NCBI GenBank assembly: GCA_019058315.1
Contig: JAHPZH010000003.1
Location: 460,451 to 524,450 of the forward strand
Source of the DNA: Candidatus Helarchaeota archaeon
GTDB taxonomy: Archaea > Asgardarchaeota > Lokiarchaeia > Helarchaeales > RDOG01
Direction of reading: 5' to 3'
Length of the DNA: 64,000 nucleotides
Shown: piece after piece, positions 1-64,000 of the stretch
Layout: each line of letters opens with the position of its first letter
How positions within the stretch are numbered: position 1 is the first letter of the stretch
Made by a program: the position numbers and the translations under genes
The notes under the pieces: generated by a model
Database searches by the model: none
Seen by the model: the letters and a program-made list of their open reading frames with translations, nothing else
What the model was told of the DNA's origin: nothing

Positions 1-80
1 ATTTTAATCATCATATCAGGTAAAAATTGAGGAATATCCTCGTCTGCTAAATGATCTGTAATATTGATTGCTGTTGTCAT
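1..80 (-). CDS. 5' part of a hypothetical protein running off the window (MTTAINITDHLADEDIPQFLPDMMIK...)
   Basis: Hand-translated: ATG at 80 preceded by a GGTGA SD-like sequence, 9 nt after the stop of the glycyl-radical enzyme gene; frame open to the window edge. Confidence 0.6.
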   Translation of the reverse strand, partial: MTTAINITDHLADEDIPQFLPDMMIK

Positions 81-89
81 ATATTCACC

Positions 90-2486
90 TTAAACTTCAT
101 GAGATATTCGGGAGATAATCTCATCTTGTAGGAGAGATCCAACAGTAACAAAATATGCATTGTATCCCGTAACCCGAACTAATAGATTTCTATAATCTTG
201 AGGGTGTTTTTTTGCTTCTCTCAATGTATCGGCATCAATCATATTTACTTGAAGGCAAGTTCCGCCAATATCGATATAAGTTCTCAAAAGAGCTTTGAAT
301 TTTTCCACATCTGCCTTGTTTCTTAACATCATTGGATTGAAACTCATAGTATGAGAACTACCATTAGGTACGGTATCCAGACCAATTTTTCCAACACTTT
401 TAATTACGCTTGTGGGACCACACATATCACAACCAGAGCTTGGACAAACACCATTTGATAGATATGTACCCATTTTACGACCATCAGGAGTTGCGGTTTG
501 TGTTGCACCATACATTATCCAATAGTTCCAACTTAGATAACCAGCTCGATATTGTTTGTTTGTGGGAGTTTTATATTCGAGAACTTTGTGAGTCCAAAAA
601 TCATTAACTTCATGTGCTAAAGAATCCGCATAATCATCATCATTACCATATTTTGGAGCTTTATTCCTTAATAATAATCTTAGAGGTTCTTTTCCTTCAT
701 AATTAACCTTTATTGCTTCTATAATTTCTTCAAGAGAGACTTTTTTGTCTTCATAAACTAATTTTTTTACTGCAAGCAAGGAATCTATAGCAGTCCCCAA
801 AGCTACTCCTTCAACAGTAATAAAATTATACCTGGCTCCTCCCTGAGTTATATCAAGACCTTTTTTTGCACAATCATCAACAAGTACTGAAAGATATGGT
901 GTAGGTTCATAAGTTGCCCTAATTTCATCACCTAAATTATAAATGTCTATAATTTTTTCAATTGTGAACGTTAATTGTTTGATGTATGTATCATAAAATT
1001 GTTGCCAATTTTCAAACTTAAGCGGATCTCCGGTCTCTGGAGCATATTGATTTTGAGCTTGAAAATCCATGCCATTAAATAGCACAAATTCAATAGCCTT
1101 GGAAAGATTTAAGTTAACATCAACCGTTCCACTTCGATCACAACCTTGAAGTGTGTTTTCAAGACAACCTACAGGTGCATAATCCCATAGTTCATCTTCT
1201 GGAAGACCTGCAAATTTTAATGCTTTTATAGATATTTCATCAAAATTTAAAAGGAATGGAGCTCCTTGTGCTCTAATAAGCATTTCAACAGTACGATCTA
1301 GTAATTTTTCTGGAGTATTTTTATGCAATCTTACATTTGGTTTTGGTTCCAACATGTTTAAATCTTCAATAACTTCAAGCATTAAGTACGTCAAATCATT
1401 GGACAAATCTTCACCATTCGGTCCCATTCCAGATAACGTAATTAGTTGTCCAAAACCAGAATTAATGCCTTGATTGTTTCCAACTCTACCTTGGTAGTCA
1501 TAGGCATAATTACATTTTATCCAGAAACATTCTAGGATTTCTTTTGCTTCTTCTTGACTTATATTCCCCTCGTCTAAATCTATCCTATAAAATGGATAAA
1601 GATATTGATCGATGCGTCCAAATGATAGACCTGGTCCGGGATAAGATTCATCAGCCATTACTAACATGTGAGTAAACCATAAACTTTGAACTGCCTCCCA
1701 GAATGTTTCGGCAGGCTCCCAAGGGACTTTTAAACAATTTTTTGAGATTTCTAATAATTCTTTTTTTCGCCTTTCATCTTTTTCTTTTTCAGCTAGCTCC
1801 TTTGCTACATTTGAATATCGTGCTGCAAATTTTTTTGGTGTATCACAACAAATAAGCATAGCCTTTAATTGAGCAATTTTAACAGTATTATTTGAATCAG
1901 TTTTAGACAATTCTTCTTCTATTTCCTTTTTAACTCCCTTAAATCCAATTTTCAGTATTTTGGGGTAATTAGGGATCAAATGTCCTGGAGTTGGACCACA
2001 ATTTCCTAGAGCCATCTCATTTATTTCTTTCAATTGGCGAATAAATTTTGACTCCATATCTTTGTGGACTTTACGTTCTTCTTCGTTTAAACATTTAGAA
2101 AGTGCGGCATTAAACTTTCCACCGATTATTAACTCACCTTCAAGAATGTCGACGGCTATTTCTTCGCTCATTACTTTATCGAAAAAAGTAGCTTTTCGTA
2201 CTACAAGCGGCATATCCCAAAAATCAGCTGGCAATTCAACTTTTTTGGCAGTCACTAGAAGGGCATTTTCATAAGCATTTCCTAAAAAGTATATTTCTGG
2301 AGCCACACTAAATTTAATAACAGACCAAACTTGATCCCATTCAGTCCCCGTAGTGTATCCCTCTGCTTCATTCTTAAATTCACGTTCGTAAAAATTAAAG
2401 TATTCAGCCCTCAGTCTCTTTATTCGTTCTGAGAGATTCTGAGGGCTCCAAATCCTTATCATTGACTCACTACTCTTTGATGTCAT
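90..2486 (-). CDS. Glycyl radical enzyme (PflD/PFL2-like, substrate unknown)
   Basis: 798 aa; Cys loop PVGCLE, C-terminal Gly loop LLVRVTGY, GRIDQYLYP and PKYGNDDDYAD motifs. Confidence 0.92.
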   Translation of the reverse strand: MTSKSSESMIRIWSPQNLSERIKRLRAEYFNFYEREFKNEAEGYTTGTEWDQVWSVIKFSVAPEIYFLGNAYENALLVTAKKVELPADFWDMPLVVRKATFFDKVMSEEIAVDILEGELIIGGKFNAALSKCLNEEERKVHKDMESKFIRQLKEINEMALGNCGPTPGHLIPNYPKILKIGFKGVKKEIEEELSKTDSNNTVKIAQLKAMLICCDTPKKFAARYSNVAKELAEKEKDERRKKELLEISKNCLKVPWEPAETFWEAVQSLWFTHMLVMADESYPGPGLSFGRIDQYLYPFYRIDLDEGNISQEEAKEILECFWIKCNYAYDYQGRVGNNQGINSGFGQLITLSGMGPNGEDLSNDLTYLMLEVIEDLNMLEPKPNVRLHKNTPEKLLDRTVEMLIRAQGAPFLLNFDEISIKALKFAGLPEDELWDYAPVGCLENTLQGCDRSGTVDVNLNLSKAIEFVLFNGMDFQAQNQYAPETGDPLKFENWQQFYDTYIKQLTFTIEKIIDIYNLGDEIRATYEPTPYLSVLVDDCAKKGLDITQGGARYNFITVEGVALGTAIDSLLAVKKLVYEDKKVSLEEIIEAIKVNYEGKEPLRLLLRNKAPKYGNDDDYADSLAHEVNDFWTHKVLEYKTPTNKQYRAGYLSWNYWIMYGATQTATPDGRKMGTYLSNGVCPSSGCDMCGPTSVIKSVGKIGLDTVPNGSSHTMSFNPMMLRNKADVEKFKALLRTYIDIGGTCLQVNMIDADTLREAKKHPQDYRNLLVRVTGYNAYFVTVGSLLQDEIISRISHEV

Positions 2487-2730
2487 TTAAAATCCTCTAT
2501 GTTATACATACAAAGTAAAAATTTTGAATCCAATATTATTGTATAGGAAAATTAATTTTTTATACTTACGAATTTTATCTTTAAATTAATTTTTTAAAAT
2601 CTATCTTAATTTTCTCAAAATATATGTATCTTAAGAAATAAAAAAAGAATATTTAATTTATTTTTCATTTGCAGATTAGATTAAGACGATACTTAATTCT
2701 TCATCGTCATTAAAAAAAAAGGATAGAGAT

Positions 2731-4365
2731 TTATTTTTTGGATTTCATTATTACTATAACAACGATCACCGCTGCAGCGATTCCGATTAATATTAATGGG
2801 ATTAATAATTGATCGAAAGGTCCTGGTTGTTGTAACATTAGAATCGGTAAGAAACTTAATTCTGGAGCTTTTTCTTGGGTTATGTTAGTATGTTTTGCGT
2901 AAATATCATAATTCCCATTTCTATAATCATACCATGTGATGATTGCTCCTCCTGAACCATCGCTGCAAATTTGAGGCGGGCCTTGATCTTCTCTTGCAGT
3001 GCAGATTGCCCTTCCATTAAGTGTCCATTGAACGCTTCCTGTTGAATTTACTTTTTGGGCATATATATCATAGTAATTTCTATTATCATACCATGTGATG
3101 ATTGCCCCTCCAGCATCATCGCTGCAAATTTGAGGATCCCTTTGTTCTTTACTTGCCGTGCAGATTGCAGTTCCATTTGCCATCCATTCCATACCTCCGC
3201 TTGTATTAACTTTCTGCGCATAAATATCAAAATCAGTAGTTGCATTATTTCTATAATCATCCCATGTGATGATTGCGCCTCCAGCACCGTCACTGCAAAT
3301 CTGAGGATTGTATTGTTGTTGGTTTTCCGTGCAGACTGCAGTTCCATTGCCTGTCCATTCCATACCTCCAGTTGTATTAACTCTTTGCGCGTAAATATCT
3401 CGGATCCCTATCACGTCATTTACCCACACGATTATTGCACCCCCCGTACCATCGCTACAAATCTGAGGACTATCTTGCCAAGTTAATTCCGTGCTAACTG
3501 CCACTCCGTTAGGTGCCCATTCTACGATTCCGCTGGAATTAATTTTCTGTGCGTAAATATCAACACTAGTTGTAGCATAAGTTCTCTCATCATGCCATGC
3601 GATAATTGCGCCCCCTACAGTATAATTTACAATTTGGAGCAACTGTTGAGCCATAGCTGCATTGCATATCAGCACACCATCGGTGGTCCATTCATCATCC
3701 CCACTAGAATTTACTCTCTGAGCGTAAATATCATAGTTATTTGAACCAGGTCTGGCATCCATCCATGTAATGATCGCACCTTCCGCACCGTCGCTACAAA
3801 TTTGAGAGTTTGATTGGGTATTTGCTGCCGAGCATATTGCAGTTCCATTAGGCGTCCATTCAACGCCTCCACTCGAATTGATTCTCTGTGCATAAATATC
3901 ATAATCTGAAGGAACCCTTCCATCTTCCCACGTGATAATTGCACCTCCCGCACCGTCGCTACAAATTTGGGGATATCTTTGAGTTCCACCAGCAGTACAG
4001 ACTGGCACTCCATTAGTTGTCCAATCTATTGTTCCATTGGAATTGATTTTCTGAGCATAAATATCTTCGTGAGTACTTGCGTAATTTCTTCTGTCTCTCC
4101 AAACAATAATTGCGCCTCCCGCACCGTCGCTACAAATTTGATGCAGATCTTGAGTATCAGTTGCTGTGCATATTGCATTTCCATTCTTGTTCCATGTAGA
4201 AGAAGAAATCATTGAATTTTCATATTTATTAATCCAGTATGTATTCGATATATTCGGAAGATAGTTCAATACCATTGTTGAAATGAAGAATGTCTGTATT
4301 ATGACAAAAAAAATTAACTTTTTATTTTTCATTTCTTTCATCTTTTTTAAAAATTGTTCAATCAT
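2731..4365 (-). CDS. Membrane-anchored extracellular repeat protein (8 x ~57-aa repeats, probable beta-propeller)
   Basis: N-terminal hydrophobic segment; 8 repeats of WxxNGxxIC...PQICSDGAGGAIIxW...DIYAQ; C-terminal TM helix followed by KSKK. Confidence 0.85.
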   Translation of the reverse strand: MIEQFLKKMKEMKNKKLIFFVIIQTFFISTMVLNYLPNISNTYWINKYENSMISSSTWNKNGNAICTATDTQDLHQICSDGAGGAIIVWRDRRNYASTHEDIYAQKINSNGTIDWTTNGVPVCTAGGTQRYPQICSDGAGGAIITWEDGRVPSDYDIYAQRINSSGGVEWTPNGTAICSAANTQSNSQICSDGAEGAIITWMDARPGSNNYDIYAQRVNSSGDDEWTTDGVLICNAAMAQQLLQIVNYTVGGAIIAWHDERTYATTSVDIYAQKINSSGIVEWAPNGVAVSTELTWQDSPQICSDGTGGAIIVWVNDVIGIRDIYAQRVNTTGGMEWTGNGTAVCTENQQQYNPQICSDGAGGAIITWDDYRNNATTDFDIYAQKVNTSGGMEWMANGTAICTASKEQRDPQICSDDAGGAIITWYDNRNYYDIYAQKVNSTGSVQWTLNGRAICTAREDQGPPQICSDGSGGAIITWYDYRNGNYDIYAKHTNITQEKAPELSFLPILMLQQPGPFDQLLIPLILIGIAAAVIVVIVIMKSKK

Positions 4366-4460
4366 TTAATTTTCATCTAAAAAAAAAATTAGTATTAATT
4401 AATTATTATGATATTTAAAAATTGAGTAAAAAAAAAATGTGTTTAAAATTTTGAATGGTT

Positions 4461-6257
4461 TTATTTTTTCACTGTCATTTCTGGGGCAACTTCTTTTTTC
4501 TTTACTTCTCTTTTCCAAGAATTCGGGTTATAGGAAGCAGCACCAGCAAAGTCCATTAATGTGTTTTCCTTGGGATTAACACGCACATCTAATACAGCGG
4601 GAACACCAGAATCAAACGCTCGTTTTAGAGCTGGTTGAATATCATTTGGATCATTTATTAACTCTCCGTAACAATCGAAAGCTTCTGCATATTTATCATA
4701 TCGTGTGTTATCACTCAAAGATGATCCTAAACCAAAGTATTTTCTTCCATGTGCTAATTTTTGGACTCGTGCTACCATGCCCCAAAGTCTATCATTTGAA
4801 ATAACTACAACAAAGGGCAAATTGTGTCTTCGAGCTGTATCAATTTCTTTGCCATTGAATAAGAATGAACCATCACCAGTTAGTACTAGGACCTTCTTTT
4901 CTGGATGTGCATATTTAGTCGCAATAGCCATAGGTACACCACCACCGAGATGTTGCAGTCCCAGACCACCTGAAAAATATAAACATTTTGGAAAAAAAGC
5001 ATGCCCTTGTAGATACATCAAGCCCCAAATAGTTGTATCGCCTCCATCTAAAATGATAATACCATCATTTGGCATAAAATCACCTATTTCCTTGGCTAAT
5101 CGCTGGGGCTTAATTGGTATTTTTTCAGATGTCCCATCTTTAGCGATGCGAGCATAAAACTTTTCTCTTTCTGTTTCCACTCGTTTAACCCATGGGGTGA
5201 CAGCTTTTGGTTTATTATTTAACTTCTTTTTAGTAATATGGACTAATTGAGTTAGAACACCTTTTACATCTCCCACTATTGGAACATCAATACCCCGATT
5301 GCGTCCTATTTCTTCTGCTTTGATATCAACTTGGATGAGTTTAGCCTCATCAGAAAACATGGGAGTATAACCAAAATTCATCAATTCTGTAATTCTCGAC
5401 CCTAATATCAGAGCGACGTCAACTTCTTGCATTAATGCTTGTCCTGGACCTTCTAATAAAGTTGCCAAGCCGAAATATAGAGGATCATCTGAAGGAAAGG
5501 AACCTATCCCGAAACCCCAACATCCTACAGGAGTTTGTACTAAATGGGCAAATTCAATGAGTTCTTTAGAGGCATCGGAAATTCCTACACCAGTTCCGGC
5601 CATAATTAAAGGCCTTTCAGCATTTAGTAATAAATCCACAGCTTTTGATACTAGTTCACTATTTCCATACGGCCCATGGAACGCTCGAAGTTTTTGTACA
5701 GGTACAAATGCTTGTTGAACAATATTTAATTCGTCGTTACATTCTTTTACCATAACATCAACTGGAACAAGAAGTAAGGTGGGTCCTGGCTGACCCGTTG
5801 TAGCTATTCGGAATGCCATATTAACGTACTCGGGTAGACGAGCAGTTTCGTAACAATAACCAGTCCATTTTGTTACCGAACGAAATGCGGGAGCAACATC
5901 AATTTCGTTTGCAGCCCATTTATCAAAAGTCATCATGGGAGTTGTTGAACATATAGCTACCACTGGGATACTTGCATCTTTAGCTAGTGGAAGAGCAGGG
6001 AATAAATCCGTGATTCCCGGTCCTGATTGTACTGAACAGACTCCAACTTCGCCCGTTGCCATAAAATAGCCCATAGCAGCATGACCAGTGGCTTGTTCAT
6101 GCCTAAAATCAATTAAATCTATTCCCGTTTCTGTGCAAGATTTGTCCTGACAATAATTATAAATCATATCGTTATCGCCACAAAGTGTAAAAATGACTTT
6201 AACACCTTGATTGCTTAAAGCTCGTACTATCAATTGTGCTCCATTAACCTTTACCAT
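4461..6257 (-). CDS. Thiamine diphosphate-dependent enzyme, acetolactate synthase / 2-hydroxyacyl-CoA lyase-like family
   Basis: RHEQ catalytic Glu motif, SGPG, ThDP-binding GDGS...(x24)...ND motif. Confidence 0.88.
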   Translation of the reverse strand: MVKVNGAQLIVRALSNQGVKVIFTLCGDNDMIYNYCQDKSCTETGIDLIDFRHEQATGHAAMGYFMATGEVGVCSVQSGPGITDLFPALPLAKDASIPVVAICSTTPMMTFDKWAANEIDVAPAFRSVTKWTGYCYETARLPEYVNMAFRIATTGQPGPTLLLVPVDVMVKECNDELNIVQQAFVPVQKLRAFHGPYGNSELVSKAVDLLLNAERPLIMAGTGVGISDASKELIEFAHLVQTPVGCWGFGIGSFPSDDPLYFGLATLLEGPGQALMQEVDVALILGSRITELMNFGYTPMFSDEAKLIQVDIKAEEIGRNRGIDVPIVGDVKGVLTQLVHITKKKLNNKPKAVTPWVKRVETEREKFYARIAKDGTSEKIPIKPQRLAKEIGDFMPNDGIIILDGGDTTIWGLMYLQGHAFFPKCLYFSGGLGLQHLGGGVPMAIATKYAHPEKKVLVLTGDGSFLFNGKEIDTARRHNLPFVVVISNDRLWGMVARVQKLAHGRKYFGLGSSLSDNTRYDKYAEAFDCYGELINDPNDIQPALKRAFDSGVPAVLDVRVNPKENTLMDFAGAASYNPNSWKREVKKKEVAPEMTVKK

Positions 6258-6453
6258 AAAATTCTCTCCAATATGTAATTTCTTGATATTATATTGTTTA
6301 TTTAATATTTTATTTATTACTGAAAATCAGCAAATACTAATTCTACTACAAATTATACTTTAAAAGAATTTAATGAGCTGTTTTCCTTATTAAAAAAATT
6401 TATGAATACCCAAAACAATATTAGATTTCAACAAAATTATGAGATGGAAATAG

Positions 6454-6951
6454 ATGAATATAAAAGATTTAGAAAAAGATGCTAAAACTGCAACTGATAC
6501 TCCAAAAGGTGCAATAAAATTTTTAGTAAATTGTCTATATGTATATCAACAAGGTAATGACAAAGCCCTTGGCTATATGGGCTATGTACTCGCAAAAAGT
6601 TTTTGTGAAGAGGATAATTCTTCTCCAAGCGGTTATAAACCAAATAAAAGATATACTGGTCTCATTAAGAGCTTAAAGGAACATAGAAAACGAAATTCAG
6701 TGTTATCTACTATGGGTGGTACATGGGAGCAAGATTACAAAGATATAGATCCCGACAATTATGAACTCCCCTTTACCAAAGAAACCATGGATGGGGAGGA
6801 GACAAGATTCTTTATCAATGCTGGTGGTCGAGATCTAGATTTTCCTGTAAATGTAAGGCAAAACAATAAAGGTCAATGGAAGATTATGGGTGGACTCTCG
6901 ACAATGTGCATGGATGTTAGACCTACTAAAACCGAAAAAGGAGATTTTTAA
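6454..6951 (+). CDS. Hypothetical protein (DUF6935-like), tandem paralog 1
   Basis: 165 aa; TPKGA..., GGTWEQDY, AGGRD..., QNNKGQWK motifs shared with the next gene. Confidence 0.7.
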   Translation: MNIKDLEKDAKTATDTPKGAIKFLVNCLYVYQQGNDKALGYMGYVLAKSFCEEDNSSPSGYKPNKRYTGLIKSLKEHRKRNSVLSTMGGTWEQDYKDIDPDNYELPFTKETMDGEETRFFINAGGRDLDFPVNVRQNNKGQWKIMGGLSTMCMDVRPTKTEKGDF

Positions 6952-6952
6952 A

Positions 6953-7468
6953 ATGGATCATAAAGATTTAGAAAGAGATGCTGCGACAGCTAATGATACT
7001 CCACAAAATGCTTTAAAATATCTATTAAATTGCCTATATGTCTATCAAATGGGCGGTAAAAAAGGTAAAGGTGAAGACAAAGCCTTAGGATATATAGGTT
7101 TTGTTCTTTCTAAGGATAACCTAAAAGAAGATAAGAAATCCCCAAGCGGTTTGAAACCATTTGCTTCTTCATTAAACCTCATTAAAGGTTTAAGAGAACC
7201 TCAGAGATATTATTCTATATTATCTACTATGGGGGCAACCTGGGAAAATAATTACCAAGACATAGACCCTACCAATTACGAGCTACCTATCGTTGATATA
7301 AAAGAACAAGGCGATAAGGTTAAACTAGTCCTCAAAGCAGGTGGCCGTGATAATCCGTTTCCAATCACTTTAGCACAAAATAATCGAGGTCAATGGAAAA
7401 TAGTGGGTGGTTTTTCGACCTTATGTATGGATGTCCGACAACCAAAAGCAGCTGTAGGCGATTTTTAA
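6953..7468 (+). CDS. Hypothetical protein (DUF6935-like), tandem paralog 2
   Basis: Start moved to ATG 6953 because MDHKDLERDA aligns with MNIKDLEKDA of paralog 1; AGGAG upstream. Confidence 0.7.
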   Translation: MDHKDLERDAATANDTPQNALKYLLNCLYVYQMGGKKGKGEDKALGYIGFVLSKDNLKEDKKSPSGLKPFASSLNLIKGLREPQRYYSILSTMGATWENNYQDIDPTNYELPIVDIKEQGDKVKLVLKAGGRDNPFPITLAQNNRGQWKIVGGFSTLCMDVRQPKAAVGDF

Positions 7469-7542
7469 TTCCATTTTTCTATTTTTTATTTTAAAAACTC
7501 TTGTATATCTTAATTTTTTTAATATTCTTTCATAAAAGTTTT

Positions 7543-8367
7543 TTATTTGTTATTCTTTTTCTCATTTATTTTATCTCTTAAAAATTTAAACCCAGGTGTA
7601 ATATCTTCATTTAGATGCATAGGAATTAGAGTTCTAATTGGATAATTCAAGTTCATAAAATGTCCCGTTTTAAATAGATTCTTTATTACATAAAATATTA
7701 GATCTGCTGGTATGCCAATTGCTAATTCATGTTCTGATATGCCAGCAAATGCACGGTCTCCAGCACCTGGAATAACTATCTGGGGTTTTTGTGTTACGAA
7801 TGGGATAAGACCTCCTTTAGCACAAGATTCGCCAAAACCTTCAAAAGATGAATTAGGAACATAATCTTCATTATATTCATAACTCAATGCATGTATAATG
7901 TGTGTGAGTTGGGCCCCGTCACAATATATAAGAATCGAGTCCGGAATGATAATTGTTTTCGGTAAGGGTGAGCAAATTAACCCACAATATTCTACAGGTT
8001 TAATTTTTTCCATAAATTTATAGTGAGTTTCGGCTCTTCTTATTTCTGCCTCAACATTTTTATGCCATCCCTGCTGTACCTGACTTTCAATAAAATCTTC
8101 TCTAGATATGTCTTCCCACTTGTGCATAGCTGTAGAAGGAACGCAGAAATTATCCTCTGATGTAATAGTTACATTCAAACCTATACGGCGGGCTAGAGTA
8201 AAAGCTTGGCATATCGACAATTTAATCCCCTGGGATTTTGGTCTCATTCCACTTTTTGGAATCTTATCTAAGCTTTTAATGTATTTTATTGCGATAGGAT
8301 ATGTGGAAAGATGTAATTTATCATATATTTTTTGACCAGCTTTTTTAAAATCATTCAAATCTTTCAT
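7543..8367 (-). CDS. DUF169 family protein
   Basis: YPIAIK, CQAFTLAR, C, PD.I.IY, GESC, PGAGDR motifs. Confidence 0.8.
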   Translation of the reverse strand: MKDLNDFKKAGQKIYDKLHLSTYPIAIKYIKSLDKIPKSGMRPKSQGIKLSICQAFTLARRIGLNVTITSEDNFCVPSTAMHKWEDISREDFIESQVQQGWHKNVEAEIRRAETHYKFMEKIKPVEYCGLICSPLPKTIIIPDSILIYCDGAQLTHIIHALSYEYNEDYVPNSSFEGFGESCAKGGLIPFVTQKPQIVIPGAGDRAFAGISEHELAIGIPADLIFYVIKNLFKTGHFMNLNYPIRTLIPMHLNEDITPGFKFLRDKINEKKNNK

Positions 8368-8481
8368 AATAATCGTCCTTTTATGATTTTTAGATAAATA
8401 TTTTATATCAATTTAAATCTTCTATGAAAACGGTGATATTATGGATAAAAAATATTTTGCAGTATGTTATTTAACGAATTG

Positions 8482-10257
8482 TTAGCAAATTTTGAATTTT
8501 GGAATTAAAATAATGAACTTACTTCCCTTTGAGTGATCACCTTTCACTTTATCTTCGACCCAGATTTTTCCACCATACACAGAAATTATCTTACTTACGA
8601 GTGATAAACCAGAACCTAGTCCACTTGCCATTCTATTATTTTGGTTAAATCTTTGAAAAATATCGTTTTTCCTTGCATCAGATATTCCCTTCCCGTTGTC
8701 AATAAATTCTAATTTAAAATACTCTAATCCATTCGAATTTTCACTTTCTATTCTAATTAAAATTTCAATTTCAGTATTATCATTATGTCTTATAGCATTA
8801 CTTAAAAGATTATCAAAAACATCAATCAGAAACTCATTTGCATATATTAAATGGTTCTCTTCGGCTGATTTAATATAAATATTAATATTTCTATCTAAAA
8901 AATTTTTGTGAATAAAATCTATTGCTTTTTCTAATATTTTGTATAAATCTACAAGCTCGAGACTTTGTTCTGATTCCTCAAGCTTAGAGAATTTATTCAC
9001 ATTTTCTATCAATCTATCAATCTTTTCAATTTGCTCCATAATTCTTGTAAAACCTTCTCTCAAGTGTTCTTTATTATCTAAATTATCTATTCCATAGCTT
9101 GTGCTCAGACTTAATACTTGAAGAATATTTTTGATATCGTGAGATAATAAGTCTTTATAAAATTCAGAACGGTTAAATGCAATACGATATTTTTTCTCAG
9201 AGTTTTTTAATTTAATTTCTCCTAATTTCCAATCAATTATGATTTTTAGACGATCTCCAATTTCTTTTAATAAAAATTTTTCTTCTTTTAAAAAAGGTCG
9301 ATTTTCAATATAAAATACTTCAATTTTCATAATTTGGTCATTTACAATAACGTCATATGATAGTTTGTAAGGAGTTTCTTCACAATTTTCTGTTTTATAT
9401 TCCTTTGCATCATAAATGATCCTTGAACACGAAATTTTAGGAAATTTAAATGCAGGTGGAATAAGTTGAATTGTTCCTTCTATTATTTCTTCAATTGAAA
9501 TATTTGGATATTCCAGAAGTTTAGAAATCCCATAAAGACAATTGAGTTCATTAATTTTTTCGTAAAGTGAATTTTCATGTTCAATTATTTTTAATTCTGC
9601 TTGTTTTCTATCTTTTAAATGCCTTATCCATCTATTCATTTTTAGCTTTTCAGGATTTTCACTTAAAAACTCGTCTGGAGGAGTAAAGTAGAAATTTTGA
9701 AAAAATTCGGTTCCCATTATCATAATCGGATGAGTTTCTATAACTTTCAAGATCAAATCAGGTGAAAATTCTCTCATATCATATTGGCAAATTGCGAGAC
9801 ACTTGCTATTTGGGAAAAATTTGTTTAATTTTGACTCATATTCAATCAATCTATCTGATCCGGGTAATTCTTTAAGAGCCCAAGTCATTTCACCAGTAAC
9901 TCTAAGCCCAGCATACCCTTCTTTTAAAGCAATTTCTGTTTCAGCTTTTAATAATTCAATCATTTTATCTGGGTCAAAATAACCTTCTTTTAAATATGTA
10001 TCTTTAGCAGATAAAATTATGAATTGACCTCTTTCTAGATATAAATCCACATCGATACTAATTTTTTTTAAATAATTAATTACAACTTGACTGCTATGAA
10101 CATCAACAATATATATTATCTTATCGTTTCTTGTCAATCCTTGAGATAAGAAAAGTGTAAGTAGAGCACGATGTTCATTCTCAGTGTTATAAAGACAACA
10201 TAAATGATCTCCATAATTTAAGCTATCGACTTCGTATAAAGTATAGGGATTATCCAT
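8482..10257 (-). CDS. MEDS-domain sensor histidine kinase
   Basis: N-terminal MEDS (GDHLCCLY, RVTGEMTW, ICQYD, THP); H-box SHDIKN; HATPase NLLSNA, DNGKGI, GLGSGL. Confidence 0.92.
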   Translation of the reverse strand: MDNPYTLYEVDSLNYGDHLCCLYNTENEHRALLTLFLSQGLTRNDKIIYIVDVHSSQVVINYLKKISIDVDLYLERGQFIILSAKDTYLKEGYFDPDKMIELLKAETEIALKEGYAGLRVTGEMTWALKELPGSDRLIEYESKLNKFFPNSKCLAICQYDMREFSPDLILKVIETHPIMIMGTEFFQNFYFTPPDEFLSENPEKLKMNRWIRHLKDRKQAELKIIEHENSLYEKINELNCLYGISKLLEYPNISIEEIIEGTIQLIPPAFKFPKISCSRIIYDAKEYKTENCEETPYKLSYDVIVNDQIMKIEVFYIENRPFLKEEKFLLKEIGDRLKIIIDWKLGEIKLKNSEKKYRIAFNRSEFYKDLLSHDIKNILQVLSLSTSYGIDNLDNKEHLREGFTRIMEQIEKIDRLIENVNKFSKLEESEQSLELVDLYKILEKAIDFIHKNFLDRNINIYIKSAEENHLIYANEFLIDVFDNLLSNAIRHNDNTEIEILIRIESENSNGLEYFKLEFIDNGKGISDARKNDIFQRFNQNNRMASGLGSGLSLVSKIISVYGGKIWVEDKVKGDHSKGSKFIILIPKFKIC

Positions 10258-10476
10258 TTTAAAACACTTAATAATATAAGTAAATAATTTAACCGAAAAT
10301 TAATATTTAAGGAAAATTACAAATCTTTATGATTATATTTCAATAGTAAATTCTATTTTACTTGGAAGAAATAAAAAAAAGGATATGAAATTGTTATTTA
10401 TAGAATATATTTTTCAGAGTTCTAAACATTTTATTTATTTATGTCGAAAAGGTTTTTATCTTAAAAAATACTAAAT

Positions 10477-10488
10477 AGAACTACTTCT
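10477..10488. promoter_or_regulatory. Conserved upstream element AGAActacTTCT, downstream of a TATA-like TTTTTAT
   Basis: Identical AAATAGAACTACTTCTC occurs upstream of both surface-protein paralogs (second copy about 12224-12240); imperfect inverted repeat. Confidence 0.35.
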
Positions 10489-10524
10489 CATATATTAAAA
10501 ATTAAATATATAGGAGAAAATAAA

Positions 10525-12123
10525 TTGAGAAGAAATAAAACAATTTTATTTATCTTTGGACTATCAATTACATTTGTTCTTTTCTTTTCCGTTGTTCTTC
10601 ATTCTCAAGTGATCGGCAATTCAATTAACGGAAACGCAAATAGCTTAATCCCACATAGTGGAGATTCGGACGAACTTTATGCTCTTAATGGAGCTTTCAA
10701 TGTTACAGAGGGATTATCTTGGGTAAATGAATTTACTGTTATCAATAACACTTATTTGGCCACCAACTTAACTGTTGGAGATAGACTTCGTTTTACTATA
10801 ACAGACATAAATATCTCTACTGTAGATATTAGTGGAAGTCCGAATACGGGAGAAACTGTATTCAGTAAGATTGAATTATTTAATAGCACGTCAGGAGACT
10901 GGGACTTTGATCCTTCTCAACCAGAATCGTTATTGAGCATATATAATAGCACGGATAATTTAAATTTACCTAGTATGCTTGGAACCTATAAATGGTATAC
11001 TCCTTTGATTGAAGCAAGTATTAATTTTTTTCATGCTATATATTATGATTGTATTCCTTCAGACTTTAGTGCAGCTAATCACACCATAGTAAATACTACC
11101 TATACATTACTTACAATGGGTGGATCGACAACCTTCAATCATGTTTTTACACCTGGTGTTTCATCAAATTGGACTATATGGAATGGAACTGCAGGAAATG
11201 ACGGATCAGAGCCTGGTACCTATAAAATGGTATTTGTATTCAATAATATGGGAGTTTGTACATTAAGTCAATTGTATAAAAATGGAACAAGTTGGGACTT
11301 AATATTAGAAATTAAAAATCTAAGAATGGGTCCATCATATCCATTTGACCTTGGAAATATTTTAGGCACTTATAAATACAAAGTAACTAAAGCAGATCCT
11401 TCAGGAAATGTTCCAGTCCTTGCATCAGTAGGAGATACATTTCGGAGTACTGTCCATAATATTTTTAATTTCGATATTGGTGGTGGTGAATTTGCGGACT
11501 TTGCTAATGGTTCATGGAGTTATTATAATAGTACAGATGGCACTACACTAAAACTTAATAATTTAGCCTTATCTGTGTATAATAATACCAAATCGTTTAG
11601 TGCTATGAGTTTACCATTTCAATATTATAGTGAAGAACTAGATGCATTTATGAACGTAGTAAATTCATTTTCTTTCAATTTTATCCCGTTAGACTTCTTT
11701 GCAGCAAACCATACTATTGTAAATATTACTCGTTTTGGATTGAGAATGGGCGACCCGGCAACTGAAATCCACTATAATTATTCTCAAGATCTTTCAACGA
11801 ACAATATTGCAGGGACTTGGACTATTTGGAATGGCACTGCAGGCAATGACGGGACAGAATCAAATACTATATTAATGACAATTACTTTCAATAGCCAGGG
11901 AGTACGTACTACACAACGGATGTATTCAAATGGAACAACAGGTTGGAAGTTGATGTTTGAAATGGTTCTTGAAGAAGAAGGAGAAGCACTTCCAATCGGA
12001 TTACTACTTGCTATGTTTGGTGGTGGCGGAGGTATAGGTATGACGGAGATTCTTATAATAGCGTTGATTGCTGGAATTGCTGTTATTGTATTGATAATAG
12101 CCATTACGAAAGCAAGAGGATAA
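10525..12123 (+). CDS. Secreted, C-terminally anchored surface glycoprotein (2 related ~220-aa modules)
   Basis: TTG start with AGGAG; N-terminal signal/TM; many N-x-S/T sequons; repeated WNGTAGNDG.E motif; C-terminal TM plus basic tail. Confidence 0.85.
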   Translation: MRRNKTILFIFGLSITFVLFFSVVLHSQVIGNSINGNANSLIPHSGDSDELYALNGAFNVTEGLSWVNEFTVINNTYLATNLTVGDRLRFTITDINISTVDISGSPNTGETVFSKIELFNSTSGDWDFDPSQPESLLSIYNSTDNLNLPSMLGTYKWYTPLIEASINFFHAIYYDCIPSDFSAANHTIVNTTYTLLTMGGSTTFNHVFTPGVSSNWTIWNGTAGNDGSEPGTYKMVFVFNNMGVCTLSQLYKNGTSWDLILEIKNLRMGPSYPFDLGNILGTYKYKVTKADPSGNVPVLASVGDTFRSTVHNIFNFDIGGGEFADFANGSWSYYNSTDGTTLKLNNLALSVYNNTKSFSAMSLPFQYYSEELDAFMNVVNSFSFNFIPLDFFAANHTIVNITRFGLRMGDPATEIHYNYSQDLSTNNIAGTWTIWNGTAGNDGTESNTILMTITFNSQGVRTTQRMYSNGTTGWKLMFEMVLEEEGEALPIGLLLAMFGGGGGIGMTEILIIALIAGIAVIVLIIAITKARG

Positions 12124-12175
12124 CTTCATTTAAAACTTTTTTTTAATTTTTTAATTCTTTTTATTTTTTTTCATA
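12124..12175 (+). terminator. Oligo-T tract terminator (archaeal type)
   Basis: Several T5-T8 runs immediately after the stop codon. Confidence 0.4.
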
Positions 12176-12272
12176 TTTAGATTTGATTTATTTTGTAAAA
12201 AAATTTTTATTCCAAAAAAAAATAAATAGAACTACTTCTCTTAAAAAAATTAATTATATAGGAGAAAATAAA

Positions 12273-14810
12273 TTGAGAAAAAATAAAACTAGTTTATTTA
12301 TCTTTGGACTATCAATTACATTAGTTATTTTCTTTTCCATTGGTCTTCATTCTCAAATGATCGGCAATTCAATTAACGGAAACGCGAATGGCTTAATTCC
12401 ACGTAGGGGAGATTCGGATGAACTTTATGCTCTTAATGGATCTTTCAATGTTACTCAAGGATTGTCTTGGTTAAATGAAATTACTGTTCTCGATGACACT
12501 TTTTTGGACAACAACTTAACTGTTGGTGATAGAATTCGTTTTACTATAACAGAGATAAATAGCTCTACCGTAAATATTAGTGGAAGTTTGAATACTGGAG
12601 AGACTGTATTCGCTAAGTCTGAGTATTTTAATAGTACATCAGGAGACTGGAATCTTGATGAAAATCAGTCAGAATCGTTGTTGAGCATTTATAACGGCAC
12701 AGATAGTATTAATTTACCTTTTATGCCTGGAACCTATAATTGGTATACTCCATTGATTGAAATAGGTATGAACTTTTTTCATACTCCATATTATGATTGT
12801 CTTCCTTCAGACTTTAGTGCAGCTAATCATACTATAGTGAATTCTTCCTATGTAATATTTTTAATGTCTGGATCGACAACCTTTAATTTTAATTATACAA
12901 CATCTGGTAATTTATCAATTTGGAATATATGGAATGGCACTGCAGGAAATAATGGATCAGAGCCTAATAGCTATAGAATGGTACATGTTTTCAATAATAT
13001 GGGAGTTTGTACATTAAGCCAATTTTATATAAATGGAACAAGTTGGGATTTAGTATTTGAAATAAAAAATCTAAGAATGGGTCCAGCATATCCATTTGAC
13101 TTCGGTAATATAATAGGTAATTATAAATACAACGTTACTGTAGCAAATAATTCAGCAAATTTTCCTATAATTATGACTGCAGGAGATACAATCTATAATA
13201 CAATCCAAACTATAATACCTAATTTTGATCTTGGTTCTGGTGATTTTGCGGATACAGCTCTTGGTATTTGGGAATATATTAATAGCACGGATGGTTCTAA
13301 CGAAACATCTCCAGTTGTCGGCATGGCTTCGTATAATAAAACAAATTCATTTGATGTAGGAATACCATGTCAATATATGTCTGTTGATCTCGATGCATTT
13401 TTTACGTATTTTCAAATGATCTCTTTCAATTTTATTCCATTAGACTTCTTTGCAGTAAACCATACGATAATAAATTTTACTCGTTTTGTATTTAGAATGG
13501 GCGACCCAGCAACCGTAGTCCACTACAATTATTCTCAAGATCTTTCAACTAATAATATAGCAGGGACTTGGACTGTTTGGAATGGAACTGCAGGGAATGA
13601 CGGGACGGAACCAGGTACTATATTAGCGACAATTACTTTCAATAGCCAAGGAGTTCGTACTATACAACGAATGTATCAAAGTGGAGCATCGGGTTGGGAG
13701 TTAATCCTTGAAATTGTACTTCAAGAACCCTATATAGTTTCAGTTTCAAGAGATCCATCTAGCCCAAGTAACCTGGATTCGGTTAATGTCTCTGTCCATA
13801 TTTCCGATACTGAAGGAGTAGACACTGTTTTAATCAATTCAAATCATACAGGTACCCCATTAAATTATGAAATGAACTTCCTATCAGGCAGTTATCAAGA
13901 TGGTTATTGGAACTATACTATTCCTGCCTGTTCCGCTGGATCTATAATTACTTATTCAATCTGGGCGAATGATACATCTAACAATACAGACACTGCTGGC
14001 CCCTACCAATATCTCATAAGTGCCATATATCCATATGACTTTGGTAATATTTTGGGCACTTATACATACAGGGTTACTGCTGTAAATCCGGTTTTTTATT
14101 TTCCTGTTGTTGTCGGAGACATGTTCTATGGTTCTGTTATTAATATATTACGTGACGTTGATCTCGGTGCTGGGGATTATGCGGACGTTGCGAATGGTAC
14201 ATGGAGTTATTATAATAGCACAGATTATTCGACTACAAATTATACAGATGTATTTCTATCTGTATACAACCACACACATTCATTTAATTCTCCCTTTGGT
14301 ATACACCATTATGTTACAGTATTAACATCGATTATGATGAATTATGGAATAATGAATTTCAATTTTCTTCCTTTAGACTTCTTTGCAGCTAATGAGACTA
14401 TTGTAAATGTGATTCATACAGTATTGATAATGAGTGACCCAGCAAGTGAATGCCACTATAGTTTTACTCATGATCTTTCTACTACCAGTATTGCGGGAAC
14501 ATGGAATATTTGGAATGGAACTGCAGCGAATAACGGGACTGAACCAGGCACTTATTTACTTAGTTTTACTTTCAACAGTAATGGAATACTTACTTTGGAG
14601 CGTATGTACGTAAATGGAACTTCGGATTGGGAATTAATACTTGAACTTACCCTTATAAAAGAAGAAGGAGGAGAAGCTCCGCTTGGCTTATTATTAGCAG
14701 CTTTAACTGGTGGTGGCGGAGATATGGGGATGATGATTCTTATAATAGCAGTAATTGCCGGAATTGCCATTGCCGTTATATCAATAGCTATTGTAAAAGC
14801 GAAAAAATAA
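12273..14810 (+). CDS. Surface glycoprotein paralog (3 modules plus an Ig/FN3-like insert)
   Basis: Start moved to TTG 12273, same AGGAGAAAATAAA-TTG context as the paralog at 10525; clear similarity to the upstream gene; ~100-aa insert between modules 2 and 3. Confidence 0.85.
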   Translation: MRKNKTSLFIFGLSITLVIFFSIGLHSQMIGNSINGNANGLIPRRGDSDELYALNGSFNVTQGLSWLNEITVLDDTFLDNNLTVGDRIRFTITEINSSTVNISGSLNTGETVFAKSEYFNSTSGDWNLDENQSESLLSIYNGTDSINLPFMPGTYNWYTPLIEIGMNFFHTPYYDCLPSDFSAANHTIVNSSYVIFLMSGSTTFNFNYTTSGNLSIWNIWNGTAGNNGSEPNSYRMVHVFNNMGVCTLSQFYINGTSWDLVFEIKNLRMGPAYPFDFGNIIGNYKYNVTVANNSANFPIIMTAGDTIYNTIQTIIPNFDLGSGDFADTALGIWEYINSTDGSNETSPVVGMASYNKTNSFDVGIPCQYMSVDLDAFFTYFQMISFNFIPLDFFAVNHTIINFTRFVFRMGDPATVVHYNYSQDLSTNNIAGTWTVWNGTAGNDGTEPGTILATITFNSQGVRTIQRMYQSGASGWELILEIVLQEPYIVSVSRDPSSPSNLDSVNVSVHISDTEGVDTVLINSNHTGTPLNYEMNFLSGSYQDGYWNYTIPACSAGSIITYSIWANDTSNNTDTAGPYQYLISAIYPYDFGNILGTYTYRVTAVNPVFYFPVVVGDMFYGSVINILRDVDLGAGDYADVANGTWSYYNSTDYSTTNYTDVFLSVYNHTHSFNSPFGIHHYVTVLTSIMMNYGIMNFNFLPLDFFAANETIVNVIHTVLIMSDPASECHYSFTHDLSTTSIAGTWNIWNGTAANNGTEPGTYLLSFTFNSNGILTLERMYVNGTSDWELILELTLIKEEGGEAPLGLLLAALTGGGGDMGMMILIIAVIAGIAIAVISIAIVKAKK

Positions 14811-14947
14811 CTTCATTTATTCTTTTTTTTTATTATTTATATCCGAACTTTTCTCATTTCATTATTTTTTTTAATTTAGCGATTATTTTAAAATATATTT
14901 TTCGTAATTATACTTATTAGACCATAGAATTAGGATCTGGTAGAAAA

Positions 14948-17275
14948 ATGACACTGGCTAAAGATTTTAGTGATGAACAATCACAATCTCGCTCAAAAAA
15001 GATGAAAGAGCGGATTTTAAATGAAAAACATCGAATTTGTATCGAAAGAGCGAGGTTATTAACAGAATCTTATAAAAAAACTGAGGGAGAACACCCTTAT
15101 ATACGGTTCTCAAAGGCGTTTAAAAATGTCCTTGAAAATATGACTATTTTTATCCAAGATGATGAATTAATAGTGGGTAATAGGACGAGTAAGCCTTTGG
15201 GGGGACCACTTTATCCAGAAATCAGAGTTGATTGGATCCAAAGTGATATAGACTCTATTTCAGAAAGGGAAATACAGCCACAATATATATCAGAAGAAGA
15301 TAGAAAGGAATTAAAGGAAAAAATTTTACCATATTGGGTAGATAAGACAATTCAGTATAAATTTACACAAAAAATGGACGAACAAATGCGTCAAGATTAT
15401 ATTAATATGGTTTTTATTTCTGAGGTTCAAATGATTAACGGGATCGGTCATTTAGTCCTTAATCATGAAAAGATAATTAGTAGAGGGATAAAAAGTATAA
15501 TAGAAGAGGCAAAAAAAAGGAGAGAATATTTTAAGAATAATAATGAACTTGAAAGAGCTGCTTTTTTAGATGCATTAATTATTTCATCACAAGCGGCAAT
15601 TAATTTTGCTAAAAGGTATTCAAAAAGAGCCGCAGAAATGGCTGAAATCGAAAAAGATGAGATAAGAAAAAATGAATTAAAAAAAATAGCAGAAATTTGT
15701 GATTGGATTCCAGAGAATCCTGCTAGATCTTTTTACGAAGCCTTACAAGCCTTATGGTTTAACCAATTACTCGTTCAAATTGAACAAGGGGGAGTTGCTA
15801 TCTCTGTGGGGAGATTTGACAAAATCCTATACCCTTACTATAAGAAAGACCTAGAAAAAGGTTTTATAACGCCGGAAAAGGCTCAAGAATTAATTGAATG
15901 TTTTTTTATCAAAATGTCTGAAATTAATAATGTTCTTTTAAGCATGGGACTAACTGCCGGAGAAGGACCCCCAACAGCTCAAAACTTAATTATCGGGGGA
16001 ATTGGTGAGGATGGAGAGGATATAACAAACGAATTGACATATTTAACTTTAGATGCTTATGCAAATATTCATACTTATCAGCCAAATTTTTCAGTAAGGG
16101 TAAGTAAGAAATCACCACCCGAATTTCTGGAAAGAGTAGCCAAATACCTAATTCAGGGAACGATGATGGAACTCTTTGGAGACGAAGTTATTATAAATGC
16201 TATGATTAACAGGGGTTATAATAAAAAAGACGCAATGGATTATGCCATTGCCGGATGTGTAGAACCGAATGCTCCAGGGTTTACTTTTGGTTCCACAAAT
16301 TCCAATCAATTTAATTCTCCATTAGCTTTAGATTATGCTTTAAAGAAATTAAAGGAAGCAGATACTTTTGACGATATAATGGATGCATATAAAAAAGAAT
16401 TGAAGCATTATACAAATATAGTAGTAGATGTCATGCGTCTTCTAGATGAGACCTTCGCTGAGAATGTTCCTTCTCCGTATATTTCCATGAATGTGGATAA
16501 TTGTATTCAAAATGGCAAAGATGTGACTCAAGGAGGAGCTAAATATAATTTTACAGGACCTCAATTAATCGGACTCTCAACTACAGCAGATGCTCTCGCA
16601 GTTATTAAAAAATTTGTATTTGATGAGCCTACATTCACGTTAGATGAAATTAAAAAGATGTTAAAAAAGAATTTTAGAAAAAATAAAGATGTTAGGCAAC
16701 TATTCATAAATAAAGCCCCTAAGTTTGGAAATGATGATGATTATGTAGATAAAATTGCTTGTGAAATAGCTGAAATCTACGCTAATGAAATTAATCCACA
16801 TAAAAATTATCGGGGAGGGTATTTTAATCCAGGTTTATATTCAACAACATTTTATATGGCATTTGGATCATTCTTAGAAGCCAGTGCAGATGGCAGAAAA
16901 GCGGCAGAACCGATAGGAAATGGTGTTGGTCCTACAAATAATATGGATAAATTAGGTCCAACTGCAATAATAAAATCAGCAGCAAAAATAAATCAAGAAA
17001 ATCTGTGTAATGGAACCGTACTGAATTTAAGATTTCACCCCAGTTCAATAGAAATGGATTCATTAGTAGATTTAGTGAACACATACTTTAATCTTGGGGG
17101 TTCTCAAGTTCAATTTAACATTGTATCTCCAGAAATTTTAAAAGATGCACAACTTAATCCCGATAATTATAAAGGTCTTCTTGTGAGAATTGCTGGATAT
17201 TCTGTTTTGTTTACTCAATTATCTAAGGCTGCACAAGACGAAATAATTTCTCGTACAGAACTTAAATGTTCATAA
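14948..17275 (+). CDS. Glycyl radical enzyme (PflD/HypD-like clade, substrate unknown)
   Basis: 775 aa; ICIERARLLTESY, Cys loop IAGCVEP, Gly loop LLVRIAGYS. Confidence 0.93.
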   Translation: MTLAKDFSDEQSQSRSKKMKERILNEKHRICIERARLLTESYKKTEGEHPYIRFSKAFKNVLENMTIFIQDDELIVGNRTSKPLGGPLYPEIRVDWIQSDIDSISEREIQPQYISEEDRKELKEKILPYWVDKTIQYKFTQKMDEQMRQDYINMVFISEVQMINGIGHLVLNHEKIISRGIKSIIEEAKKRREYFKNNNELERAAFLDALIISSQAAINFAKRYSKRAAEMAEIEKDEIRKNELKKIAEICDWIPENPARSFYEALQALWFNQLLVQIEQGGVAISVGRFDKILYPYYKKDLEKGFITPEKAQELIECFFIKMSEINNVLLSMGLTAGEGPPTAQNLIIGGIGEDGEDITNELTYLTLDAYANIHTYQPNFSVRVSKKSPPEFLERVAKYLIQGTMMELFGDEVIINAMINRGYNKKDAMDYAIAGCVEPNAPGFTFGSTNSNQFNSPLALDYALKKLKEADTFDDIMDAYKKELKHYTNIVVDVMRLLDETFAENVPSPYISMNVDNCIQNGKDVTQGGAKYNFTGPQLIGLSTTADALAVIKKFVFDEPTFTLDEIKKMLKKNFRKNKDVRQLFINKAPKFGNDDDYVDKIACEIAEIYANEINPHKNYRGGYFNPGLYSTTFYMAFGSFLEASADGRKAAEPIGNGVGPTNNMDKLGPTAIIKSAAKINQENLCNGTVLNLRFHPSSIEMDSLVDLVNTYFNLGGSQVQFNIVSPEILKDAQLNPDNYKGLLVRIAGYSVLFTQLSKAAQDEIISRTELKCS

Positions 17276-17318
17276 TATGAAATTTTACTTAAACTTGATA
17301 ATAAATTAGGGAATTTAT

Positions 17319-17522
17319 TTGGATAAAATAACAATAATACTGATTATAATTTCAAATATTTTAGTTGGAATAATCGCTTTTTTTTCCATAACTTTGATAT
17401 TTTTTCCACAATATCAACCTCTTGACAGATTATATACCATAATTATTATAGTTATTTGTATCATAGTATTAGCACTTATTTGGTCACCAGATATTTTAGA
17501 AGTTTTGTGGTTTATTAGATAG
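17319..17522 (+). CDS. Small 2-TM hypothetical protein
   Basis: 67 aa, two hydrophobic helices, fills the intergenic gap. Confidence 0.5.
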   Translation: MDKITIILIIISNILVGIIAFFSITLIFFPQYQPLDRLYTIIIIVICIIVLALIWSPDILEVLWFIR

Positions 17523-17567
17523 TTTATTATGATCTTGATAAATTAACAAATTAGTTGAATTAAATTA

Positions 17568-18443
17568 TTGAAGATGAGAATTATGAGTAGTGAATGGAAT
17601 CACAATTACATTAAAACTAATAATATTAATATGCACTATGTTACTCAAGGCGAGGGGCAATTAATGGTTCTTTTACATGGTTTTCCAGAATTCTGGTATT
17701 CATGGAGATTTCAAATTAAAGAACTTGGCAAATACTTTAAAGTGGTCGCTCCAGATTTGCGTGGATATAACAAGACCGACAAGCCAGAAGGGGTCGAGAA
17801 TTATAAAATTAATATTTTAATAAATGACATCTTAGGTCTGGTAAAAGGTCTTGGAGAAGAAAAGGCTATCATAGTAGGACACGATTGGGGAGGGGCTATA
17901 AGTTGGGAATATGCAAAATGCTTTCCAGATAATACTGAAAAATTAATTATTTTAAATTGTCCACCTATTAATGTCCTCCAAAAAGCAATGGGAACAAATA
18001 AAGAACAAGCTAGACGTTCTCAGTATATCGTCTTCTTTCAACAGCCTGAAGCTCCAGAACAGATGTTAAGTGCCAGCAACTATGCTGGACTAAAATCGAC
18101 ATATAAAAGTATGGCTGTAAAGAAAGAGCTTTGGGATAAAGAAACCTTAGATAAATTTGTAGAAGCTTTAAAATTACCTACTCTTTCATGTGGTATTAAT
18201 TATTATCGTGCGTCGTTCCAATTTCCAATGAGGGCAAAACAACGGAAATTAAAGGTAAAATGTCCAACTTTAGTTATTTGGGGAGAACAAGATAATGCAC
18301 TTGGAAAGGAATTAACTTATCATTTTCCAGAAATAGTAGAAGGACCCTATACAATTAAATATATTCCCACAGCAGGACATTGGGTTCAACAGGAAGAACC
18401 TGAGTTAGTAAATAAATACCTTTTAGAATTTTTGGGAGTCTAA
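17568..18443 (+). CDS. Alpha/beta hydrolase, epoxide hydrolase-like
   Basis: HGFP oxyanion motif, GHDWGG nucleophile Asp, catalytic GHW. Confidence 0.92.
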   Translation: MKMRIMSSEWNHNYIKTNNINMHYVTQGEGQLMVLLHGFPEFWYSWRFQIKELGKYFKVVAPDLRGYNKTDKPEGVENYKINILINDILGLVKGLGEEKAIIVGHDWGGAISWEYAKCFPDNTEKLIILNCPPINVLQKAMGTNKEQARRSQYIVFFQQPEAPEQMLSASNYAGLKSTYKSMAVKKELWDKETLDKFVEALKLPTLSCGINYYRASFQFPMRAKQRKLKVKCPTLVIWGEQDNALGKELTYHFPEIVEGPYTIKYIPTAGHWVQQEEPELVNKYLLEFLGV

Positions 18444-18451
18444 AATCCTAT

Positions 18452-19084
18452 TCAAATTGTAAATACTATAGGAGGGTTAAGTTCGGACCCAAAACCCATA
18501 ACTGCTGATGAATTTATGAATGTAATTTCAGAATCATCAATTTTTTCTTTAAATATTCCATAACTCTCGTGAATGTGGCCGAAAATATGGTATTTTGGTT
18601 TTATTCGACTGATTGCTGCTGTAAGTAAATCCCTTGATCCAAGATGTTTATTCCTCCTTGTCAAATCTCCAATCCCAAAGGGAGGGAAATGTGTAATTAA
18701 TATATCTATCCCTGTTGGAATTAATTCCCATATTCCTTGAAGATTTTTTTGATTTTTTTTGCGATTTATTTGATCTACTAACCAATATTGCCATGATGTT
18801 CCCCAAATTTTTATATTTTCAATTTCTAATAATCCATGTTGTAAATAAGTTGCATTTGTTATCAATTCTGAAAGTTTTTCAGGAGGCATATCATGGTTAC
18901 CATCAATAATAATTTTATAATTATGAGGTAATCCACCTAAAAAATGATTAAAATCAATTAATGTCTTTTCACGATCGGATATATCACCTGCAAAAATGAA
19001 AATATCTCCATCTGGAATTTCTAGATTACTATGCATTCCATGGGTATCGGATGTACATACAACCTTCAAAATATATTGCTCCAA
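18452..19084 (-). CDS. Metallophosphoesterase (MPPED/239FB-like)
   Basis: SDTH, AGD, GNHD, THFPP, GHIHE motifs. Confidence 0.9.
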   Translation of the reverse strand: MEQYILKVVCTSDTHGMHSNLEIPDGDIFIFAGDISDREKTLIDFNHFLGGLPHNYKIIIDGNHDMPPEKLSELITNATYLQHGLLEIENIKIWGTSWQYWLVDQINRKKNQKNLQGIWELIPTGIDILITHFPPFGIGDLTRRNKHLGSRDLLTAAISRIKPKYHIFGHIHESYGIFKEKIDDSEITFINSSAVMGFGSELNPPIVFTI

Positions 19085-19182
19085 AATAAAAAAGAAATTT
19101 ACAAATTTATATTTCTGTTAGGGTAAATAAAAACAGTCAGAAATTTTTAGAATTCAAATTAATTCTGTCATTTCAATAGATT

Positions 19183-20358
19183 TTGAGAGAAAACAAATTG
19201 TCTGCAATAGTTAATAAAATCAAGAATATTAAAAGTAAGAAGGCACAGGAAGCAATTGAAAAATTACGTAAAAATTTCACCATATTTCCTACTGATCTTA
19301 AAATAAATGATAAGGGACAGTTAATAAAATTTGTATTAAATAAGAAAGGTCATTACTTTAGAAGAATTCCTGCGGGATTTAATGACTTTCCCGATTTGAT
19401 ACATTTAATTCTTTCAGAAAATGAGATAAATGAAATACAATATTTAGAAAACCTCACAAAATTAGAAAAATTGTATTTCTTTAAAAATAAGATAAAAAAA
19501 ATTGAGGGATTGGAGAATCTATCCAAATTAAAGGTACTGAATATAGCTCATAACCAACTTACAAAGATAGCCAATTTAGAAAATCTTTCGGAACTAAAAC
19601 AGTTAATTCTATACCAAAATAAAATCAAAAAGTTAGAGGGACTAGAAGGACTACCAAAATTAGAATTATTAAATTTTAGGAAGAATAAAATAACAAAAAT
19701 TGAAGCAATTAGTCATTTATCGCAATTAAAAAGTATAAGTCTGAGTTTTAATAATATTAAAAAAATAGAAGGATTAGATCAATTTCATAAATTAGAAGAA
19801 TTATATTTACGGCATAATCAAATTGAAAAAATAGAGGGATTGGATAATCTAACTAATTTAGAAATATTAGATCTTTCAGAAAATAAATTAATTAAAAAAA
19901 TTGAAGGATTAGACCATCTTACTAACCTAAAAATAATAGTATTGGGTAGTAATCAAATTAAAAAAATTGAAGGATTAGATAATCTATCAAATCTAGAACG
20001 TTTATGTCTTGATAAAAATCAAATAACTAGAATAGAGGGATTAGATCAACTTTCACAATTGAAAGATTTAGATTTATTATATAATCAGATTACACGATTA
20101 AAGGGAATAGAAAATCTTCTAAGCCTAAAAACTTTGAAAATTATTAAGAATAATTTAATAGCAGAAGATAAAAAAATTTATGATTCTGGTAGAACAGATA
20201 TCGTAAAGAGGTATAGGAAAAAGGTATTAAAAGAGCTAACTACAAGAGTTGAATTTTTACAAAGAAAAATGAATATGAAAGGATTAAGGTTAGTCGATTA
20301 TCAAAATATCAAAGAACAAATAGATGAAATATATAGGAGAATACAAGAATTCAACTAA
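19183..20358 (+). CDS. SDS22-like leucine-rich repeat protein
   Basis: About 11 x 22-aa NxIxKIEGLxxLxxLxxLxL repeats. Confidence 0.9.
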   Translation: MRENKLSAIVNKIKNIKSKKAQEAIEKLRKNFTIFPTDLKINDKGQLIKFVLNKKGHYFRRIPAGFNDFPDLIHLILSENEINEIQYLENLTKLEKLYFFKNKIKKIEGLENLSKLKVLNIAHNQLTKIANLENLSELKQLILYQNKIKKLEGLEGLPKLELLNFRKNKITKIEAISHLSQLKSISLSFNNIKKIEGLDQFHKLEELYLRHNQIEKIEGLDNLTNLEILDLSENKLIKKIEGLDHLTNLKIIVLGSNQIKKIEGLDNLSNLERLCLDKNQITRIEGLDQLSQLKDLDLLYNQITRLKGIENLLSLKTLKIIKNNLIAEDKKIYDSGRTDIVKRYRKKVLKELTTRVEFLQRKMNMKGLRLVDYQNIKEQIDEIYRRIQEFN

Positions 20359-20378
20359 TATTTCTATAATGAAAAAGG

Positions 20379-21323
20379 GTGGGAAAAATGAAAATAGCAG
20401 CAATACAAATGATGGCTGAGTTTGCAAATGTAGAAGCAAATCTTAAAATTACTAAAAGACTTGCTAATCAAGCCTTTTCTGAGGGTGCAGAGTGGGTGAT
20501 TCTACCTGAGTTTTTTACATCTGCAATGGGCTTCCATAAAAAAATGCTTGATGTAGCAAGACCCATTGATAGTAAACCTATGCAATTGCTTAAAAATCTG
20601 GCTGTTAAGCATAATGGTGTTGTAGGCGGTTCTTTTATAGCATATCGTGGAGAAGATTGTTATAACACATTTGTATTAACTTTTCCAGAAGGATCAACTT
20701 ATTTTCATGATAAAGATCAACCCACTATGTGGGAAAATTGTTATTATTTAGGAGGAACAGATGACGGAATATTAAAAACTAGAGTTGGTAATATTGGTGT
20801 TGCACTTTGTTGGGAATTTGTGCGTGCTCGTACAGTTAAACGGTTGTTGAATAAAGTAGATTTAATAGTGGGTGGATCCTGCTGGTGGACAGTTCCCGAA
20901 GAGCTTCCACAGGGGTTTTCTCTAAAAACTCACGAACGTAATGTGGAAATTATGAGTGAAACACCATCTAGATTCGCACGAATGCTTGGAGTTCCTGTTA
21001 TTCATTCCGCACATGCTGGAAATTTTGAAGGAGGGATGCCAAACATGCCTGATTTTATCTATAAATCTTATTATTTAGGCGATACTCAAATAGTAGATGG
21101 TAGTGGAAAAATACTCACTCGATTGAAACGTGAAGAGGGAGAAGGTATTATTATAGCAGATATAGATATAACAAAAAAGTGGACCCCATCTGAATCCATC
21201 CCTAATCGTTTTTGGATACCAGATTTACCACAAGAGCTTATATTATCATGGGAATTTTTGAATAAACATGGAGAGAATTATTACAGTACAAAAACAAAAC
21301 CTTATTTAAAGAAAAATAAGTAA
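20379..21323 (+). CDS. Carbon-nitrogen hydrolase (nitrilase superfamily)
   Basis: Glu-Lys-Cys triad: LPEFF, HDK, LCWE. Confidence 0.88.
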   Translation: MGKMKIAAIQMMAEFANVEANLKITKRLANQAFSEGAEWVILPEFFTSAMGFHKKMLDVARPIDSKPMQLLKNLAVKHNGVVGGSFIAYRGEDCYNTFVLTFPEGSTYFHDKDQPTMWENCYYLGGTDDGILKTRVGNIGVALCWEFVRARTVKRLLNKVDLIVGGSCWWTVPEELPQGFSLKTHERNVEIMSETPSRFARMLGVPVIHSAHAGNFEGGMPNMPDFIYKSYYLGDTQIVDGSGKILTRLKREEGEGIIIADIDITKKWTPSESIPNRFWIPDLPQELILSWEFLNKHGENYYSTKTKPYLKKNK

Positions 21324-21341
21324 TCTGAAAAAATAAGGATA

Positions 21342-21977
21342 TTAGGATATTGATTTGATCATATTTTCCTTTGAATTTACATTGATATTGAAATATGTAC
21401 TACTTAAGTTTGTATAATTCCATGTCCGAGGCAAGTCTGTATCTTTATACTCATTTATTTTTGCAGAAGCTACATAGATTGTCCCGTCAATCATAGGTGA
21501 ATTGACAACCTTTGTAGGTTTTCCAGACATATCTAATAATGGTTTAGTTTTTAAACTAAAGATTCCGGGAATATCAATCGAAAATTTTGCCGCTGGACCC
21601 TTTCGTAAGATTTTTTTGGTGAAATTAATTTCTGCTTTTTTTATTTTAAGCAATTCGCCGAAGCCCTTCCAAATTTTTGTAAAAATCTTTTCTAACGCAT
21701 TTGCTTGCTCATCATTAGCATTTTGATCGATATAGAGGATTCCTTTCCAGTTTCCCATGCCTTCCATGATTGTCTTTCCTTCTGGGGTAATAAAGCCGAT
21801 ACTTATTATCGTTCCGCTTATATCTACATCTCCATATTTTCCTTCATCTATATTCATTGTCATAACACCCTCGCAGCAGCCTCTAGGAAATGGAGATAAA
21901 AAGTAAGCAGGACATATTGGCGGTGATCCACAAGCTTCAACCCAATCTCCTTTAAAATACCATTCAACTTCAGACAA
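21342..21977 (-). CDS. DUF1326 family protein
   Basis: W.F.G.WVEAC...CP...C.G, G.YGDVDISG, YID..A...Q..AL..IF pattern. Confidence 0.75.
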   Translation of the reverse strand: MSEVEWYFKGDWVEACGSPPICPAYFLSPFPRGCCEGVMTMNIDEGKYGDVDISGTIISIGFITPEGKTIMEGMGNWKGILYIDQNANDEQANALEKIFTKIWKGFGELLKIKKAEINFTKKILRKGPAAKFSIDIPGIFSLKTKPLLDMSGKPTKVVNSPMIDGTIYVASAKINEYKDTDLPRTWNYTNLSSTYFNINVNSKENMIKSIS

Positions 21978-22046
21978 ATTAACACCTCTTAATATTTTTT
22001 AGATTCTAAGAAATATTCTAAATATTGAATTTAATTTTTTTACCCA

Positions 22047-23057
22047 TTATTTTTTTTCCATATTTTCAATAAGATGAAAACAATATGGATTGTTGTGAAA
22101 TTTATTTGTTAAAATATAAGAAACCGAATTACAGCCCCCCTTACATTGAATTCCAAATTTACAATCTTTACAATTTGGTCCCAATTTTGATTTCTCAAAT
22201 TTTCTATTATATGCAAAATTACTCGGGTTTTCCCAGATATCTATTAAACTCTCATTTCTCACATTTCCCTCTATAAAACGATCGTTTCCCATTGATAAAC
22301 AACCCACAATCCCACCATCACTCGTTATTCCTATACTACTTATTCCTGCCCAGCAGCCATCCCATTGAGAAAGAGGTAAATTTGCAGAATAATATCCAAG
22401 ACAGTGAGCCCCTACGACCGGTAAATCATCAAATAAATTATTTTTTCTCATAGCAGCTATGAATTTTCCCGTTTCATAAAATTCTTCTTTTGATAACATC
22501 TTATCTTTTTTGAAATTCCCAAATGGCATTGCGGTTTGTATTTGCCAGTTTATTCCCTTTTTAAATATGAAATCTTTAATCAAGGGCAAGTCTCCAAAAT
22601 TAATTCTACTCACCGTTGTGATAATTGTTATCTGTATTTCGTTTTCTCTTAATAATTCAATAGCTTTTACAGATTTTTCCCAAGTTCCTTTCCCTCTTAT
22701 TAAATCATGGCTTTCTTGCATTCCATCAATACTGATCCCAATAACTTGTGGTTCAAGTCGAGTTATTTCTTCGATATATCGATCTAAAATAATACCGTTA
22801 GATACAAAATTTACGTTCATGCCAAGATCTTTGATGCATTGAGCAACAGAAAGCCAATCATTTCTTAGAAATGGCTCTCCTCCCATTAGAGCTACTTCTT
22901 CACAACCAAGTTCGGCCAATTCTTCACAGAGTTTAAAACATTCCTTTGTGTTCAATTCATCAGGTCTGGCTTTACCTGCAGATGAGCCACAGTGAGAACA
23001 ATTTAGATTACATTCTAATGTAAATTCCCATATTGCACATTCTAATTGGTAATTCAT
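22047..23057 (-). CDS. Radical SAM/SPASM peptide-modifying enzyme, PlpX-type splicease-like
   Basis: WEFTLECNLNCSHCGS (CX3CX2C), GGEPFLR.DW, WQIQTAMPFG, CLGYY, WDGCWAG...GI..DG.I.GC.S, SPASM CKDCX5CX3C...NPYC. Confidence 0.88.
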   Translation of the reverse strand: MNYQLECAIWEFTLECNLNCSHCGSSAGKARPDELNTKECFKLCEELAELGCEEVALMGGEPFLRNDWLSVAQCIKDLGMNVNFVSNGIILDRYIEEITRLEPQVIGISIDGMQESHDLIRGKGTWEKSVKAIELLRENEIQITIITTVSRINFGDLPLIKDFIFKKGINWQIQTAMPFGNFKKDKMLSKEEFYETGKFIAAMRKNNLFDDLPVVGAHCLGYYSANLPLSQWDGCWAGISSIGITSDGGIVGCLSMGNDRFIEGNVRNESLIDIWENPSNFAYNRKFEKSKLGPNCKDCKFGIQCKGGCNSVSYILTNKFHNNPYCFHLIENMEKK

Positions 23058-23069
23058 TATTATTCCTAG

Positions 23070-23267
23070 TTATTTCCTCGAATAAACACCATAGCTTGGT
23101 GGAGCAGGTTTTGGGATGGGACGTTTCTTTTCTTTGTCTTTATTTTTGGGACCGGGATTTGATATAGGATTTGACTTAGAAGACGGTTTCGGTGGTGGAG
23201 GAGATCCTTTTTGGTGATAAGGGTATCCTCGTTTGGGATGTTTGGTTACTTTTTTTTCTTTTTCCAT
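23070..23267 (-). CDS. Putative RiPP precursor peptide A3 (65 aa)
   Basis: Lys/Pro-rich; KRGYPY and APPSYGVY boxes; ends 12 nt before the rSAM start. Confidence 0.85.
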   Translation of the reverse strand: MEKEKKVTKHPKRGYPYHQKGSPPPPKPSSKSNPISNPGPKNKDKEKKRPIPKPAPPSYGVYSRK

Positions 23268-23303
23268 AATATTTTACCCATTGATACATCTAATATAATT
23301 TAA

Positions 23304-23441
23304 TTAATCTAGTTTATAAACACCATAACGTGGCGGTGATTTGGGCTCTATTTTTTCTTCATCTGACTTATCTTTTAATTTAATTGATGATGTGTTTTTA
23401 AACGGATAACCCTTTTTTTTTGTTTCTTTCTTAATACTCAT
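23304..23441 (-). CDS. Putative RiPP precursor peptide A2 (45 aa): MSIKKETKKKGYPFKNTSSIKLKDKSDEEKIEPKSPPRYGVYKLD
   Basis: Hand-translated, not in the ORF track; GGAGGT SD 6 nt before the ATG; same two boxes. Confidence 0.85.
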   Translation of the reverse strand: MSIKKETKKKGYPFKNTSSIKLKDKSDEEKIEPKSPPRYGVYKLD

Positions 23442-23442
23442 G

Positions 23443-23583
23443 TTAATACCTCCTTTTATAAACCCCATATTTAGGAGGGGATTCTTCTTTAAGTGGACTA
23501 ATTTCCTTCTCTTTATCCTTTGATTTTAAATTTTTTGGAATTGAAAATGGATATCCTTTTCTTTTTTCTTTTTTTGAACTCAA
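23443..23583 (-). CDS. Putative RiPP precursor peptide A1 (46 aa): MSSKKEKRKGYPFSIPKNLKSKDKEKEISPLKEESPPKYGVYKRRY
   Basis: Hand-translated, not in the ORF track; TTG start preceded by GAGGA; stop 1 nt before the A2 ATG; same two boxes. Confidence 0.83.
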   Translation of the reverse strand: MSSKKEKRKGYPFSIPKNLKSKDKEKEISPLKEESPPKYGVYKRRY

Positions 23584-23656
23584 ATGAATTCCTCAATTTT
23601 CCTTATAATTTGTATTAACTAATTTAATATTAAATAGATTTGGGTTCTTTTTATTA

Positions 23657-24925
23657 CTATTCAATAATTGGTTCTCTTGGAATGTCAAAGCTTTTCTTAT
23701 TTTTAAATTCCTTTAATTCAAGTTCAATTTTCTCCTTACCTATTTTATCTTGAACTATGGTCAAAGCTTTTTCGTAATTTTGTATAATTTTATGATTTTT
23801 AAATTCCAAAATACAGCCCAGTCGTGCAATATTCCAATAGATTAGGTAATTATCAGGATTTAACTTTGAAGATGTTAAAAAATAATCTAAAGCTTGACTG
23901 AAATTTTGTTTATAAAAATTTTTTATACCAAAATTGAATAATTTGTCAGCTTGTAGTAGAATTAATTCAAAATCGAATATTTTGATATCTTTAGGCTCTA
24001 AATTTAAAATATAACTTAATCTTTCACTATAATCCTCGGGATAATTTAATATATCTAATATTAAATTCTCTAAATGGCTAATAAATTCTTTAAATTCGCT
24101 TTCTAATTCACCCAAATTTTTCTTTTTTTTCATCCATAATGAAAAAACTTTTTCATGGAATTTGATTTCAGCTAATTTCATTAGAAATTTGATTTTAGCT
24201 TCCATTTCTGTCGGTTTTAAAATACCAGCGGATAAACATTCCTCAAGAAATACTAATGGAATCTGTGGTGTGCAAATTATGGTTTGAGATATTAGTTTAT
24301 TTTGCCAGTTTTCATCATTATCAAAGATTTCAAATGCGGTTTTAAGCTGATCTTCAAGGGGAATTAATACAAAGGAATCGTTAATCTTTAGTTTATTACT
24401 TAAATTCTTCCTAAAACAGGCAAAAAGATGTTTTTTGGAAGAATTTTGAGGTTTTTCACAAATTATTCTCAATCCATATTCATATTTATGGGTTTTTTGT
24501 TCTTCTTTCCTTATATTTCCAAAACCAATTTCTTCTAAAAGCTCCTTGATTAATTTATAAGTAAAACCAGTTTTGTGTTGCATCCCTCTACTATCTATTC
24601 CATAAATCCATCTCAATGTTATTTTTTGATTATCCAGATCTTCAGCAACTAGTTTTTCAAAGGATTTCTCAAGGTCAGGAGTTTCTAATATTAATTTTCC
24701 CGATGGAATCAGAATTCTAAACCAATCACTAAGAATATATTTAGAATGGATATAATCAAAATGCTCAATTAATTGATCAGCTTCAATTAAATCAATAGTA
24801 TTGGATTCAAATGGAAGATTATCAATGTCGTAGATTTCATCTGCTACATCTTTATTATATTTGTCGATATTAATATAACCAGGTTTATATTTTGAACCAC
24901 ATCCGAGGTTAAGCTTGATTTTCAT
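23657..24925 (-). CDS. Class I SAM-dependent methyltransferase with C-terminal helical/TPR domain
   Basis: KLNLGCG motif I, LPF..NTID, IEHF, L.P.G.L.L.TPD; C-terminal TPR (ALDYF...LNPDNYLIYWNIA); start probably MKIK at 24925. Confidence 0.8.
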   Translation of the reverse strand: MKIKLNLGCGSKYKPGYINIDKYNKDVADEIYDIDNLPFESNTIDLIEADQLIEHFDYIHSKYILSDWFRILIPSGKLILETPDLEKSFEKLVAEDLDNQKITLRWIYGIDSRGMQHKTGFTYKLIKELLEEIGFGNIRKEEQKTHKYEYGLRIICEKPQNSSKKHLFACFRKNLSNKLKINDSFVLIPLEDQLKTAFEIFDNDENWQNKLISQTIICTPQIPLVFLEECLSAGILKPTEMEAKIKFLMKLAEIKFHEKVFSLWMKKKKNLGELESEFKEFISHLENLILDILNYPEDYSERLSYILNLEPKDIKIFDFELILLQADKLFNFGIKNFYKQNFSQALDYFLTSSKLNPDNYLIYWNIARLGCILEFKNHKIIQNYEKALTIVQDKIGKEKIELELKEFKNKKSFDIPREPIIE

Positions 24926-25949
24926 CCAATTCTTCACTTTTTTTAAAATTCGCTTTTAATAATTTGAATAGTCTTAAAGTGCTTGTTGCTGCTTCATCAT
25001 TAGGATCTAATTTGAGTGCTTGTTCTAGGCACTCAATGCCCTTTGATATATTTGCTAGATTACTTTTTCCATATAAATAACCCATATAATACCATGCTTT
25101 ACTGTTTTTCGGATCGATCTCAGTTACTTTTTCCAGATACTTAATAGATTTTTGATAAGCTTCTATTTTAGCATAAGCAGATGCTAACTTAAACATTGCG
25201 ATGCTATCTTCTGGGTCGATTTCGACTTCAATTTCACGACATTCTAGTACTCTATATTCTTTTCCGATAATTTCATAAATGTCCCCCAATTTAGTCCATG
25301 CTTCTTTGTAATTTGGATCTGTCTTGACTGCTTTATCAAGACATTCAATAGCTTTCTTATATTTTTTGAGATTAAGGAATGCAAGCCCCATAACAAACCA
25401 AGCTTCACTTCCCATAGGATCCAGTCGTACAATTTTTTCAAAAGATTTTATGGCTTTTCTATAACTTTCTATGGAAACATAAGAATTTCCCAAGTTTAAC
25501 CAAGCTTGTTTAAACTTTGGGAAAATTTCTACAGCTTTTTCATAGCAATTAATTGCTTTTTGTGGATCTTTTAGTTTATCATGAGAAATTCCCATGTTAA
25601 ACCAATAATTTTGATTATTTTCATCAATTTTTATAGCTTTATTAAAACAAACAATTGCTTTATTATATCTTTTTAACATGTTACAAGCCAAACCTAGATT
25701 ATACCACCCAACCTTATTATTCGGATCGATTGTGACAGCTTTTGTACAGTAATTTATTGTTTTTTCATAATCTCCATATATTTTACCAATATAGAGACCT
25801 AAATAATTCCAAGCCATACTATGATTTGGATCTATCTTAACAGCATTAATAAAACACTGAATTGCTTTTTTTAAATCGGCTTTTTGAGCTAAATATAAAC
25901 CCCTATCAAACCATTCTTTGGCTGCCATTCCCGTTATTAATTTTGACAT
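24909..25949 (-). CDS. Tetratricopeptide repeat protein
   Basis: About 9 TPR units (W..LG...A...F.KA..IDP); overlaps the methyltransferase gene. Confidence 0.92.
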   Translation of the reverse strand: MSKLITGMAAKEWFDRGLYLAQKADLKKAIQCFINAVKIDPNHSMAWNYLGLYIGKIYGDYEKTINYCTKAVTIDPNNKVGWYNLGLACNMLKRYNKAIVCFNKAIKIDENNQNYWFNMGISHDKLKDPQKAINCYEKAVEIFPKFKQAWLNLGNSYVSIESYRKAIKSFEKIVRLDPMGSEAWFVMGLAFLNLKKYKKAIECLDKAVKTDPNYKEAWTKLGDIYEIIGKEYRVLECREIEVEIDPEDSIAMFKLASAYAKIEAYQKSIKYLEKVTEIDPKNSKAWYYMGYLYGKSNLANISKGIECLEQALKLDPNDEAATSTLRLFKLLKANFKKSEELDENQA

Positions 25950-26034
25950 TTAGATTCCCTAACTAAAGATCAAATTCTTTTATTTTCCTCCATTGTACAA
26001 GATTTTTTGTATTATATTAAATTTTATATTATTG

Positions 26035-27042
26035 TTAATTGGCTTCTAAATTTTCTTTCATCAATTTTAATAAGGCTAAAACTCTTAATGCCTCATCATT
26101 AGTTGAGTCCAATTTTAAGGCTTCCTCTACGCATTCAATCCCCTTCTTTGGATCCTCCAAATCACCATAAAAGAGCCCCATATTATACCAAGCTTCTATA
26201 TTATTTGGATCAAGCTTAATAACCTTATCGAAACATTCAATCCCTTTTTGATGATCACCATCACTACCATATGCAACACCCTGGTTATATAATGCATCAA
26301 TATATTTTGGATCTAAATTAAGTGCTTTTTGATACCATTTGATAGCCAATTTATGTTTATTTTGGTTGCTATAGGCAACTCCTACGTAATTCATAGATAT
26401 TTTATCTTGGGGGTTACATCTTACTGCTTTTTGGTAACTTTTAACAGCTTTGGAATAATCTTCTAATCTTAGATGTGTATAACCAATAGCTGCGTAAGTT
26501 TTAGAATTTTTCTTATCAATTTCAACAGCTTTTTCTAAACAATCGATTGCTTTATGGTAATCTTCTAATTCGATATATGTAATTCCCATGTCAAACCAGC
26601 TATCTTTATAATTTGGATTGATTTTTACTGACTCTTCATAGCAATCAATAGCTTCTTTTAATTTACCTGTTTTTTGATATGCAATACCAATATCGTGTAA
26701 GTAGAGTGTTCGAGTAGGCATTATTTTTAGTGCTTTTTTGAAATAGGGAATTGCCTCTTGATATCTTTTTAACTTATTGAGAGCCCATCCCACACTATGC
26801 AAAGCGTAGCGATCATTGGGATCTAGTTTAACTGCTTCTTCACAGTATTTCAAGGTCGTTTGATAATCACCAAGTTGACCCAAAAACCATCCGTAGTTAT
26901 TTAGAGCTTCTAGATTCTTAGGGTCTATTTTTAATACATTTCCAAAGCATTCAGCTGCCATTTGATAATTTTCCTCTCTAGAGTATTTAAATCCAAGGTT
27001 AGCCCATTGTTTAGCATCTTTTCCTTTAACTGTTTTTGGCAG
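26035..27042 (-). CDS. Tetratricopeptide repeat protein (probable CTG start, 335 aa)
   Basis: Frame open upstream of the listed ATG to AGGAG-N6-CTG at 27042; the extension encodes the first TPR helix. Confidence 0.88.
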   Translation of the reverse strand: MPKTVKGKDAKQWANLGFKYSREENYQMAAECFGNVLKIDPKNLEALNNYGWFLGQLGDYQTTLKYCEEAVKLDPNDRYALHSVGWALNKLKRYQEAIPYFKKALKIMPTRTLYLHDIGIAYQKTGKLKEAIDCYEESVKINPNYKDSWFDMGITYIELEDYHKAIDCLEKAVEIDKKNSKTYAAIGYTHLRLEDYSKAVKSYQKAVRCNPQDKISMNYVGVAYSNQNKHKLAIKWYQKALNLDPKYIDALYNQGVAYGSDGDHQKGIECFDKVIKLDPNNIEAWYNMGLFYGDLEDPKKGIECVEEALKLDSTNDEALRVLALLKLMKENLEAN

Positions 27043-27071
27043 TCTGATCTCCTACTTACATTTTATAATTA

Positions 27072-28073
27072 TTAATTAGAATCCAAATTTTCTTTCATCA
27101 ATTTTAATAAGGCTAAAACTCTTAATGCCTCATCATTATTTGAGTCCAATTTTAAAGCTTCCTCTACGCATTCAATCCCCTTCTTTGGATCCTCTAAATC
27201 ACCATAAAAGAGCCCCATATTATACCAAGCTTCAATATTATTTGGATCAAGCTTAATAACTTTATCGAAGCATTCGATTCCTTTTTGATGATCACCATCA
27301 CTACCATATGCAACACCCTGGTTATATAACGCATCAATATATTTTGGGTCTATTTTAAGTGCTTTTTGATACCATTTGATAGCTAATTTATGTTTATCTT
27401 GGTTGCTATAGGCAACTCCTACGTAATTCATAGATATTTTATCTTTAGGATCACATCTTACTGCTTTTTGGTAACTTTTAACAGCTTTGGGATAAACCTC
27501 TAAGCTTAGGTATGCATAACCAATAGCTGAGTAAGCTTTACAGTTTTTCTTTCCAGTAGCTTTTTCTAAACAATCAATTGCTTTATGGAAATCTTTTAAT
27601 TCTAAATACGTAATTCCCATGTCAAACCAGCCGTCTTGGAATTTTGGGTCGATTTTTACTGACTTTTCATAGCAATCAATAGCTTTTTTTAATTTACCCG
27701 TTTTTTGATATGCAAAACCAAGATCGTGTAAGTAGTCTGTTCGTCCAGATATTATTTTCATCGCTTTTTTGAAATTAGGAATTGCTTCTTGATATCTTTG
27801 TAACTTATTGAGAGCCCAGCCTACACTATGCCAAGCGTAATGATAATTAGGATCAAGTTTCACCGCCTCTTCACAGTATTTCAAGGTCTTTTGATAATCA
27901 CCAAGCTGACCTGAAAACCAACCATAGTTATTTAAAGCATCTACATTCTTAGGTTCTATTTTTAGTACATTTCCAAAGCTTTCAGCTGCCTTTTGAAAGT
28001 TATTCTCACCAGAATATTTATATCCGAGCTCAGACCATTGTTTGGCGTTCTTTCCTTTAACCGTCTTTGGCAG
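27072..28073 (-). CDS. Tetratricopeptide repeat protein, tandem duplicate (probable CTG start, 333 aa)
   Basis: Frame open to AGGAG-N6-CTG at 28073; highly similar to the adjacent gene. Confidence 0.88.
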   Translation of the reverse strand: MPKTVKGKNAKQWSELGYKYSGENNFQKAAESFGNVLKIEPKNVDALNNYGWFSGQLGDYQKTLKYCEEAVKLDPNYHYAWHSVGWALNKLQRYQEAIPNFKKAMKIISGRTDYLHDLGFAYQKTGKLKKAIDCYEKSVKIDPKFQDGWFDMGITYLELKDFHKAIDCLEKATGKKNCKAYSAIGYAYLSLEVYPKAVKSYQKAVRCDPKDKISMNYVGVAYSNQDKHKLAIKWYQKALKIDPKYIDALYNQGVAYGSDGDHQKGIECFDKVIKLDPNNIEAWYNMGLFYGDLEDPKKGIECVEEALKLDSNNDEALRVLALLKLMKENLDSN

Positions 28074-28149
28074 TCGAATCTCCTACTTTGGTTTTATGGT
28101 ATCTTTTATTTGTAATAATATTAAAATGATTTTAGTTTTAAAATAACTT

Positions 28150-28974
28150 ATGTCAAATACTCTTAAAAAATGGCAAGATTATGGATTAAAATTTGATAAA
28201 TATTTACGCACAAATACATTTCCCTTAGCATTTAGACTTTTAGGAGAAGATGAGAAGTTCCCAGAAAATTGTCGTAGACCAAAAAAAGACTTCGGGTTTA
28301 AAATCTTTCTATGTCAAGCTATTAAAATGTCAAGGCATTATGGTTGGACTATAGGGTTAAATCAAGACGATAATGCATGTCAAATTTCCTCCCCTCTATT
28401 AAATTGGGTTCAAACTTCCTTAGATGAAAATCAAAAATTTTTATCCCAATTTATGATTGGGCTGTATGCTAAAAATTCAAAAGTTATAGAGACTTACCAA
28501 TCAAATTTATCGTCTCTTCAGACGAAAAATAATGGTCTAGTTATTTCTCCGCTCTCTTGGACAAAAGTTGAACCAACAATAGTTGCAATTTATTGTAACC
28601 CCGCTCAAATTATGCGCCTAACCCAAGCATACTTATATTATGATGAGGAAACGGGACAAATAGAGTCCTCATCTTCTGGAAGGGCTGGTACATGTCATGA
28701 TGGAATTGTACAGACTATTCTAACAAATCAACCTCGAATTGTGGTTCCCGGTAATGGGGATAGAGTATGGGGTATGGCACAAGATCATGAAATGCTCTTC
28801 ACAATTCCAGCAGATAAAGTAGATCAATTAGTTACAGGGCTTATTGAAACCCACAAGGCAGGATTAAGATACCCGATTCCTACCTATTTGAGATTTCAAC
28901 CAGGGTTCCAATCTGATTTCGAAAAACTCGCAATCAAAAGAGCTGGTAAAACAATAGCTTCCCAAGATGATTAA
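28150..28974 (+). CDS. DUF169 family protein
   Basis: FPLA, CQAIKMSR.YGW, C, YCNPAQ, GTC, PGNGDR. Confidence 0.82.
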   Translation: MSNTLKKWQDYGLKFDKYLRTNTFPLAFRLLGEDEKFPENCRRPKKDFGFKIFLCQAIKMSRHYGWTIGLNQDDNACQISSPLLNWVQTSLDENQKFLSQFMIGLYAKNSKVIETYQSNLSSLQTKNNGLVISPLSWTKVEPTIVAIYCNPAQIMRLTQAYLYYDEETGQIESSSSGRAGTCHDGIVQTILTNQPRIVVPGNGDRVWGMAQDHEMLFTIPADKVDQLVTGLIETHKAGLRYPIPTYLRFQPGFQSDFEKLAIKRAGKTIASQDD

Positions 28975-29063
28975 TCCTTAATTTAATTTCGGACTTAGTC
29001 AATATTAATGGAAAATATAGTAATTACAAGTATTTGAATTAAGATTGATGATCAAATTAAATA

Positions 29064-30062
29064 GTGTTGAAATTGCAGAAAAAAGTTAAAAAAATTAAAT
29101 TACCAGGCACGGACATTGAAGTTAGTCCACTCGGGCTTGGGGTTTGGCAATTTGCAGGTGGTCATGGATTTAATAAATACATTTGGTCAAAAGAAATTCC
29201 CGAAGAAACAAGGAACGATATCGTAAAAGCTGCATTAGACGGAGGAATAAATTGGTTTGATACAGCAGAGGCATATGGAGGAGGCAGATCGGAGAGAAAC
29301 TTAGCAAGTGCTCTTAAAGCAAATGAAGTAAAGGATGAAGAAGTTTATATTGCCGATAAATGGATGCCTATGATGAGATTTGCAGGGAACTTAAAAAAGA
29401 CTATTCAGAAACGTCTTGAAGCTTTAGATGGGTATACCATCGATCTTCATCAAATCCATCAACCTTATTCACTTTCCACAACTAGAGCCCAGATGAACGC
29501 CATGGCTGATTTGGTGGAAGAGGGTAAAATTAGATCTGTTGGAGTTAGTAATTTTTCTAAGAAAAAGATGATTAAAGCATACGATGCATTAAAAGATCGT
29601 GGATTATCTCTTGTCTCAAATCAAGTACATTATAGCTTGCTTACTCGAACTATTGAAAAAAATGGTGTATTGGATACCGCGAAAGAACTTGGAATTAGGA
29701 TCATCAGTTGGAGTCCTCTTGAACAAGGAACACTTACGGGTAAATACCATAAAGATCCGAGTCTTCTTAAGAATTTAACTTTCATTAGAAGAAGAATTAT
29801 GCCTAATATTAAGAAAAAAACGAAAAAAAGTATGGCATTAATGGAGGCTATTGAAGAGATAGCTAAAGCTCACGAAGTTACACCATCTCAAGTCGCACTT
29901 AATTGGCTCATTAATTTTCATGGAGACACTGTATTAGCAATCCCTGGAGCATCAAAAGTTCATCACGTTGAATCAAATGTTGGTGCGATGTACTTCGAGT
30001 TATCCAAGGATGAAATGGACAGAATCGATGAGCTATCAAGACCTCTCAATAAAATGAAATAA
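29064..30062 (+). CDS. Aldo/keto reductase
   Basis: LGLGVW, FDTAEAYG, K, IDL.QIH, GVSNF, NQVHYSL, IPGA. Confidence 0.93.
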   Translation: MLKLQKKVKKIKLPGTDIEVSPLGLGVWQFAGGHGFNKYIWSKEIPEETRNDIVKAALDGGINWFDTAEAYGGGRSERNLASALKANEVKDEEVYIADKWMPMMRFAGNLKKTIQKRLEALDGYTIDLHQIHQPYSLSTTRAQMNAMADLVEEGKIRSVGVSNFSKKKMIKAYDALKDRGLSLVSNQVHYSLLTRTIEKNGVLDTAKELGIRIISWSPLEQGTLTGKYHKDPSLLKNLTFIRRRIMPNIKKKTKKSMALMEAIEEIAKAHEVTPSQVALNWLINFHGDTVLAIPGASKVHHVESNVGAMYFELSKDEMDRIDELSRPLNKMK

Positions 30063-30126
30063 AGAAATTGGATGTTTATATTAATTCAAATTAATCCAGG
30101 TTTATTTTAAAATTAGTTGAGAAAGT

Positions 30127-30348
30127 TCAATCTTCTGTAATTTTTTCTATTAACTCTAAGATTGACTCAATTTCTTTCCCGATCTCAAGTGCACGTTTCG
30201 TTAAATCTTCGAGAATCTCGGGATCATTTTCCTCTTTTTCAAGTTCAAAAAGTGCATTTTGAAGTTGTTGGAGTGCCGTGACATAATTCCAAATCCTTTG
30301 TTGTGATTTATTTTTTAAGTTTTGAATACTTTTATCTGATAAAGTCAT
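30127..30348 (-). CDS. Small acidic helical hypothetical protein
   Basis: 73 aa; ATGA overlap with the upstream small gene. Confidence 0.6.
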   Translation of the reverse strand: MTLSDKSIQNLKNKSQQRIWNYVTALQQLQNALFELEKEENDPEILEDLTKRALEIGKEIESILELIEKITED

Positions 30349-30542
30349 TTTGATTCAACCTTTGCTTTGACTAAATAGTAATTTATACGGGTTAGAAAAT
30401 TCTCCTTTTCTTTTTTCCAATGTTCTACTGAAAGTGATTTGGGATCGTTCTTGATTTTTTCTTGGTGAAGGTTATATTGACGTTGGTTACTTAATGCGAG
30501 CTGGAGCAGTTTTTTACGTGAACGGGTTTTTTTCTTTCCCAT
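30345..30542 (-). CDS. Small basic hypothetical protein
   Basis: 65 aa; HQEKI...HWKKE motif; translationally coupled to the next gene. Confidence 0.6.
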   Translation of the reverse strand: MGKKKTRSRKKLLQLALSNQRQYNLHQEKIKNDPKSLSVEHWKKEKENFLTRINYYLVKAKVESK

Positions 30543-30599
30543 GATATATAATACATATATTATTATTTTAATGAATCTAGATTAAAGAAATATTAATGA

Positions 30600-30923
30600 T
30601 TGGTGAGTATAAAGATTAGAACTATGACTCAAAATTTTATTGGAAAATGGGAATCAGAAACCAAGGATTTTAAAGACATAATTTTTGATGAAAAAAATTA
30701 CGAATGGGGAAAAGATAAGGGAAGATGGGCAGTAAATAGTGATGAAATTTGGCTATTAACGAAAAATTCGAAGTATGGGACCAAATGGTTTTTTAAATTT
30801 GAGAGGAATAACAAATTAGTTTTTCTCGATCCAGAGGATTTTATTTATCTTGGTAGTGGTGAATATATTTATTATCAAATGACCCCTCCTAACACAAGAG
30901 TAACGTTTAAAAGAATATCTTAA
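30600..30923 (+). CDS. Hypothetical protein (small beta-rich, FIGKW motif)
   Basis: 107-aa ORF filling the gap; start may be ATG 30624. Confidence 0.55.
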   Translation: MVSIKIRTMTQNFIGKWESETKDFKDIIFDEKNYEWGKDKGRWAVNSDEIWLLTKNSKYGTKWFFKFERNNKLVFLDPEDFIYLGSGEYIYYQMTPPNTRVTFKRIS

Positions 30924-31930
30924 ATTTTTCCTTTTCTTTCTAATTCCTCTTTCATTAAGCTAAGAAGAGTCATAGCAGATTTAGCATCTTCATTCATGGG
31001 ATCAATCTTTAATGCCCTTTCCACATATTCAATACCTTTACCAGGATTCTCCAGTTCACCGTACATCATACCGATATTATATAAAGCCATGCTATTTTTA
31101 GGCTCTAATTCAAGGATTTTTTCAAACATTTCGATAGCTTTTTCAAATTTTTGTAGATTAGCATAAACAGATCCTAAATTGAGCCATCCATTACTATCTT
31201 TAGGATTAATTGTAACAATTTGTTTATAACATTTAATTGCTTCTTCTGTTTTTTCTAACTGCTCATATAGCGAACCAAGATTATCCCAAGCTGGTATATA
31301 TTGGGGATCGAGTTTAACAGCTTTTTGTAAACATTCAACAGCTTTATCATATTCAAATATATTCCTATATGCAACTCCCATTACAGCATATACTTTGCTT
31401 TTTGGACCTTTTAGTTGAAGGGCTTTCTTAAAGCAGTCAATTGCTTCGACATTTCTTTCTGTGGCAATATAAGAAGTTCCCAGATTAATCCATGCATTCA
31501 TATTTTCGGGATTTAATTTTAAGACCTTTTTATTACAATCAATTGACTTTTTGAATTTGCCCAATTTATTATAAGAAATTCCCAAATCAAAATGGTAGTC
31601 CTGATCGCCAGGATTAATGCTTATGGCCTTCTTAAAGCATTTTACCGCTTCCTGATACTTACCTAGTCCGTTATATGCGTATCCAATTGAGTGCCAAGCG
31701 TATTCATATTTCGGATCTATTTTTACTGCTTTTTCGCAGTATTTAATACAGCTCTCATAATCTCCTGACATAGCCCTATACCAACCATGATTATTCAGAG
31801 CTAGAATATGGTTGGGATTAATTTTTAACACATATCCAAAATATCTAGCTGCATTTTTATAATCCTTATGACTAGCGCTGTCATGCCCCTTTTGAAGCCA
31901 TTGATCCACAGTTTTTCCCTTATAAGACAT
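30920..31930 (-). CDS. Tetratricopeptide repeat protein (paralog of the 26-28 kb TPR genes)
   Basis: About 9 TPR units; N- and C-termini align with the paralogs. Confidence 0.92.
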   Translation of the reverse strand: MSYKGKTVDQWLQKGHDSASHKDYKNAARYFGYVLKINPNHILALNNHGWYRAMSGDYESCIKYCEKAVKIDPKYEYAWHSIGYAYNGLGKYQEAVKCFKKAISINPGDQDYHFDLGISYNKLGKFKKSIDCNKKVLKLNPENMNAWINLGTSYIATERNVEAIDCFKKALQLKGPKSKVYAVMGVAYRNIFEYDKAVECLQKAVKLDPQYIPAWDNLGSLYEQLEKTEEAIKCYKQIVTINPKDSNGWLNLGSVYANLQKFEKAIEMFEKILELEPKNSMALYNIGMMYGELENPGKGIEYVERALKIDPMNEDAKSAMTLLSLMKEELERKGKI

Positions 31931-32099
31931 TTGATACCAATTTTTAATTTGATTTTCTTATTTTGAATTAATCATTCCAACTTTTTAATTTTTCAATATT
32001 AATTTAATAGCTCATAATCTTTATAAAGAACCACATACAAAAGGTTTCAAGATAATTTTTTAAGCTAAAAGTAAAAAAAGATTACAAAAGGGAAAGATT

Positions 32100-33137
32100 A
32101 TGTCTGTAGTATATAAGGGAATTGAACGTTTTGTTGAAATTGATGAAAATGGACTTAAAACTCTTGATCTTTCTAATTTTAGAATCAAAGATATTACAGA
32201 AATTAAAAATCTCAAAAATCTGACCCAACTTCAAGTTTTAAAGCTTAGTAGAAATAAGATTAGAAAGATAGAGGGTTTAGAAAACCTCTCCCAATTACAA
32301 TCATTAGACCTTTTGCAAAATCAGATTTGGAAGATAGAGGGCTTGGAAAACCTCTCCCAATTACAATCATTAGACCTTAAGCAAAATCGGATTGGGAAGA
32401 TAGAGGGGTTAGAAAACCTTTCCCAATTACAATTTTTAGGTCTTGCATGTAATCAGATCAAGAAGATAGAGGGGTTTGAAAACCTCTCCCAATTACGAGA
32501 ATTACACTTTTGGTTCAATCAGATCAGGAAAATTGAGGGGTTAGAAAATCTAACCCAATTAAAAGAATTAAATCTTGAAAATAATTTGATATCGAAGATA
32601 GAGGGGTTAGAAAATCTAACCCAATTACAAGAATTAGAACTAGTGAATAATCTGATCTCAAAGATAGAGGGACTCGAAAACCTCTCCCAATTAAAAGAAT
32701 TAAACCTTTGGAATAATCACATTAAAAAGATAGAGGGTTTGGAAAACCTCACCCAATTACAATTATTGAAACTTTGGGAAAATAGGATCACGAAGATAGA
32801 GGGGATGGAAAATCTCTCCCAATTAAAAAATTTATATCTTAAAGAAAATCAGATCACGAAGATAGAAGGATTGGAAAACCTCATTCAGTTACAAACATTG
32901 GACCTTGAGCATAATAAGATCACTAAAATAGAGGGGTTAGAAAACCTCTCCCAATTACAAACATTATACCTTTCACACAATCAGATCTCGAAGATAGAGG
33001 GGTTAGAAAATCTCTCCCAATTAGAGGATTTATACCTTTGGTATAATAAGATCCCAAAGATAGAGGGGTTAAATCTTTCTGATCCTAAAAATGCACAAGC
33101 ACTAGTGGAATATTGTAAAGACTTAAAGAAAAAATAA
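32100..33137 (+). CDS. SDS22-like leucine-rich repeat protein
   Basis: About 13 x 22-aa KIEGLENLSQL repeats. Confidence 0.93.
   Translation: MSVVYKGIERFVEIDENGLKTLDLSNFRIKDITEIKNLKNLTQLQVLKLSRNKIRKIEGLENLSQLQSLDLLQNQIWKIEGLENLSQLQSLDLKQNRIGKIEGLENLSQLQFLGLACNQIKKIEGFENLSQLRELHFWFNQIRKIEGLENLTQLKELNLENNLISKIEGLENLTQLQELELVNNLISKIEGLENLSQLKELNLWNNHIKKIEGLENLTQLQLLKLWENRITKIEGMENLSQLKNLYLKENQITKIEGLENLIQLQTLDLEHNKITKIEGLENLSQLQTLYLSHNQISKIEGLENLSQLEDLYLWYNKIPKIEGLNLSDPKNAQALVEYCKDLKKK
32260..33075 (+). repeat. 66-bp coding tandem repeat array (LRR units)
   Basis: AAGATAGAGGGGTTAGAAAACCTCTCCCAATTA-like core recurs every 66 bp. Confidence 0.85.
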
Positions 33138-33153
33138 AAAATTTAAAGAAAAA

Positions 33154-34284
33154 TTACGCATCAGTTGTTCTGAATTCTTTTACGATATTTTTAATTATTT
33201 CTGATTCTTTTAAGAACTCAGCCATAGGAATTAGATTCATTAGCGAGTTATTTCCGTTGTTTCCTCCACCCATAATTATTACTTTACTGTTTTGTTTTAG
33301 TCCAACAGCAATTTCTTTTGAAGACTGAATCATTCCTTCAACGATCAATTCTAAGGCTTTCATTTTTAAACCTTCTTTTCCAGCCTGATTATATTCCTCT
33401 AGAGCTTTTGCTTTTGCACGAATTCCTGCAGCTTCGGCTTCGGCTTTTAATTGGATAGATTTTGCTTCCGCTTCTGCTTCAATCATTTTAGCCTCACCTT
33501 TAGCATTTGCCAATACAATTTCTTTTTGACGTTCGATTTCAGCTTCTCTTTTTATTTCTAATTCTTTGACTAACATCTTTTTTACAACAAGTTCTTCTGT
33601 TTGAACTGCTACAAATTTTTCTTTTTCAATCTCTACTTCTTTTGCATCTGTATCATTATTTGCTTCAGCGATTCTGGCATTCCTATCTAATTCAGCAGAC
33701 TTGACCCTTTCTAAATCTCTAATCACCGAGCTATCCGAATCATCCCTAATATCTTTGATGTCAAAAATAATTGGTTCTAATCCCAGTTTTATAAATGAGC
33801 CAGTCAATGATTTATAAATACCATCTTCTATAACTTCACGTTCTCTCATAATCGTTAAAATCTTTTTTTGCATACAAATTGTTCTAGCAGAGCTTTGGAC
33901 TGTGTCATCAACAATTCTCCTTAGAGTTTCATAAACATCTTTACCAAGGGTCTCAGCAGCTTTTGCAGGGTTTTTGATTTGAACTTTACAACTTATCCTT
34001 ACAACTAATGGTAAATTGTCCATATCATGCAGTCTAATATCAGGGATGTCAACATCTATTACTTCTTTTGGAATAACAATTCTACGATGATACATTTTAA
34101 AATAATGATATCTTCCTTGTCCATCGTATATATTTTTCTTATCCTTACTCACCACAACATGTGCTTCGTTAGGAGCCACAATAACTATACTACTTATCCA
34201 GATTACCAAGAAAATTATTAATGATATTGTACCAACAACTGCCCCTACAATAATTAAAGTAATAATTCCTACATCTAAAACCAT
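33154..34284 (-). CDS. SPFH/flotillin-like membrane protein
   Basis: N-terminal TM, V.PNEA.VVS, SPFH domain, AEAEA coiled-coil repeats. Confidence 0.88.
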   Translation of the reverse strand: MVLDVGIITLIIVGAVVGTISLIIFLVIWISSIVIVAPNEAHVVVSKDKKNIYDGQGRYHYFKMYHRRIVIPKEVIDVDIPDIRLHDMDNLPLVVRISCKVQIKNPAKAAETLGKDVYETLRRIVDDTVQSSARTICMQKKILTIMREREVIEDGIYKSLTGSFIKLGLEPIIFDIKDIRDDSDSSVIRDLERVKSAELDRNARIAEANNDTDAKEVEIEKEKFVAVQTEELVVKKMLVKELEIKREAEIERQKEIVLANAKGEAKMIEAEAEAKSIQLKAEAEAAGIRAKAKALEEYNQAGKEGLKMKALELIVEGMIQSSKEIAVGLKQNSKVIIMGGGNNGNNSLMNLIPMAEFLKESEIIKNIVKEFRTTDA

Positions 34285-34299
34285 TTAATTCACTCCTAT

Positions 34300-34824
34300 T
34301 TATTTCTCCATTTTTAATTTTTTTATTTCCCAGCTTACGGTTTTACGTATTTCGGCTATTCCTCCATTATATTTTTTAATCATAACTTTATCTCCCTTTA
34401 AATATGGTGGATCAGTTGAATCAAATGCCCTAGCGGGTATCTCTATCCTTTCTCCAGATTCTAGAATGAGCGAAACTTTGCCTATTTCTGTTTTAGTAAA
34501 AGGAATTTCTACAGTTGCACCTTTTCCTTCATAAGTTTTGAGATCTATGGGTTCAGATTCCAGCCAATTTCTAAGGAAATATACAATTGAACTTGTTATC
34601 AAAGAAAAAATTACTGCGACAATGCTGGTTGATATGAAATCATTCGATATTAGAAAACCTATAGTTCCAATAAATCCAAAGTTTATGAGACCACATAAAA
34701 TTGGCATTAAGATAACATCATCAAATTCCGTATCTGTTGATATCACAATTAAAAGGAGAATTGCTCCAATACCACTTACAATCAGAAATAAAATTAACTC
34801 GAATGAAAAAATAATCTCCGTTAA
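34300..34824 (-). CDS. NfeD-like (YuaF-type) partner of flotillin; start uncertain
   Basis: TM helices plus OB-fold (GKGATVEIP, G.V, KGDKV.I); frame open upstream of GTG 34746 through an extra TM helix to an AGGAGG SD. Confidence 0.75.
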   Translation of the reverse strand, partial: LTEIIFSFELILFLIVSGIGAILLLIVISTDTEFDDVILMPILCGLINFGFIGTIGFLISNDFISTSIVAVIFSLITSSIVYFLRNWLESEPIDLKTYEGKGATVEIPFTKTEIGKVSLILESGERIEIPARAFDSTDPPYLKGDKVMIKKYNGGIAEIRKTVSWEIKKLKMEK

Positions 34825-35107
34825 TTTTTTCCTCCTATTATTTTATTATTTGAATTGGATTTCTTAAGATAAGTATTTGTAGTAAATTCTCCTAACCCTA
34901 ACAATCCACATCCTCTTTTTTAAAATGTAAATTCCTTTTATCATTTTTTAAGTGTACAACCGTAACTGGTCTATAATTCTATTAATGGCTTGGTTTTTAA
35001 ATTTGATCTTATTGGCAAAAAGTAGAAAATATTATAATTTTATAAAATTTTAAACTGGAAATGAAAACATATTTTTCTTCTCATAATTAATTTTAAGGGA
35101 TGCTTGA

Positions 35108-35704
35108 ATGGAAAAGCAATCAAAAATAACATATCAAGGACAAGTTATAACAATTAAAGAACAGAAGGTCTTAAAAGAATTAGAAAAGATGCTCGGAAAA
35201 CCGATTCCCCCAGTCTCATTAATAAATGAATTTAGTTATGGTTTTATGGTAAAAAAAGGTTGTATTACAGGATTGGGGCTACGAAACAAGAATTTAAAAA
35301 CTCTTCCAGCATCATTTGGTGATCTTATTTCACTTAAAGAGCTAGTTTTATTTGATAACCGTTTAAAGATGCTTCCCGAATCATTTGGTAATTTGAGATC
35401 TTTGAAATATCTAAGTTTAGTTAGAAATAATTTAATAAAACTCCCAGACTCATTTACCCATTTAATTTCACTCGAGATGTTATATTTAAATGAAAATAAA
35501 ATAGAAATCCTCCCAGAGTCGTTTGGAAAGCTCGAGATGCTCCGTAGATTAAATTTAAGAAATAACCAGTTAAAAACCATCCCGAATTCATTACTAAAGT
35601 TATCGAATTTAGAAATGCTCTGGATTGAAAATAATCCTTTGGATGATGCTGCTAAGCAAATCCTTGAGCAATTAATCAAAAATGGAATATATGTAAATAA
35701 ATAA
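35108..35704 (+). CDS. Leucine-rich repeat protein (LPESFGNL type)
   Basis: 5-6 x 23-aa LRRs. Confidence 0.9.
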   Translation: MEKQSKITYQGQVITIKEQKVLKELEKMLGKPIPPVSLINEFSYGFMVKKGCITGLGLRNKNLKTLPASFGDLISLKELVLFDNRLKMLPESFGNLRSLKYLSLVRNNLIKLPDSFTHLISLEMLYLNENKIEILPESFGKLEMLRRLNLRNNQLKTIPNSLLKLSNLEMLWIENNPLDDAAKQILEQLIKNGIYVNK

Positions 35705-35800
35705 TTTTGTTTTATCACTAAAAATCATATAAAATTCAGAATCTAAACGAGAATTTTCAATTCTTGAATAATTGAAAATTAATTTTCGAAAAAGACATTG

Positions 35801-36817
35801 TTATTTTTTTATTATTTTTTCTCCTGTTAATTTGGCATTCAAAAACGATTCAAACTTTTTAGAAATATGTTTTAATGTAGATAAGGAATATTTAATTGGT
35901 AGAAATCCATATTCTTTATCCAATTTAGCTAAATCTATTTCACCTCTCATTCGAAGCCATTGATCTAAAATTAGAATTGTCTTACCTAAATTCATCCATC
36001 TAACAAAATGATAATTAGCTAATAAATTACCTAAACCGAATAATATAAAAGAAATAATCAAAGGAAAGATACCATCTTTAAAATAAGATAAAAGGAAAAA
36101 TATACTTATTACAATCGTCGTATAACCTGTGATTGCTAGTATATGAGGGGGATGAACATGTCGATATATATACATTTTATCCAAAATTTCGACTTCTCCT
36201 CGCATTAATTTTCCTTTATCCAAATAATAATATGAATTTAGATATTTAGCACGAATTCCCCGCTCCAAAGCCCGTTGAAGTCTAAGTAAACCATATGGGC
36301 AATTTAGTTTTTGCAGATTTAATTCTGTAATCTTATCATTCAAAGGTATCAATTGAAAAATAACATTACGGTCAACTTTATGTCGAAATATGAATAATAA
36401 ACTCCCAATAATAATGCAAGAGAAAGATAATAATGCAGCAACTAATGAAAGGGGACTTAATAGATATATATAATTTATAGTAAAGCAAATAAATAGAACA
36501 CTTGCACCAGGAACACCAAACCAAAATCCAAAAGCGTTAATATTACATTTTTGAGTTCCTAATCCAAACCAAATGAAAAAAAACACGCTAATTAATAGAA
36601 ATATTGACGCGATATTTGAAAATAAAATTGTATCAGAATATGTCTTTAGGGGAAGGGACACGTTTAGATAAAATTTTACAAGATTTTGGAAGAATTCTAA
36701 AGTTATTAATACCATCAACAATAAAGTTATAGAACTAAGGAATGTACAAATTATTGAAAGAATTGGATTTATCCGATCTTTCTTAATTCTTATTTGATCT
36801 TCTAATGATAGATTCAT
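35801..36817 (-). CDS. Multi-pass membrane hypothetical protein
   Basis: About 6 hydrophobic helices. Confidence 0.7.
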   Translation of the reverse strand: MNLSLEDQIRIKKDRINPILSIICTFLSSITLLLMVLITLEFFQNLVKFYLNVSLPLKTYSDTILFSNIASIFLLISVFFFIWFGLGTQKCNINAFGFWFGVPGASVLFICFTINYIYLLSPLSLVAALLSFSCIIIGSLLFIFRHKVDRNVIFQLIPLNDKITELNLQKLNCPYGLLRLQRALERGIRAKYLNSYYYLDKGKLMRGEVEILDKMYIYRHVHPPHILAITGYTTIVISIFFLLSYFKDGIFPLIISFILFGLGNLLANYHFVRWMNLGKTILILDQWLRMRGEIDLAKLDKEYGFLPIKYSLSTLKHISKKFESFLNAKLTGEKIIKK

Positions 36818-36833
36818 TTTAATTATTTATTAA

Positions 36834-39734
36834 TTATTTTAATGCTTTGTCTATTTCCATTGCTGCTCGACGACCATCCGCAACCGACTGAACCACTGTT
36901 CCTGCACCGCGAACGACATCTCCACCTGCATATATATTCGATTTATTTTTAATTTTTAGAGTTTCAGGTTCAACTTCAATTAGTCCAGAATTTCCAAATT
37001 CTTTCTCAAAGTGTTTTGCTAAATCTGCCTCAATCCCTTGACCTACTGCCATAATAATTTCATCAAATTGAAAGTCCTTAAATTTATCTTCGTTGAATTT
37101 AGGAGCAAAATTACCATTTTCGTCAAAGACAGATGTACATTCCATACATGTTAATTTACCATCAGAAAAAGCTTTTGGTCCCCAAGAATTGTGTATTTCA
37201 ATACCAGATTCCAAGATTTCCTCGATTTCTGTTTTTAAAGCAGGCATTTCATCTCGACATTCTAAACAAACCATGGAAACATCCTTGATTCCGCTTTTTT
37301 GCGCAACAGCTATAACATCAGCAGCAACGGAACCTCCCCCAATGACCAATAATTTTCCCTTCACCTCTACTTTGCCATTTTGTCTATAATCCATAATAAA
37401 TGAAAGGGCATCCCTAACTTTAACTTTATCAATACCGGGTATATTCAATTTACGACCTGCCCAAAGACCAGTTGCAATAAATACAGCAGCATATTCCTTT
37501 GATAGCTGTGAGATTGTGATATCTTTACCTAATTCCTTTCCAAACTTGAAATTAATGGTAGAAAGCGAGACCCCTTTAATATCACGTTCAACAGCATCCA
37601 TAGGTAGTCGAAATGGGGGAATTACATTAGTTAGCATACCACCTTTATTTTCTTTCTTTTCAAATAAATCTATTTTATAACCTGAGCGTGCTAAAAAGTA
37701 TGCACACGTCAATCCCGCAGGACCAGCACCTATAATCGCGACTTTTTTACCATTATATGTACTAATACTTTTATCCCATCCATCTTCCCCTGCTCTTTCA
37801 CAAACCCAAGCTTGTAATTGGCCTATTCTTGTAGCCTCATCTGAAAATTCTTTATGATTACAATCTTTTTGACAGAATTTTTCTTGTGGGCATATTAATC
37901 CACAAATTTCACCTAACGGATTCACTTGTCGAATTGATCGTGTAGCACCACTAAAATTATTAGATTCCATCCTCCGCATAAAATTTGATATATCAACTTT
38001 TGCAGGACAGCCTTCAATGCATTTTGCTTCTAAACACCATTGACATTCCATAGCTACCCGTCTTGCTTTTTGATCATCTAGTTTTTCTTCAATGGCTGGC
38101 AATAGTGAACGAGGTTTACCCTCCACAAAATTAACATAGTTTTTCGTGAACTTTTGGTTTTTATAGATTTTTTTTCCTTCGCTTTTTAGTACCATATTTG
38201 CACCACCTACGGCTGAAAGTGTGGTAGATACTACACCTTCTCCCATAGTTGTGCTATCTCCTACAAAAAAAAGATTTTTAAATTCACTTTTCGCACTGGG
38301 TCGCTTGAGTAAATGTTGACCAATAGCTTGTTTTGGACCTCCTATTGAACCGAACTCCCTTAAAGTAAATCGCTCTATGGTAGTAGGAGTTCCGACTTGT
38401 ATATCAATTATGTTTTCTTTCAGATGAGGAAAATATTTTTCAAGATCACCTAATATACGATTAGTCTCTTTCTCTTTTAATTTGTAATATTCTTCAGATT
38501 GATATTTTGGATCTCCAAGTTTTGGAAACTCCTCGAATAATTCAGCAATTACGGTTATTGAGTGAGTACCTTTGGGGCAGATTGAAGGGTCCTCTAAAGA
38601 TGGAATATACAAAACTGCCACTCCACCTTCATAATTAGAAATATCTTCTATGTACATTTCAATGGATCGCGCACCAGGTGGAATAGCTTCTTCATTAACT
38701 GCAATATACATTACTAATGCGCTCAAAGTGGGTTTAAATGAGTTTGCCCAATCAATCTTTTTTTGTGTTAAATGTTTTTTATTGATGAGTTTATTGTAAT
38801 TTTGCCAAATAGAAGTATCAGAAATCACATATTTTGAATGGATTTCTGAGCCATCATCAAGTCGAACACCATAAGCAGTTTTATTTTTAATTAGGATTTC
38901 TTCTACTTTATGTCTATATAGTGCTTTCCCCCCATATCGTTCATATGCTCGTTCAATTGCATTGGGTAACATCTGTGGAGAACCTTGGGGATAGCAAGCT
39001 CCGCCATGATAAGGGATAGAGAATATTGCAGCTGCTAATAAAACAGGGGTCTCTTCAACCTTAGTAGTTAACATGAGAGAAAGAAGCATGTCATAAAATG
39101 TTTTGATTTTAATATCATCCCCAAGGAATTCATCAATGACAGATTTCATATCTTTGTTCATCATTCTTAATAATTTTATAGCACCGATAGGATCTTTAAA
39201 AAACATTTTCATTTTATCAGTAATTGATTGCTCTGATACGGGAATTGGTGAGTCTAATTTCATGAGAATTTGATAAGAATTTTCGAGATATTCATAAAAA
39301 TCATGTAATCCTTTTTCATGTTCCGGAAATGCAGCAACTAATTCCTTAAAAAAGCGATCAAAATCTTTCCAGAAAATAACTTGAGCTAATTTATCCCCTC
39401 TTGGAAAATTACAACGATATATTGAATCATGTTGAATTACATTAATGGGTTCTTCAAGAACATTCATTATATATTTATGTGGGGTGAATCCTTCTTGAAG
39501 AACTTCAGGATCTCCAGAACCCCAGCCAAACAATAATGCGGCACCAACATCAAATGATTGCCCTTTCATTTTTAGAGAGGTACAAGCTCCACCAGGGAGA
39601 TAATGTTGCTCTATTAATAAAGTATCAATACCCTTTTTCGCAAGAAGTGCAGCTGCAGTAATGCCCCCAATGCCAGCACCTACTACGATACAATCATATT
39701 TATCTTTAATTACAGCATTATTAATTATCTTCAA
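36834..39734 (-). CDS. Fusion: CrtISO/CrtI/RetSat-like FAD oxidoreductase plus GltD/PreT-like Fe-S flavoprotein
   Basis: N-terminal GAGIGG, PGG, FDVGA, TPTTIERF; C-terminal CQWC...C...CP, CGLICP...C...C, GAGPAGL, GGGSVA, YAGGD. Confidence 0.88.
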   Translation of the reverse strand: MKIINNAVIKDKYDCIVVGAGIGGITAAALLAKKGIDTLLIEQHYLPGGACTSLKMKGQSFDVGAALLFGWGSGDPEVLQEGFTPHKYIMNVLEEPINVIQHDSIYRCNFPRGDKLAQVIFWKDFDRFFKELVAAFPEHEKGLHDFYEYLENSYQILMKLDSPIPVSEQSITDKMKMFFKDPIGAIKLLRMMNKDMKSVIDEFLGDDIKIKTFYDMLLSLMLTTKVEETPVLLAAAIFSIPYHGGACYPQGSPQMLPNAIERAYERYGGKALYRHKVEEILIKNKTAYGVRLDDGSEIHSKYVISDTSIWQNYNKLINKKHLTQKKIDWANSFKPTLSALVMYIAVNEEAIPPGARSIEMYIEDISNYEGGVAVLYIPSLEDPSICPKGTHSITVIAELFEEFPKLGDPKYQSEEYYKLKEKETNRILGDLEKYFPHLKENIIDIQVGTPTTIERFTLREFGSIGGPKQAIGQHLLKRPSAKSEFKNLFFVGDSTTMGEGVVSTTLSAVGGANMVLKSEGKKIYKNQKFTKNYVNFVEGKPRSLLPAIEEKLDDQKARRVAMECQWCLEAKCIEGCPAKVDISNFMRRMESNNFSGATRSIRQVNPLGEICGLICPQEKFCQKDCNHKEFSDEATRIGQLQAWVCERAGEDGWDKSISTYNGKKVAIIGAGPAGLTCAYFLARSGYKIDLFEKKENKGGMLTNVIPPFRLPMDAVERDIKGVSLSTINFKFGKELGKDITISQLSKEYAAVFIATGLWAGRKLNIPGIDKVKVRDALSFIMDYRQNGKVEVKGKLLVIGGGSVAADVIAVAQKSGIKDVSMVCLECRDEMPALKTEIEEILESGIEIHNSWGPKAFSDGKLTCMECTSVFDENGNFAPKFNEDKFKDFQFDEIIMAVGQGIEADLAKHFEKEFGNSGLIEVEPETLKIKNKSNIYAGGDVVRGAGTVVQSVADGRRAAMEIDKALK

Positions 39735-39800
39735 ATAAAATAACCTTCAAATAAATTTTAATTTTATTTTCATAAATAAGAAAAGAAGGGGTTATCTTAA

Positions 39801-41846
39801 TTAATACCTTTTAAAAACAGGCAAGATCAAGTGTGAGGGATGTTTAGAGTCATGAAATATTTTTTGATTTGCGATTATGTAACCCGTTTCATTTTTTTCT
39901 CCTGCAAGATTTGAGTTTACATCGAATCTTGGAAAATTACTTGATGAAATTTCAATTCTAATTTTGTGATCTTTACGAAAATAAATACCAACGGCACCTA
40001 TTGGAATTTCGTACTTATAGATTTTGTCAGGTTCCAGTAAAGAAGGATTTTTCAACCCCTCACGAAATCGAGCCCTTACTCCATTATCCACAATGTTTAT
40101 TGCTTTTTTATCATTATAAACTTCTACTAATTTAACTGTAAAATCAGTATCTTTCGCAGATGATGATGCATAAAATACAATTTTTACATCTCCTATAACT
40201 TCTAATCCTTGTCTCAATTTATCTGTTGTAAATACTAATACATCCTTTCTTTCTTCTATTTTAACTTGATTAAGAGGGCCACTTTTCAAATTTAAAAATC
40301 GTCCACCATGTGTAACAACCGGGTTAGATGGATCAAAATCATATGAATCTGGAGGTTCATCTTTAGGTTCTAATCCTGAAAGACCACCATTTTCAAATCG
40401 TGAATTTGCTTTTCCGTTTGAATGTAAATATAATTTCAATTCTGAACAATCGGGTGGCCATTTACTGAAATGTCGCCAAATTTTCTTATTTAAAATATAT
40501 AAGCGTAATGGAGGGATTTTTGATAAGTCCTTTCCATTTTTTTTCAGCCAGTATTCATACCACCAAAATGGGAAGAAATTTTGATATAATGCGAACATTT
40601 CCTTTGTATCGGGCGAGGAGGGGATTCGAGAATCAGAAGTCATAAAATCCATACCACCATGAGCACCAGGACCAACGATCATCTTGAAATTTTTCTTGAA
40701 ATATTCTGGAGAGTTTTTTTGTATTAACTTTAAGTCCTTGAAATATTGTTCGATGAACATATCATACCAAGATCCGATTACAAGCATGGGAGTTTCTATT
40801 TTTTCGCCATTAAATCCGAAAGCATAAGGTAGATAATCATAATTTGCATTTAACCGTCTTTTTAATATTGTTTCTCTCATAAACTTTTTTAAATCACCAT
40901 GATCTTTTTCATTAAATTTAGCATTCAAATCATAAGTATCATTAATTAATTTGGTCACTTCATCCTCATCTGTTATTTTTTCAAGATCTTCCAAGTGCAA
41001 TAGAAATCTTTTTGTATCTAATGGGTCGTTGTATAAACTTGCTAATGGATTTCGATATAATGTGTTAGAAAGTTGTTCATCTTGTGAAAAAGCTTTTATT
41101 GAAGGATCTTTTTGAGTTATCATTAAAATCAAATTGTAGACGGTAACGCCCATCCCAAGTAAGTTCATACCTTGTGGATGATATAGAACGCTTGTATAAG
41201 AGTTTTGAGCTGGGCTTGCGCATGTTAGCATACCCTTATTGTCCCAAGATACAGACAACTGGGTTAAGCCTAAGAAACTAATACCCCACATTCCGATCTT
41301 CCCATTATACCAAAATCTTTCTGTAATCCATTTTAGGGTTTCTAAACCATCCGGTCGAAGGTAGAATGTGACAGCTAGGGTACCATATTCAGAGCTGGAG
41401 GCGCAACCACGCATGTCTTGGAGAACTGTGACATATCCTTTGGAAGCAAATAGATATCCGAGTATACTGACTAGATCTTTCCAATATGGCAGTCGGACTA
41501 GCATAGTTGGTGCTTTAAATCTATCCTCGAATACAGGTTTTGGTAAAAATATATCGGTGGCAAGTTTTGCGCCATCGTGCATAGTTAATAAGTGTTCTTT
41601 TAATCGAACAACATTATATTTAGGAGTACCGAGGCCTAATAGTCGCCCTATAGAACCACCAAAATATTTAAACATTTTTAATAAGGGAGCTTGAATATAA
41701 TTCATGAGGTTCATTGAACGTTGGATAAGATTATCCATAAATTTACCCATTAAACTATCTTTTAGAAATGGAGGAACGTCTAAAACAAATTCCACATCAG
41801 AGCTATTAAACAAATCTTCTTTCTCCTTACTCATAAATAGCAACAC
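39801..41846 (-). CDS. CocE/NonD family hydrolase
   Basis: DG.KLATDI, PY, QDMRG, G.SFLG nucleophile, WYD, GPGAH, C-terminal SSSNFPRF. Confidence 0.9.
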   Translation of the reverse strand: MLLFMSKEKEDLFNSSDVEFVLDVPPFLKDSLMGKFMDNLIQRSMNLMNYIQAPLLKMFKYFGGSIGRLLGLGTPKYNVVRLKEHLLTMHDGAKLATDIFLPKPVFEDRFKAPTMLVRLPYWKDLVSILGYLFASKGYVTVLQDMRGCASSSEYGTLAVTFYLRPDGLETLKWITERFWYNGKIGMWGISFLGLTQLSVSWDNKGMLTCASPAQNSYTSVLYHPQGMNLLGMGVTVYNLILMITQKDPSIKAFSQDEQLSNTLYRNPLASLYNDPLDTKRFLLHLEDLEKITDEDEVTKLINDTYDLNAKFNEKDHGDLKKFMRETILKRRLNANYDYLPYAFGFNGEKIETPMLVIGSWYDMFIEQYFKDLKLIQKNSPEYFKKNFKMIVGPGAHGGMDFMTSDSRIPSSPDTKEMFALYQNFFPFWWYEYWLKKNGKDLSKIPPLRLYILNKKIWRHFSKWPPDCSELKLYLHSNGKANSRFENGGLSGLEPKDEPPDSYDFDPSNPVVTHGGRFLNLKSGPLNQVKIEERKDVLVFTTDKLRQGLEVIGDVKIVFYASSSAKDTDFTVKLVEVYNDKKAINIVDNGVRARFREGLKNPSLLEPDKIYKYEIPIGAVGIYFRKDHKIRIEISSSNFPRFDVNSNLAGEKNETGYIIANQKIFHDSKHPSHLILPVFKRY

Positions 41847-42064
41847 CTAAAAATGAATTAAAAAGTAAATATACAAAGAATAAATCAAACAAAAAAACTT
41901 AACAATTTATAATTAAAAAGTTTTCAATTTTTATAATTTGATAAATGTAATAGCATATAAAGGCATATATTCATTAGAAACAAATTACTAAATGTTATAA
42001 TTTTTGATATGAAGTTATTATATTAAATCGATAGATTTCTACATGAACAATTTAAGAAAATGAT

Positions 42065-42430
42065 TTAATTAGGAATTTTTTCTGATTTCGAATGGGCAAA
42101 CCGAATCCACCCAACTAATATTAGGATTATTGATACAATAATTGTTGAGATTATAACCCAAAATGTGATTTTTGCAGCTATTAGGTGCTTGTGTGATGAT
42201 TGTATCATATTAATGCAACCTATTAAAAAAATAGGGAATTCTTTAATCTCTTCAGAGTTTGATAACAACATAATAGTTAATACGCAATCATTACTACCAA
42301 ATCCCATTCTTAGAAGATTCGAATAATAATTATGCTGTGCCAAGATATAAAGAAGAACAGGAATTCCAGATGCGATTATAAGCCCAATAATTCCAATAGC
42401 TCTCCATTTATTGTGAATAATATTTCCCAT
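42065..42430 (-). CDS. Small membrane hypothetical protein
   Basis: 121 aa, 2-3 hydrophobic segments, GGAG upstream. Confidence 0.55.
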   Translation of the reverse strand: MGNIIHNKWRAIGIIGLIIASGIPVLLYILAQHNYYSNLLRMGFGSNDCVLTIMLLSNSEEIKEFPIFLIGCINMIQSSHKHLIAAKITFWVIISTIIVSIILILVGWIRFAHSKSEKIPN

Positions 42431-42561
42431 ATTATTCTCTCCATTTACTTTATAATTGAATTTAAGAAACCGCTTGTATTATTATACTACGACAATACTT
42501 ATAAACTTATCTGATGGAAGCATTTTAATAACAATTAAAAAATAATTGGAAAGGAATTAAA

Positions 42562-44112
42562 ATGTCAAGAGAAAATAATATTGTTGTTGACGTAGAATCG
42601 AAGAAAAAATCAATAAATCCGATGATTTATAGCAATTTTATCGAACATTTAGGGGAATGTATTCATAATGGAATATGGGCATATGATCCCGTTAATGTAC
42701 CTTTATTTAAAGGAAATCCGAAATTAAAAGGGATGAGAGAAGATGTTTTTAATGCAGTAAAAAATCTAAAACCGACTGTATTAAGGGCATTTGGAGGATG
42801 TTATTCTGATGTCTATCATTGGAAGGATGCAATTGGTTCAAGGGATTCACGAAAAACAGTTAAAAATATAGCTTGGAACGATCCAAATTTGCTTCCAGAA
42901 GGTACTGGTCCTGATATTGAGAATCAATTTGGTATTGATGAATTCCTAACTTTATGTGAAGAAATTAGTGCAAAACCCTATCTTAATGTGAATTATGGAA
43001 CTGGAACTCCCGAAGAGGCTGCCGATTGGGTAGAATATTGTAATTGTTCCACCAATACAAAATATGGTGCATTAAGAGCGAAATATAGGAGAAAAGAACC
43101 ATATAATGTCCAATTTTGGGGGATTGCTAACGAAATTTACGGTTTTTGGGAAAGAGGCTATGAAAAAAAACCGGAAAATTATGCAAAAAAATATCTCGAA
43201 TTCGCTAAACAAATGAGAGAAAAAGATCCCACAATTAAACTTTTTGCTTGTGGTTGGGAAAATTCAAAATGGAATCAAACATTACTAAAAAATATCGGAG
43301 AAGATTGGGTTGATTATTTAACTATACATCGATATTTTCCAAATCTTTTTGCAAAAGCTTCTGGAGAAAAACATCCAGACAAACCAAAATGTTATCATGC
43401 ACTAATGGCATCAGCCCCCTTAATTGAGCAATATATTAACCACACTTGGGAAGATATTATTACAGCTTTGGGAAAAAATACTCATGTTAGGATTGCATTC
43501 GACGAATGGGGTGTCTGGTATGTGTTTAAAGATGTGATAAAATCAAATTATAACTTACAAGACGGGCTATGGACAGCTTTGGTCTTGATGAACTTTCAAA
43601 AAATGTCGGATAAATGCCCGATGGCTAATTGGTCGCAACTTGTAAATTGTCTTGGTGCTATTCAAACTGATCCTGATGGTTTAATTCTTACTCCGATTTA
43701 TTTGGCATTAAAACTCTTTAAAGATCATACATACTATAATTTAATAGAAGACTTGGACATTAAGTGCGAAACATTTGATTCTCGCAGATACGGACGTATC
43801 CCAAAGAGTGAAAACGTTCCATATATAGATTGTAATGCTACCATTAATGATAAAGAGGATAAACTTTCGATTATGTTTGTTAATAAACATTTCACAAATA
43901 ATTTAATTGTCAATCTTGAACTTAAGAGTTTTAACCCTTCCGAACAAGGAGAAATTATAGAATTAAATAGTGAATCTCCCTTTGATTATAATACGATAGA
44001 AAATCGAAATAAAATTAAATTAAAACATAAAAAAGTTGAGGAATGCAAATCTAAAATGACTCTTGAATTACCTGCACATTCGGTAGTGCTTTTGAAATTA
44101 AATAAAAAATAA
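42562..44112 (+). CDS. Alpha-L-arabinofuranosidase, GH51
   Basis: FIEHLGECI..GIW, GGC..D.YHWKD.IG, NQFGIDEF, catalytic NE and FDEW, NW.QLVN. Confidence 0.92.
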   Translation: MSRENNIVVDVESKKKSINPMIYSNFIEHLGECIHNGIWAYDPVNVPLFKGNPKLKGMREDVFNAVKNLKPTVLRAFGGCYSDVYHWKDAIGSRDSRKTVKNIAWNDPNLLPEGTGPDIENQFGIDEFLTLCEEISAKPYLNVNYGTGTPEEAADWVEYCNCSTNTKYGALRAKYRRKEPYNVQFWGIANEIYGFWERGYEKKPENYAKKYLEFAKQMREKDPTIKLFACGWENSKWNQTLLKNIGEDWVDYLTIHRYFPNLFAKASGEKHPDKPKCYHALMASAPLIEQYINHTWEDIITALGKNTHVRIAFDEWGVWYVFKDVIKSNYNLQDGLWTALVLMNFQKMSDKCPMANWSQLVNCLGAIQTDPDGLILTPIYLALKLFKDHTYYNLIEDLDIKCETFDSRRYGRIPKSENVPYIDCNATINDKEDKLSIMFVNKHFTNNLIVNLELKSFNPSEQGEIIELNSESPFDYNTIENRNKIKLKHKKVEECKSKMTLELPAHSVVLLKLNKK

Positions 44113-44140
44113 AATATGAAATAATCATAAAGGTGTATTC

Positions 44141-45109
44141 ATGAAATTTGTAGAATTAGGAAAAAATAAGGAAAAAGTATCTGCCATTGGTTTAGGAACT
44201 TGGCAATTTGGGACTAAAGGATGGGGATATGGTAAAGAATTTGATAAAATAACCGCGATTAATATAACAAACCTTGCAATTGACAACGGAGTTAACTTAT
44301 TAGATACAGCAGAGCTATATGGAGATGGGATTTCTGAAAAAATTGTGGGTGAAGCTATAAAGGACAGGCGTGACGAAGTATTTATTGCGACTAAAGTTGC
44401 TCCTTATAATACTGGCTATAGAAGCTTAAAAAAATCTTGTGAGCGTAGTTTAAATAAATTAGGAATAAAAACTATTGATTTATATCAAATTCACTGGCCA
44501 AATCCTCTCTTAAGTACAAGACGCACCATAAAAGCGATGGATGAGCTTGTTGATGAGGGAAAAATTCGTTATATTGGTGTAAGTAATTTTTCAATTGGAA
44601 GATTAAAGAAAGCTCAAGAGCTGACAAAACATGAAATTGTTTCTAATCAAGTCAGTTATAGTCTTGCTAACTTAAAGGTAGAAGAAAAACTTTTGCCATT
44701 TTCTAAAGAATCAGGAGTAAAGATTATAGCTTACTCACCTCTGGCTCAAGGATTGCTAACAGGAAAATATACACCAGAAACTCCTTTGAAAACTGGGGGA
44801 GTGAGGAGAATTAATAATCTTTTTCGCCCCCGTAATTTGAAAAAGGCAATGCCCTTGATTAATAAATTAAAAGAAGTTGGAGAAAAATATAACCGAACCG
44901 CAGCACAAGTATCTTTAAATTTTCTAATATCTGATGATTCTGTGATAGCAATTCCAGGAGCTAAGAATGAAACACAATTAATGTCTAATATTGGAGCTGC
45001 TGACTTCGAACTTGAAAGAAATGATATTGATGAATTAAGAAAAGTTGCAGAGCAATTTGAACCGACTAAAATAGGTTCTCTTCAATGGATAGCAGGAATA
45101 CAAAGTTGA
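44141..45109 (+). CDS. Aldo/keto reductase
   Basis: IGLGTWQ, DTAELYG, ATK, IDLYQIHWP, GVSNF. Confidence 0.94.
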   Translation: MKFVELGKNKEKVSAIGLGTWQFGTKGWGYGKEFDKITAINITNLAIDNGVNLLDTAELYGDGISEKIVGEAIKDRRDEVFIATKVAPYNTGYRSLKKSCERSLNKLGIKTIDLYQIHWPNPLLSTRRTIKAMDELVDEGKIRYIGVSNFSIGRLKKAQELTKHEIVSNQVSYSLANLKVEEKLLPFSKESGVKIIAYSPLAQGLLTGKYTPETPLKTGGVRRINNLFRPRNLKKAMPLINKLKEVGEKYNRTAAQVSLNFLISDDSVIAIPGAKNETQLMSNIGAADFELERNDIDELRKVAEQFEPTKIGSLQWIAGIQS

Positions 45110-45152
45110 CTTATTTTTAATATTTATAACACTTTAATCTGTTTTTCATATT

Positions 45153-46286
45153 TTGGAGTTGTTTAAAATAAAATTAATTAACATTGCAGAATTTCTTGCA
45201 AAACAAGCATCCTCACGTTTTCCGGATAAGATTGCTATTATTGCGGTATATGGATCTGTGGCTTTAGGAACAGAACGGGAGTATTCTGATATTGATATGT
45301 ATGCTATTGTAGATAATGAAGCAGATACTGATCTACCTTGGAATTTTATTTTTCAAAATCAAACTATCGAATTTTGGAAGATGGACTGGCAAGTAGCAGA
45401 ACAAATTGCTTTAGGAAATAGAGAAACAAACCCTTGGGCGGTTTCAGCTTCTTTGTTTATAAATAATAAAATACTTTATGCCCGATCTGAGACAGATAGG
45501 GCACATTTTGACTCTATATGTAAAAAAATTAAACGATCAGAAAAAGACAATATCGAACAAATAATGAGTATCTTCAATAAAGGTTATTCAACTATTGAAC
45601 AAATTTGGCTTGCAAAAAAGAATGATGATTTGGCTTCGGCAAGATGGGCAGTTTGGAATCTAATAAATCACACAGTAGCATGTCTTTCATTAATAAATAA
45701 TACTTTTCTCATGAAGAATTGGGGAAAGAATTTGCAAGAAGTGTTTGAGCTCCCAATTTTACCCGAAAACTATTCGAATCAAGTCCAAATTCTCAGCAAG
45801 TCATCAAATTTTGATGAAATGATGTCTATAGGACGAGAATTAATATCCAATTTCCGCAAATTAATCCTTGAAAAACAAAATAAAATTAATCTCTCCATTA
45901 GTAACCAAAAAGATATCTTTTGGAATAATTACATCGGTATTAAATCTTATTTAAATAAAATTCGCTCATCTTGTAAAGAAAAAGACTTAATCTCAGTTAG
46001 TTATACTGCTACTGAACTTCAAATTGTGATTGCTGAACAAATTGCTATTTTTGAAAAACAGATTGCTATTGATGCATATAATTTTAATTCATTTAAGGAA
46101 TTAAAATCATATTATGAGCAATTAAGATTACCTGACCTAATGTTAAGCATTTCAAAGGGGGATTTAAAACAAATTGAACAAGATATAAATGTCATTGATT
46201 CTCGGCTTGAGCAATATTATAGGAACCAAGGTTTTGATTTTATTTCTTTTAGAGATTGGGGTGAATTAGAAACTTATTTCAAATAA
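45153..46286 (+). CDS. Pol-beta-type nucleotidyltransferase (KNTase-like)
   Basis: YGSVA.G....SDID motif plus helical C-terminal domains. Confidence 0.75.
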   Translation: MELFKIKLINIAEFLAKQASSRFPDKIAIIAVYGSVALGTEREYSDIDMYAIVDNEADTDLPWNFIFQNQTIEFWKMDWQVAEQIALGNRETNPWAVSASLFINNKILYARSETDRAHFDSICKKIKRSEKDNIEQIMSIFNKGYSTIEQIWLAKKNDDLASARWAVWNLINHTVACLSLINNTFLMKNWGKNLQEVFELPILPENYSNQVQILSKSSNFDEMMSIGRELISNFRKLILEKQNKINLSISNQKDIFWNNYIGIKSYLNKIRSSCKEKDLISVSYTATELQIVIAEQIAIFEKQIAIDAYNFNSFKELKSYYEQLRLPDLMLSISKGDLKQIEQDINVIDSRLEQYYRNQGFDFISFRDWGELETYFK

Positions 46287-46381
46287 TAGATAATGAAATC
46301 AAAATTTTTTTAAAACGAGAGGTATTCGTGAAATAAAGAATATTGTATTATGAGTTAAAACTTTTTTGTCAATGATTAAAT

Positions 46382-47341
46382 ATGGTATTAAGTGATGAAT
46401 CTAAAGGTTATATATTAGTATTTTTTGCTGTTTTTATATGGTCTTTTGGGGAAATTTTAATCAAGCTACTTCAAAATTCAGTAGGCCCTTTTTCTTACCC
46501 TTTTTTACGGTTTTTTATTGGAAGTATATTCTTATTTTCTGTTTTAGGCATAAAAAAAGATTTTTCAGGTATTAAGGATATGATGAAAAATCCGGTCTTG
46601 ATTTTGTTAGCAAGCGTTCTAGGTTTAGGTATTTCCCATGTTTTATTTTTTATTGGGATAAGTAAGACCTTTGCTAATACTGGTGCTTTAATTTTTACCA
46701 CATATCCTATCTGGACTGCACTTTATTCAGTGATTCTATTGAATGAGAGAACAAACTTAAAATTAAAATTCATAGGAATGGCTATTGGAATATTTGGAAT
46801 TACAATATTAATGTTGAGTTTTACACCAACTGAATTTTTTAATATTGAACAATTTTTTAAAAATTATCAGCATTTATTGGGTAGTATTTTAGCGCTTATT
46901 GCCTCCTTTTTATGGTCCTTGTATGCGGTTCTAGGAAAAAAAATTCAAAATAAATCTGAAGAAACTAATAATACATCCGACTATGATCTGAAATTTACCG
47001 CACTTTCTTTCTTAATAACTAGTATATCAATTTTTTTTATACTAATATTTACTCCCGATTTTGAAGCTATCTTCCATTATGATTTAAACACTTGGATTTT
47101 AGTCTTAATTTTAGGTATAATCTCATCAGGAGTAAGTTATTATCTATTTTTTAACGGAGTCAAGTATATTGAAGTAAGTAGAGGAATTTCTTTAGCGCTA
47201 TTAAAACCAATAATTGTTATATTTTTTGCCTTTGTTATATTAGGAGAGAATATTACATTTATTTTATTATTTTCTCTAGGAATAGTTCTTTTTTCACTCT
47301 ATTTAATTACTAGAAATCCAAAAGATAATCAAAAAGAATAG
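46382..47341 (+). CDS. EamA/DMT family transporter
   Basis: 10 TM, two EamA repeats (LRF, P, L.E). Confidence 0.88.
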   Translation: MVLSDESKGYILVFFAVFIWSFGEILIKLLQNSVGPFSYPFLRFFIGSIFLFSVLGIKKDFSGIKDMMKNPVLILLASVLGLGISHVLFFIGISKTFANTGALIFTTYPIWTALYSVILLNERTNLKLKFIGMAIGIFGITILMLSFTPTEFFNIEQFFKNYQHLLGSILALIASFLWSLYAVLGKKIQNKSEETNNTSDYDLKFTALSFLITSISIFFILIFTPDFEAIFHYDLNTWILVLILGIISSGVSYYLFFNGVKYIEVSRGISLALLKPIIVIFFAFVILGENITFILLFSLGIVLFSLYLITRNPKDNQKE

Positions 47342-47343
47342 AA

Positions 47344-47991
47344 ATGCAAAATTATTACAAAAATAGAGCAGAGGAATATGAAGAGATTTATCTTAGAGAT
47401 GATCCAACAAGACAAGAAGAACTCAGGAAATTAGAAGAATTAATGAAAGAAACTTTAGTGAATAAAAAGGTTCTTGAGATTGCTTGTGGGACAGGATATT
47501 GGACAAGATTGCTTTCAGAGACAGCTCAATCTATAATAGCCACAGATAAAGTTCAACAAGTTTTGGAAATTGCAAAAGAAAAGCAATATTTATGTCCAGT
47601 TTCTTTTCATATTGAAGATGCATTCAAACTCTCATTTAAAAATGCTTCATTTAATGGTGGTTTAGCAAATTTTTGGTTTTCTCACGTCCCAAGAGAAAAA
47701 ATTGATTGCTTTTTAACTAATTTTCATAGAGTTTTGCAAAAAAAATCAGAAATATTCATAGCAGACAATGTTTATATCCCAAGCATTGGAGGAGAATTAG
47801 TCATCAAAAAAGGAGACAATAATACATATAAAAGAAGGAAATTAAAGGATGGACGGGAATATTTAATTTTGAAAAACTATTACTCATTTGAGGATCTTTT
47901 AAAAATTTTTAGTAAACATATTACAGGATTTAGTAAGGATAATATCTTTTATGGTAACTGTTTTTGGTGTTTAACATACGAATTGGAATAA
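47344..47991 (+). CDS. Class I SAM-dependent methyltransferase
   Basis: YY..RA.EYE, VLEIACGTGYWT, FWFSHVP. Confidence 0.9.
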   Translation: MQNYYKNRAEEYEEIYLRDDPTRQEELRKLEELMKETLVNKKVLEIACGTGYWTRLLSETAQSIIATDKVQQVLEIAKEKQYLCPVSFHIEDAFKLSFKNASFNGGLANFWFSHVPREKIDCFLTNFHRVLQKKSEIFIADNVYIPSIGGELVIKKGDNNTYKRRKLKDGREYLILKNYYSFEDLLKIFSKHITGFSKDNIFYGNCFWCLTYELE

Positions 47992-48107
47992 TCATTATTT
48001 GATTATTACTTTAAATAAGGTTTTATTTCTTTTTTTAATTTCAACCTAAAAAAAGTTGTTTTCGTCGAAAATATTAAAATTCATTTTTTTGATATAGATT
48101 ATTTGAG

Positions 48108-48683
48108 ATGCAGTCATTTATACACCCTCCAAATAATTTTTTAACAATTATAGAACTTAAGAATCAGCATGAAGCAGTATTAAAACCTTATAAAGATATA
48201 GATGGTGAATTGTTATATGATTTTTATTATTCTTGTTCAAGCGAAACAATTTATTATCGATTTATGAGCCTTTCACTTTATAATAATTTGAGAAAAGAAA
48301 GTAAGCAATCTGCAATTAAAATGATAAAAAAATTTACCAATCCTACCCATAATGACACTATTGCAATTATAGCCATAATAAAGGAAAATCATAAAGAAAA
48401 AATTGTTGCTGAGGGAATGTTTGTAAAAACAGGAAAGAATAGGGCTGAAATAGCAGTTATGACCTCTGATAATTGGCAAAGACAGGGATTAGCAATAAAT
48501 ATTGGAAAATTATTAAAAAAAATTGCATTATCAAGGGGAATAAAGTATTTCGAAGGAGACTACTTGTTATCAAATTATAAATTGAAAAAATTATTTCAAA
48601 ATTTAAAGATTAAATACAATTATATTATTAATGGAGATAGTCTCCGGTTTGAAATTGATTTAGAAGATCCATTTTATGAGTAA
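48108..48683 (+). CDS. GNAT family N-acetyltransferase (Pat-like GNAT domain)
   Basis: S.ETIYYRF, AEIAV..SD.WQRQGLA, N. Confidence 0.82.
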   Translation: MQSFIHPPNNFLTIIELKNQHEAVLKPYKDIDGELLYDFYYSCSSETIYYRFMSLSLYNNLRKESKQSAIKMIKKFTNPTHNDTIAIIAIIKENHKEKIVAEGMFVKTGKNRAEIAVMTSDNWQRQGLAINIGKLLKKIALSRGIKYFEGDYLLSNYKLKKLFQNLKIKYNYIINGDSLRFEIDLEDPFYE

Positions 48684-48745
48684 GAGTTTACTTAATTCAA
48701 ATTAATTTTTGTTATTAATTTAAAATCTTCTTTTTTCAGTAAAAA

Positions 48746-48844
48746 ATCTTTCAAAATTTTTTAGTAAACATATTATAGAATATAATAAGGATAATGTCTT
48801 TTACAATAACTACTGTTGATATAATATATGGATTGGAATGATCA
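48746..48844 (+). pseudogene. Degenerate copy of the 3' end of the methyltransferase gene (47894-47994)
   Basis: Collinear ~100-bp match (TTTTTAGTAAACATATTA...TAAGGATAAT.TCTTTTA...ATTGGAAT.ATCA) with substitutions and indels. Confidence 0.7.
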
Positions 48845-48862
48845 AATTTAGGAAGAAACAAT

Positions 48863-50008
48863 ATGTTTGATGAAAATATTTGCACAAGATGTGGAACTTG
48901 TTTAGAAAGTTGTCCTGCAATTGATTTAGATATTGATCAAGCACAAGAAGAGATTGAAAATTTAATCAGCGGTTCAAGTTTTATTGTTGACAAATGCTTA
49001 GTTTGTGGCACTTGTGATCTCAATTGTCCGGAAGGTTTAACGCCAATGGCTTTGATTAAAGATTTAAAATACGTGAAAATGGAAGAATTAGAAAGAAAAG
49101 GACAAACCTCAAAGTTAGTCAAATTTATTTTGCCCTTTAGCAAACCAAATTTCTTTGAATTTTACGAAGAAACCATGATGACACCCGAAGAATCTGTGAA
49201 TTTAAAAAAGTGGAAATCACCAGCTAAGACCGATGAATTAGTGTTGTTAGGTTGCGCGATCTCATATCCTATGCAAAATTTTTACAAAAATCCCACAATT
49301 GAGGGGTTATTAAAAGGAAAGACTTTGGCTGGTGGGGTAGAATTTTGTTGCGGCGAAATGTATCATCGATTATGTTATCCAATTTCGAAAACTGAAATTG
49401 AGGATAGACTGTATTCTAAATTTTCTGATTTGGGAGTAAATAGACTATTAATATTTTGTAACGAATGTTATGAAGCGTATAATACGGAATATAAAAAAAT
49501 AGCAAAAGATTTTAAAATGACGTGCGTTTGGGAGTATATTTTCAAAGCTATTAAATCTGGAGAATTGCAAATTACAAATGAAATAGATTTAAAGGTCACT
49601 TATCATGATCCTTGTTCCGCAAAAAAACATCCTGAGTTAATGAAGTATCCCAGAGAAATTATCAAAGCAACCGGAGTCGAATTAATTGAGTTAGAACATA
49701 ATTCAGAAAATGCTCTTTGTTGTGGAATTGCGGCTGGCTTAAATGGTCTTTCTGCAATTGAGAAAATTAGAAAAAAGCGATTTAAAGAAATTAAACAAAC
49801 TGGAGGAGAATATATACTGACTACTTGCCCAGGATGTATCCTTAATTTTGCTTTAGATCCGAGAATTCAAAGAAAATTTAAAATTTTATCAGTCTTGGAT
49901 ATTTTACGATTAAGTTGTGGTGAAAAAATAGATTTAAATAAAAATCCCGTATTAATAAACAAATTATTAAATAAAGCCTTAACAACGAGACCTGATCTTT
50001 TGATATGA
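48863..50008 (+). CDS. Fe-S oxidoreductase, HdrD/GlpC-like (2x4Fe-4S plus CCG domains)
   Basis: Two CxxCxxCxxxCP motifs; CCG, CxxC, YHDPC, CCG, CPGC. Confidence 0.88.
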   Translation: MFDENICTRCGTCLESCPAIDLDIDQAQEEIENLISGSSFIVDKCLVCGTCDLNCPEGLTPMALIKDLKYVKMEELERKGQTSKLVKFILPFSKPNFFEFYEETMMTPEESVNLKKWKSPAKTDELVLLGCAISYPMQNFYKNPTIEGLLKGKTLAGGVEFCCGEMYHRLCYPISKTEIEDRLYSKFSDLGVNRLLIFCNECYEAYNTEYKKIAKDFKMTCVWEYIFKAIKSGELQITNEIDLKVTYHDPCSAKKHPELMKYPREIIKATGVELIELEHNSENALCCGIAAGLNGLSAIEKIRKKRFKEIKQTGGEYILTTCPGCILNFALDPRIQRKFKILSVLDILRLSCGEKIDLNKNPVLINKLLNKALTTRPDLLI

Positions 50009-50025
50009 TATTTCAATGCCCTTTT

Positions 50026-51129
50026 TTAAGTATTTTTAACTGCTTTAACGGTATTTTTCAGGCATTTTATCGCAGATTCATATGTAGGGAAACTTTTAAG
50101 TCCACACTCGGGACCTGCATATAAAACTCTTTCTTCACTAAATTTATTAATAATTTTTTCAAATCTTTTTTGAATTACTTCAATAGGTTCAAGAAAAACC
50201 TTGGGATCTTGATTATTTCTATTTATTTCATCCCATATTTTTCCAATTCTTTCGTTAATTGCAATTTCACTACTAACTGAAGGTATTGTTTGTATTATAT
50301 GGTTCCTAATAAGCTTATCAAAAATAGAAATGCTTATACTAGCTTTCAAGAATTTATCTGTTGACTCTAACTGTTTTTTCGTTTTTTCTGAGCTGTAAAG
50401 TTGGTCATCAACATGTGATTCCAAGATTTTTAGAGATTTTACATCCCAAAAAAGCTCATTTACTGTATTATGAAGATGTATAGAAGTGTTTACTCCTTTT
50501 GAAAGGGCTTTTTGAAATATATTTTCCCATGCTTTAATCATATTTTCCCTTCCATCAGAACCATAATCAATTAGCGGATCATCAATAAATCCAAATGTAG
50601 GTTCATCCACAACTAAAATTGTCACATTTCCTTTCTTGGAATGAAATATGTTGTCTTCAACAATTTGCGACAGTATTTTACCTAATCGAATAAAAATTTC
50701 ACTATCTTTATATGTAAAAAAATTAGAAAGCGTATATGGACCTGTTATGCAAATTTTTAACCTAAAAGGACTGCCTAATTTTTCAGAAACTTGTTCAATA
50801 TTATTCTTTATTGCCGCAACTTCTGCTATTTGTGATTTATTTGGTAATAAAGATAAATCATTTACTTCCATAAATCCCCCTTTGACCTTTTCTAGACCAT
50901 TGATAGACTCCAAAAACATATTATTCATATCTCGAAACTGGGGGTAATTTGGAATATCAATTCCCACCATAATCTTATCAATAAAGGCTTTAGTCACTTT
51001 TTCTTCAAAATATTTAGTTAAATCCCTATTTTCAGAATCAAGTGAAGTTGAATATAATTTACTACTTTCTAAGAATTTCATTAAATTCCCATTATATGGC
51101 ATACTTCCAACATCAATTAACTCTATCAT
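50026..51129 (-). CDS. Core cobalamin-independent methionine synthase-like protein (MetE C-terminal barrel)
   Basis: DVGS.P, YPQFRD, ITGPYTL, DEP, HLH, PECG. Confidence 0.7.
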   Translation of the reverse strand: MIELIDVGSMPYNGNLMKFLESSKLYSTSLDSENRDLTKYFEEKVTKAFIDKIMVGIDIPNYPQFRDMNNMFLESINGLEKVKGGFMEVNDLSLLPNKSQIAEVAAIKNNIEQVSEKLGSPFRLKICITGPYTLSNFFTYKDSEIFIRLGKILSQIVEDNIFHSKKGNVTILVVDEPTFGFIDDPLIDYGSDGRENMIKAWENIFQKALSKGVNTSIHLHNTVNELFWDVKSLKILESHVDDQLYSSEKTKKQLESTDKFLKASISISIFDKLIRNHIIQTIPSVSSEIAINERIGKIWDEINRNNQDPKVFLEPIEVIQKRFEKIINKFSEERVLYAGPECGLKSFPTYESAIKCLKNTVKAVKNT

Positions 51130-51324
51130 AGAAATTTTTCACCAAACATGCTAAATTTAAATTTTTATTTCAACTTTTAAATATCCTTGTATTATTGAAT
51201 ATTTTTTTTGATGAATTCATCATTGGGTTAAGTTTAAATTAATTAATGGAATCTTTGGGAGTATATTTAAATTAAGATCTAAGATTTTTCTAACAATAAT
51301 TCATAATGGTCGAGACAGAATAAT

Positions 51325-52266
51325 ATGAGTGAAAGAGAGAAATATATAGGGTATATCTTCATTTTTTTAGCTGTATTTATATGGTCTCTTGGCGAAATTT
51401 TCTTAAAATTGATACAAAACTATATTGGAGTCTTTGCATATACTTTTTTGCGTCTATTGACTGGAGGAATGTTTTTAATATTAATCTTAGGAATCCAGAA
51501 AGATTTTTCTGGGGTTGGTAAAATGGTAAAAAATAATAAATTGATTTTAACTTTATGCATTATAATTCTTACATCTTCAAATATCTTATTTTACGTTGGA
51601 ATAACTAATACATTAGCGAATATAGGAGCAGTTCTTTGTTCAACTTCACCTATATGGATTACTATTTTGGCAATTTTTATATTAAAAGAGAGAAATAATT
51701 TAAAAACTAAATTTTTTGGTATTTTGATTGGCACAATTGGTGTGATAATTCTTCTTACAGAATTTGATCTTTCAGGTTTTATTTCATCAGTTTTTTTGTT
51801 TGGTAATATTATGGCCCTTGGAGCTGAAATTAGTTGGGATTTTTTTACAGTTTTAGGGAGAAAACTCCAAATAAATGAGAAGGATACCTCAAACCATGAA
51901 ATAAAATTCACTTTTCTTTCTTTACTTCTATGCTGCATCCCAATTTTTATTTTATTAATATTTTCTCCCGAATTTTCTAACTTTTTAAATTATCCATTTG
52001 ATGTATGGCTTATTGTAATAGGTTTGGGAATAGTCAATTCAGCTTTAGCTTATTTCTTATTTTTTAAAGGATTAAAAAGAGTAGATACTTCAAAGGGTGC
52101 ATCTTTAATTTTTTTAAAACCTATAATTGCTACTACGCTTGCGTTTTTAATATTAAACGAAGAACCAACCATCTTTTTAATAATATCATCAATATTAATC
52201 ATAATAGCAATCTATATCATCAATATAGATACAGCAATAAAAGAAGACATACAAATTAATTTTTAA
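51325..52266 (+). CDS. EamA/DMT family transporter (paralog of 46382..47341)
   Basis: 10 TM; AVFIWS.GEI shared with the paralog. Confidence 0.88.
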   Translation: MSEREKYIGYIFIFLAVFIWSLGEIFLKLIQNYIGVFAYTFLRLLTGGMFLILILGIQKDFSGVGKMVKNNKLILTLCIIILTSSNILFYVGITNTLANIGAVLCSTSPIWITILAIFILKERNNLKTKFFGILIGTIGVIILLTEFDLSGFISSVFLFGNIMALGAEISWDFFTVLGRKLQINEKDTSNHEIKFTFLSLLLCCIPIFILLIFSPEFSNFLNYPFDVWLIVIGLGIVNSALAYFLFFKGLKRVDTSKGASLIFLKPIIATTLAFLILNEEPTIFLIISSILIIIAIYIINIDTAIKEDIQINF

Positions 52267-52282
52267 TTTTCATTCTAAATAA

Positions 52283-52792
52283 TTACTTCTTTTTAATAAT
52301 TTGGTTTTCTTCAAAAATTTCAAGTATCTTTTCAAGACATTGGTCAATTTCAGCGAAACTTTCATCAAATTGTCCTGTAAAAAATGCGTCAGCAATTGAT
52401 TTTTTTTCACCAAATGCGAATTCCCAGATTAGAAATGTCTTATCAGCAAATTCATTAGCATCCTCAAGATGCTCTTGCGAATATACGAAAATAATATCAG
52501 CATTATCGAACATTTCTCGATAATAGTCAACATGCTTCGGTTTATGCCTTTTAATTCGCTCTTTTGAAATTCCTTTTGCTAAAAGTGCCCTCTTAGTTTT
52601 ATAATGGATGCTATCATTTTTATAAACTAATGCACCTGATTCAGATACAATATTTGTCCTTCCAAATTTATCCAGCAACATTTTCTCAAACATTATTTCC
52701 GAATAGGCGCTTCTAATAATATTTCCCGAACAAACAAATAAGATATGGATATCAGTTGTCTTATTTTTTAATTTTTTGAGTATTTGTTCCAT
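52283..52792 (-). CDS. Low-molecular-weight protein tyrosine phosphatase family
   Basis: ILFVCSGNIIRS P-loop (CX5R), ES.G, I.D. Confidence 0.85.
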   Translation of the reverse strand: MEQILKKLKNKTTDIHILFVCSGNIIRSAYSEIMFEKMLLDKFGRTNIVSESGALVYKNDSIHYKTKRALLAKGISKERIKRHKPKHVDYYREMFDNADIIFVYSQEHLEDANEFADKTFLIWEFAFGEKKSIADAFFTGQFDESFAEIDQCLEKILEIFEENQIIKKK

Positions 52793-52848
52793 AAAATCAC
52801 TATTTTATTACAGATTTTCTGAATATTTAGATTTGGTTAAAATAAATT

Positions 52849-53094
52849 CTAAGGCATATGGATTGTTAATTTGGCTTTTTTGACAACTGCATTGCAAATT
52901 TCACAAACTTTTTCTTTTTTTTGGGACCCTCCCTTTATCAAAACTGATACTTTTGGGTGTTTACATGTTCGTTGAAGCTCCTTTAATTTGCTATTAAATT
53001 CTTCTTTGGCTTTTGTTACTTCATTATCATAATTTTCTTTTAAATCAATTAATTTTTTTTCCAAATCATCTTTTAATTCTTTATAGGTTACCAT
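52849..53094 (-). CDS. Small coiled-coil protein with CxH...CxxC zinc-binding motif
   Basis: 81 aa; GAGGA upstream. Confidence 0.65.
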   Translation of the reverse strand: MVTYKELKDDLEKKLIDLKENYDNEVTKAKEEFNSKLKELQRTCKHPKVSVLIKGGSQKKEKVCEICNAVVKKAKLTIHMP

Positions 53095-53142
53095 TTTTGA
53101 TATTCCTCGATTTTTTTATAGTATCTAATAACTAAATAGACA

Positions 53143-53814
53143 TTAATAAATAAATGGAATTAATCGCTTGGTTTTCTTCATATAGTTCTTATACTCTTCA
53201 CCGAACTCCTCAATTAAAAGTCGTTCTTCCACGATAATTCGTTGTCTAAATACAAAGAAATATAAGATAAAGCAGGAAAATAGCGCAAATATGGTCCGGA
53301 ATACCAATCCAGCTCCAACAACGGCGATCAAACCCCCTGAATACATTGGATGTCGAATTTTGTTATAGATACCATTCGTAATTAATTTATGATCTTCTTC
53401 AATAACTAAATATCCACCTCCATATTTTCCGAGTTGGATTCTACTGAAAAGTGAAATTATCCCTCCAAGAATATAAAGAGATATTCCAATATAAGATATG
53501 ATTAAATTATCCCAAAATGGAAAATGGTTAGAAATAATGCAGATATTTTCGTAATAAAATAAAATATGTATAAATGGGCTCGCAAAAAACAATAGTAGTA
53601 TTATTATTGTATATTTATCAGCTTCCGCTTTTTCTGATACTTTCCTTATCATCGTATCAAGAAATTGAAAGAGAACTAGGAGAATAAGATATATTTGAAA
53701 ATGAAGAATCGAATATATTTCAGGTATGAAAAGATAGAAACAGATATTATAATATAATAAAATTACCAAGCTAAAAAAAATTATTTTTCTTAATATAATA
53801 TGCAACTTTTTCAC
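53143..53814 (-). CDS. Isoprenylcysteine carboxyl methyltransferase (ICMT/Ste14) family
   Basis: LG, H.LIT.G.Y..IRHPMY, EE..L...FG.EY..Y. Confidence 0.88.
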   Translation of the reverse strand: MKKLHIILRKIIFFSLVILLYYNICFYLFIPEIYSILHFQIYLILLVLFQFLDTMIRKVSEKAEADKYTIIILLLFFASPFIHILFYYENICIISNHFPFWDNLIISYIGISLYILGGIISLFSRIQLGKYGGGYLVIEEDHKLITNGIYNKIRHPMYSGGLIAVVGAGLVFRTIFALFSCFILYFFVFRQRIIVEERLLIEEFGEEYKNYMKKTKRLIPFIY

Positions 53815-53856
53815 CTCTTTACTATTAAATAATAAAAAAAAATAAAAAATATTATT

Positions 53857-54927
53857 CTAATGAATTTCGCGTTTCTCTGTTATTACACATGCGGCAACCA
53901 ATGGCAAAATGACCAGCGAAATAAATTCTATCATCCCAACTGTTGAATCGACGAATTGTCCTAAGAATACTGTTGTAAAAACATCTGTATAACCATATTG
54001 AACGATAACATCAAAAATTGCATCCCAAAAAACGAATCCCAGTATATAATCATTCATCAAACTGTATACCACTGTGGTAAGGTCCAAATATTTCAAAGGT
54101 TCTGCTAGTGCACCAACAAATAGCATCATTATTGTAATAAGCATGGTTAGACCGAATAATAAGGTTAGGGAAACTATTGCGGCAAAAACTGCACGATTAA
54201 GTAGAGAAGACAGTAGTGTTGTAATGGAACCAGTTGCTAATATAAATAACCATGTTAATAGAGTGAGATTAATTGGCATATCGATTGTCTCTGCAATTCC
54301 TGCAATAATTAAGTTCATTTTACCGAAAATTGAAATGGCATATACAAAATACATACAGAAATACACAATAGTCGTAAATAGTAGACTTATCAATGCAAAG
54401 GCAAGAAATCTTATAAGTACCAATTGAGTTCTATAGATCGGCTTGGAAGCATATATTTTCAAGGTGCCCTTCTCTCTATCTCCTGCAATTATACCACAAC
54501 ATAATACCGTGACAGGTGCAAACATTGGAACATTAGCATAGAAAATTGTGGCAAATCCCAAATTTTGAAAACCACCACCAGTATAAAGGCCCATTGCACT
54601 TGAAAATAAAGCTCTAAATGTATTTATAGCACCATCATTACTAAATTGCAACAGATAAAAAGGGCTATTTAAGAAATTCTGAATATTTACTTCATTTAGG
54701 TACTCTGGATATTGTGTTAAAGCAAATGAAATCAGGGTAAATAACATCGGCAATAGCATCATTAAAATGAAAACTAGATACATCTTGGATGTAATTGCAT
54801 CTTTTAATTCAATATATAATAGAAGGACAGTTTGTTTAACCCTTGATATTCTATTATTATAATCGATTGCTTTTGTATTCGTTAGAACTGGCTTGGGTTT
54901 ATCGACTATTATTTTATCATGTTCCAT
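53857..54927 (-). CDS. ABC-2 type exporter permease
   Basis: IAGDREKGTL....KPI.R motif; 6 TM. Confidence 0.85.
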   Translation of the reverse strand: MEHDKIIVDKPKPVLTNTKAIDYNNRISRVKQTVLLLYIELKDAITSKMYLVFILMMLLPMLFTLISFALTQYPEYLNEVNIQNFLNSPFYLLQFSNDGAINTFRALFSSAMGLYTGGGFQNLGFATIFYANVPMFAPVTVLCCGIIAGDREKGTLKIYASKPIYRTQLVLIRFLAFALISLLFTTIVYFCMYFVYAISIFGKMNLIIAGIAETIDMPINLTLLTWLFILATGSITTLLSSLLNRAVFAAIVSLTLLFGLTMLITIMMLFVGALAEPLKYLDLTTVVYSLMNDYILGFVFWDAIFDVIVQYGYTDVFTTVFLGQFVDSTVGMIEFISLVILPLVAACVITEKREIH

Positions 54928-55849
54928 GAGCAGTTTCCTCCATAATGTTTAGAAATATTTCTTGTAATCCACCCATTGGAGGTGAATATTTTATTAACTG
55001 AAGGTTATTATCTACGAGAATTTGGGGAATATCTTTTCCTAGTTGGTCAGGATCCGTAGTCTCTGCTAGAATTTTAAAATCCATCCTGGTTATTTTTGAA
55101 ATATAATTAAGATTTTCGAGAGCTGGAATTAGATTTATAGGTTCATTAACGATTATTTCAATTATTGGTTTTTTGTGTATACTTCTTTCTCTTCTAATAT
55201 CTTCAAGAGAGCCTTGAGTTACTACACGGCCATTTGCAATTATACCTATATAGTCACTAACTACCTCAATTTCAGAAAGTATATGGCTTGAAATAAAAAC
55301 TGTAATCCCTTCTTTCACGATAGTTTTGATTTTATTAAGCATATCATCTCTACCGACCGGATCTAGATTACTAGTTGGTTCATCAAGCATTATCAATTTT
55401 GGATTTCCCATTAATGCTTGAGCAAAGCCCAATCTTTGCTTCATTCCTGCACTAAGATCACCTATCCGAGAATCACCCCAACCACCTAAACCAACAAATT
55501 CCAGTAATTCATCAATCTGTTTTTCTATTTCATATCTTGGAAGTAAATTTAGCAATCCAACATAAGCTAAAAAATCCTTCACAAGAATATGACCATGATA
55601 ATCAATCCTTTCAGGTAAAAATCCAATATAGCGATTCGTTTCACTCGTCCTTTTTTTTCCAAAAATCTTTATAGTTCCACTAGTTGGGTTAAGAAGTCCT
55701 AAAATGCATTTTATTGTAGTAGTTTTTCCAGCACCATTCAATCCAAGCAATCCATAACATACGCCTTGAGGAACTTCTAAATCAATATCTCTTATAGCTG
55801 GATAATCACCAAAAAATTTCTTTAAATCCTCAGTTTTAATTGCATACAT
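54917..55849 (-). CDS. ABC exporter ATP-binding protein
   Basis: Walker A GLNGAGKT, LSAGMKQR, LDEPT, SSH; start moved to ATG 55849 behind GGAGG. Confidence 0.93.
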   Translation of the reverse strand: MYAIKTEDLKKFFGDYPAIRDIDLEVPQGVCYGLLGLNGAGKTTTIKCILGLLNPTSGTIKIFGKKRTSETNRYIGFLPERIDYHGHILVKDFLAYVGLLNLLPRYEIEKQIDELLEFVGLGGWGDSRIGDLSAGMKQRLGFAQALMGNPKLIMLDEPTSNLDPVGRDDMLNKIKTIVKEGITVFISSHILSEIEVVSDYIGIIANGRVVTQGSLEDIRRERSIHKKPIIEIIVNEPINLIPALENLNYISKITRMDFKILAETTDPDQLGKDIPQILVDNNLQLIKYSPPMGGLQEIFLNIMEETAHGT

Positions 55850-55850
55850 G

Positions 55851-56681
55851 TTAAATCGCCTCCTTAATTTCGCTACTAGGTTCAATAGGCTGTTTAAACC
55901 TATCTTGTTCAGCTCGTTCGAGAGGTTTTATTTTTTCTTTTTTGGGTTTCTTTCTTCTGATTCCTAAAGTTACAATATATACAACAAGTGCAGGAATTAA
56001 TGCAAATAAGAAAATCATCAGACTATAGTAGTCATAAGCAATTCCAAGATTTAATCCAATTATAGATTGTAATTGATAAATCACAATTGAATTTCCTATC
56101 CTGCCTTTATATTCTATTAAAAAACCACTATTTCTATCATAATGAGCCACAGAAAGATCTGCCTTATTCCAATACCATGCAACCTTTGTATTTCTTACTA
56201 GTTGTAGAACCATCATATTTTCTTCGCCAGTAACTACGCTTGTATAATCCTCTATTTCAATGGGTAGTGGCATTTCATTAGGAATATTGATTAAATTCCA
56301 GTAAGGGAGGGACCAGAAAAGGAATTTTTCATCGGAATTATTTACTTTACGAGTCAATAAATTTACTGGATATGTCTTGGTCTCGCTGAAATTTTTGGGA
56401 ATAAAACCTAGTTCAGTTTCAATATCCAATTGAGATATTTCTATTGTTGTTGCATTGATTATTTTTGAAAGCCAAACAATAGTAATTGCTGTATAAGCCT
56501 CAGAGGCAGCTTTCCCTGGGTCTTGATTATAACCTATTTTAGTATAATAGCTCATAAAAGGTGTTATAGGAAACATCGTTGTTGATTGTGGCATGGAATA
56601 TATTGCGCCAGATACTCCTAGACTGACAACTAAAATAATAATTAAATTAATTACTTTAGGACTAGTCAATTTACTTTTCAT
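55851..56681 (-). CDS. Membrane-anchored hypothetical protein in the ABC operon
   Basis: N- and C-terminal TM helices flanking an extracytoplasmic domain. Confidence 0.7.
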   Translation of the reverse strand: MKSKLTSPKVINLIIILVVSLGVSGAIYSMPQSTTMFPITPFMSYYTKIGYNQDPGKAASEAYTAITIVWLSKIINATTIEISQLDIETELGFIPKNFSETKTYPVNLLTRKVNNSDEKFLFWSLPYWNLINIPNEMPLPIEIEDYTSVVTGEENMMVLQLVRNTKVAWYWNKADLSVAHYDRNSGFLIEYKGRIGNSIVIYQLQSIIGLNLGIAYDYYSLMIFLFALIPALVVYIVTLGIRRKKPKKEKIKPLERAEQDRFKQPIEPSSEIKEAI

Positions 56682-57402
56682 TTTCTGCTCCTCCTTCTTT
56701 GAGTTCTAATTCTTTCTTTTTTTGTATTTTTTTATGGATCGCATTGACAACTATGATGGTGATAGGGAGTAAGAATGGTAATCCATACATAAGACCAAAG
56801 AATAAAGATCCGAGCTCAGGAATAGTTTCAGTATTTTGGAATATAAATGCAACAAGAGGTTTATCTCCAGAAGAAACATAGAAAGTATTATTCCTTGTAG
56901 AATTTCCAACGAAAATTTGCAAATCAAACGTAAATAAATTAGGTATTCCGTAGACACCTGGAACTAGTAAGAGATTTTCTAAAACCATACCGGAAAAGAT
57001 TTTAGAAGAGCCAATAATGGCATCATTTAGTATAATATCATCTTTAAAATCATTGGATGTAGGCAGAATAATTCCTCTGTTGACTTTTGAACCATTAGAG
57101 ATCCCACGAACTATTACATTTGGAATGGATAGATTAGTAAATACACCAATAGTAAGACCCCATAGACTGATTCCACCATCTTCCAAGATTCCAACATTCG
57201 CGTTAATTGTGATATTTATATCTGTTCCACCAACGAAGAATTTATAATATTCTGCATAATTTATATTTGTCTTGGCATATGTTTTTGGTATTTGTGTACA
57301 ATACAATAGTGTTAAGCATAGTAACATTAGAGAAATTATGGAAATTTTGACTTTTTTCGTCTTTTTTTTCAGTTTTAATTTTTTATTTTTTGTTTTTTCC
57401 AT
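56671..57402 (-). CDS. Membrane-anchored hypothetical protein in the ABC operon
   Basis: Basic N-terminus plus signal helix, C-terminal TM; overlaps the next gene. Confidence 0.7.
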   Translation of the reverse strand: MEKTKNKKLKLKKKTKKVKISIISLMLLCLTLLYCTQIPKTYAKTNINYAEYYKFFVGGTDINITINANVGILEDGGISLWGLTIGVFTNLSIPNVIVRGISNGSKVNRGIILPTSNDFKDDIILNDAIIGSSKIFSGMVLENLLLVPGVYGIPNLFTFDLQIFVGNSTRNNTFYVSSGDKPLVAFIFQNTETIPELGSLFFGLMYGLPFLLPITIIVVNAIHKKIQKKKELELKEGGAENEK

Positions 57403-57671
57403 TTTTATCCCGATTTTTTGTTGATTGTTATTGATTTATTTAGAGAGTGTCTGCGAATTTTAATGCTAGAAATAGCATATATTCGTTTTATATATCCTTT
57501 TTATGCGACTCAATGTTTTTTATGTTTGTCTTTTTAAAGGAAGATCGAAATATTATCTAAACTATAATATTCTTAACTCCTTTCCCCTCCGGAGCTATTT
57601 TGATAGATTGGTATTTATTAAAAAAGTTTTTTTTCATTACATCTCTACAACTTAATTTACATTTAAACGCT

Positions 57672-57716
57672 TATATCTACTGATTCGAGATATATCTATA
57701 TTTTGATAAAGATATA
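57672..57716. promoter_or_regulatory. Candidate PadR operator (overlapping TATATCT/AGATATA inverted repeats)
   Basis: TATATCT-N9-AGATATA and TATATCT-N12-AGATATA sharing a central AGATATATCT palindrome, in the divergent promoter region. Confidence 0.4.
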
Positions 57717-57786
57717 TTCTTTTATATAATATCTTTCTCAATAGACCAAAATATTAAAATCAAAATTATCATAAACTAAGATATAT

Positions 57787-58647
57787 ATGAAAAAAACTAA
57801 AAATATTCATCTCGGTTGGCTACAGCAAACATTACTAACAATGTTATATGGTCATGAAATGTATGGGCTACAGATTCAACGTACCTTCAAGTTTTTTGGA
57901 GAAAAAGTTGGTCCAGGTCAGCTATATCCTGCTTTGGCAAAGTTGGAGAAGTTGGGAGCAATCAAAGTTCGGGAGGAGGAGCGGACTGGTGCAAATCGTA
58001 AATTTTACACCACTACAGATGAAGGAAAGATGATTTTACTCCGAAATGCAATAGGATATTTTGCTGTTATGGAATCTATAGCTATGGAAAAATTTGCTTC
58101 TATTCTTGATGAACTGCCGAAACTAGTAAATATTAAACTTGGTACAATTATACTAGATTTTTCCCATGCCTATTTAGAAAAAATATACTCCAAATTAGCT
58201 CCACTTACTGCTCCAATAGGACGTTATTTCATAACTATTAGAGATAAATTTGCTATGAAAATATATAAGGAACGTTTGAACAATAAAGGACTTCAAGACT
58301 TAATTTCAATTTTCGAATTACAAGAAAATAAAATCCCCCTCCCTGATAAATCTGTTGATGTTTGTATTGTTTGTTTTACCCTCCATGAGGATGGGACAGA
58401 TTGGATCATCAGCGAAATAAATAGATTATTAAAGAAAAGTGGAAAAGGTATAATTATTGATATGGTATCTCTTAATGGACATATTGTTGAAGAGATTATG
58501 ACGAATTTTATTCCAAATCATTCCCGTATTGGTATTGATAAGGATATTCTCTTTCCTTTGCTTAAACAAAATAATTTAAATATATCTTATCAAAAAGAGG
58601 AAAAGGGGACTATCATCATAGTTATCGAACCTCGAATTACAGACTAA
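57787..58647 (+). CDS. PadR-family regulator fused to a methyltransferase-like domain
   Basis: MYG..I, G.LYPAL.KLE..G, RKFY.TT.EG; C-terminal IPLPDKSVD...LHE...EI.RLLK..G. Confidence 0.82.
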   Translation: MKKTKNIHLGWLQQTLLTMLYGHEMYGLQIQRTFKFFGEKVGPGQLYPALAKLEKLGAIKVREEERTGANRKFYTTTDEGKMILLRNAIGYFAVMESIAMEKFASILDELPKLVNIKLGTIILDFSHAYLEKIYSKLAPLTAPIGRYFITIRDKFAMKIYKERLNNKGLQDLISIFELQENKIPLPDKSVDVCIVCFTLHEDGTDWIISEINRLLKKSGKGIIIDMVSLNGHIVEEIMTNFIPNHSRIGIDKDILFPLLKQNNLNISYQKEEKGTIIIVIEPRITD

Positions 58648-58704
58648 CTTTTTAGTTTATTAAACTTTTAACCTTAAGCTCGACAATGATGGAAAATTCT
58701 GCGA

Positions 58705-60003
58705 CTATTTAGGTAAAGTTTCTTTAAAATAATATTTGCCAATAACTAGAGATAATAGTGCAAAAATGGCAATCAAGATTGCTGAAAAATAAATTGGCAC
58801 ATTAAATAGAATATTTAATAGAAACATCAGAAATGGATGTATAACGCCTCCGAGTTCATTGAAAAATCTGAATATACCATAGGTTCTCCCTCGTTCTGAA
58901 GGTGCTGATATATCAGTCCAAGTACTCTCAATCGTTGATCTCACAAATGAGCTTGAACCTGAAATTAAGAACACTATTATAAATATTAAAATCGTCGAAA
59001 TCATTAGAAATGAAGCCAATATAGAAAGAATAAGCATCATTAATATTCCTAAATTTGCAGTAAATTTCCTACCTTTTTTATCATTAATTATTCCAGCGAA
59101 GAGAAAGAATATACCCAATCCTAAAGAGAATGGTAATGTTGTGAATAGAGCACTTTTATCGGGGCTGACAAAAGAAGCCACCAAAATTGGTAAAGTTGTA
59201 GCAATAAACCCAGATTCTGCACCTTCTACAGTGAAGGAGTATATAAATGTAGGAATGAAATTTTCATGTTTTAAAATAGCTTTATAATCAAAATCTTGTT
59301 TTTTTAAGCCTTCAGTGGGCATTGAATCTTTTAAGACTAAAATAATAAAAATAAAAGCAATAATAAAAAGTATAAAAGTCAATGTCAGAAAAGGAGAGAA
59401 ATTATATATATTAAAGAGAATATTTATTGGATTATCCTTATTTAGAAATAAGCTAGAAGCTCCGCCTAATATTGCACCAATTAAATAAAGACCGTCACAA
59501 TATGATTCAGTCTGACCTACCTTTTTATACTTTTCTCCAATATCCCCAGCCATTATATTGAATGTGGTCATAAAAAAGCCTCTACCAGCACCTATAATCA
59601 AAGTTCCAATAATTGCTAGGGCAATAATATTATAAGTGGAAAGAATTAAGCATAAACTCCCAATTAGTGAGATTATTCCGCCAAAGACGATGGTAAATCT
59701 TCTGCCTTTATCATCAGCTATATAACCACAAACAGGTGAAAAGATTCCTTTCATTAATACATGGAGGCTCATTGTTAAAAACGCTAAAGCCCACCCCATT
59801 GATTCAGTTCCCCATGGGAGAACACCAGAACCTAATGGAAGCGGACCTGATAGAGATAAAAATGAATATTCTAGATATCTACTTAATATAGCAAGACCAA
59901 TTCCCCCAGGTATACCTAATAGAAGATTAGTTAGATAAATTCCAATTGTGGCTTTGAAGTATGATTTTTCTTTTTGCATTTGTACTCCCATCTTTTTTAT
60001 CAA
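58705..60003 (-). CDS. MFS transporter
   Basis: 12 TM; G.I.D..GRR and G..NDKKGRK motif A copies. Confidence 0.88.
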   Translation of the reverse strand: MIKKMGVQMQKEKSYFKATIGIYLTNLLLGIPGGIGLAILSRYLEYSFLSLSGPLPLGSGVLPWGTESMGWALAFLTMSLHVLMKGIFSPVCGYIADDKGRRFTIVFGGIISLIGSLCLILSTYNIIALAIIGTLIIGAGRGFFMTTFNIMAGDIGEKYKKVGQTESYCDGLYLIGAILGGASSLFLNKDNPINILFNIYNFSPFLTLTFILFIIAFIFIILVLKDSMPTEGLKKQDFDYKAILKHENFIPTFIYSFTVEGAESGFIATTLPILVASFVSPDKSALFTTLPFSLGLGIFFLFAGIINDKKGRKFTANLGILMMLILSILASFLMISTILIFIIVFLISGSSSFVRSTIESTWTDISAPSERGRTYGIFRFFNELGGVIHPFLMFLLNILFNVPIYFSAILIAIFALLSLVIGKYYFKETLPK

Positions 60004-60056
60004 TAATAATTAAATGATTATAAATTTGGAGTAACCAATTAATAAAATGATCTTTA

Positions 60057-62615
60057 TTAAGCTCCAATTGATTTCAAATATTTCCCAAGCAGTGGAAGGA
60101 GCATTTGTGGAATGAAATTTTTAAAATATCCCCTAGTACCGAACATATAAGTTGTTCTGGAGGGAAAGTTGTCTAAGAAATAAGGACGAGTAATTTCACC
60201 ATTAAATTCAGGAGGTGCGCCATATGATTTTGCTCGTTCCCAGAGAGAATCGTTAAACCCAATCTCTTTCCAATCTGCTAATTCGGTTTTATTTGTTTTC
60301 CAAGTTTCATCAGATTTTATTACTTGCATTTCATCATTTTCAAAATAAATTTCAACATAAATATTAATTGCATTTACATCATACACATAATTCGCAGCTT
60401 CTACTGTTATGACGTTTTTTTCTTGTAGATGTTCATTAATATCAAAAATTTTTACTCTTTCATCAATAGGTCTTACTGCGAGAGTGAATCTACTGAAAAC
60501 TTCTCCAAGCTCAGTTTCATTGATTGATATTTTCATATAATGATTTGAAATTCCTTGAAGAAATGCTTTTTTAACTTTTCGATTCGAAAGGGTGAAAGTT
60601 TTTCGGAAATATCGATAATCTTGATGTAAACTTTTTTCGGGATATCCTATCCATTCCGATTCCAAAAATGGATTGGTCCAGCTAATATCATTTTCAATTT
60701 CCTCTAGTTTATTTTTATATAGATAATCAAGCCAATCATAATAGGGCAATAATCTTTTAAGACTATCCGGTTTTGCACAACGTAACCAAAGTTCTGGGTA
60801 AATTTCTTTAATGTTTTTAAAATCATCTCTCAATTTGGATAGTAAATTTATCGCTTCTTTTTTATTTTCTGCAGAAATAGGAGTTTTCTCAAGTAAGCTT
60901 GAAATTTTAAGAGAATAGAGATTTTTATTGGCATAAAACTTTGCAATTTGTGCAGAAAATTTTAAATAATCTATATATTCCCTATTCTTTTTTATTAGCG
61001 GCTCAATGGCTTCAATTTTTTTCTGGGTTAACTCCATTTTTTGAAGCAATTTTTTCATTTTTCCTGTATTGATTTTTGGTTTTTTTGATGGAAAAGGATG
61101 TCTCCAGAAGAGGTGAAAAAATATTGGAACAGCCAACATTCTTGAAATAGTTCCAGTAATAATCCTGTTAACCCAACCAAGAGAATAGAATATATCTGTC
61201 ATTCTTTCGTCAATAATTCCGAAAAATTCTTTATTAAAAGCTTTATGAAACCGTTCTAGATTAAAATCTGGTGTATTCCAAGACACATCTGCTGACAAAG
61301 AAAAGCCGAAAAGGCGATGGTCCCGAAAACTTTCATTTCCAAAGTCCCCCCAGCTTGATACACCCGTTCCTAAAACTTTTTCCCCTCTTTTATGTCCATA
61401 TTTTGTTAGTGCAACAATATTTTTAATACATTTCTTTATATCTGGGAAATTGCGACTCCAACTAAAAACTGTGGGACTAACAATGACAGAAAATCCTGCT
61501 TTTTGAAGTTTTTTTATCAATCTGAAATTAAAATGGAGGAAATATTCCCAAAAAAATATAATTATATCTTTTGGTAAACTCTTGCGGATTTTATCGTATT
61601 TGATTACGGTATCATGATACATTATAATTTGATCTTTACCATGCGTTCTTAAAATATCAAACATCCAATTATAAAAATCGAGTAAAGCAATTTCTTTTCC
61701 TTTTTGTTCTAAATATTTTTTAGATTTATAGCGACCAAAATCAAATAATTCATCTAAAGTAATATGAAAATAATTCGACGAGAAATTTGTACACAGCTCA
61801 TCGAGACAATCTTTGATAAATAAGCGAACTTTCTCATTTGAGATATCAAAAGTTTGTGCACCAGGGAATTCACCCAAATCTCGATATCCAGGAACGAGTA
61901 AAACATTATCCACATGACCAGTTAGACAGACTAATGGGACAATCTCCATAAAATATTTTTTTGCATATTCTTGTATTTCTGAAATTTCTTCTTTTGTCAG
62001 CGGATCCCTTCCAATCCCAATATTAGGATGTTTCTCATAATAAAAAATATCACATTCATAACCGAAAATGAAGAAATTTATTTTGAAACGACTTAATATT
62101 CGAATAAATTTTTTCATGTTTTCAACAGTAGGAACTTGACCCCTACTGATGTCATCAGCTATAGCTCGTATTTTAAAATTGGGAAAATCAATAATAGTAA
62201 TTTCTGGGAGAGAAACTTCATTTTGATTAGAATTTAGTAATTGAAGTATAGTTTGTATTCCATAAAAAACTCCTTTTTCAGATTCTGCTATTAATCTTAC
62301 CTCATTTTTTCCAATTGTTAAAGAATATCCTTCCTCAGTTTGCTTAACACTATCAAATACTGGTAATTCTATGCCTTCAACCACTTTTTCTTTCGTATCA
62401 GAAATTTGGGGTGCATTTAAGAAAGATAATTCTTCATTTATTAAATCTTGAAAAAAAACAAGATTTTCAACGTTATCATATAGCAGTTCAATGGATTCTG
62501 TCAAATAATATGATTTATCACCTACTATCATGCTTTGAGGTTGAGGTATAATAAGCAATTCTCTAGAAATTGGATAAGATTTTTCTTTTAAACCAGTAAT
62601 TATTAATTTTTTCAA
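60057..62615 (-). CDS. GH20 beta-N-acetylhexosaminidase-like protein with C-terminal beta-sandwich domain
   Basis: IIPQPQ, EGY.L, G.FYG.QT, D.P....R....DISR, HITLDE catalytic motif, WGD.G. Confidence 0.85.
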   Translation of the reverse strand: MKKLIITGLKEKSYPISRELLIIPQPQSMIVGDKSYYLTESIELLYDNVENLVFFQDLINEELSFLNAPQISDTKEKVVEGIELPVFDSVKQTEEGYSLTIGKNEVRLIAESEKGVFYGIQTILQLLNSNQNEVSLPEITIIDFPNFKIRAIADDISRGQVPTVENMKKFIRILSRFKINFFIFGYECDIFYYEKHPNIGIGRDPLTKEEISEIQEYAKKYFMEIVPLVCLTGHVDNVLLVPGYRDLGEFPGAQTFDISNEKVRLFIKDCLDELCTNFSSNYFHITLDELFDFGRYKSKKYLEQKGKEIALLDFYNWMFDILRTHGKDQIIMYHDTVIKYDKIRKSLPKDIIIFFWEYFLHFNFRLIKKLQKAGFSVIVSPTVFSWSRNFPDIKKCIKNIVALTKYGHKRGEKVLGTGVSSWGDFGNESFRDHRLFGFSLSADVSWNTPDFNLERFHKAFNKEFFGIIDERMTDIFYSLGWVNRIITGTISRMLAVPIFFHLFWRHPFPSKKPKINTGKMKKLLQKMELTQKKIEAIEPLIKKNREYIDYLKFSAQIAKFYANKNLYSLKISSLLEKTPISAENKKEAINLLSKLRDDFKNIKEIYPELWLRCAKPDSLKRLLPYYDWLDYLYKNKLEEIENDISWTNPFLESEWIGYPEKSLHQDYRYFRKTFTLSNRKVKKAFLQGISNHYMKISINETELGEVFSRFTLAVRPIDERVKIFDINEHLQEKNVITVEAANYVYDVNAINIYVEIYFENDEMQVIKSDETWKTNKTELADWKEIGFNDSLWERAKSYGAPPEFNGEITRPYFLDNFPSRTTYMFGTRGYFKNFIPQMLLPLLGKYLKSIGA

Positions 62616-62727
62616 ATTAAATCGCCTATTATTGTTTTATTTACAACTCCAGATCTTTTAAAAAATATTTGAGATAATATTTACAAAAATTAATAACCCA
62701 TAAAAAATTGTTATTGATAAAAAAAAA

Positions 62728-63543
62728 TTGGTGATAAGTGTGAAAAAGACTCCATTAATAATCTTCTGCATCGGTTACGTTGTAGTATTACTTGTTCAAT
62801 TTGCGCTTCTCCGAAACCTAAATGCAGACCTTGCAACATTTATACCAGGACCAGCTTTTACCGACTTTCTTATTATAGCAACTTTGCAGCCGTTATATAT
62901 TGTAGGGTTATATTACTTAGTTGCATATCCAATGTCACAGGTCTATTATTGGCTCCATGATTTGATATCCTTCTTTAAATATGAGTATAAGAAAACTGAA
63001 CTCGGCACTGAATATTCAACATTTTCATATTTAGCAAGATTGGCAGTTCCAGCATTGTTGTGTTACTCTCTATTGTTCTTATTTATAGATTTTATAATGC
63101 CCTCTGGGTTGTTTACAGTTAGTAGAGAGAATTTTCTTATTCCAATAATTACATTAAATTTTCTACTGCTACCCCTGTCTTGCTTAATTGTCAGTGGCAC
63201 GTGGATATTGGATGATATAGGTGTTATTTGTCATCTAAAACCGAAGTATTATGATGATCGGAAACCTCCAGTTATCGAAGGTGTAGGAAGGTTCTGGGGA
63301 TCGACATGGAGCGGTCTCATTGGTTACACCACTCCAATCGGAATTGCTGTACAAATATATCGGTCAATGGTTTTAGCTATTCCAATTCAACAAACAATTA
63401 CTTTGATCTTACTACCTTTGGTTCTAATCTGCATGTTTATACCGATCGTCTTAATTCATGATGAAAGAATAGAAGAATATAAAAAGAAATTCTTCGAAAA
63501 GTGGGACTTAGAAGCTGTTCCGAAATCTAAATTAGAAATTTAA
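62728..63543 (+). CDS. Multi-pass membrane hypothetical protein
   Basis: About 6 TM; W.LDD.G and IEGVG motifs. Confidence 0.7.
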   Translation: MVISVKKTPLIIFCIGYVVVLLVQFALLRNLNADLATFIPGPAFTDFLIIATLQPLYIVGLYYLVAYPMSQVYYWLHDLISFFKYEYKKTELGTEYSTFSYLARLAVPALLCYSLLFLFIDFIMPSGLFTVSRENFLIPIITLNFLLLPLSCLIVSGTWILDDIGVICHLKPKYYDDRKPPVIEGVGRFWGSTWSGLIGYTTPIGIAVQIYRSMVLAIPIQQTITLILLPLVLICMFIPIVLIHDERIEEYKKKFFEKWDLEAVPKSKLEI

Positions 63544-64000
63544 AAATTTTTTTATTTTTTTCTTTCCATTTTTTACTAAATTTAATTGTGTCCTAATACT
63601 GCTTTTATCCCTTTATGGTATATTTCCTGGTCCTCCCTTTTTAAGGGTTATAGACTAAATTTAACCGATTTTTTTTTTCGATCAAAAGAAGAAAATAAAG
63701 AAGTGTTTTCATGTTGTGTATATTTGTGCATATTTGATCATATTTAATTAGAAATATATATTGGGATAAGATTTCTGTAATAGTTAATACATTTATAGGA
63801 GAGATTTTTATAAGAGAACATAAAATTTCTTTATTATTTACAAAAGCTTTAAAATGACCCCAATACTTAAATAGTAATGACAAAAAAAATTGAATAATAT
63901 TCGATGTTATATATAAACCCCTTGGATAATATTCAGTTTTTTATAAATAGATTTTTTTTAATACTAAAGGATTAATTAAATCCTTCAAATAAACTAAAAT

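What the first reader, a model, noticed from the sequence alone, without database searches (positions are those of the whole stretch)
22047..23583. Candidate archaeal splicease-type RiPP system: PlpX-like radical SAM enzyme plus three tandem PPxYG precursors
Seen in sequence: three co-oriented, tightly spaced small genes (46, 45, 65 aa) end 12 nt before a radical SAM/SPASM gene. Their middles are divergent Lys/Glu/Pro-rich linkers, but all keep (K/R)GYP(F/Y) near the N-terminus and SPPKYGVY / SPPRYGVY / APPSYGVY near the C-terminus. Established knowledge: PlpX-family spliceases excise tyramine at X-Y-G motifs to make alpha-keto-beta-amino acids. This enzyme's WE.TL.CNL.C.HCGS.AG, WQIQ...P.G, GYY and W.GC.AG...GI..DG...GC.S segments match that family as I recall it. 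Inference: an apparently Asgard-archaeal RiPP pathway with a non-Nif11 precursor family I do not recognise.
Basis: partly seen in the sequence, partly recalled or inferred. Interest (0 to 1): 0.95.

Follow-up and report, generated by a model that had tools for sequence, protein, structure and literature searches.

The report
Splicease-like peptide-modifying cassette, minimal precursors
An Asgard archaeon carries a radical-SAM enzyme distantly related to the bacterial "spliceases", a methyltransferase and three very short peptides with two conserved tyrosine motifs; this is a stripped-down, easily testable form of a widespread cassette whose chemistry has not been measured.

Summary
On the minus strand, three small genes (46, 45 and 65 aa) end 12 nt before a 336-aa radical SAM/SPASM gene. 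Each keeps (K/R)GYP(F/Y) near the N-terminus and PPxYGVY near the C-terminus.

- **Real genes:** the same three genes occur in two related contigs, with many synonymous changes.
- **Enzyme:** its best NCBIfam hits are the PlpX family TIGR04103 (230 bits) and TIGR03913 (198 bits). Both are far below the cut-offs.
- **Conserved core:** in about 90 loci from Asgard, Thermoplasmatota, DPANN, Elusimicrobia and others, the constant pair is this enzyme plus a class I methyltransferase. Natural fusions of the two exist.
- **Precursors elsewhere:** relatives carry small membrane proteins with the same two tyrosine motifs. The residue after the tyrosine is Gly in only about 58%.
- **This window:** the precursors have lost the leader helix and the membrane segments. 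Two other proteins in the genome carry both motifs at their ends.
- **Binding model:** a complex model places PPRYGVY in the enzyme barrel (score 0.82; best control 0.02).

Tyramine splicing is the best guess (about 0.45) and is untested. This scan found the same cassette before in other genomes.

The parts
23657..24937 (-). 426-aa fusion protein: an N-terminal class I SAM-dependent methyltransferase domain (about residues 1-165) and an all-helical C-terminal domain (about 167-412). It is the constant partner of the rSAM enzyme.
   Evidence: Weak Pfam hits to Methyltransf_11 and Methyltransf_23. AlphaFold2 model with pLDDT 89.5. Foldseek matches class I methyltransferases at E 2e-5. tblastn finds it beside the rSAM gene in most of 90 loci. 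LGCG, N.D and EH residues are invariant. Natural MTase-rSAM fusions are P0149 and P0147.
23443..23583 (-). Precursor peptide 1, 46 aa, TTG start, with GYPF at 23545-23556 and PPKYGVY at 23458-23478.
   Evidence: Orthologues in L085 and L110.
23304..23441 (-). Precursor peptide 2, 45 aa, ATG start behind AGGAGG, with GYPF at 23400-23411 and PPRYGVY at 23316-23336.
   Evidence: In the complex model its residues 32-44 sit in the rSAM barrel.
23070..23267 (-). Precursor peptide 3, 65 aa, Pro/Lys-rich linker, with GYPY at 23217-23228 and PPSYGVY at 23082-23102.
   Evidence: Orthologues in L085 and L110.
22047..23057 (-). 336-aa radical SAM/SPASM enzyme. CNLNCSHC lies at 22989-23012, NWQIQ at 22536-22550, and the SPASM region with eight conserved Cys at 22080-22403. 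It has no RRE domain and no C-terminal extension.
   Evidence: Pfam Radical_SAM and SPASM. NCBIfam ranking. Invariant Cys columns. Alignment with spliceases. Trees.
21342..21977 (-). DUF1326 protein, 211 aa, 69 nt downstream. It is syntenic only in the closest relatives, so membership in the system is doubtful.
   Evidence: Pfam hit. Present downstream in L085 and L110. Not found next to the cassette in the other loci examined.

Best explanation
This is a three-part post-translational modification cassette. The parts are a compact radical SAM/SPASM enzyme of the splicease superfamily, a methyltransferase-helical fusion protein, and substrates that carry two tyrosine motifs. Here the substrates are three leaderless, soluble, basic peptides of 45-65 aa, and probably a 163-aa (and less surely a 101-aa) soluble protein encoded elsewhere in the genome.

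Shown: the genes and motifs are real and conserved. The rSAM-methyltransferase pair is conserved and sometimes fused. The enzyme's nearest named families are the tyramine spliceases.

Modelled: the C-terminal tail (EPKSPPRYGVYKL in peptide 2) threads into the TIM barrel. The Tyr-Gly-Val residues lie against the GGE, NWQIQ and SPASM-linker residues.

Inferred: the enzyme does radical chemistry at that tyrosine. [quoted passage not shown] The methyltransferase either adds a second modification, possibly at or near the GYP(F/Y) motif, or holds the substrate with its helical domain in place of an RRE protein.

Recognition must rest on the two short motifs alone, because the leader helix and membrane segments present in relatives are gone.
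For: Enzyme identity:
- NCBIfam puts TIGR04103 at 229.6 bits and TIGR03913 at 198.4 bits, ahead of TIGR04133 (160), AhbD (135) and MftC (131).
- A SPASM paralogue of the same genome ranks heme-type families first and TIGR04103 at only 111 bits, so the ranking is specific.
- tblastn against plasmids finds PGAP-named TIGR04103 and TIGR03913 members at 32-34% identity over the full length, and MftC at 27%.
- Shared motifs are seen in the alignment.
- In the tree, the family (support 90) joins the splicease clade in a group with support 87, and MftC and NirJ fall outside.

Substrates:
- Precursors with an invariant Tyr lie next to the enzyme in nearly all loci.
- All six short peptides of the window and L085, the three of L110, and the extra proteins have X-Y-G-V-(Y/F).
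- Published PlpXY splice tags are PIRP-L-YG-LPI and AVAA-G-YG-VVFP, that is x-Y-G followed by V or L and a hydrophobic residue (PMC10533398).
- A neighbouring clade has a Pro-rich precursor with five x-Y-G-(I/F) sites and one x-Y-S-I site (L112).
- The residue before Tyr varies, as expected for the residue that becomes the beta-amino acid.

Binding:
- The complex model scored 0.82 against a best control of 0.02. That mark was reached by 58 of 80 solved complexes and 2 of 110 mismatched pairs. The runs agree in at least 64% of contacts, and partner pLDDT is at least 36.
- The interface is peptide residues 32-44 against enzyme residues 56-58, 83-85, 104-107, 142-146, 170-175, 213-221 and 230-237.
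- The model supports binding but does not show it.

Methyltransferase link.
Against: - The enzyme scores far below both family cut-offs (725 and 592 bits).
- It lacks the 60-150 C-terminal residues of known spliceases.
- In the wider tree it is not sister to them but sits in another clade of the superfamily. Chemistry can differ at 34% identity.
- Across the precursor superfamily the residue after Tyr is Gly in 75 of 130. The rest are Ser, Asn, Asp, Ala, and Tyr or Phe in Elusimicrobia. The published splice motif is X-Y-G.
- A second invariant Tyr motif (Y-P) and an obligatory methyltransferase have no stated role in published spliceotide pathways read here.
- No mass data exist, and the complex model cannot tell which atom faces SAM.
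Confidence: 0.45

Rival explanations
1. The system and substrates are the same, but the chemistry differs. The rSAM enzyme makes a carbon-carbon or carbon-oxygen crosslink at the tyrosine motif. An example is a three-residue cyclophane between the Tyr ring and the beta-carbon of the residue two places on (Y-x-V/T/S/A), as in triceptides. Another possibility is some other Tyr-centred modification not yet described.
For: The position after Tyr is variable (G, S, N, D, A, Y, F). The next position is always V, T, S or A, so it always carries a beta-carbon (130 of 132 precursors). This fits an aromatic-X-X3 motif better than a strict X-Y-G. The enzyme lies in a clade of unknown function, apart from proven spliceases.
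Against: No triceptide-type maturase family appears among the 25 best NCBIfam hits, all of which score 70 bits or more. The splicease families score 198-230 bits. The enzyme has no RRE domain. The hydrophobic residue two places after Tyr is also present in proven PlpXY splice tags, so it may only serve binding. My regular expression required V, T, S or A at that position, which biases the count.
Confidence: 0.28
2. The two tyrosine motifs are joined to each other by a Tyr-Tyr or Tyr-backbone crosslink. This would close a ring between the N-terminal GYP(F/Y) and the C-terminal YGVY.
For: Both motifs are conserved throughout the family. In the Thor, Loki and Thermoplasmatales forms they lie six residues apart. 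One precursor type has two copies of each motif (L006, L087), and L030 repeats the pair three times. In the window's genome the motifs sit at the two ends of otherwise unrelated proteins.
Against: In the closest relatives a predicted membrane helix separates the two motifs. In the complex model only the C-terminal motif is placed with confidence, and GYPF is not. No known enzyme of this superfamily does this.
Confidence: 0.1
3. A mycofactocin-like pathway: the Gly-Val-Tyr of YGVY is processed as in MftA by an MftC-like enzyme to make a redox cofactor.
For: The window's motif contains G-V-Y, the C-terminal tripeptide of MftA. The MftC model matches at 130.7 bits.
Against: The Tyr after Val is not C-terminal; 3-4 residues follow it. 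It is not conserved across the family: I, Y, F, V or S occur there. The MftC score is below its cut-off of 265. MftC falls outside the clade. No MftB or other mycofactocin genes are adjacent.
Confidence: 0.03
4. The small ORFs are not substrates, or are not expressed, and the rSAM enzyme acts on something else.
For: No expression data could be obtained. The peptides match no curated family.
Against: Orthologues have invariant motifs and many synonymous changes. Their position between the methyltransferase and rSAM genes is the same as that of the precursors in about 80 other loci. The complex model passes its controls.
Confidence: 0.04

Closest known systems
Spliceotide pathways: tyramine spliceases PlpX/PcpX (type I, with PlpY) and RhaX/RcsX/RasX (binary type II); NCBIfam TIGR04103, and the related TIGR03913 family
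   Same: Both are radical SAM/SPASM enzymes with the same signature segments. These families are the best HMM and BLAST matches. Substrates have x-Tyr-Gly followed by Val, Leu or Ile. Several tandem precursor genes lie beside the enzyme. Recognition uses a short core tag rather than a leader, as reported for PlpXY (PMC11414181, PMC10533398). One TIGR03913-like cluster (Aureibacter) also has an adjacent class I methyltransferase.
   Different: Identity is 32-36% and scores are under a third of the cut-offs. The enzyme lies in a separate clade, is 336 aa against 412-516 aa, and has no PqqD-like Y protein. It has an obligatory methyltransferase-helical partner and a second conserved Tyr-Pro motif. 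The residue after Tyr is not always Gly in the family. Precursors are unrelated to Nif11, NHLP or DUF1843. The hosts are mainly archaea. I could not read the main survey of spliceotide types (Scott et al. 2022, Chem), so I cannot say whether this clade was listed there. PMC11626197 says that survey covered bacterial and archaeal genomes.
The same cassette with membrane-protein precursors in other archaea and bacteria (for example Promethearchaeum syntrophicum MK-D1, locus L025), noted earlier by this scan
   Same: The rSAM family is the same (44-86% identity). The methyltransferase partner is the same. The two Tyr motifs are the same.
   Different: Those precursors are 85-180 aa, with an N-terminal amphipathic helix (IGxxLxL/VxxxDI) and one or two membrane segments. 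Here, and in L085 and L110 only, the precursors are 43-65 aa with neither. The motif pair also appears on soluble proteins elsewhere in the genome.
Triceptides (three-residue cyclophane RiPPs made by rSAM/SPASM 3-CyFE enzymes)
   Same: An rSAM/SPASM enzyme is involved. The aromatic-X-X3 motif has a variable middle residue and is repeated in some precursors.
   Different: There is no strong sequence match to those enzyme families and no RRE domain. The motif context resembles splice tags more closely.

Membership tests
PlpX-type tyramine splicease (NCBIfam TIGR04103) / TIGR03913 | Protein scores above the curated family cut-off | tested here: not met
   229.6 bits against a cut-off of 725, and 198.4 against 591.75. 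The profiles are matched only over positions 3-351 of 412 and 21-361 of 477.
PlpX-type tyramine splicease (NCBIfam TIGR04103) / TIGR03913 | Falls inside the clade of known family members in a tree | tested here: not met
   It shares a supported group with them (SH-aLRT 87). It forms its own clade (90). In the 170-row tree it lies in a different sub-clade of the superfamily.
Spliceotide system (functional class) | Radical SAM CxxxCxxC plus a full SPASM domain, with the family's signature segments | tested here: met
   Pfam Radical_SAM and SPASM. Eight conserved Cys. Shared WE.TL.CNL.C.HCGS.AG, WQIQ, GYY, W.GC.AG and NPYC.
Spliceotide system (functional class) | Adjacent precursors with X-Tyr-Gly splice motifs | tested here: met
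   All three window peptides and their orthologues have P-P-x-Y-G-V-Y. Across the whole family Gly follows Tyr in only 75 of 130 precursors, so the feature is met here but relaxed in relatives.
Spliceotide system (functional class) | RRE-type Y protein or an activating leader helix in the precursor | tested here: not met
   No PqqD-like gene is in the cluster. The enzyme starts at the cluster motif, with no room for an RRE. Relatives' precursors have an N-terminal helix, but the window's peptides do not.
Spliceotide system (functional class) | [quoted passage not shown] | not testable with these tools
   This needs co-expression and mass spectrometry.
Triceptide / 3-CyFE system | Enzyme belongs to a known cyclophane-forming rSAM family and has an RRE domain | tested here: not met
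   No such family is among the 25 best NCBIfam hits. There is no N-terminal domain before the CxxxCxxC motif.
Triceptide / 3-CyFE system | Aromatic-X-X3 motif in the core | tested here: inconclusive
   Y-x-(V/T/S/A) fits in 130 of 132 precursors, but the search pattern required it and splice tags show the same feature.
Mycofactocin (MftA/B/C) | C-terminal Gly-Val-Tyr, MftB chaperone, and MftC above the cut-off | tested here: not met
   The Tyr is not C-terminal and not conserved. There is no MftB. The score is 130.7 bits against a cut-off of 265. MftC lies outside the clade.

The most novel reading that the evidence does not exclude
The rSAM-methyltransferase pair is not a natural-product pathway. 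It is a general protein-tagging system of archaea. Any protein that carries a (K/R)GYP(F/Y) tag near its N-terminus and an xYGV(Y/F) tag at its C-terminus is edited at the tyrosines. That includes membrane proteins, short basic peptides and folded soluble proteins. The edit would be a chemistry that is either new or places reactive ketoamide groups into cellular proteins.
Probability: 0.25. Interest if true: 0.85.

Novelty: new variant of a known kind. Interest (0 to 1): 0.66.

Why it matters
Spliceases are the only enzymes known to cut atoms out of a protein backbone and leave beta-amino acids with a reactive ketoamide. All proven cases read here are bacterial. This cassette would extend that enzyme superfamily to Asgard and other archaea, with a new precursor family and an obligatory methyltransferase partner.

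The membrane-protein form is found in many lineages but is hard to work with. The form in this window offers 45-aa soluble, leaderless substrates and a 336-aa enzyme. That makes the open question of what the enzyme does to the tyrosine directly testable in E. coli.

If splicing is confirmed, the Lys-, Arg- and Ser-derived ketoamides would be candidate protease-inhibitor warheads, and the short tag could be a compact tool for protein labelling. If another reaction is found, it is new radical SAM chemistry on a very widespread substrate motif.

Tried and rejected
- **Main spliceotide survey:** the paper (Chem 2022) is not held. I therefore could not check whether this clade was already catalogued.
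- **Solved structures:** the sequence search gave only generic rSAM hits (SkfB, PqqE, anSME), and no splicease structure exists.
- **Related loci from one protein:** the search with the single protein found only 3 loci. An alignment query was needed.
- **Profiles of the relatives' precursors:** profile HMMs built from relatives' membrane-type precursors do not detect the window's short peptides. The link rests on the two motifs and on gene position.
- **The 101-aa two-motif protein (C5:1134431-1134736):** its one homologue keeps the N-terminal motif but not the C-terminal one. The gene caller starts the protein later. The nearby second rSAM gene is a heme-type SPASM enzyme, so I treat that adjacency as coincidence.
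- **DUF1326:** it lies downstream only in the closest relatives, so I did not count it as part of the system.
- **Covariation:** I looked by eye for covariation between the residue after Tyr and the enzyme residues that touch it in the model. I saw no clear pattern and did not pursue it.
Full report
**What is in the window**

Five co-oriented genes lie on the minus strand:
- a 426-aa gene at 23657-24937;
- three small genes at 23443-23583 (46 aa, TTG start behind GAGGA), 23304-23441 (45 aa, ATG behind AGGAGG) and 23070-23267 (65 aa);
- a 336-aa radical SAM/SPASM gene at 22047-23057.

The gaps between the genes from 23583 down are 1, 36 and 12 nt. Each small protein has (K/R)GYP(F/Y) at residues 10-17 and PPxYGVY three or four residues from its end. 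The linkers between the motifs differ. They are Lys/Glu/Pro-rich, with pI about 10 and no hydrophobic stretch. None matches Pfam or NCBIfam.

**The small genes are real**

Two metagenomic contigs carry the orthologous rSAM gene: L085 from a Promethearchaeota assembly (82% identical) and L110 (86%). Both have the same three peptide genes in the same order. In pairwise codon comparisons each peptide shows 6-13 synonymous and 6-15 non-synonymous differences. Both motifs stay invariant.

In the window's own genome (5.8 Mb, 12 contigs), only 4-5 of 32,623 small ORFs have the first motif near the start and the second near the end. Shuffled ORFs gave none in 100 rounds.

**The enzyme**

- It has the CxxxCxxC motif at residues 16-23 and a full SPASM region with eight conserved Cys.
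- The NCBIfam ranking is TIGR04103 (nif11-class maturase 3, the PlpX family) at 229.6 bits, TIGR03913 at 198.4, TIGR04133 at 160.3, AhbD at 134.7 and MftC at 130.7. All are far below the curated cut-offs.
- Another SPASM enzyme of the same genome ranks NirJ2 and AhbD first and TIGR04103 at only 111 bits, so the ranking is not generic.
- tblastn against plasmids finds PGAP-named members of TIGR04103 (Nostoc, beside a Nif11 precursor ending in LYG) and of TIGR03913 at 32-34% identity over the full length. MftC is at 27%.
WE.TL.CNL.C.HCGS.AG, WQIQ, GYY, W.GC.AG...GI..DG...GC and NPYC are shared with those families and not with MftC or NirJ.
- The enzyme is shorter than known spliceases (336 against 412-516 aa). 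It has no N-terminal RRE and no C-terminal extension.

**Phylogeny**

In a 60-row maximum-likelihood tree, the window's family (44 rows, SH-aLRT 90) joins a group with support 87. That group holds the TIGR04103/TIGR03913 clade (99), an Agathobacter protein and TIGR04133. MftC, NirJ and the genome's other SPASM proteins fall outside.

A full-library search shows the superfamily is very large: 531 cluster representatives at E below 1e-30. In a 170-row FastTree the window's family lies in a 33-row clade (support 96). The known splicease families lie in a separate 111-row clade, with many unstudied clades around them.

So spliceases are the closest characterised relatives, but the enzyme is not a member of their families.

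**The conserved system**

An alignment-based scan of species genomes and contig look-ups gave about 90 loci. The hosts are:
- Asgard groups: Promethearchaeota including the cultured P. syntrophicum MK-D1, and Thor-, Hod-, Heimdall- and Hermodarchaeota;
- Thermoplasmatota;
- DPANN lineages;
- Elusimicrobiota, Chloroflexota, Thermodesulfobacteriota and Nitrospirota.

In most loci a homologue of the 426-aa protein lies beside the rSAM gene. The order is either methyltransferase, precursors, rSAM or rSAM, precursors, methyltransferase. Two cluster representatives are natural methyltransferase-rSAM fusions (P0149, P0147).

The 426-aa protein folds with high confidence (pLDDT 89.5). It has a class I SAM-dependent methyltransferase domain followed by a helical domain of about eleven helices. 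The SAM-motif residues LGCG and N.D are invariant.

The cassette is patchy in the window's phylum. It was found in 31 of 201 genomes searched, and in 19 of 85 high-quality ones. The window's copy is nearer to copies from other classes and phyla (55-77% identity) than to those of its own class (44-47%). This suggests lateral spread.

**The precursors elsewhere**

Profile searches built from the neighbours recover 126 distinct precursors. They fall into two cross-detecting groups.
- **Close clade.** These are 115-180 aa: an N-terminal amphipathic helix, a membrane segment, (G/S/T)YP(F/Y), a second membrane segment and a tail ending in xY(G/N/D/S)V(Y/F). Some have two copies of each motif.
- **Thor, Loki and Elusimicrobia forms.** They have the helix, one hydrophobic segment, and a compact core Y-P-x-G-x-x-Y-(G/S)-(T/S)-I-S-x-x-D-F.
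- **Thermoplasmatales forms.** These are soluble peptides of 57-85 aa with the helix and the core. Some loci have two tandem rSAM paralogues, and one precursor has three tandem cores.

The second Tyr is invariant. The residue before it varies (L, R, Y, K, F, M and others). The residue after it is Gly in 75 of 130, then Ser 23, Asn 11, Asp 7, Ala 4, and Tyr or Phe in Elusimicrobia. The next residue is V, T, S or A (the pattern I used required that last class).

The short forms without a leader helix or membrane segment are seen only in the window, L085 and L110. Loci at 73-75% rSAM identity still have membrane forms.

**More substrates in this genome**

Two proteins encoded elsewhere carry both motifs at their ends.
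- A 163-aa helical protein at C3:73443-73934. Its full-length metagenomic homologues keep both motifs.
- A 101-aa protein at C5:1134431-1134736. The support here is weaker.

This suggests the two motifs act as portable terminal tags.

**Binding model**

I folded the rSAM enzyme (18-row alignment) with peptide 2 (6-row alignment), with SAM and three 4Fe-4S clusters riding along.
- The score was 0.82 (median of three runs) against a best control of 0.02.
- That mark was reached by 58 of 80 solved complexes and 2 of 110 mismatched pairs.
- The runs agree in at least 64% of contacts. Partner pLDDT is at least 36.
- The counts hold only roughly, because my own alignments and ligands were used.
- The confident interface is peptide residues 32-44 (EPKSPPRYGVYKL).
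- Gly40, Val41 and Tyr42 lie against enzyme residues 56-58 (next to the GGE motif), 83-85, 104-107, 142-146, 170-175 (NWQIQ), 213-221 and 230-237. Many of these residues are invariant in the family, and several are shared with spliceases.
- The GYPF motif was not placed.

The model supports binding of the tail in the barrel. It does not show binding, and it cannot say which hydrogen is abstracted.

**Which chemistry**

For tyramine splicing:
- the nearest characterised families are spliceases;
- barrel-lining motifs are shared with them;
- the residue before Tyr is variable;
- the local context x-Y-G-V-hydrophobic resembles the published PlpXY splice tags (PIRPLYGLPI and AVAAGYGVVFP; PMC10533398);
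- PlpXY recognises a tag of about ten residues without a leader (PMC11414181);
- a neighbouring clade has a Pro-rich precursor with five x-Y-G-(I/F) sites and one x-Y-S-I site.

Against:
- the evolutionary distance is large;
- Gly is relaxed in relatives, and another neighbouring clade has x-Y-D-(G/A)-P;
- the second Tyr motif and the obligatory methyltransferase have no stated role in the spliceotide papers read.

I put splicing at about 0.45. Another Tyr-centred reaction such as a three-residue cyclophane gets about 0.28, a link between the two motifs about 0.10, and the rest is small.

**Novelty**

The papers I could read describe spliceotides as bacterial. One says that a 2022 survey found clusters in bacterial and archaeal genomes (PMC11626197). 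I could not read that survey.

This scan has met the same cassette before in other genomes, with membrane-type precursors. My results agree with those notes. What this window adds is:
- the minimal soluble precursor form;
- its orthologues in two other contigs;
- the terminal-tag proteins elsewhere in the genome;
- a passing enzyme-tail model;
- the natural methyltransferase-rSAM fusions.

Noticed in passing
window 24909-28073 (minus strand): Several TPR-repeat genes run co-directionally into the methyltransferase gene. The last one overlaps it by 29 nt. L085 has a 191-aa TPR gene after its rSAM gene instead. TPR genes are not a constant part of the cassette in other loci.
   Followed up: partly
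G000 C3:73443-73934 (outside the window): A 163-aa helical protein has KGYPF at residues 10-14 and RYGVYKQD at its C-terminus. Metagenomic homologues P0275 and P0276 keep both motifs. It is a candidate further substrate.
   Followed up: partly
G000 C5:1134431-1134736 (outside the window): A 101-aa protein has TGYPF near the start and PPPRYGVYSKI at the end. It lies 660 bp from a divergently oriented 491-aa NirJ2/AhbD-like SPASM gene. Its only homologue keeps the first motif alone, and the gene caller used a later start.
   Followed up: partly
P0149 (728 aa), P0147 (834 aa), P0124 (731 aa): There are natural fusions in the superfamily. Two join the methyltransferase domain to the rSAM enzyme, and one joins two rSAM enzymes in tandem.
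   Followed up: partly
L027, L032, L033, L035, L042; L030:2591-2848: Thermoplasmatales-type loci carry two tandem rSAM paralogues plus the methyltransferase. Their precursors are short and soluble and keep the leader helix. One precursor (L030) has three tandem copies of the core VYKAGTxYGT(V/I)S.
   Followed up: no
L055:5533-5844, L078, L065, L053, L081, L064, L075: Elusimicrobia precursors have a Cys-flanked core CGPYPGYPCGTRY(Y/F)TVS, with Tyr or Phe in place of Gly after the conserved Tyr.
   Followed up: no
L112:1770-2483; L111:1962-2360: Other clades of the rSAM superfamily (41-45% identical) have different Tyr-motif precursors. One is a 237-aa Pro-rich protein with five x-Y-G-(I/F) sites and one x-Y-S-I site. 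The other is a 132-aa PSPW-repeat protein with three x-Y-D-(G/A)-P sites.
   Followed up: no
L102:1650-4420 (Aureibacter tunicatorum plasmid): Three DUF1843 peptides begin with x-Y-(A/G)-A. They are followed by a TIGR03913-like rSAM gene and a 187-aa class I methyltransferase. This is a bacterial parallel to the rSAM-methyltransferase pairing.
   Followed up: no
L085:1004-1795: In the closest relative, two extra genes sit between the methyltransferase gene and the three peptide genes. One encodes a 110-aa membrane protein and the other a 147-aa longin-like protein.
   Followed up: no
window 19183-20358 and 20379-21323: A leucine-rich-repeat protein (391 aa) and a carbon-nitrogen hydrolase (314 aa) flank the cluster. 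The hydrolase and DUF1326 are syntenic in L085.
   Followed up: no

What the first reader, a model, noticed from the sequence alone, without database searches (positions are those of the whole stretch)
23304..23583. Two unannotated sub-50-aa genes hidden in an 'intergenic' gap
23443..23583 (TTG start, GAGGA SD) and 23304..23441 (ATG, GGAGGT SD lying inside the previous gene's last codons) fall below the ORF-track cut-off. Both carry the same two motif boxes as the 65-aa ORF, while codon choice within the boxes varies (Gly GGG/GGT, Pro CCT/CCG/CCA). That points to selection on the peptide rather than a DNA repeat. Standard annotation would miss two of the three substrates.
Basis: seen in the sequence. 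Interest (0 to 1): 0.8.

Follow-up and report, generated by a model that had tools for sequence, protein, structure and literature searches.

The report
Small tyrosine-tailed peptide genes, radical-SAM substrates
Two 45-46-residue genes hidden in an apparent gap of an Asgard archaeal genome are real, conserved genes, and with a third they are very probably the substrates of the neighbouring radical-SAM enzyme, a distant relative of the bacterial "spliceases" that cut a tyrosine out of a peptide backbone.

Summary
On the minus strand, pepA (23583..23443, TTG, 46 aa) and pepB (23441..23304, ATG, 45 aa) precede pepC (65 aa) and a radical SAM/SPASM gene. All three carry G-Y-P-[FY] near the N-terminus and P-P-x-Y-G-V-Y near the C-terminus, with differing codons.

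Four related Asgard contigs keep the same intact triad. dN/dS is 0.25-0.48. The residue before Tyr-Gly is fixed per ortholog: Lys, Arg, Ser. Only 18 relatives turned up among 5.8 billion proteins.

The window's genome holds two larger two-box proteins elsewhere. One of them has its ortholog inside the operon of a close relative.

The enzyme's clade is nested among archaeal enzymes whose neighbours are 115-165-aa membrane proteins with the same two boxes. The small soluble peptides are therefore a derived, stripped-down substrate form.

A complex model places the C-terminal box in the enzyme barrel (score 0.92, best control 0.02).

The closest named family is the PlpX tyramine spliceases (TIGR04103, 230 bits against a 725-bit cut-off), so this is not a member. 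Chemistry is unproven: splicing is the leading guess. Against it, sister loci carry Y-N, Y-D or Y-S instead of Y-G.

This scan had already found the membrane-substrate form of the cassette in other genomes.

The parts
23443..23583 (-). pepA, 46 aa, TTG start. A Lys-rich soluble peptide (pI 10.0, no Cys) with the N box GYPF and the C box PPKYGVY.
   Evidence: Intact orthologs in L080, L082, L093, P0125, P0126, P0129 and P0131. In L093 the start is also TTG; in L080 and L082 it is ATG.
23590..23594 (-). GAGGA Shine-Dalgarno-like site, 6 nt before the TTG of pepA
   Evidence: Read directly from the sequence.
23545..23556 (-). pepA N box, G10-Y11-P12-F13
   Evidence: G-Y-P is invariant in 20 family members.
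23458..23478 (-). pepA C box, P36-P37-K38-Y39-G40-V41-Y42. This is the part modelled inside the enzyme barrel.
   Evidence: Peptide residues 28-46 form the confident interface, and the lowest-error contacts are at Y39, G40, V41 and Y42.
23304..23441 (-). pepB, 45 aa, ATG start one base after pepA's stop. N box GYPF (23400-23411), C box PPRYGVY (23316-23336).
   Evidence: Orthologs begin MSIKK in L080, L082 and L093, so the 54-aa form on record (start 23468) is probably over-extended.
23448..23454 (-). AGGAGGT Shine-Dalgarno-like site for pepB, lying inside the last codons of pepA
   Evidence: Read directly from the sequence.
23070..23267 (-). pepC, 65 aa, with a Pro/Lys-rich linker. N box GYPY (23217-23228), C box PPSYGVY (23082-23102).
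   Evidence: 65-aa orthologs in L080, L082 and L093.
22047..23057 (-). Radical SAM/SPASM enzyme, 336 aa, with no N-terminal recognition domain. It starts 12 nt after pepC.
   Evidence: Pfam Radical_SAM and SPASM. Best NCBIfam match is TIGR04103 at 230 bits against a 725-bit cut-off, then TIGR03913 at 198 bits. Homologs 60-86% identical occur in Asgard and other archaea. Complex model.
23657..24937 (-). Class I SAM-dependent methyltransferase, about 165 aa, with a helical or TPR-like C-terminal half (426 aa in all). It ends 73 nt before pepA.
   Evidence: Weak Methyltransf_11/23 hits. A homolog lies beside the enzyme in most of the 79 related loci. Natural methyltransferase-radical SAM fusions exist, P0163 and P0165.
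21342..21977 (-). DUF1326 protein, 211 aa, downstream of the enzyme
   Evidence: Pfam PF07040, E 1e-19. Kept after the enzyme only in the closest loci L080, L081 and L082. Whether it belongs to the system is uncertain.

Best explanation
pepA and pepB are real genes. With pepC and two larger proteins encoded elsewhere in the genome, they form a family of 'two-box' proteins. These are the substrates of the adjacent radical SAM/SPASM enzyme and its partner methyltransferase.

Shown:
- The ORFs are conserved and under purifying selection.
- The enzyme-plus-methyltransferase pair is conserved across many archaea and some bacteria. It nearly always sits next to proteins with a Tyr-centred C-terminal motif, and natural fusions of the two enzymes exist.
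- The enzyme clade of this window is nested among clades whose neighbours are membrane proteins of the form leader helix, TM, YP[YF], TM, xY[G/N/D/S]V[YF]. The 45-65-aa soluble peptides are therefore a derived minimal form that keeps only the two boxes.

Inferred:
- The enzyme binds the C box in its barrel and acts on the invariant Tyr.
- The most likely reaction (my estimate about 0.4) is the splicease reaction: excision of a tyramine equivalent at x-Tyr-Gly. [quoted passage not shown]
- The methyltransferase adds a further, unknown methyl group.
- No signal peptide, leader cleavage site, protease or exporter is present. The products would therefore be full-length basic cytoplasmic mini-proteins, possibly ketoamide-type protease inhibitors.

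The role of the N box is unknown. It may be a docking site or a second reaction site.
For: Coding and selection:
- Intact triads occur in L080, L081, L082 and L093.
- dN/dS is 0.25-0.48.
- The boxes are invariant in 20 members.
- The residue before Tyr is fixed per ortholog group: K, R, S.
- Chance expectation is 8e-5 ORFs with both boxes.

Link to the enzyme:
- The gap from pepC to the enzyme gene is 12 nt.
- Substrate type tracks the enzyme tree: 6 label changes against a shuffled mean of 32. The soluble-peptide clade (support 99) lies inside the membrane-substrate clade (support 97).
- In L093, the ortholog of the genome's 163-aa two-box protein lies between pepC and the enzyme gene.
- Complex model: ipSAE 0.92, best of 3 controls 0.02. 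That mark was reached by 58 of 80 solved complexes and 2 of 110 mismatched pairs. Runs agree in at least 64% of contacts, and partner pLDDT is at least 48. The interface is peptide residues 28-46 against barrel residues 9, 56, 83-85, 105-107, 144-146, 170-172 and 215-218.

Methyltransferase:
- It co-localises with the enzyme in most loci.
- Fusions P0163 and P0165 carry a homologous methyltransferase domain, 36-46% identical.

Splicease lead:
- TIGR04103, the PlpX family (IPR026482, PMC11002830), is the best-scoring named family at 230 bits. The next radical SAM protein in this genome scores 101 bits.
- Known splice sites are x-Y-G followed by a hydrophobic residue. Tags derived from PlpA2 and PlpA3 read RP-x-YGLPI and AVAA-x-YGVVFPG (PMC10533398).
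- Binary systems without a Y protein exist, and AlphaFold likewise places their XYG site in the active site (PMC11414181).
- Spliceotides inhibit proteases (PMC11626197).
- Bacterial homolog loci fuse the Tyr motif to a Kunitz/BPTI domain.
- The genome's 101-aa two-box gene abuts a serpin gene.

The peptides contain no Cys, which excludes thioether chemistry.
Against: - The enzyme is far below the curated TIGR04103 cut-off (230 against 725 bits). The whole clade scores about equally against the uncharacterised TIGR03913.
- Of ten representative relatives tested, none passes the TIGR04103 cut-off.
- In the nearest sister loci, whose enzymes are 61-75% identical, the residue after Tyr is Asn, Asp or Ser: L001, L002, L003, L005, L008, L083. 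In more distant clades it is Ser, Tyr or Phe. So Tyr-Gly is not a fixed requirement of this enzyme family, unlike all published splice sites I could read.
- The helical leader seen in relatives (KLxEIGxKLGLxxxDI), and shown to activate binary spliceases, is absent from the window's peptides.
- The invariant N box has no role in the splicease model, and the complex model did not place it confidently.
- No mass-spectrometric or other direct evidence exists for any member.
- Transcription evidence is thin.
Confidence: 0.6

Rival explanations
1. The peptides are substrates of the enzyme, as above, but the chemistry is not tyramine excision. Three alternatives stand out:
- A Tyr-centred carbon-carbon or carbon-oxygen cross-link within Y-x-V, or within Y-P-[FY], in the style of three-residue cyclophanes.
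- A staple that joins the N box to the C box.
- A mycofactocin-like reaction on the Val-Tyr pair.
For: - Tyr is the only residue invariant across all substrate groups. The following residue varies (G, N, D, S, Y, F), while the one after that stays V, A or T.
- Both boxes read Y-x-hydrophobic.
- In the more distant groups B to E, two Tyr lie only five residues apart (Y-x4-Y-G). In group A and in this window the YP[YF] box and the xYGV box are separated by a TM segment or a linker. This looks like one bipartite core pulled apart.
- MftA ends in G-V-Y, and MftC acts on that Val-Tyr (PMC8326336). TIGR03962 is among the hits at 131 bits.
- In the complex model, the lowest-error contacts are at V41 and Y42 as much as at Y39 and G40.
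Against: - PlpX-type models score clearly higher than MftC, WgkB, DynA or SkfB models: 230 bits against 83-131.
- The mycofactocin reaction needs the Tyr at the very C-terminus. Here 2-4 residues follow, and the last aromatic varies in relatives (Y, F, L, V, C, Q, A).
- The N box was not placed at the enzyme in the model.
- The cyclophane comparison rests on my recollection of that family, not on a test here.
Confidence: 0.3
2. The small ORFs are real genes but not substrates. They would be small basic proteins, for example nucleic-acid-binding or membrane-binding, that merely share an operon with the enzymes.
For: - pI is 9.7-10.3, the peptides are Lys-rich and they look disordered.
- No leader, protease or exporter is present.
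- Two family members lie away from the enzyme gene.
Against: - The only invariant parts are two short Tyr motifs. The same motifs mark the neighbours of homologous enzymes across phyla.
- Neighbour type co-varies with the enzyme clade.
- The complex model passes its controls.
Confidence: 0.06
3. The ORFs are non-functional remnants of decayed membrane-protein genes, or chance ORFs in AT-rich spacer DNA.
For: - They are short, and one has a TTG start.
- Gene callers disagree about them.
- The genome is 30% G+C.
Against: - The ORFs are intact, with conserved lengths, in at least four independent assemblies and in further metagenome contigs.
- dN/dS is below 0.5.
- Shine-Dalgarno-like sites lie at the right spacing.
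- Chance expectation is 8e-5.
Confidence: 0.02

Closest known systems
Spliceotide systems: tyramine spliceases PlpX/PcpX with PlpY (type I), and the binary RhaX/RhaA, RcsX and RasX systems. NCBIfam TIGR04103, InterPro IPR026482.
   Same: - The enzyme is a radical SAM protein with a SPASM domain, and this family is the best-scoring named one.
- Several tandem precursor genes lie next to the enzyme.
- The core is x-Tyr-Gly followed by a hydrophobic residue, with a variable x.
- Binary forms without a recognition protein exist.
- Structure predictions put the Tyr site in the barrel.
- A protease-inhibitor theme runs through both: Kunitz fusions and a serpin neighbour here, and inhibitory spliceotides in the literature.
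   Different: - The score is 230 bits against a 725-bit cut-off, so this is not a member by the curated test.
- The host is archaeal. Per the review PMC10849128, published mining reported bacterial genera.
- There is no Nif11 or NHLP leader and no activating helix in these peptides.
- A conserved partner methyltransferase is present.
- A second invariant box, GYP[FY], is present.
- Sister loci replace Gly by Asn, Asp or Ser.
- There is no protease or exporter, so the product is probably a whole small protein.
The archaeal radical SAM + methyltransferase + small-membrane-protein cassette, uncharacterised. This scan noted it earlier in Promethearchaeum syntrophicum MK-D1 and in Heimdall-, Thor- and Loki-type genomes.
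   Same: - The enzyme and methyltransferase families are the same, with 51-75% identical enzymes.
- The neighbours carry the same two boxes, YP[YF] and xY[G/N/D/S]V[YF].
- The window's enzyme clade is nested inside this group.
   Different: - Those substrates are 115-165 aa, with an N-terminal helix and two hydrophobic segments.
- Here the helix and both hydrophobic segments are gone, leaving 45-65-aa soluble basic peptides.
- Gly after Tyr, and Pro-Pro before x, are invariant in the soluble clade.
Mycofactocin maturation: MftC acting on MftA, with MftB (TIGR03962)
   Same: - The enzyme is a radical SAM/SPASM protein acting on a Tyr in a C-terminal G-V-Y context of a small peptide.
- TIGR03962 is among the hits.
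   Different: - The score is 131 bits against a 265-bit cut-off.
- MftA's Tyr is the last residue, whereas here 2-4 residues follow.
- There is no MftB-like recognition protein and there are no other mft genes.
TIGR03913: GDL-motif peptide-associated radical SAM/SPASM maturase
   Same: It is the second-best model, and scores about equally with TIGR04103 across the whole clade. It is named for tandem small-peptide neighbours.
   Different: The score is 198 bits against a 592-bit cut-off. The peptides here have no GDL motif. As far as I know the function of that family is itself unknown.

Membership tests
Tyramine spliceases / spliceotides (TIGR04103, IPR026482) | Radical SAM core with a CxxxCxxC motif, plus a C-terminal SPASM domain | tested here: met
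   Pfam Radical_SAM (E 2e-23) and SPASM (E 6e-10). C16, C20 and C23 are invariant in the alignment of 19 homologs.
Tyramine spliceases / spliceotides (TIGR04103, IPR026482) | Score at or above the curated family cut-off | tested here: not met
   230 bits against a cut-off of 725. Relatives score 168-219 bits.
Tyramine spliceases / spliceotides (TIGR04103, IPR026482) | Adjacent precursor genes with an x-Tyr-Gly splice motif | tested here: inconclusive
   The motif is invariant in the 20 soluble-type peptides. The nearest sister loci have Y-N, Y-D or Y-S at the same place.
Tyramine spliceases / spliceotides (TIGR04103, IPR026482) | A Y protein (PqqD-like) or an activating leader helix in the precursor | tested here: not met
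   No such gene lies in the operon. Only about 9 residues precede the N box. The leader helix of related substrates is absent here.
Tyramine spliceases / spliceotides (TIGR04103, IPR026482) | [quoted passage not shown] | not testable with these tools
   This needs co-expression and LC-MS/MS.
RiPPs in the strict sense (leader/core precursor, released product) | A leader peptide removed by a protease, and usually export of the product | tested here: not met
   There is no protease, no transporter and no Gly-Gly-type cleavage site in or near the operon. No signal peptide or TM segment is present.
Mycofactocin system (MftA/B/C) | A C-terminal Val-Tyr at the very end of the precursor, an MftB partner, and a TIGR03962 score above the cut-off | tested here: not met
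   2-4 residues follow the Tyr. TIGR03962 scores 131 bits against 265. There is no MftB-like gene.
Sactipeptides / ranthipeptides | Cys residues in the core for thioether formation | tested here: not met
   pepA, pepB and pepC contain no Cys.
Archaeal radical SAM + methyltransferase Tyr-tail cassette (uncharacterised; seen earlier in this scan) | An enzyme of this clade, a homologous methyltransferase next to it, and neighbours with YP[YF] and a C-terminal xY[G/N/D/S]V motif | tested here: met
   Tree, methyltransferase co-location, motifs.

The most novel reading that the evidence does not exclude
Asgard archaea make cytoplasmic, gene-encoded mini-proteins whose backbone is edited at a Tyr by a splicease-like enzyme and then methylated. 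The two invariant boxes would act together as a portable bipartite tag that can be hung on very different 'cargo': a bare Lys-rich linker, a helical domain, or a membrane hairpin. Either both boxes dock, or they are covalently stapled. The per-gene Lys, Arg or Ser before the Tyr would set the target specificity of a small panel of endogenous ketoamide inhibitors of the cell's own or of viral proteases. This would be the first archaeal spliceotide-type chemistry, and a protein-level rather than natural-product use of it.
Probability: 0.2. Interest if true: 0.85.

Novelty: new variant of a known kind. Interest (0 to 1): 0.62.

Why it matters
Backbone editing by spliceases is known only from bacterial peptide natural products. 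Here a related but distinct enzyme family, always paired with a methyltransferase, is conserved across Asgard archaea, Thermoplasmatota and several bacterial phyla, and nobody has characterised it.

The peptides of this window are the most tractable substrates of that family. They are 45-65 residues long, soluble, free of Cys and without a leader, and the predicted binding site is 7 residues. One co-expression and mass-spectrometry experiment on them could settle the chemistry for the whole family, including the membrane-protein forms found in the cultured Promethearchaeum syntrophicum.

The case also shows that sub-50-aa genes are called erratically in Asgard genomes.

Tried and rejected
- **Rfam scan** of 22800-23800, both strands, E up to 1: no match.
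- **Promoter and terminator consensus scan:** no more hits than in shuffled sequence, and bacterial consensus is not suited to archaea anyway.
- **PADLOC:** only a weak generic viperin-like hit on the enzyme (80 bits). No defence family matched the other genes.
- **Pfam and NCBIfam on the peptides and on the two larger two-box proteins:** no family.
- **PDB sequence search:** no solved splicease. The nearest are SkfB and PqqE.
- **Placing the enzyme against true PlpX members:** this failed. None of ten length-matched representatives from the exhaustive search passes the TIGR04103 cut-off; the best, P0210, reaches 311 bits. The primary paper classifying splicease types (Chem 2022) is not held. 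I therefore could not check whether any clade seen here, for example the Kunitz-fused bacterial one, was already classified there.
- **RNA evidence:** the one RNA run found holds 16% of the sampled words. Its contigs cover pepC and the 3' part of pepB only. The uncovered parts (pepA, enzyme, methyltransferase) say nothing.
- **The N box in the complex model:** it was not in the confident interface. That is no evidence that it does not bind.
- **Membrane topology of the related membrane substrates:** the flanking charges did not settle it.
- **DNA tandem repeat as an explanation:** considered and rejected, because codons differ within the boxes and the linkers are unrelated.

Full report
**What is there.** The window is G000:C11:460451-524450 of a 5.8-Mb, 30% G+C Asgard archaeal genome. 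The closest named relatives of its genes are MAGs labelled Promethearchaeota and Candidatus Helarchaeota.

On the minus strand the genes run co-directionally in this order:
- three TPR genes
- a 426-aa methyltransferase with a helical C-terminal half (24937..23657)
- pepA (23583..23443, 46 aa)
- pepB (23441..23304, 45 aa)
- pepC (23267..23070, 65 aa)
- a 336-aa radical SAM/SPASM enzyme (23057..22047)
- a DUF1326 protein (21977..21342)

pepA starts with TTG, six bases after GAGGA. pepB's ATG lies one base after pepA's TAA, six bases after an AGGAGGT that sits within pepA's last codons. The enzyme gene starts 12 bases after pepC.

All three peptides are Lys-rich, have pI 9.7-10.3, lack Cys and lack any hydrophobic segment.

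The three peptides share [KR]-G-Y-P-[FY] at residues 9-17 and P-P-x-Y-G-V-Y two to four residues from the C-terminus. Their linkers are unrelated, and synonymous codons differ within the boxes.

From residue frequencies in all six-frame ORFs of the genome, I expect 0.03 C boxes and 8e-5 ORFs with both boxes.

A relaxed scan looked for a C-terminal YG[VA][YF] within 8 residues of the end. It finds 12 ORFs in the genome. Five of them carry YP[FY] near the N-terminus:
- pepA, pepB and pepC
- a 163-aa protein at C3:73443-73931
- a 101-aa protein at C5:1134431-1134733

**They are genes under selection.** Look-ups of close homologs of the enzyme returned contigs with the same triad.
- L080 and L081 (enzyme 82% identical) and L082 (86%) each have 44-45, 43-44 and 65-aa genes followed by the enzyme and DUF1326.
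- L093, from a Helarchaeota-labelled MAG, has methyltransferase, pepA (also TTG), pepB and pepC. The first residues of its enzyme are about 96% identical to the window's.
- No ORF carries a stop or frameshift.

Nei-Gojobori dN/dS for the concatenated peptides is 0.25-0.48, against 0.12-0.15 for the enzyme.

A profile search of 5.8 billion proteins found only 18 relatives, all unnamed or 'hypothetical'. In an alignment of 20 members, G-Y-P and P-P-x-Y-G-V-Y are invariant.

The residue before Tyr is fixed within each ortholog group: Lys in pepA, Arg in pepB and Ser in pepC. One distant member has Cys.

**Annotation.** Annotation is erratic rather than uniformly blind.
- For the window's own contig, only a 54-aa pepB is on record. 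Its start is not supported by the orthologs, which begin MSIKK.
- The exact pepA, 45-aa pepB and pepC products are not on record.
- L093's called genes lack pepB.
- L080, L081 and L082 have all three.

**Transcription.** One wetland metatranscriptome holds two 151-nt contigs, 95-98% identical, over 23077-23227 and 23235-23385. This is a weak hint for pepC and the end of pepB. It says nothing about pepA.

**Link to the enzyme.** A scan of species-representative genomes gave 79 loci with homologs 42-68% identical. Beside them lie proteins that fall into groups, each with a Tyr-centred C-terminal motif.

| Group | Host and enzyme identity | Neighbouring substrate |
|---|---|---|
| A | Asgard, Thermoplasmatota, Undinarchaeota-labelled; 51-75% | One to four tandem 115-165-aa proteins: N-terminal helix (KLxEIGxKLxVxxxDI), hydrophobic segment, YP[YF], basic patch, second hydrophobic segment, xY[G/N/D/S]V[YF]. 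The cultured Promethearchaeum syntrophicum MK-D1 has such a locus (L019). |
| B | Thermoplasmatales, Methanobacteriota | 57-85-aa peptides ending GPPxY....YGTISIKDF |
| C | Thermodesulfobacteriota, Nitrospirota and a Deltaproteobacteria-labelled MAG | Proteins with a Kunitz/BPTI domain (Pfam E 5e-14 and 6e-15) and a tail ending SKYGAVGxRDF |
| D | Thor | Membrane-anchored proteins ending xYG[TS]IxPxDF |
| E | Other Promethearchaeota | Membrane-anchored proteins ending xYSSISIKDF |

On a maximum-likelihood tree of 82 enzymes, the substrate type needs 6 changes against a shuffled mean of 32. The window, L080 and L082 form a clade (SH-aLRT 99) nested in the 25-row group-A clade (97). With any root outside group A, the soluble peptides are a derived form: a membrane substrate that has lost its helix and both hydrophobic segments and kept the two boxes. 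Kin share labels, so the tracking alone does not prove co-evolution.

Two further points tie the larger two-box proteins to the system.
- In L093, the ortholog of the genome's 163-aa protein lies between pepC and the enzyme gene. Its 5' end shows a one-base frame break in an A run.
- The genome's 101-aa member lies 650 nt from another radical SAM/SPASM gene and abuts a serpin gene.

**The methyltransferase belongs to the system.** A homolog lies within the fetched flanks of most of the 79 loci, in all substrate groups. Two representatives, P0163 and P0165, are natural fusions of a homologous methyltransferase domain (36% and 46% identical over about 160 residues) to a radical SAM/SPASM domain 40-42% identical to the window's. 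Its target is unknown. Feature-based look-alikes are unnamed archaeal clusters.

**Complex model.** The enzyme (alignment of 19) and pepA (alignment of 20) were folded with SAM and three 4Fe-4S clusters riding along.
- The model supports binding; it does not show it.
- Score 0.92; best of 3 controls 0.02.
- The mark was reached by 58 of 80 solved complexes and 2 of 110 mismatched pairs. These counts hold only roughly here, because my own alignments were used and small molecules rode along.
- The runs agree in at least 64% of their contacts, and partner pLDDT is at least 48.
- The confident interface is peptide residues 28-46. The lowest-error contacts run from Y39, G40, V41 and Y42 to enzyme residues 9, 56, 83-85, 105-107, 144-146 and 170-172, which I take to be the strand ends of the barrel. 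P36 and P37 contact residues 217-218.
- The N box is not in the confident interface. That is not evidence that it does not bind.

**What chemistry.** The best named match of the enzyme is TIGR04103 at 230 bits, against 101 bits for the next radical SAM protein of the genome. TIGR04103 corresponds to IPR026482, the family of PlpX (PMC11002830). [quoted passage not shown]

Points in favour of splicing:
- Published splice tags read RP-x-YGLPI and AVAA-x-YGVVFPG, close to the P-P-x-Y-G-V-Y found here.
- Binary systems without a recognition protein are known.
- The products inhibit proteases. This fits the Kunitz fusions, the serpin neighbour, and the Lys and Arg before the Tyr.

Points against splicing:
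- The score is a third of the curated cut-off.
- The whole clade scores about equally against the uncharacterised TIGR03913.
- The nearest sister loci have Asn, Asp or Ser after the Tyr, and more distant clades have Ser, Tyr or Phe.
- The peptides lack the activating helix.
- The invariant N box has no role in the splicing model.

In groups B to E a second Tyr lies five residues before the motif Tyr. In group A and in this window the YP[YF] box is far away in sequence. This may mean a bipartite core. Other Tyr-directed radical chemistry, such as a cross-link, a staple or an MftC-like reaction, therefore remains open.

My odds:

| Claim | Probability |
|---|---|
| The ORFs are real genes | about 0.95 |
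| They are substrates of this enzyme | about 0.85 |
| The Tyr of the C box is the site | about 0.7 |
| The reaction is tyramine excision | about 0.4 |

**Novelty.** The enzyme-methyltransferase-substrate cassette is, as far as the held literature shows, uncharacterised. The review of splicease mining speaks of bacterial genera only, and the primary classification paper is not held.

This scan had already found the membrane-substrate form in other genomes: e1-2536671 in MK-D1, and e1-5449750, e1-3066221, e1-2792574 and e1-2551473. I re-derived that picture independently from loci L001-L079.

New in this report:
- the soluble, leaderless mini-substrates, and their nesting in the membrane-substrate clade
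- the five-member regulon
- the ortholog-specific residue before Tyr
- the methyltransferase fusions
- the complex model

I rate this a new variant of a known kind.

Noticed in passing
G000:C5:1134431-1134733 (+), = L094:3432-3737; neighbours L094:3742-4773 (-) and L094:1294-2769 (-): This is the fourth two-box protein: 101 aa, TGYPF near the N-terminus, PPPRYGVYSKI at the C-terminus, and a Cys-containing middle part. It is convergent with a full-length serpin gene, 5 nt away (Pfam E 2e-109). A second radical SAM/SPASM gene of 491 aa, with an N-terminal Cys-rich extension, lies 650 nt away.
   Followed up: partly
G000:C3:73443-73931 (+), = L095:3444-3935; L093:6715-7176: This is the fifth two-box protein: 163 aa, with an internal duplicated helical motif. 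It lies 12 nt upstream of a Gtr1/RagA/Arf-like small GTPase gene. Its ortholog in the close relative L093 sits between pepC and the enzyme gene. There, the start codon is out of frame by one base in an A run, which may be an assembly error or a real frameshift.
   Followed up: partly
L050:3505-3978, L062:3463-4002, L077:3595-3999, L074:3595-3999: In several bacterial MAGs, the protein next to the homologous enzyme has an N-terminal helix, a membrane anchor, a Kunitz/BPTI protease-inhibitor domain and a Tyr-motif tail (SKYGAVGxRDF, or TRYFTVSIRDF in L050). The L074 protein was assigned to this group by sequence pattern only; I did not scan it against Pfam.
   Followed up: partly
P0163, P0165, P0159, P0140, P0160 (representatives): Several natural fusions turned up. 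P0163 and P0165 are methyltransferase-radical SAM/SPASM fusions. P0159 is a radical SAM/SPASM enzyme fused to a PrcB_C domain. P0140 and P0160 are double radical SAM proteins.
   Followed up: partly
P0132 (110 aa, on a 595-nt metagenome contig): Two peptide units are fused in one ORF: KGYPF...SPPKYGVFKK followed by SVYPF...RPLRYGVYSRK. It is a natural tandem fusion of the family.
   Followed up: no
window 23268-23303 and 23584-23656 (minus strand): The spacers before pepC and before pepA are AT-rich and hold TATA-like runs (TTATATTA; TTTAATATTAAATT) about 30 nt ahead of the starts. They may be separate archaeal promoters for the peptide genes. I did not test this.
   Followed up: no
L042, L044, L068 (about 5030-5900); L064, L076 (about 5120-5990); L023, L026, L027, L031: In the more distant substrate groups a second conserved Tyr lies five residues before the motif Tyr (Y-x4-Y-G or Y-x4-Y-S), often as Y-P. 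In group A and in this window a YP[YF] box is separated from the motif by a hydrophobic segment or a linker. This may be one bipartite core that has been pulled apart.
   Followed up: partly
L080:1352-1795: In the orthologous locus L080, a 147-aa gene with a weak Fuz_longin_1 hit and a 110-aa membrane-protein gene lie just upstream of the peptide genes, in place of the methyltransferase gene that immediately precedes pepA in this window.
   Followed up: no
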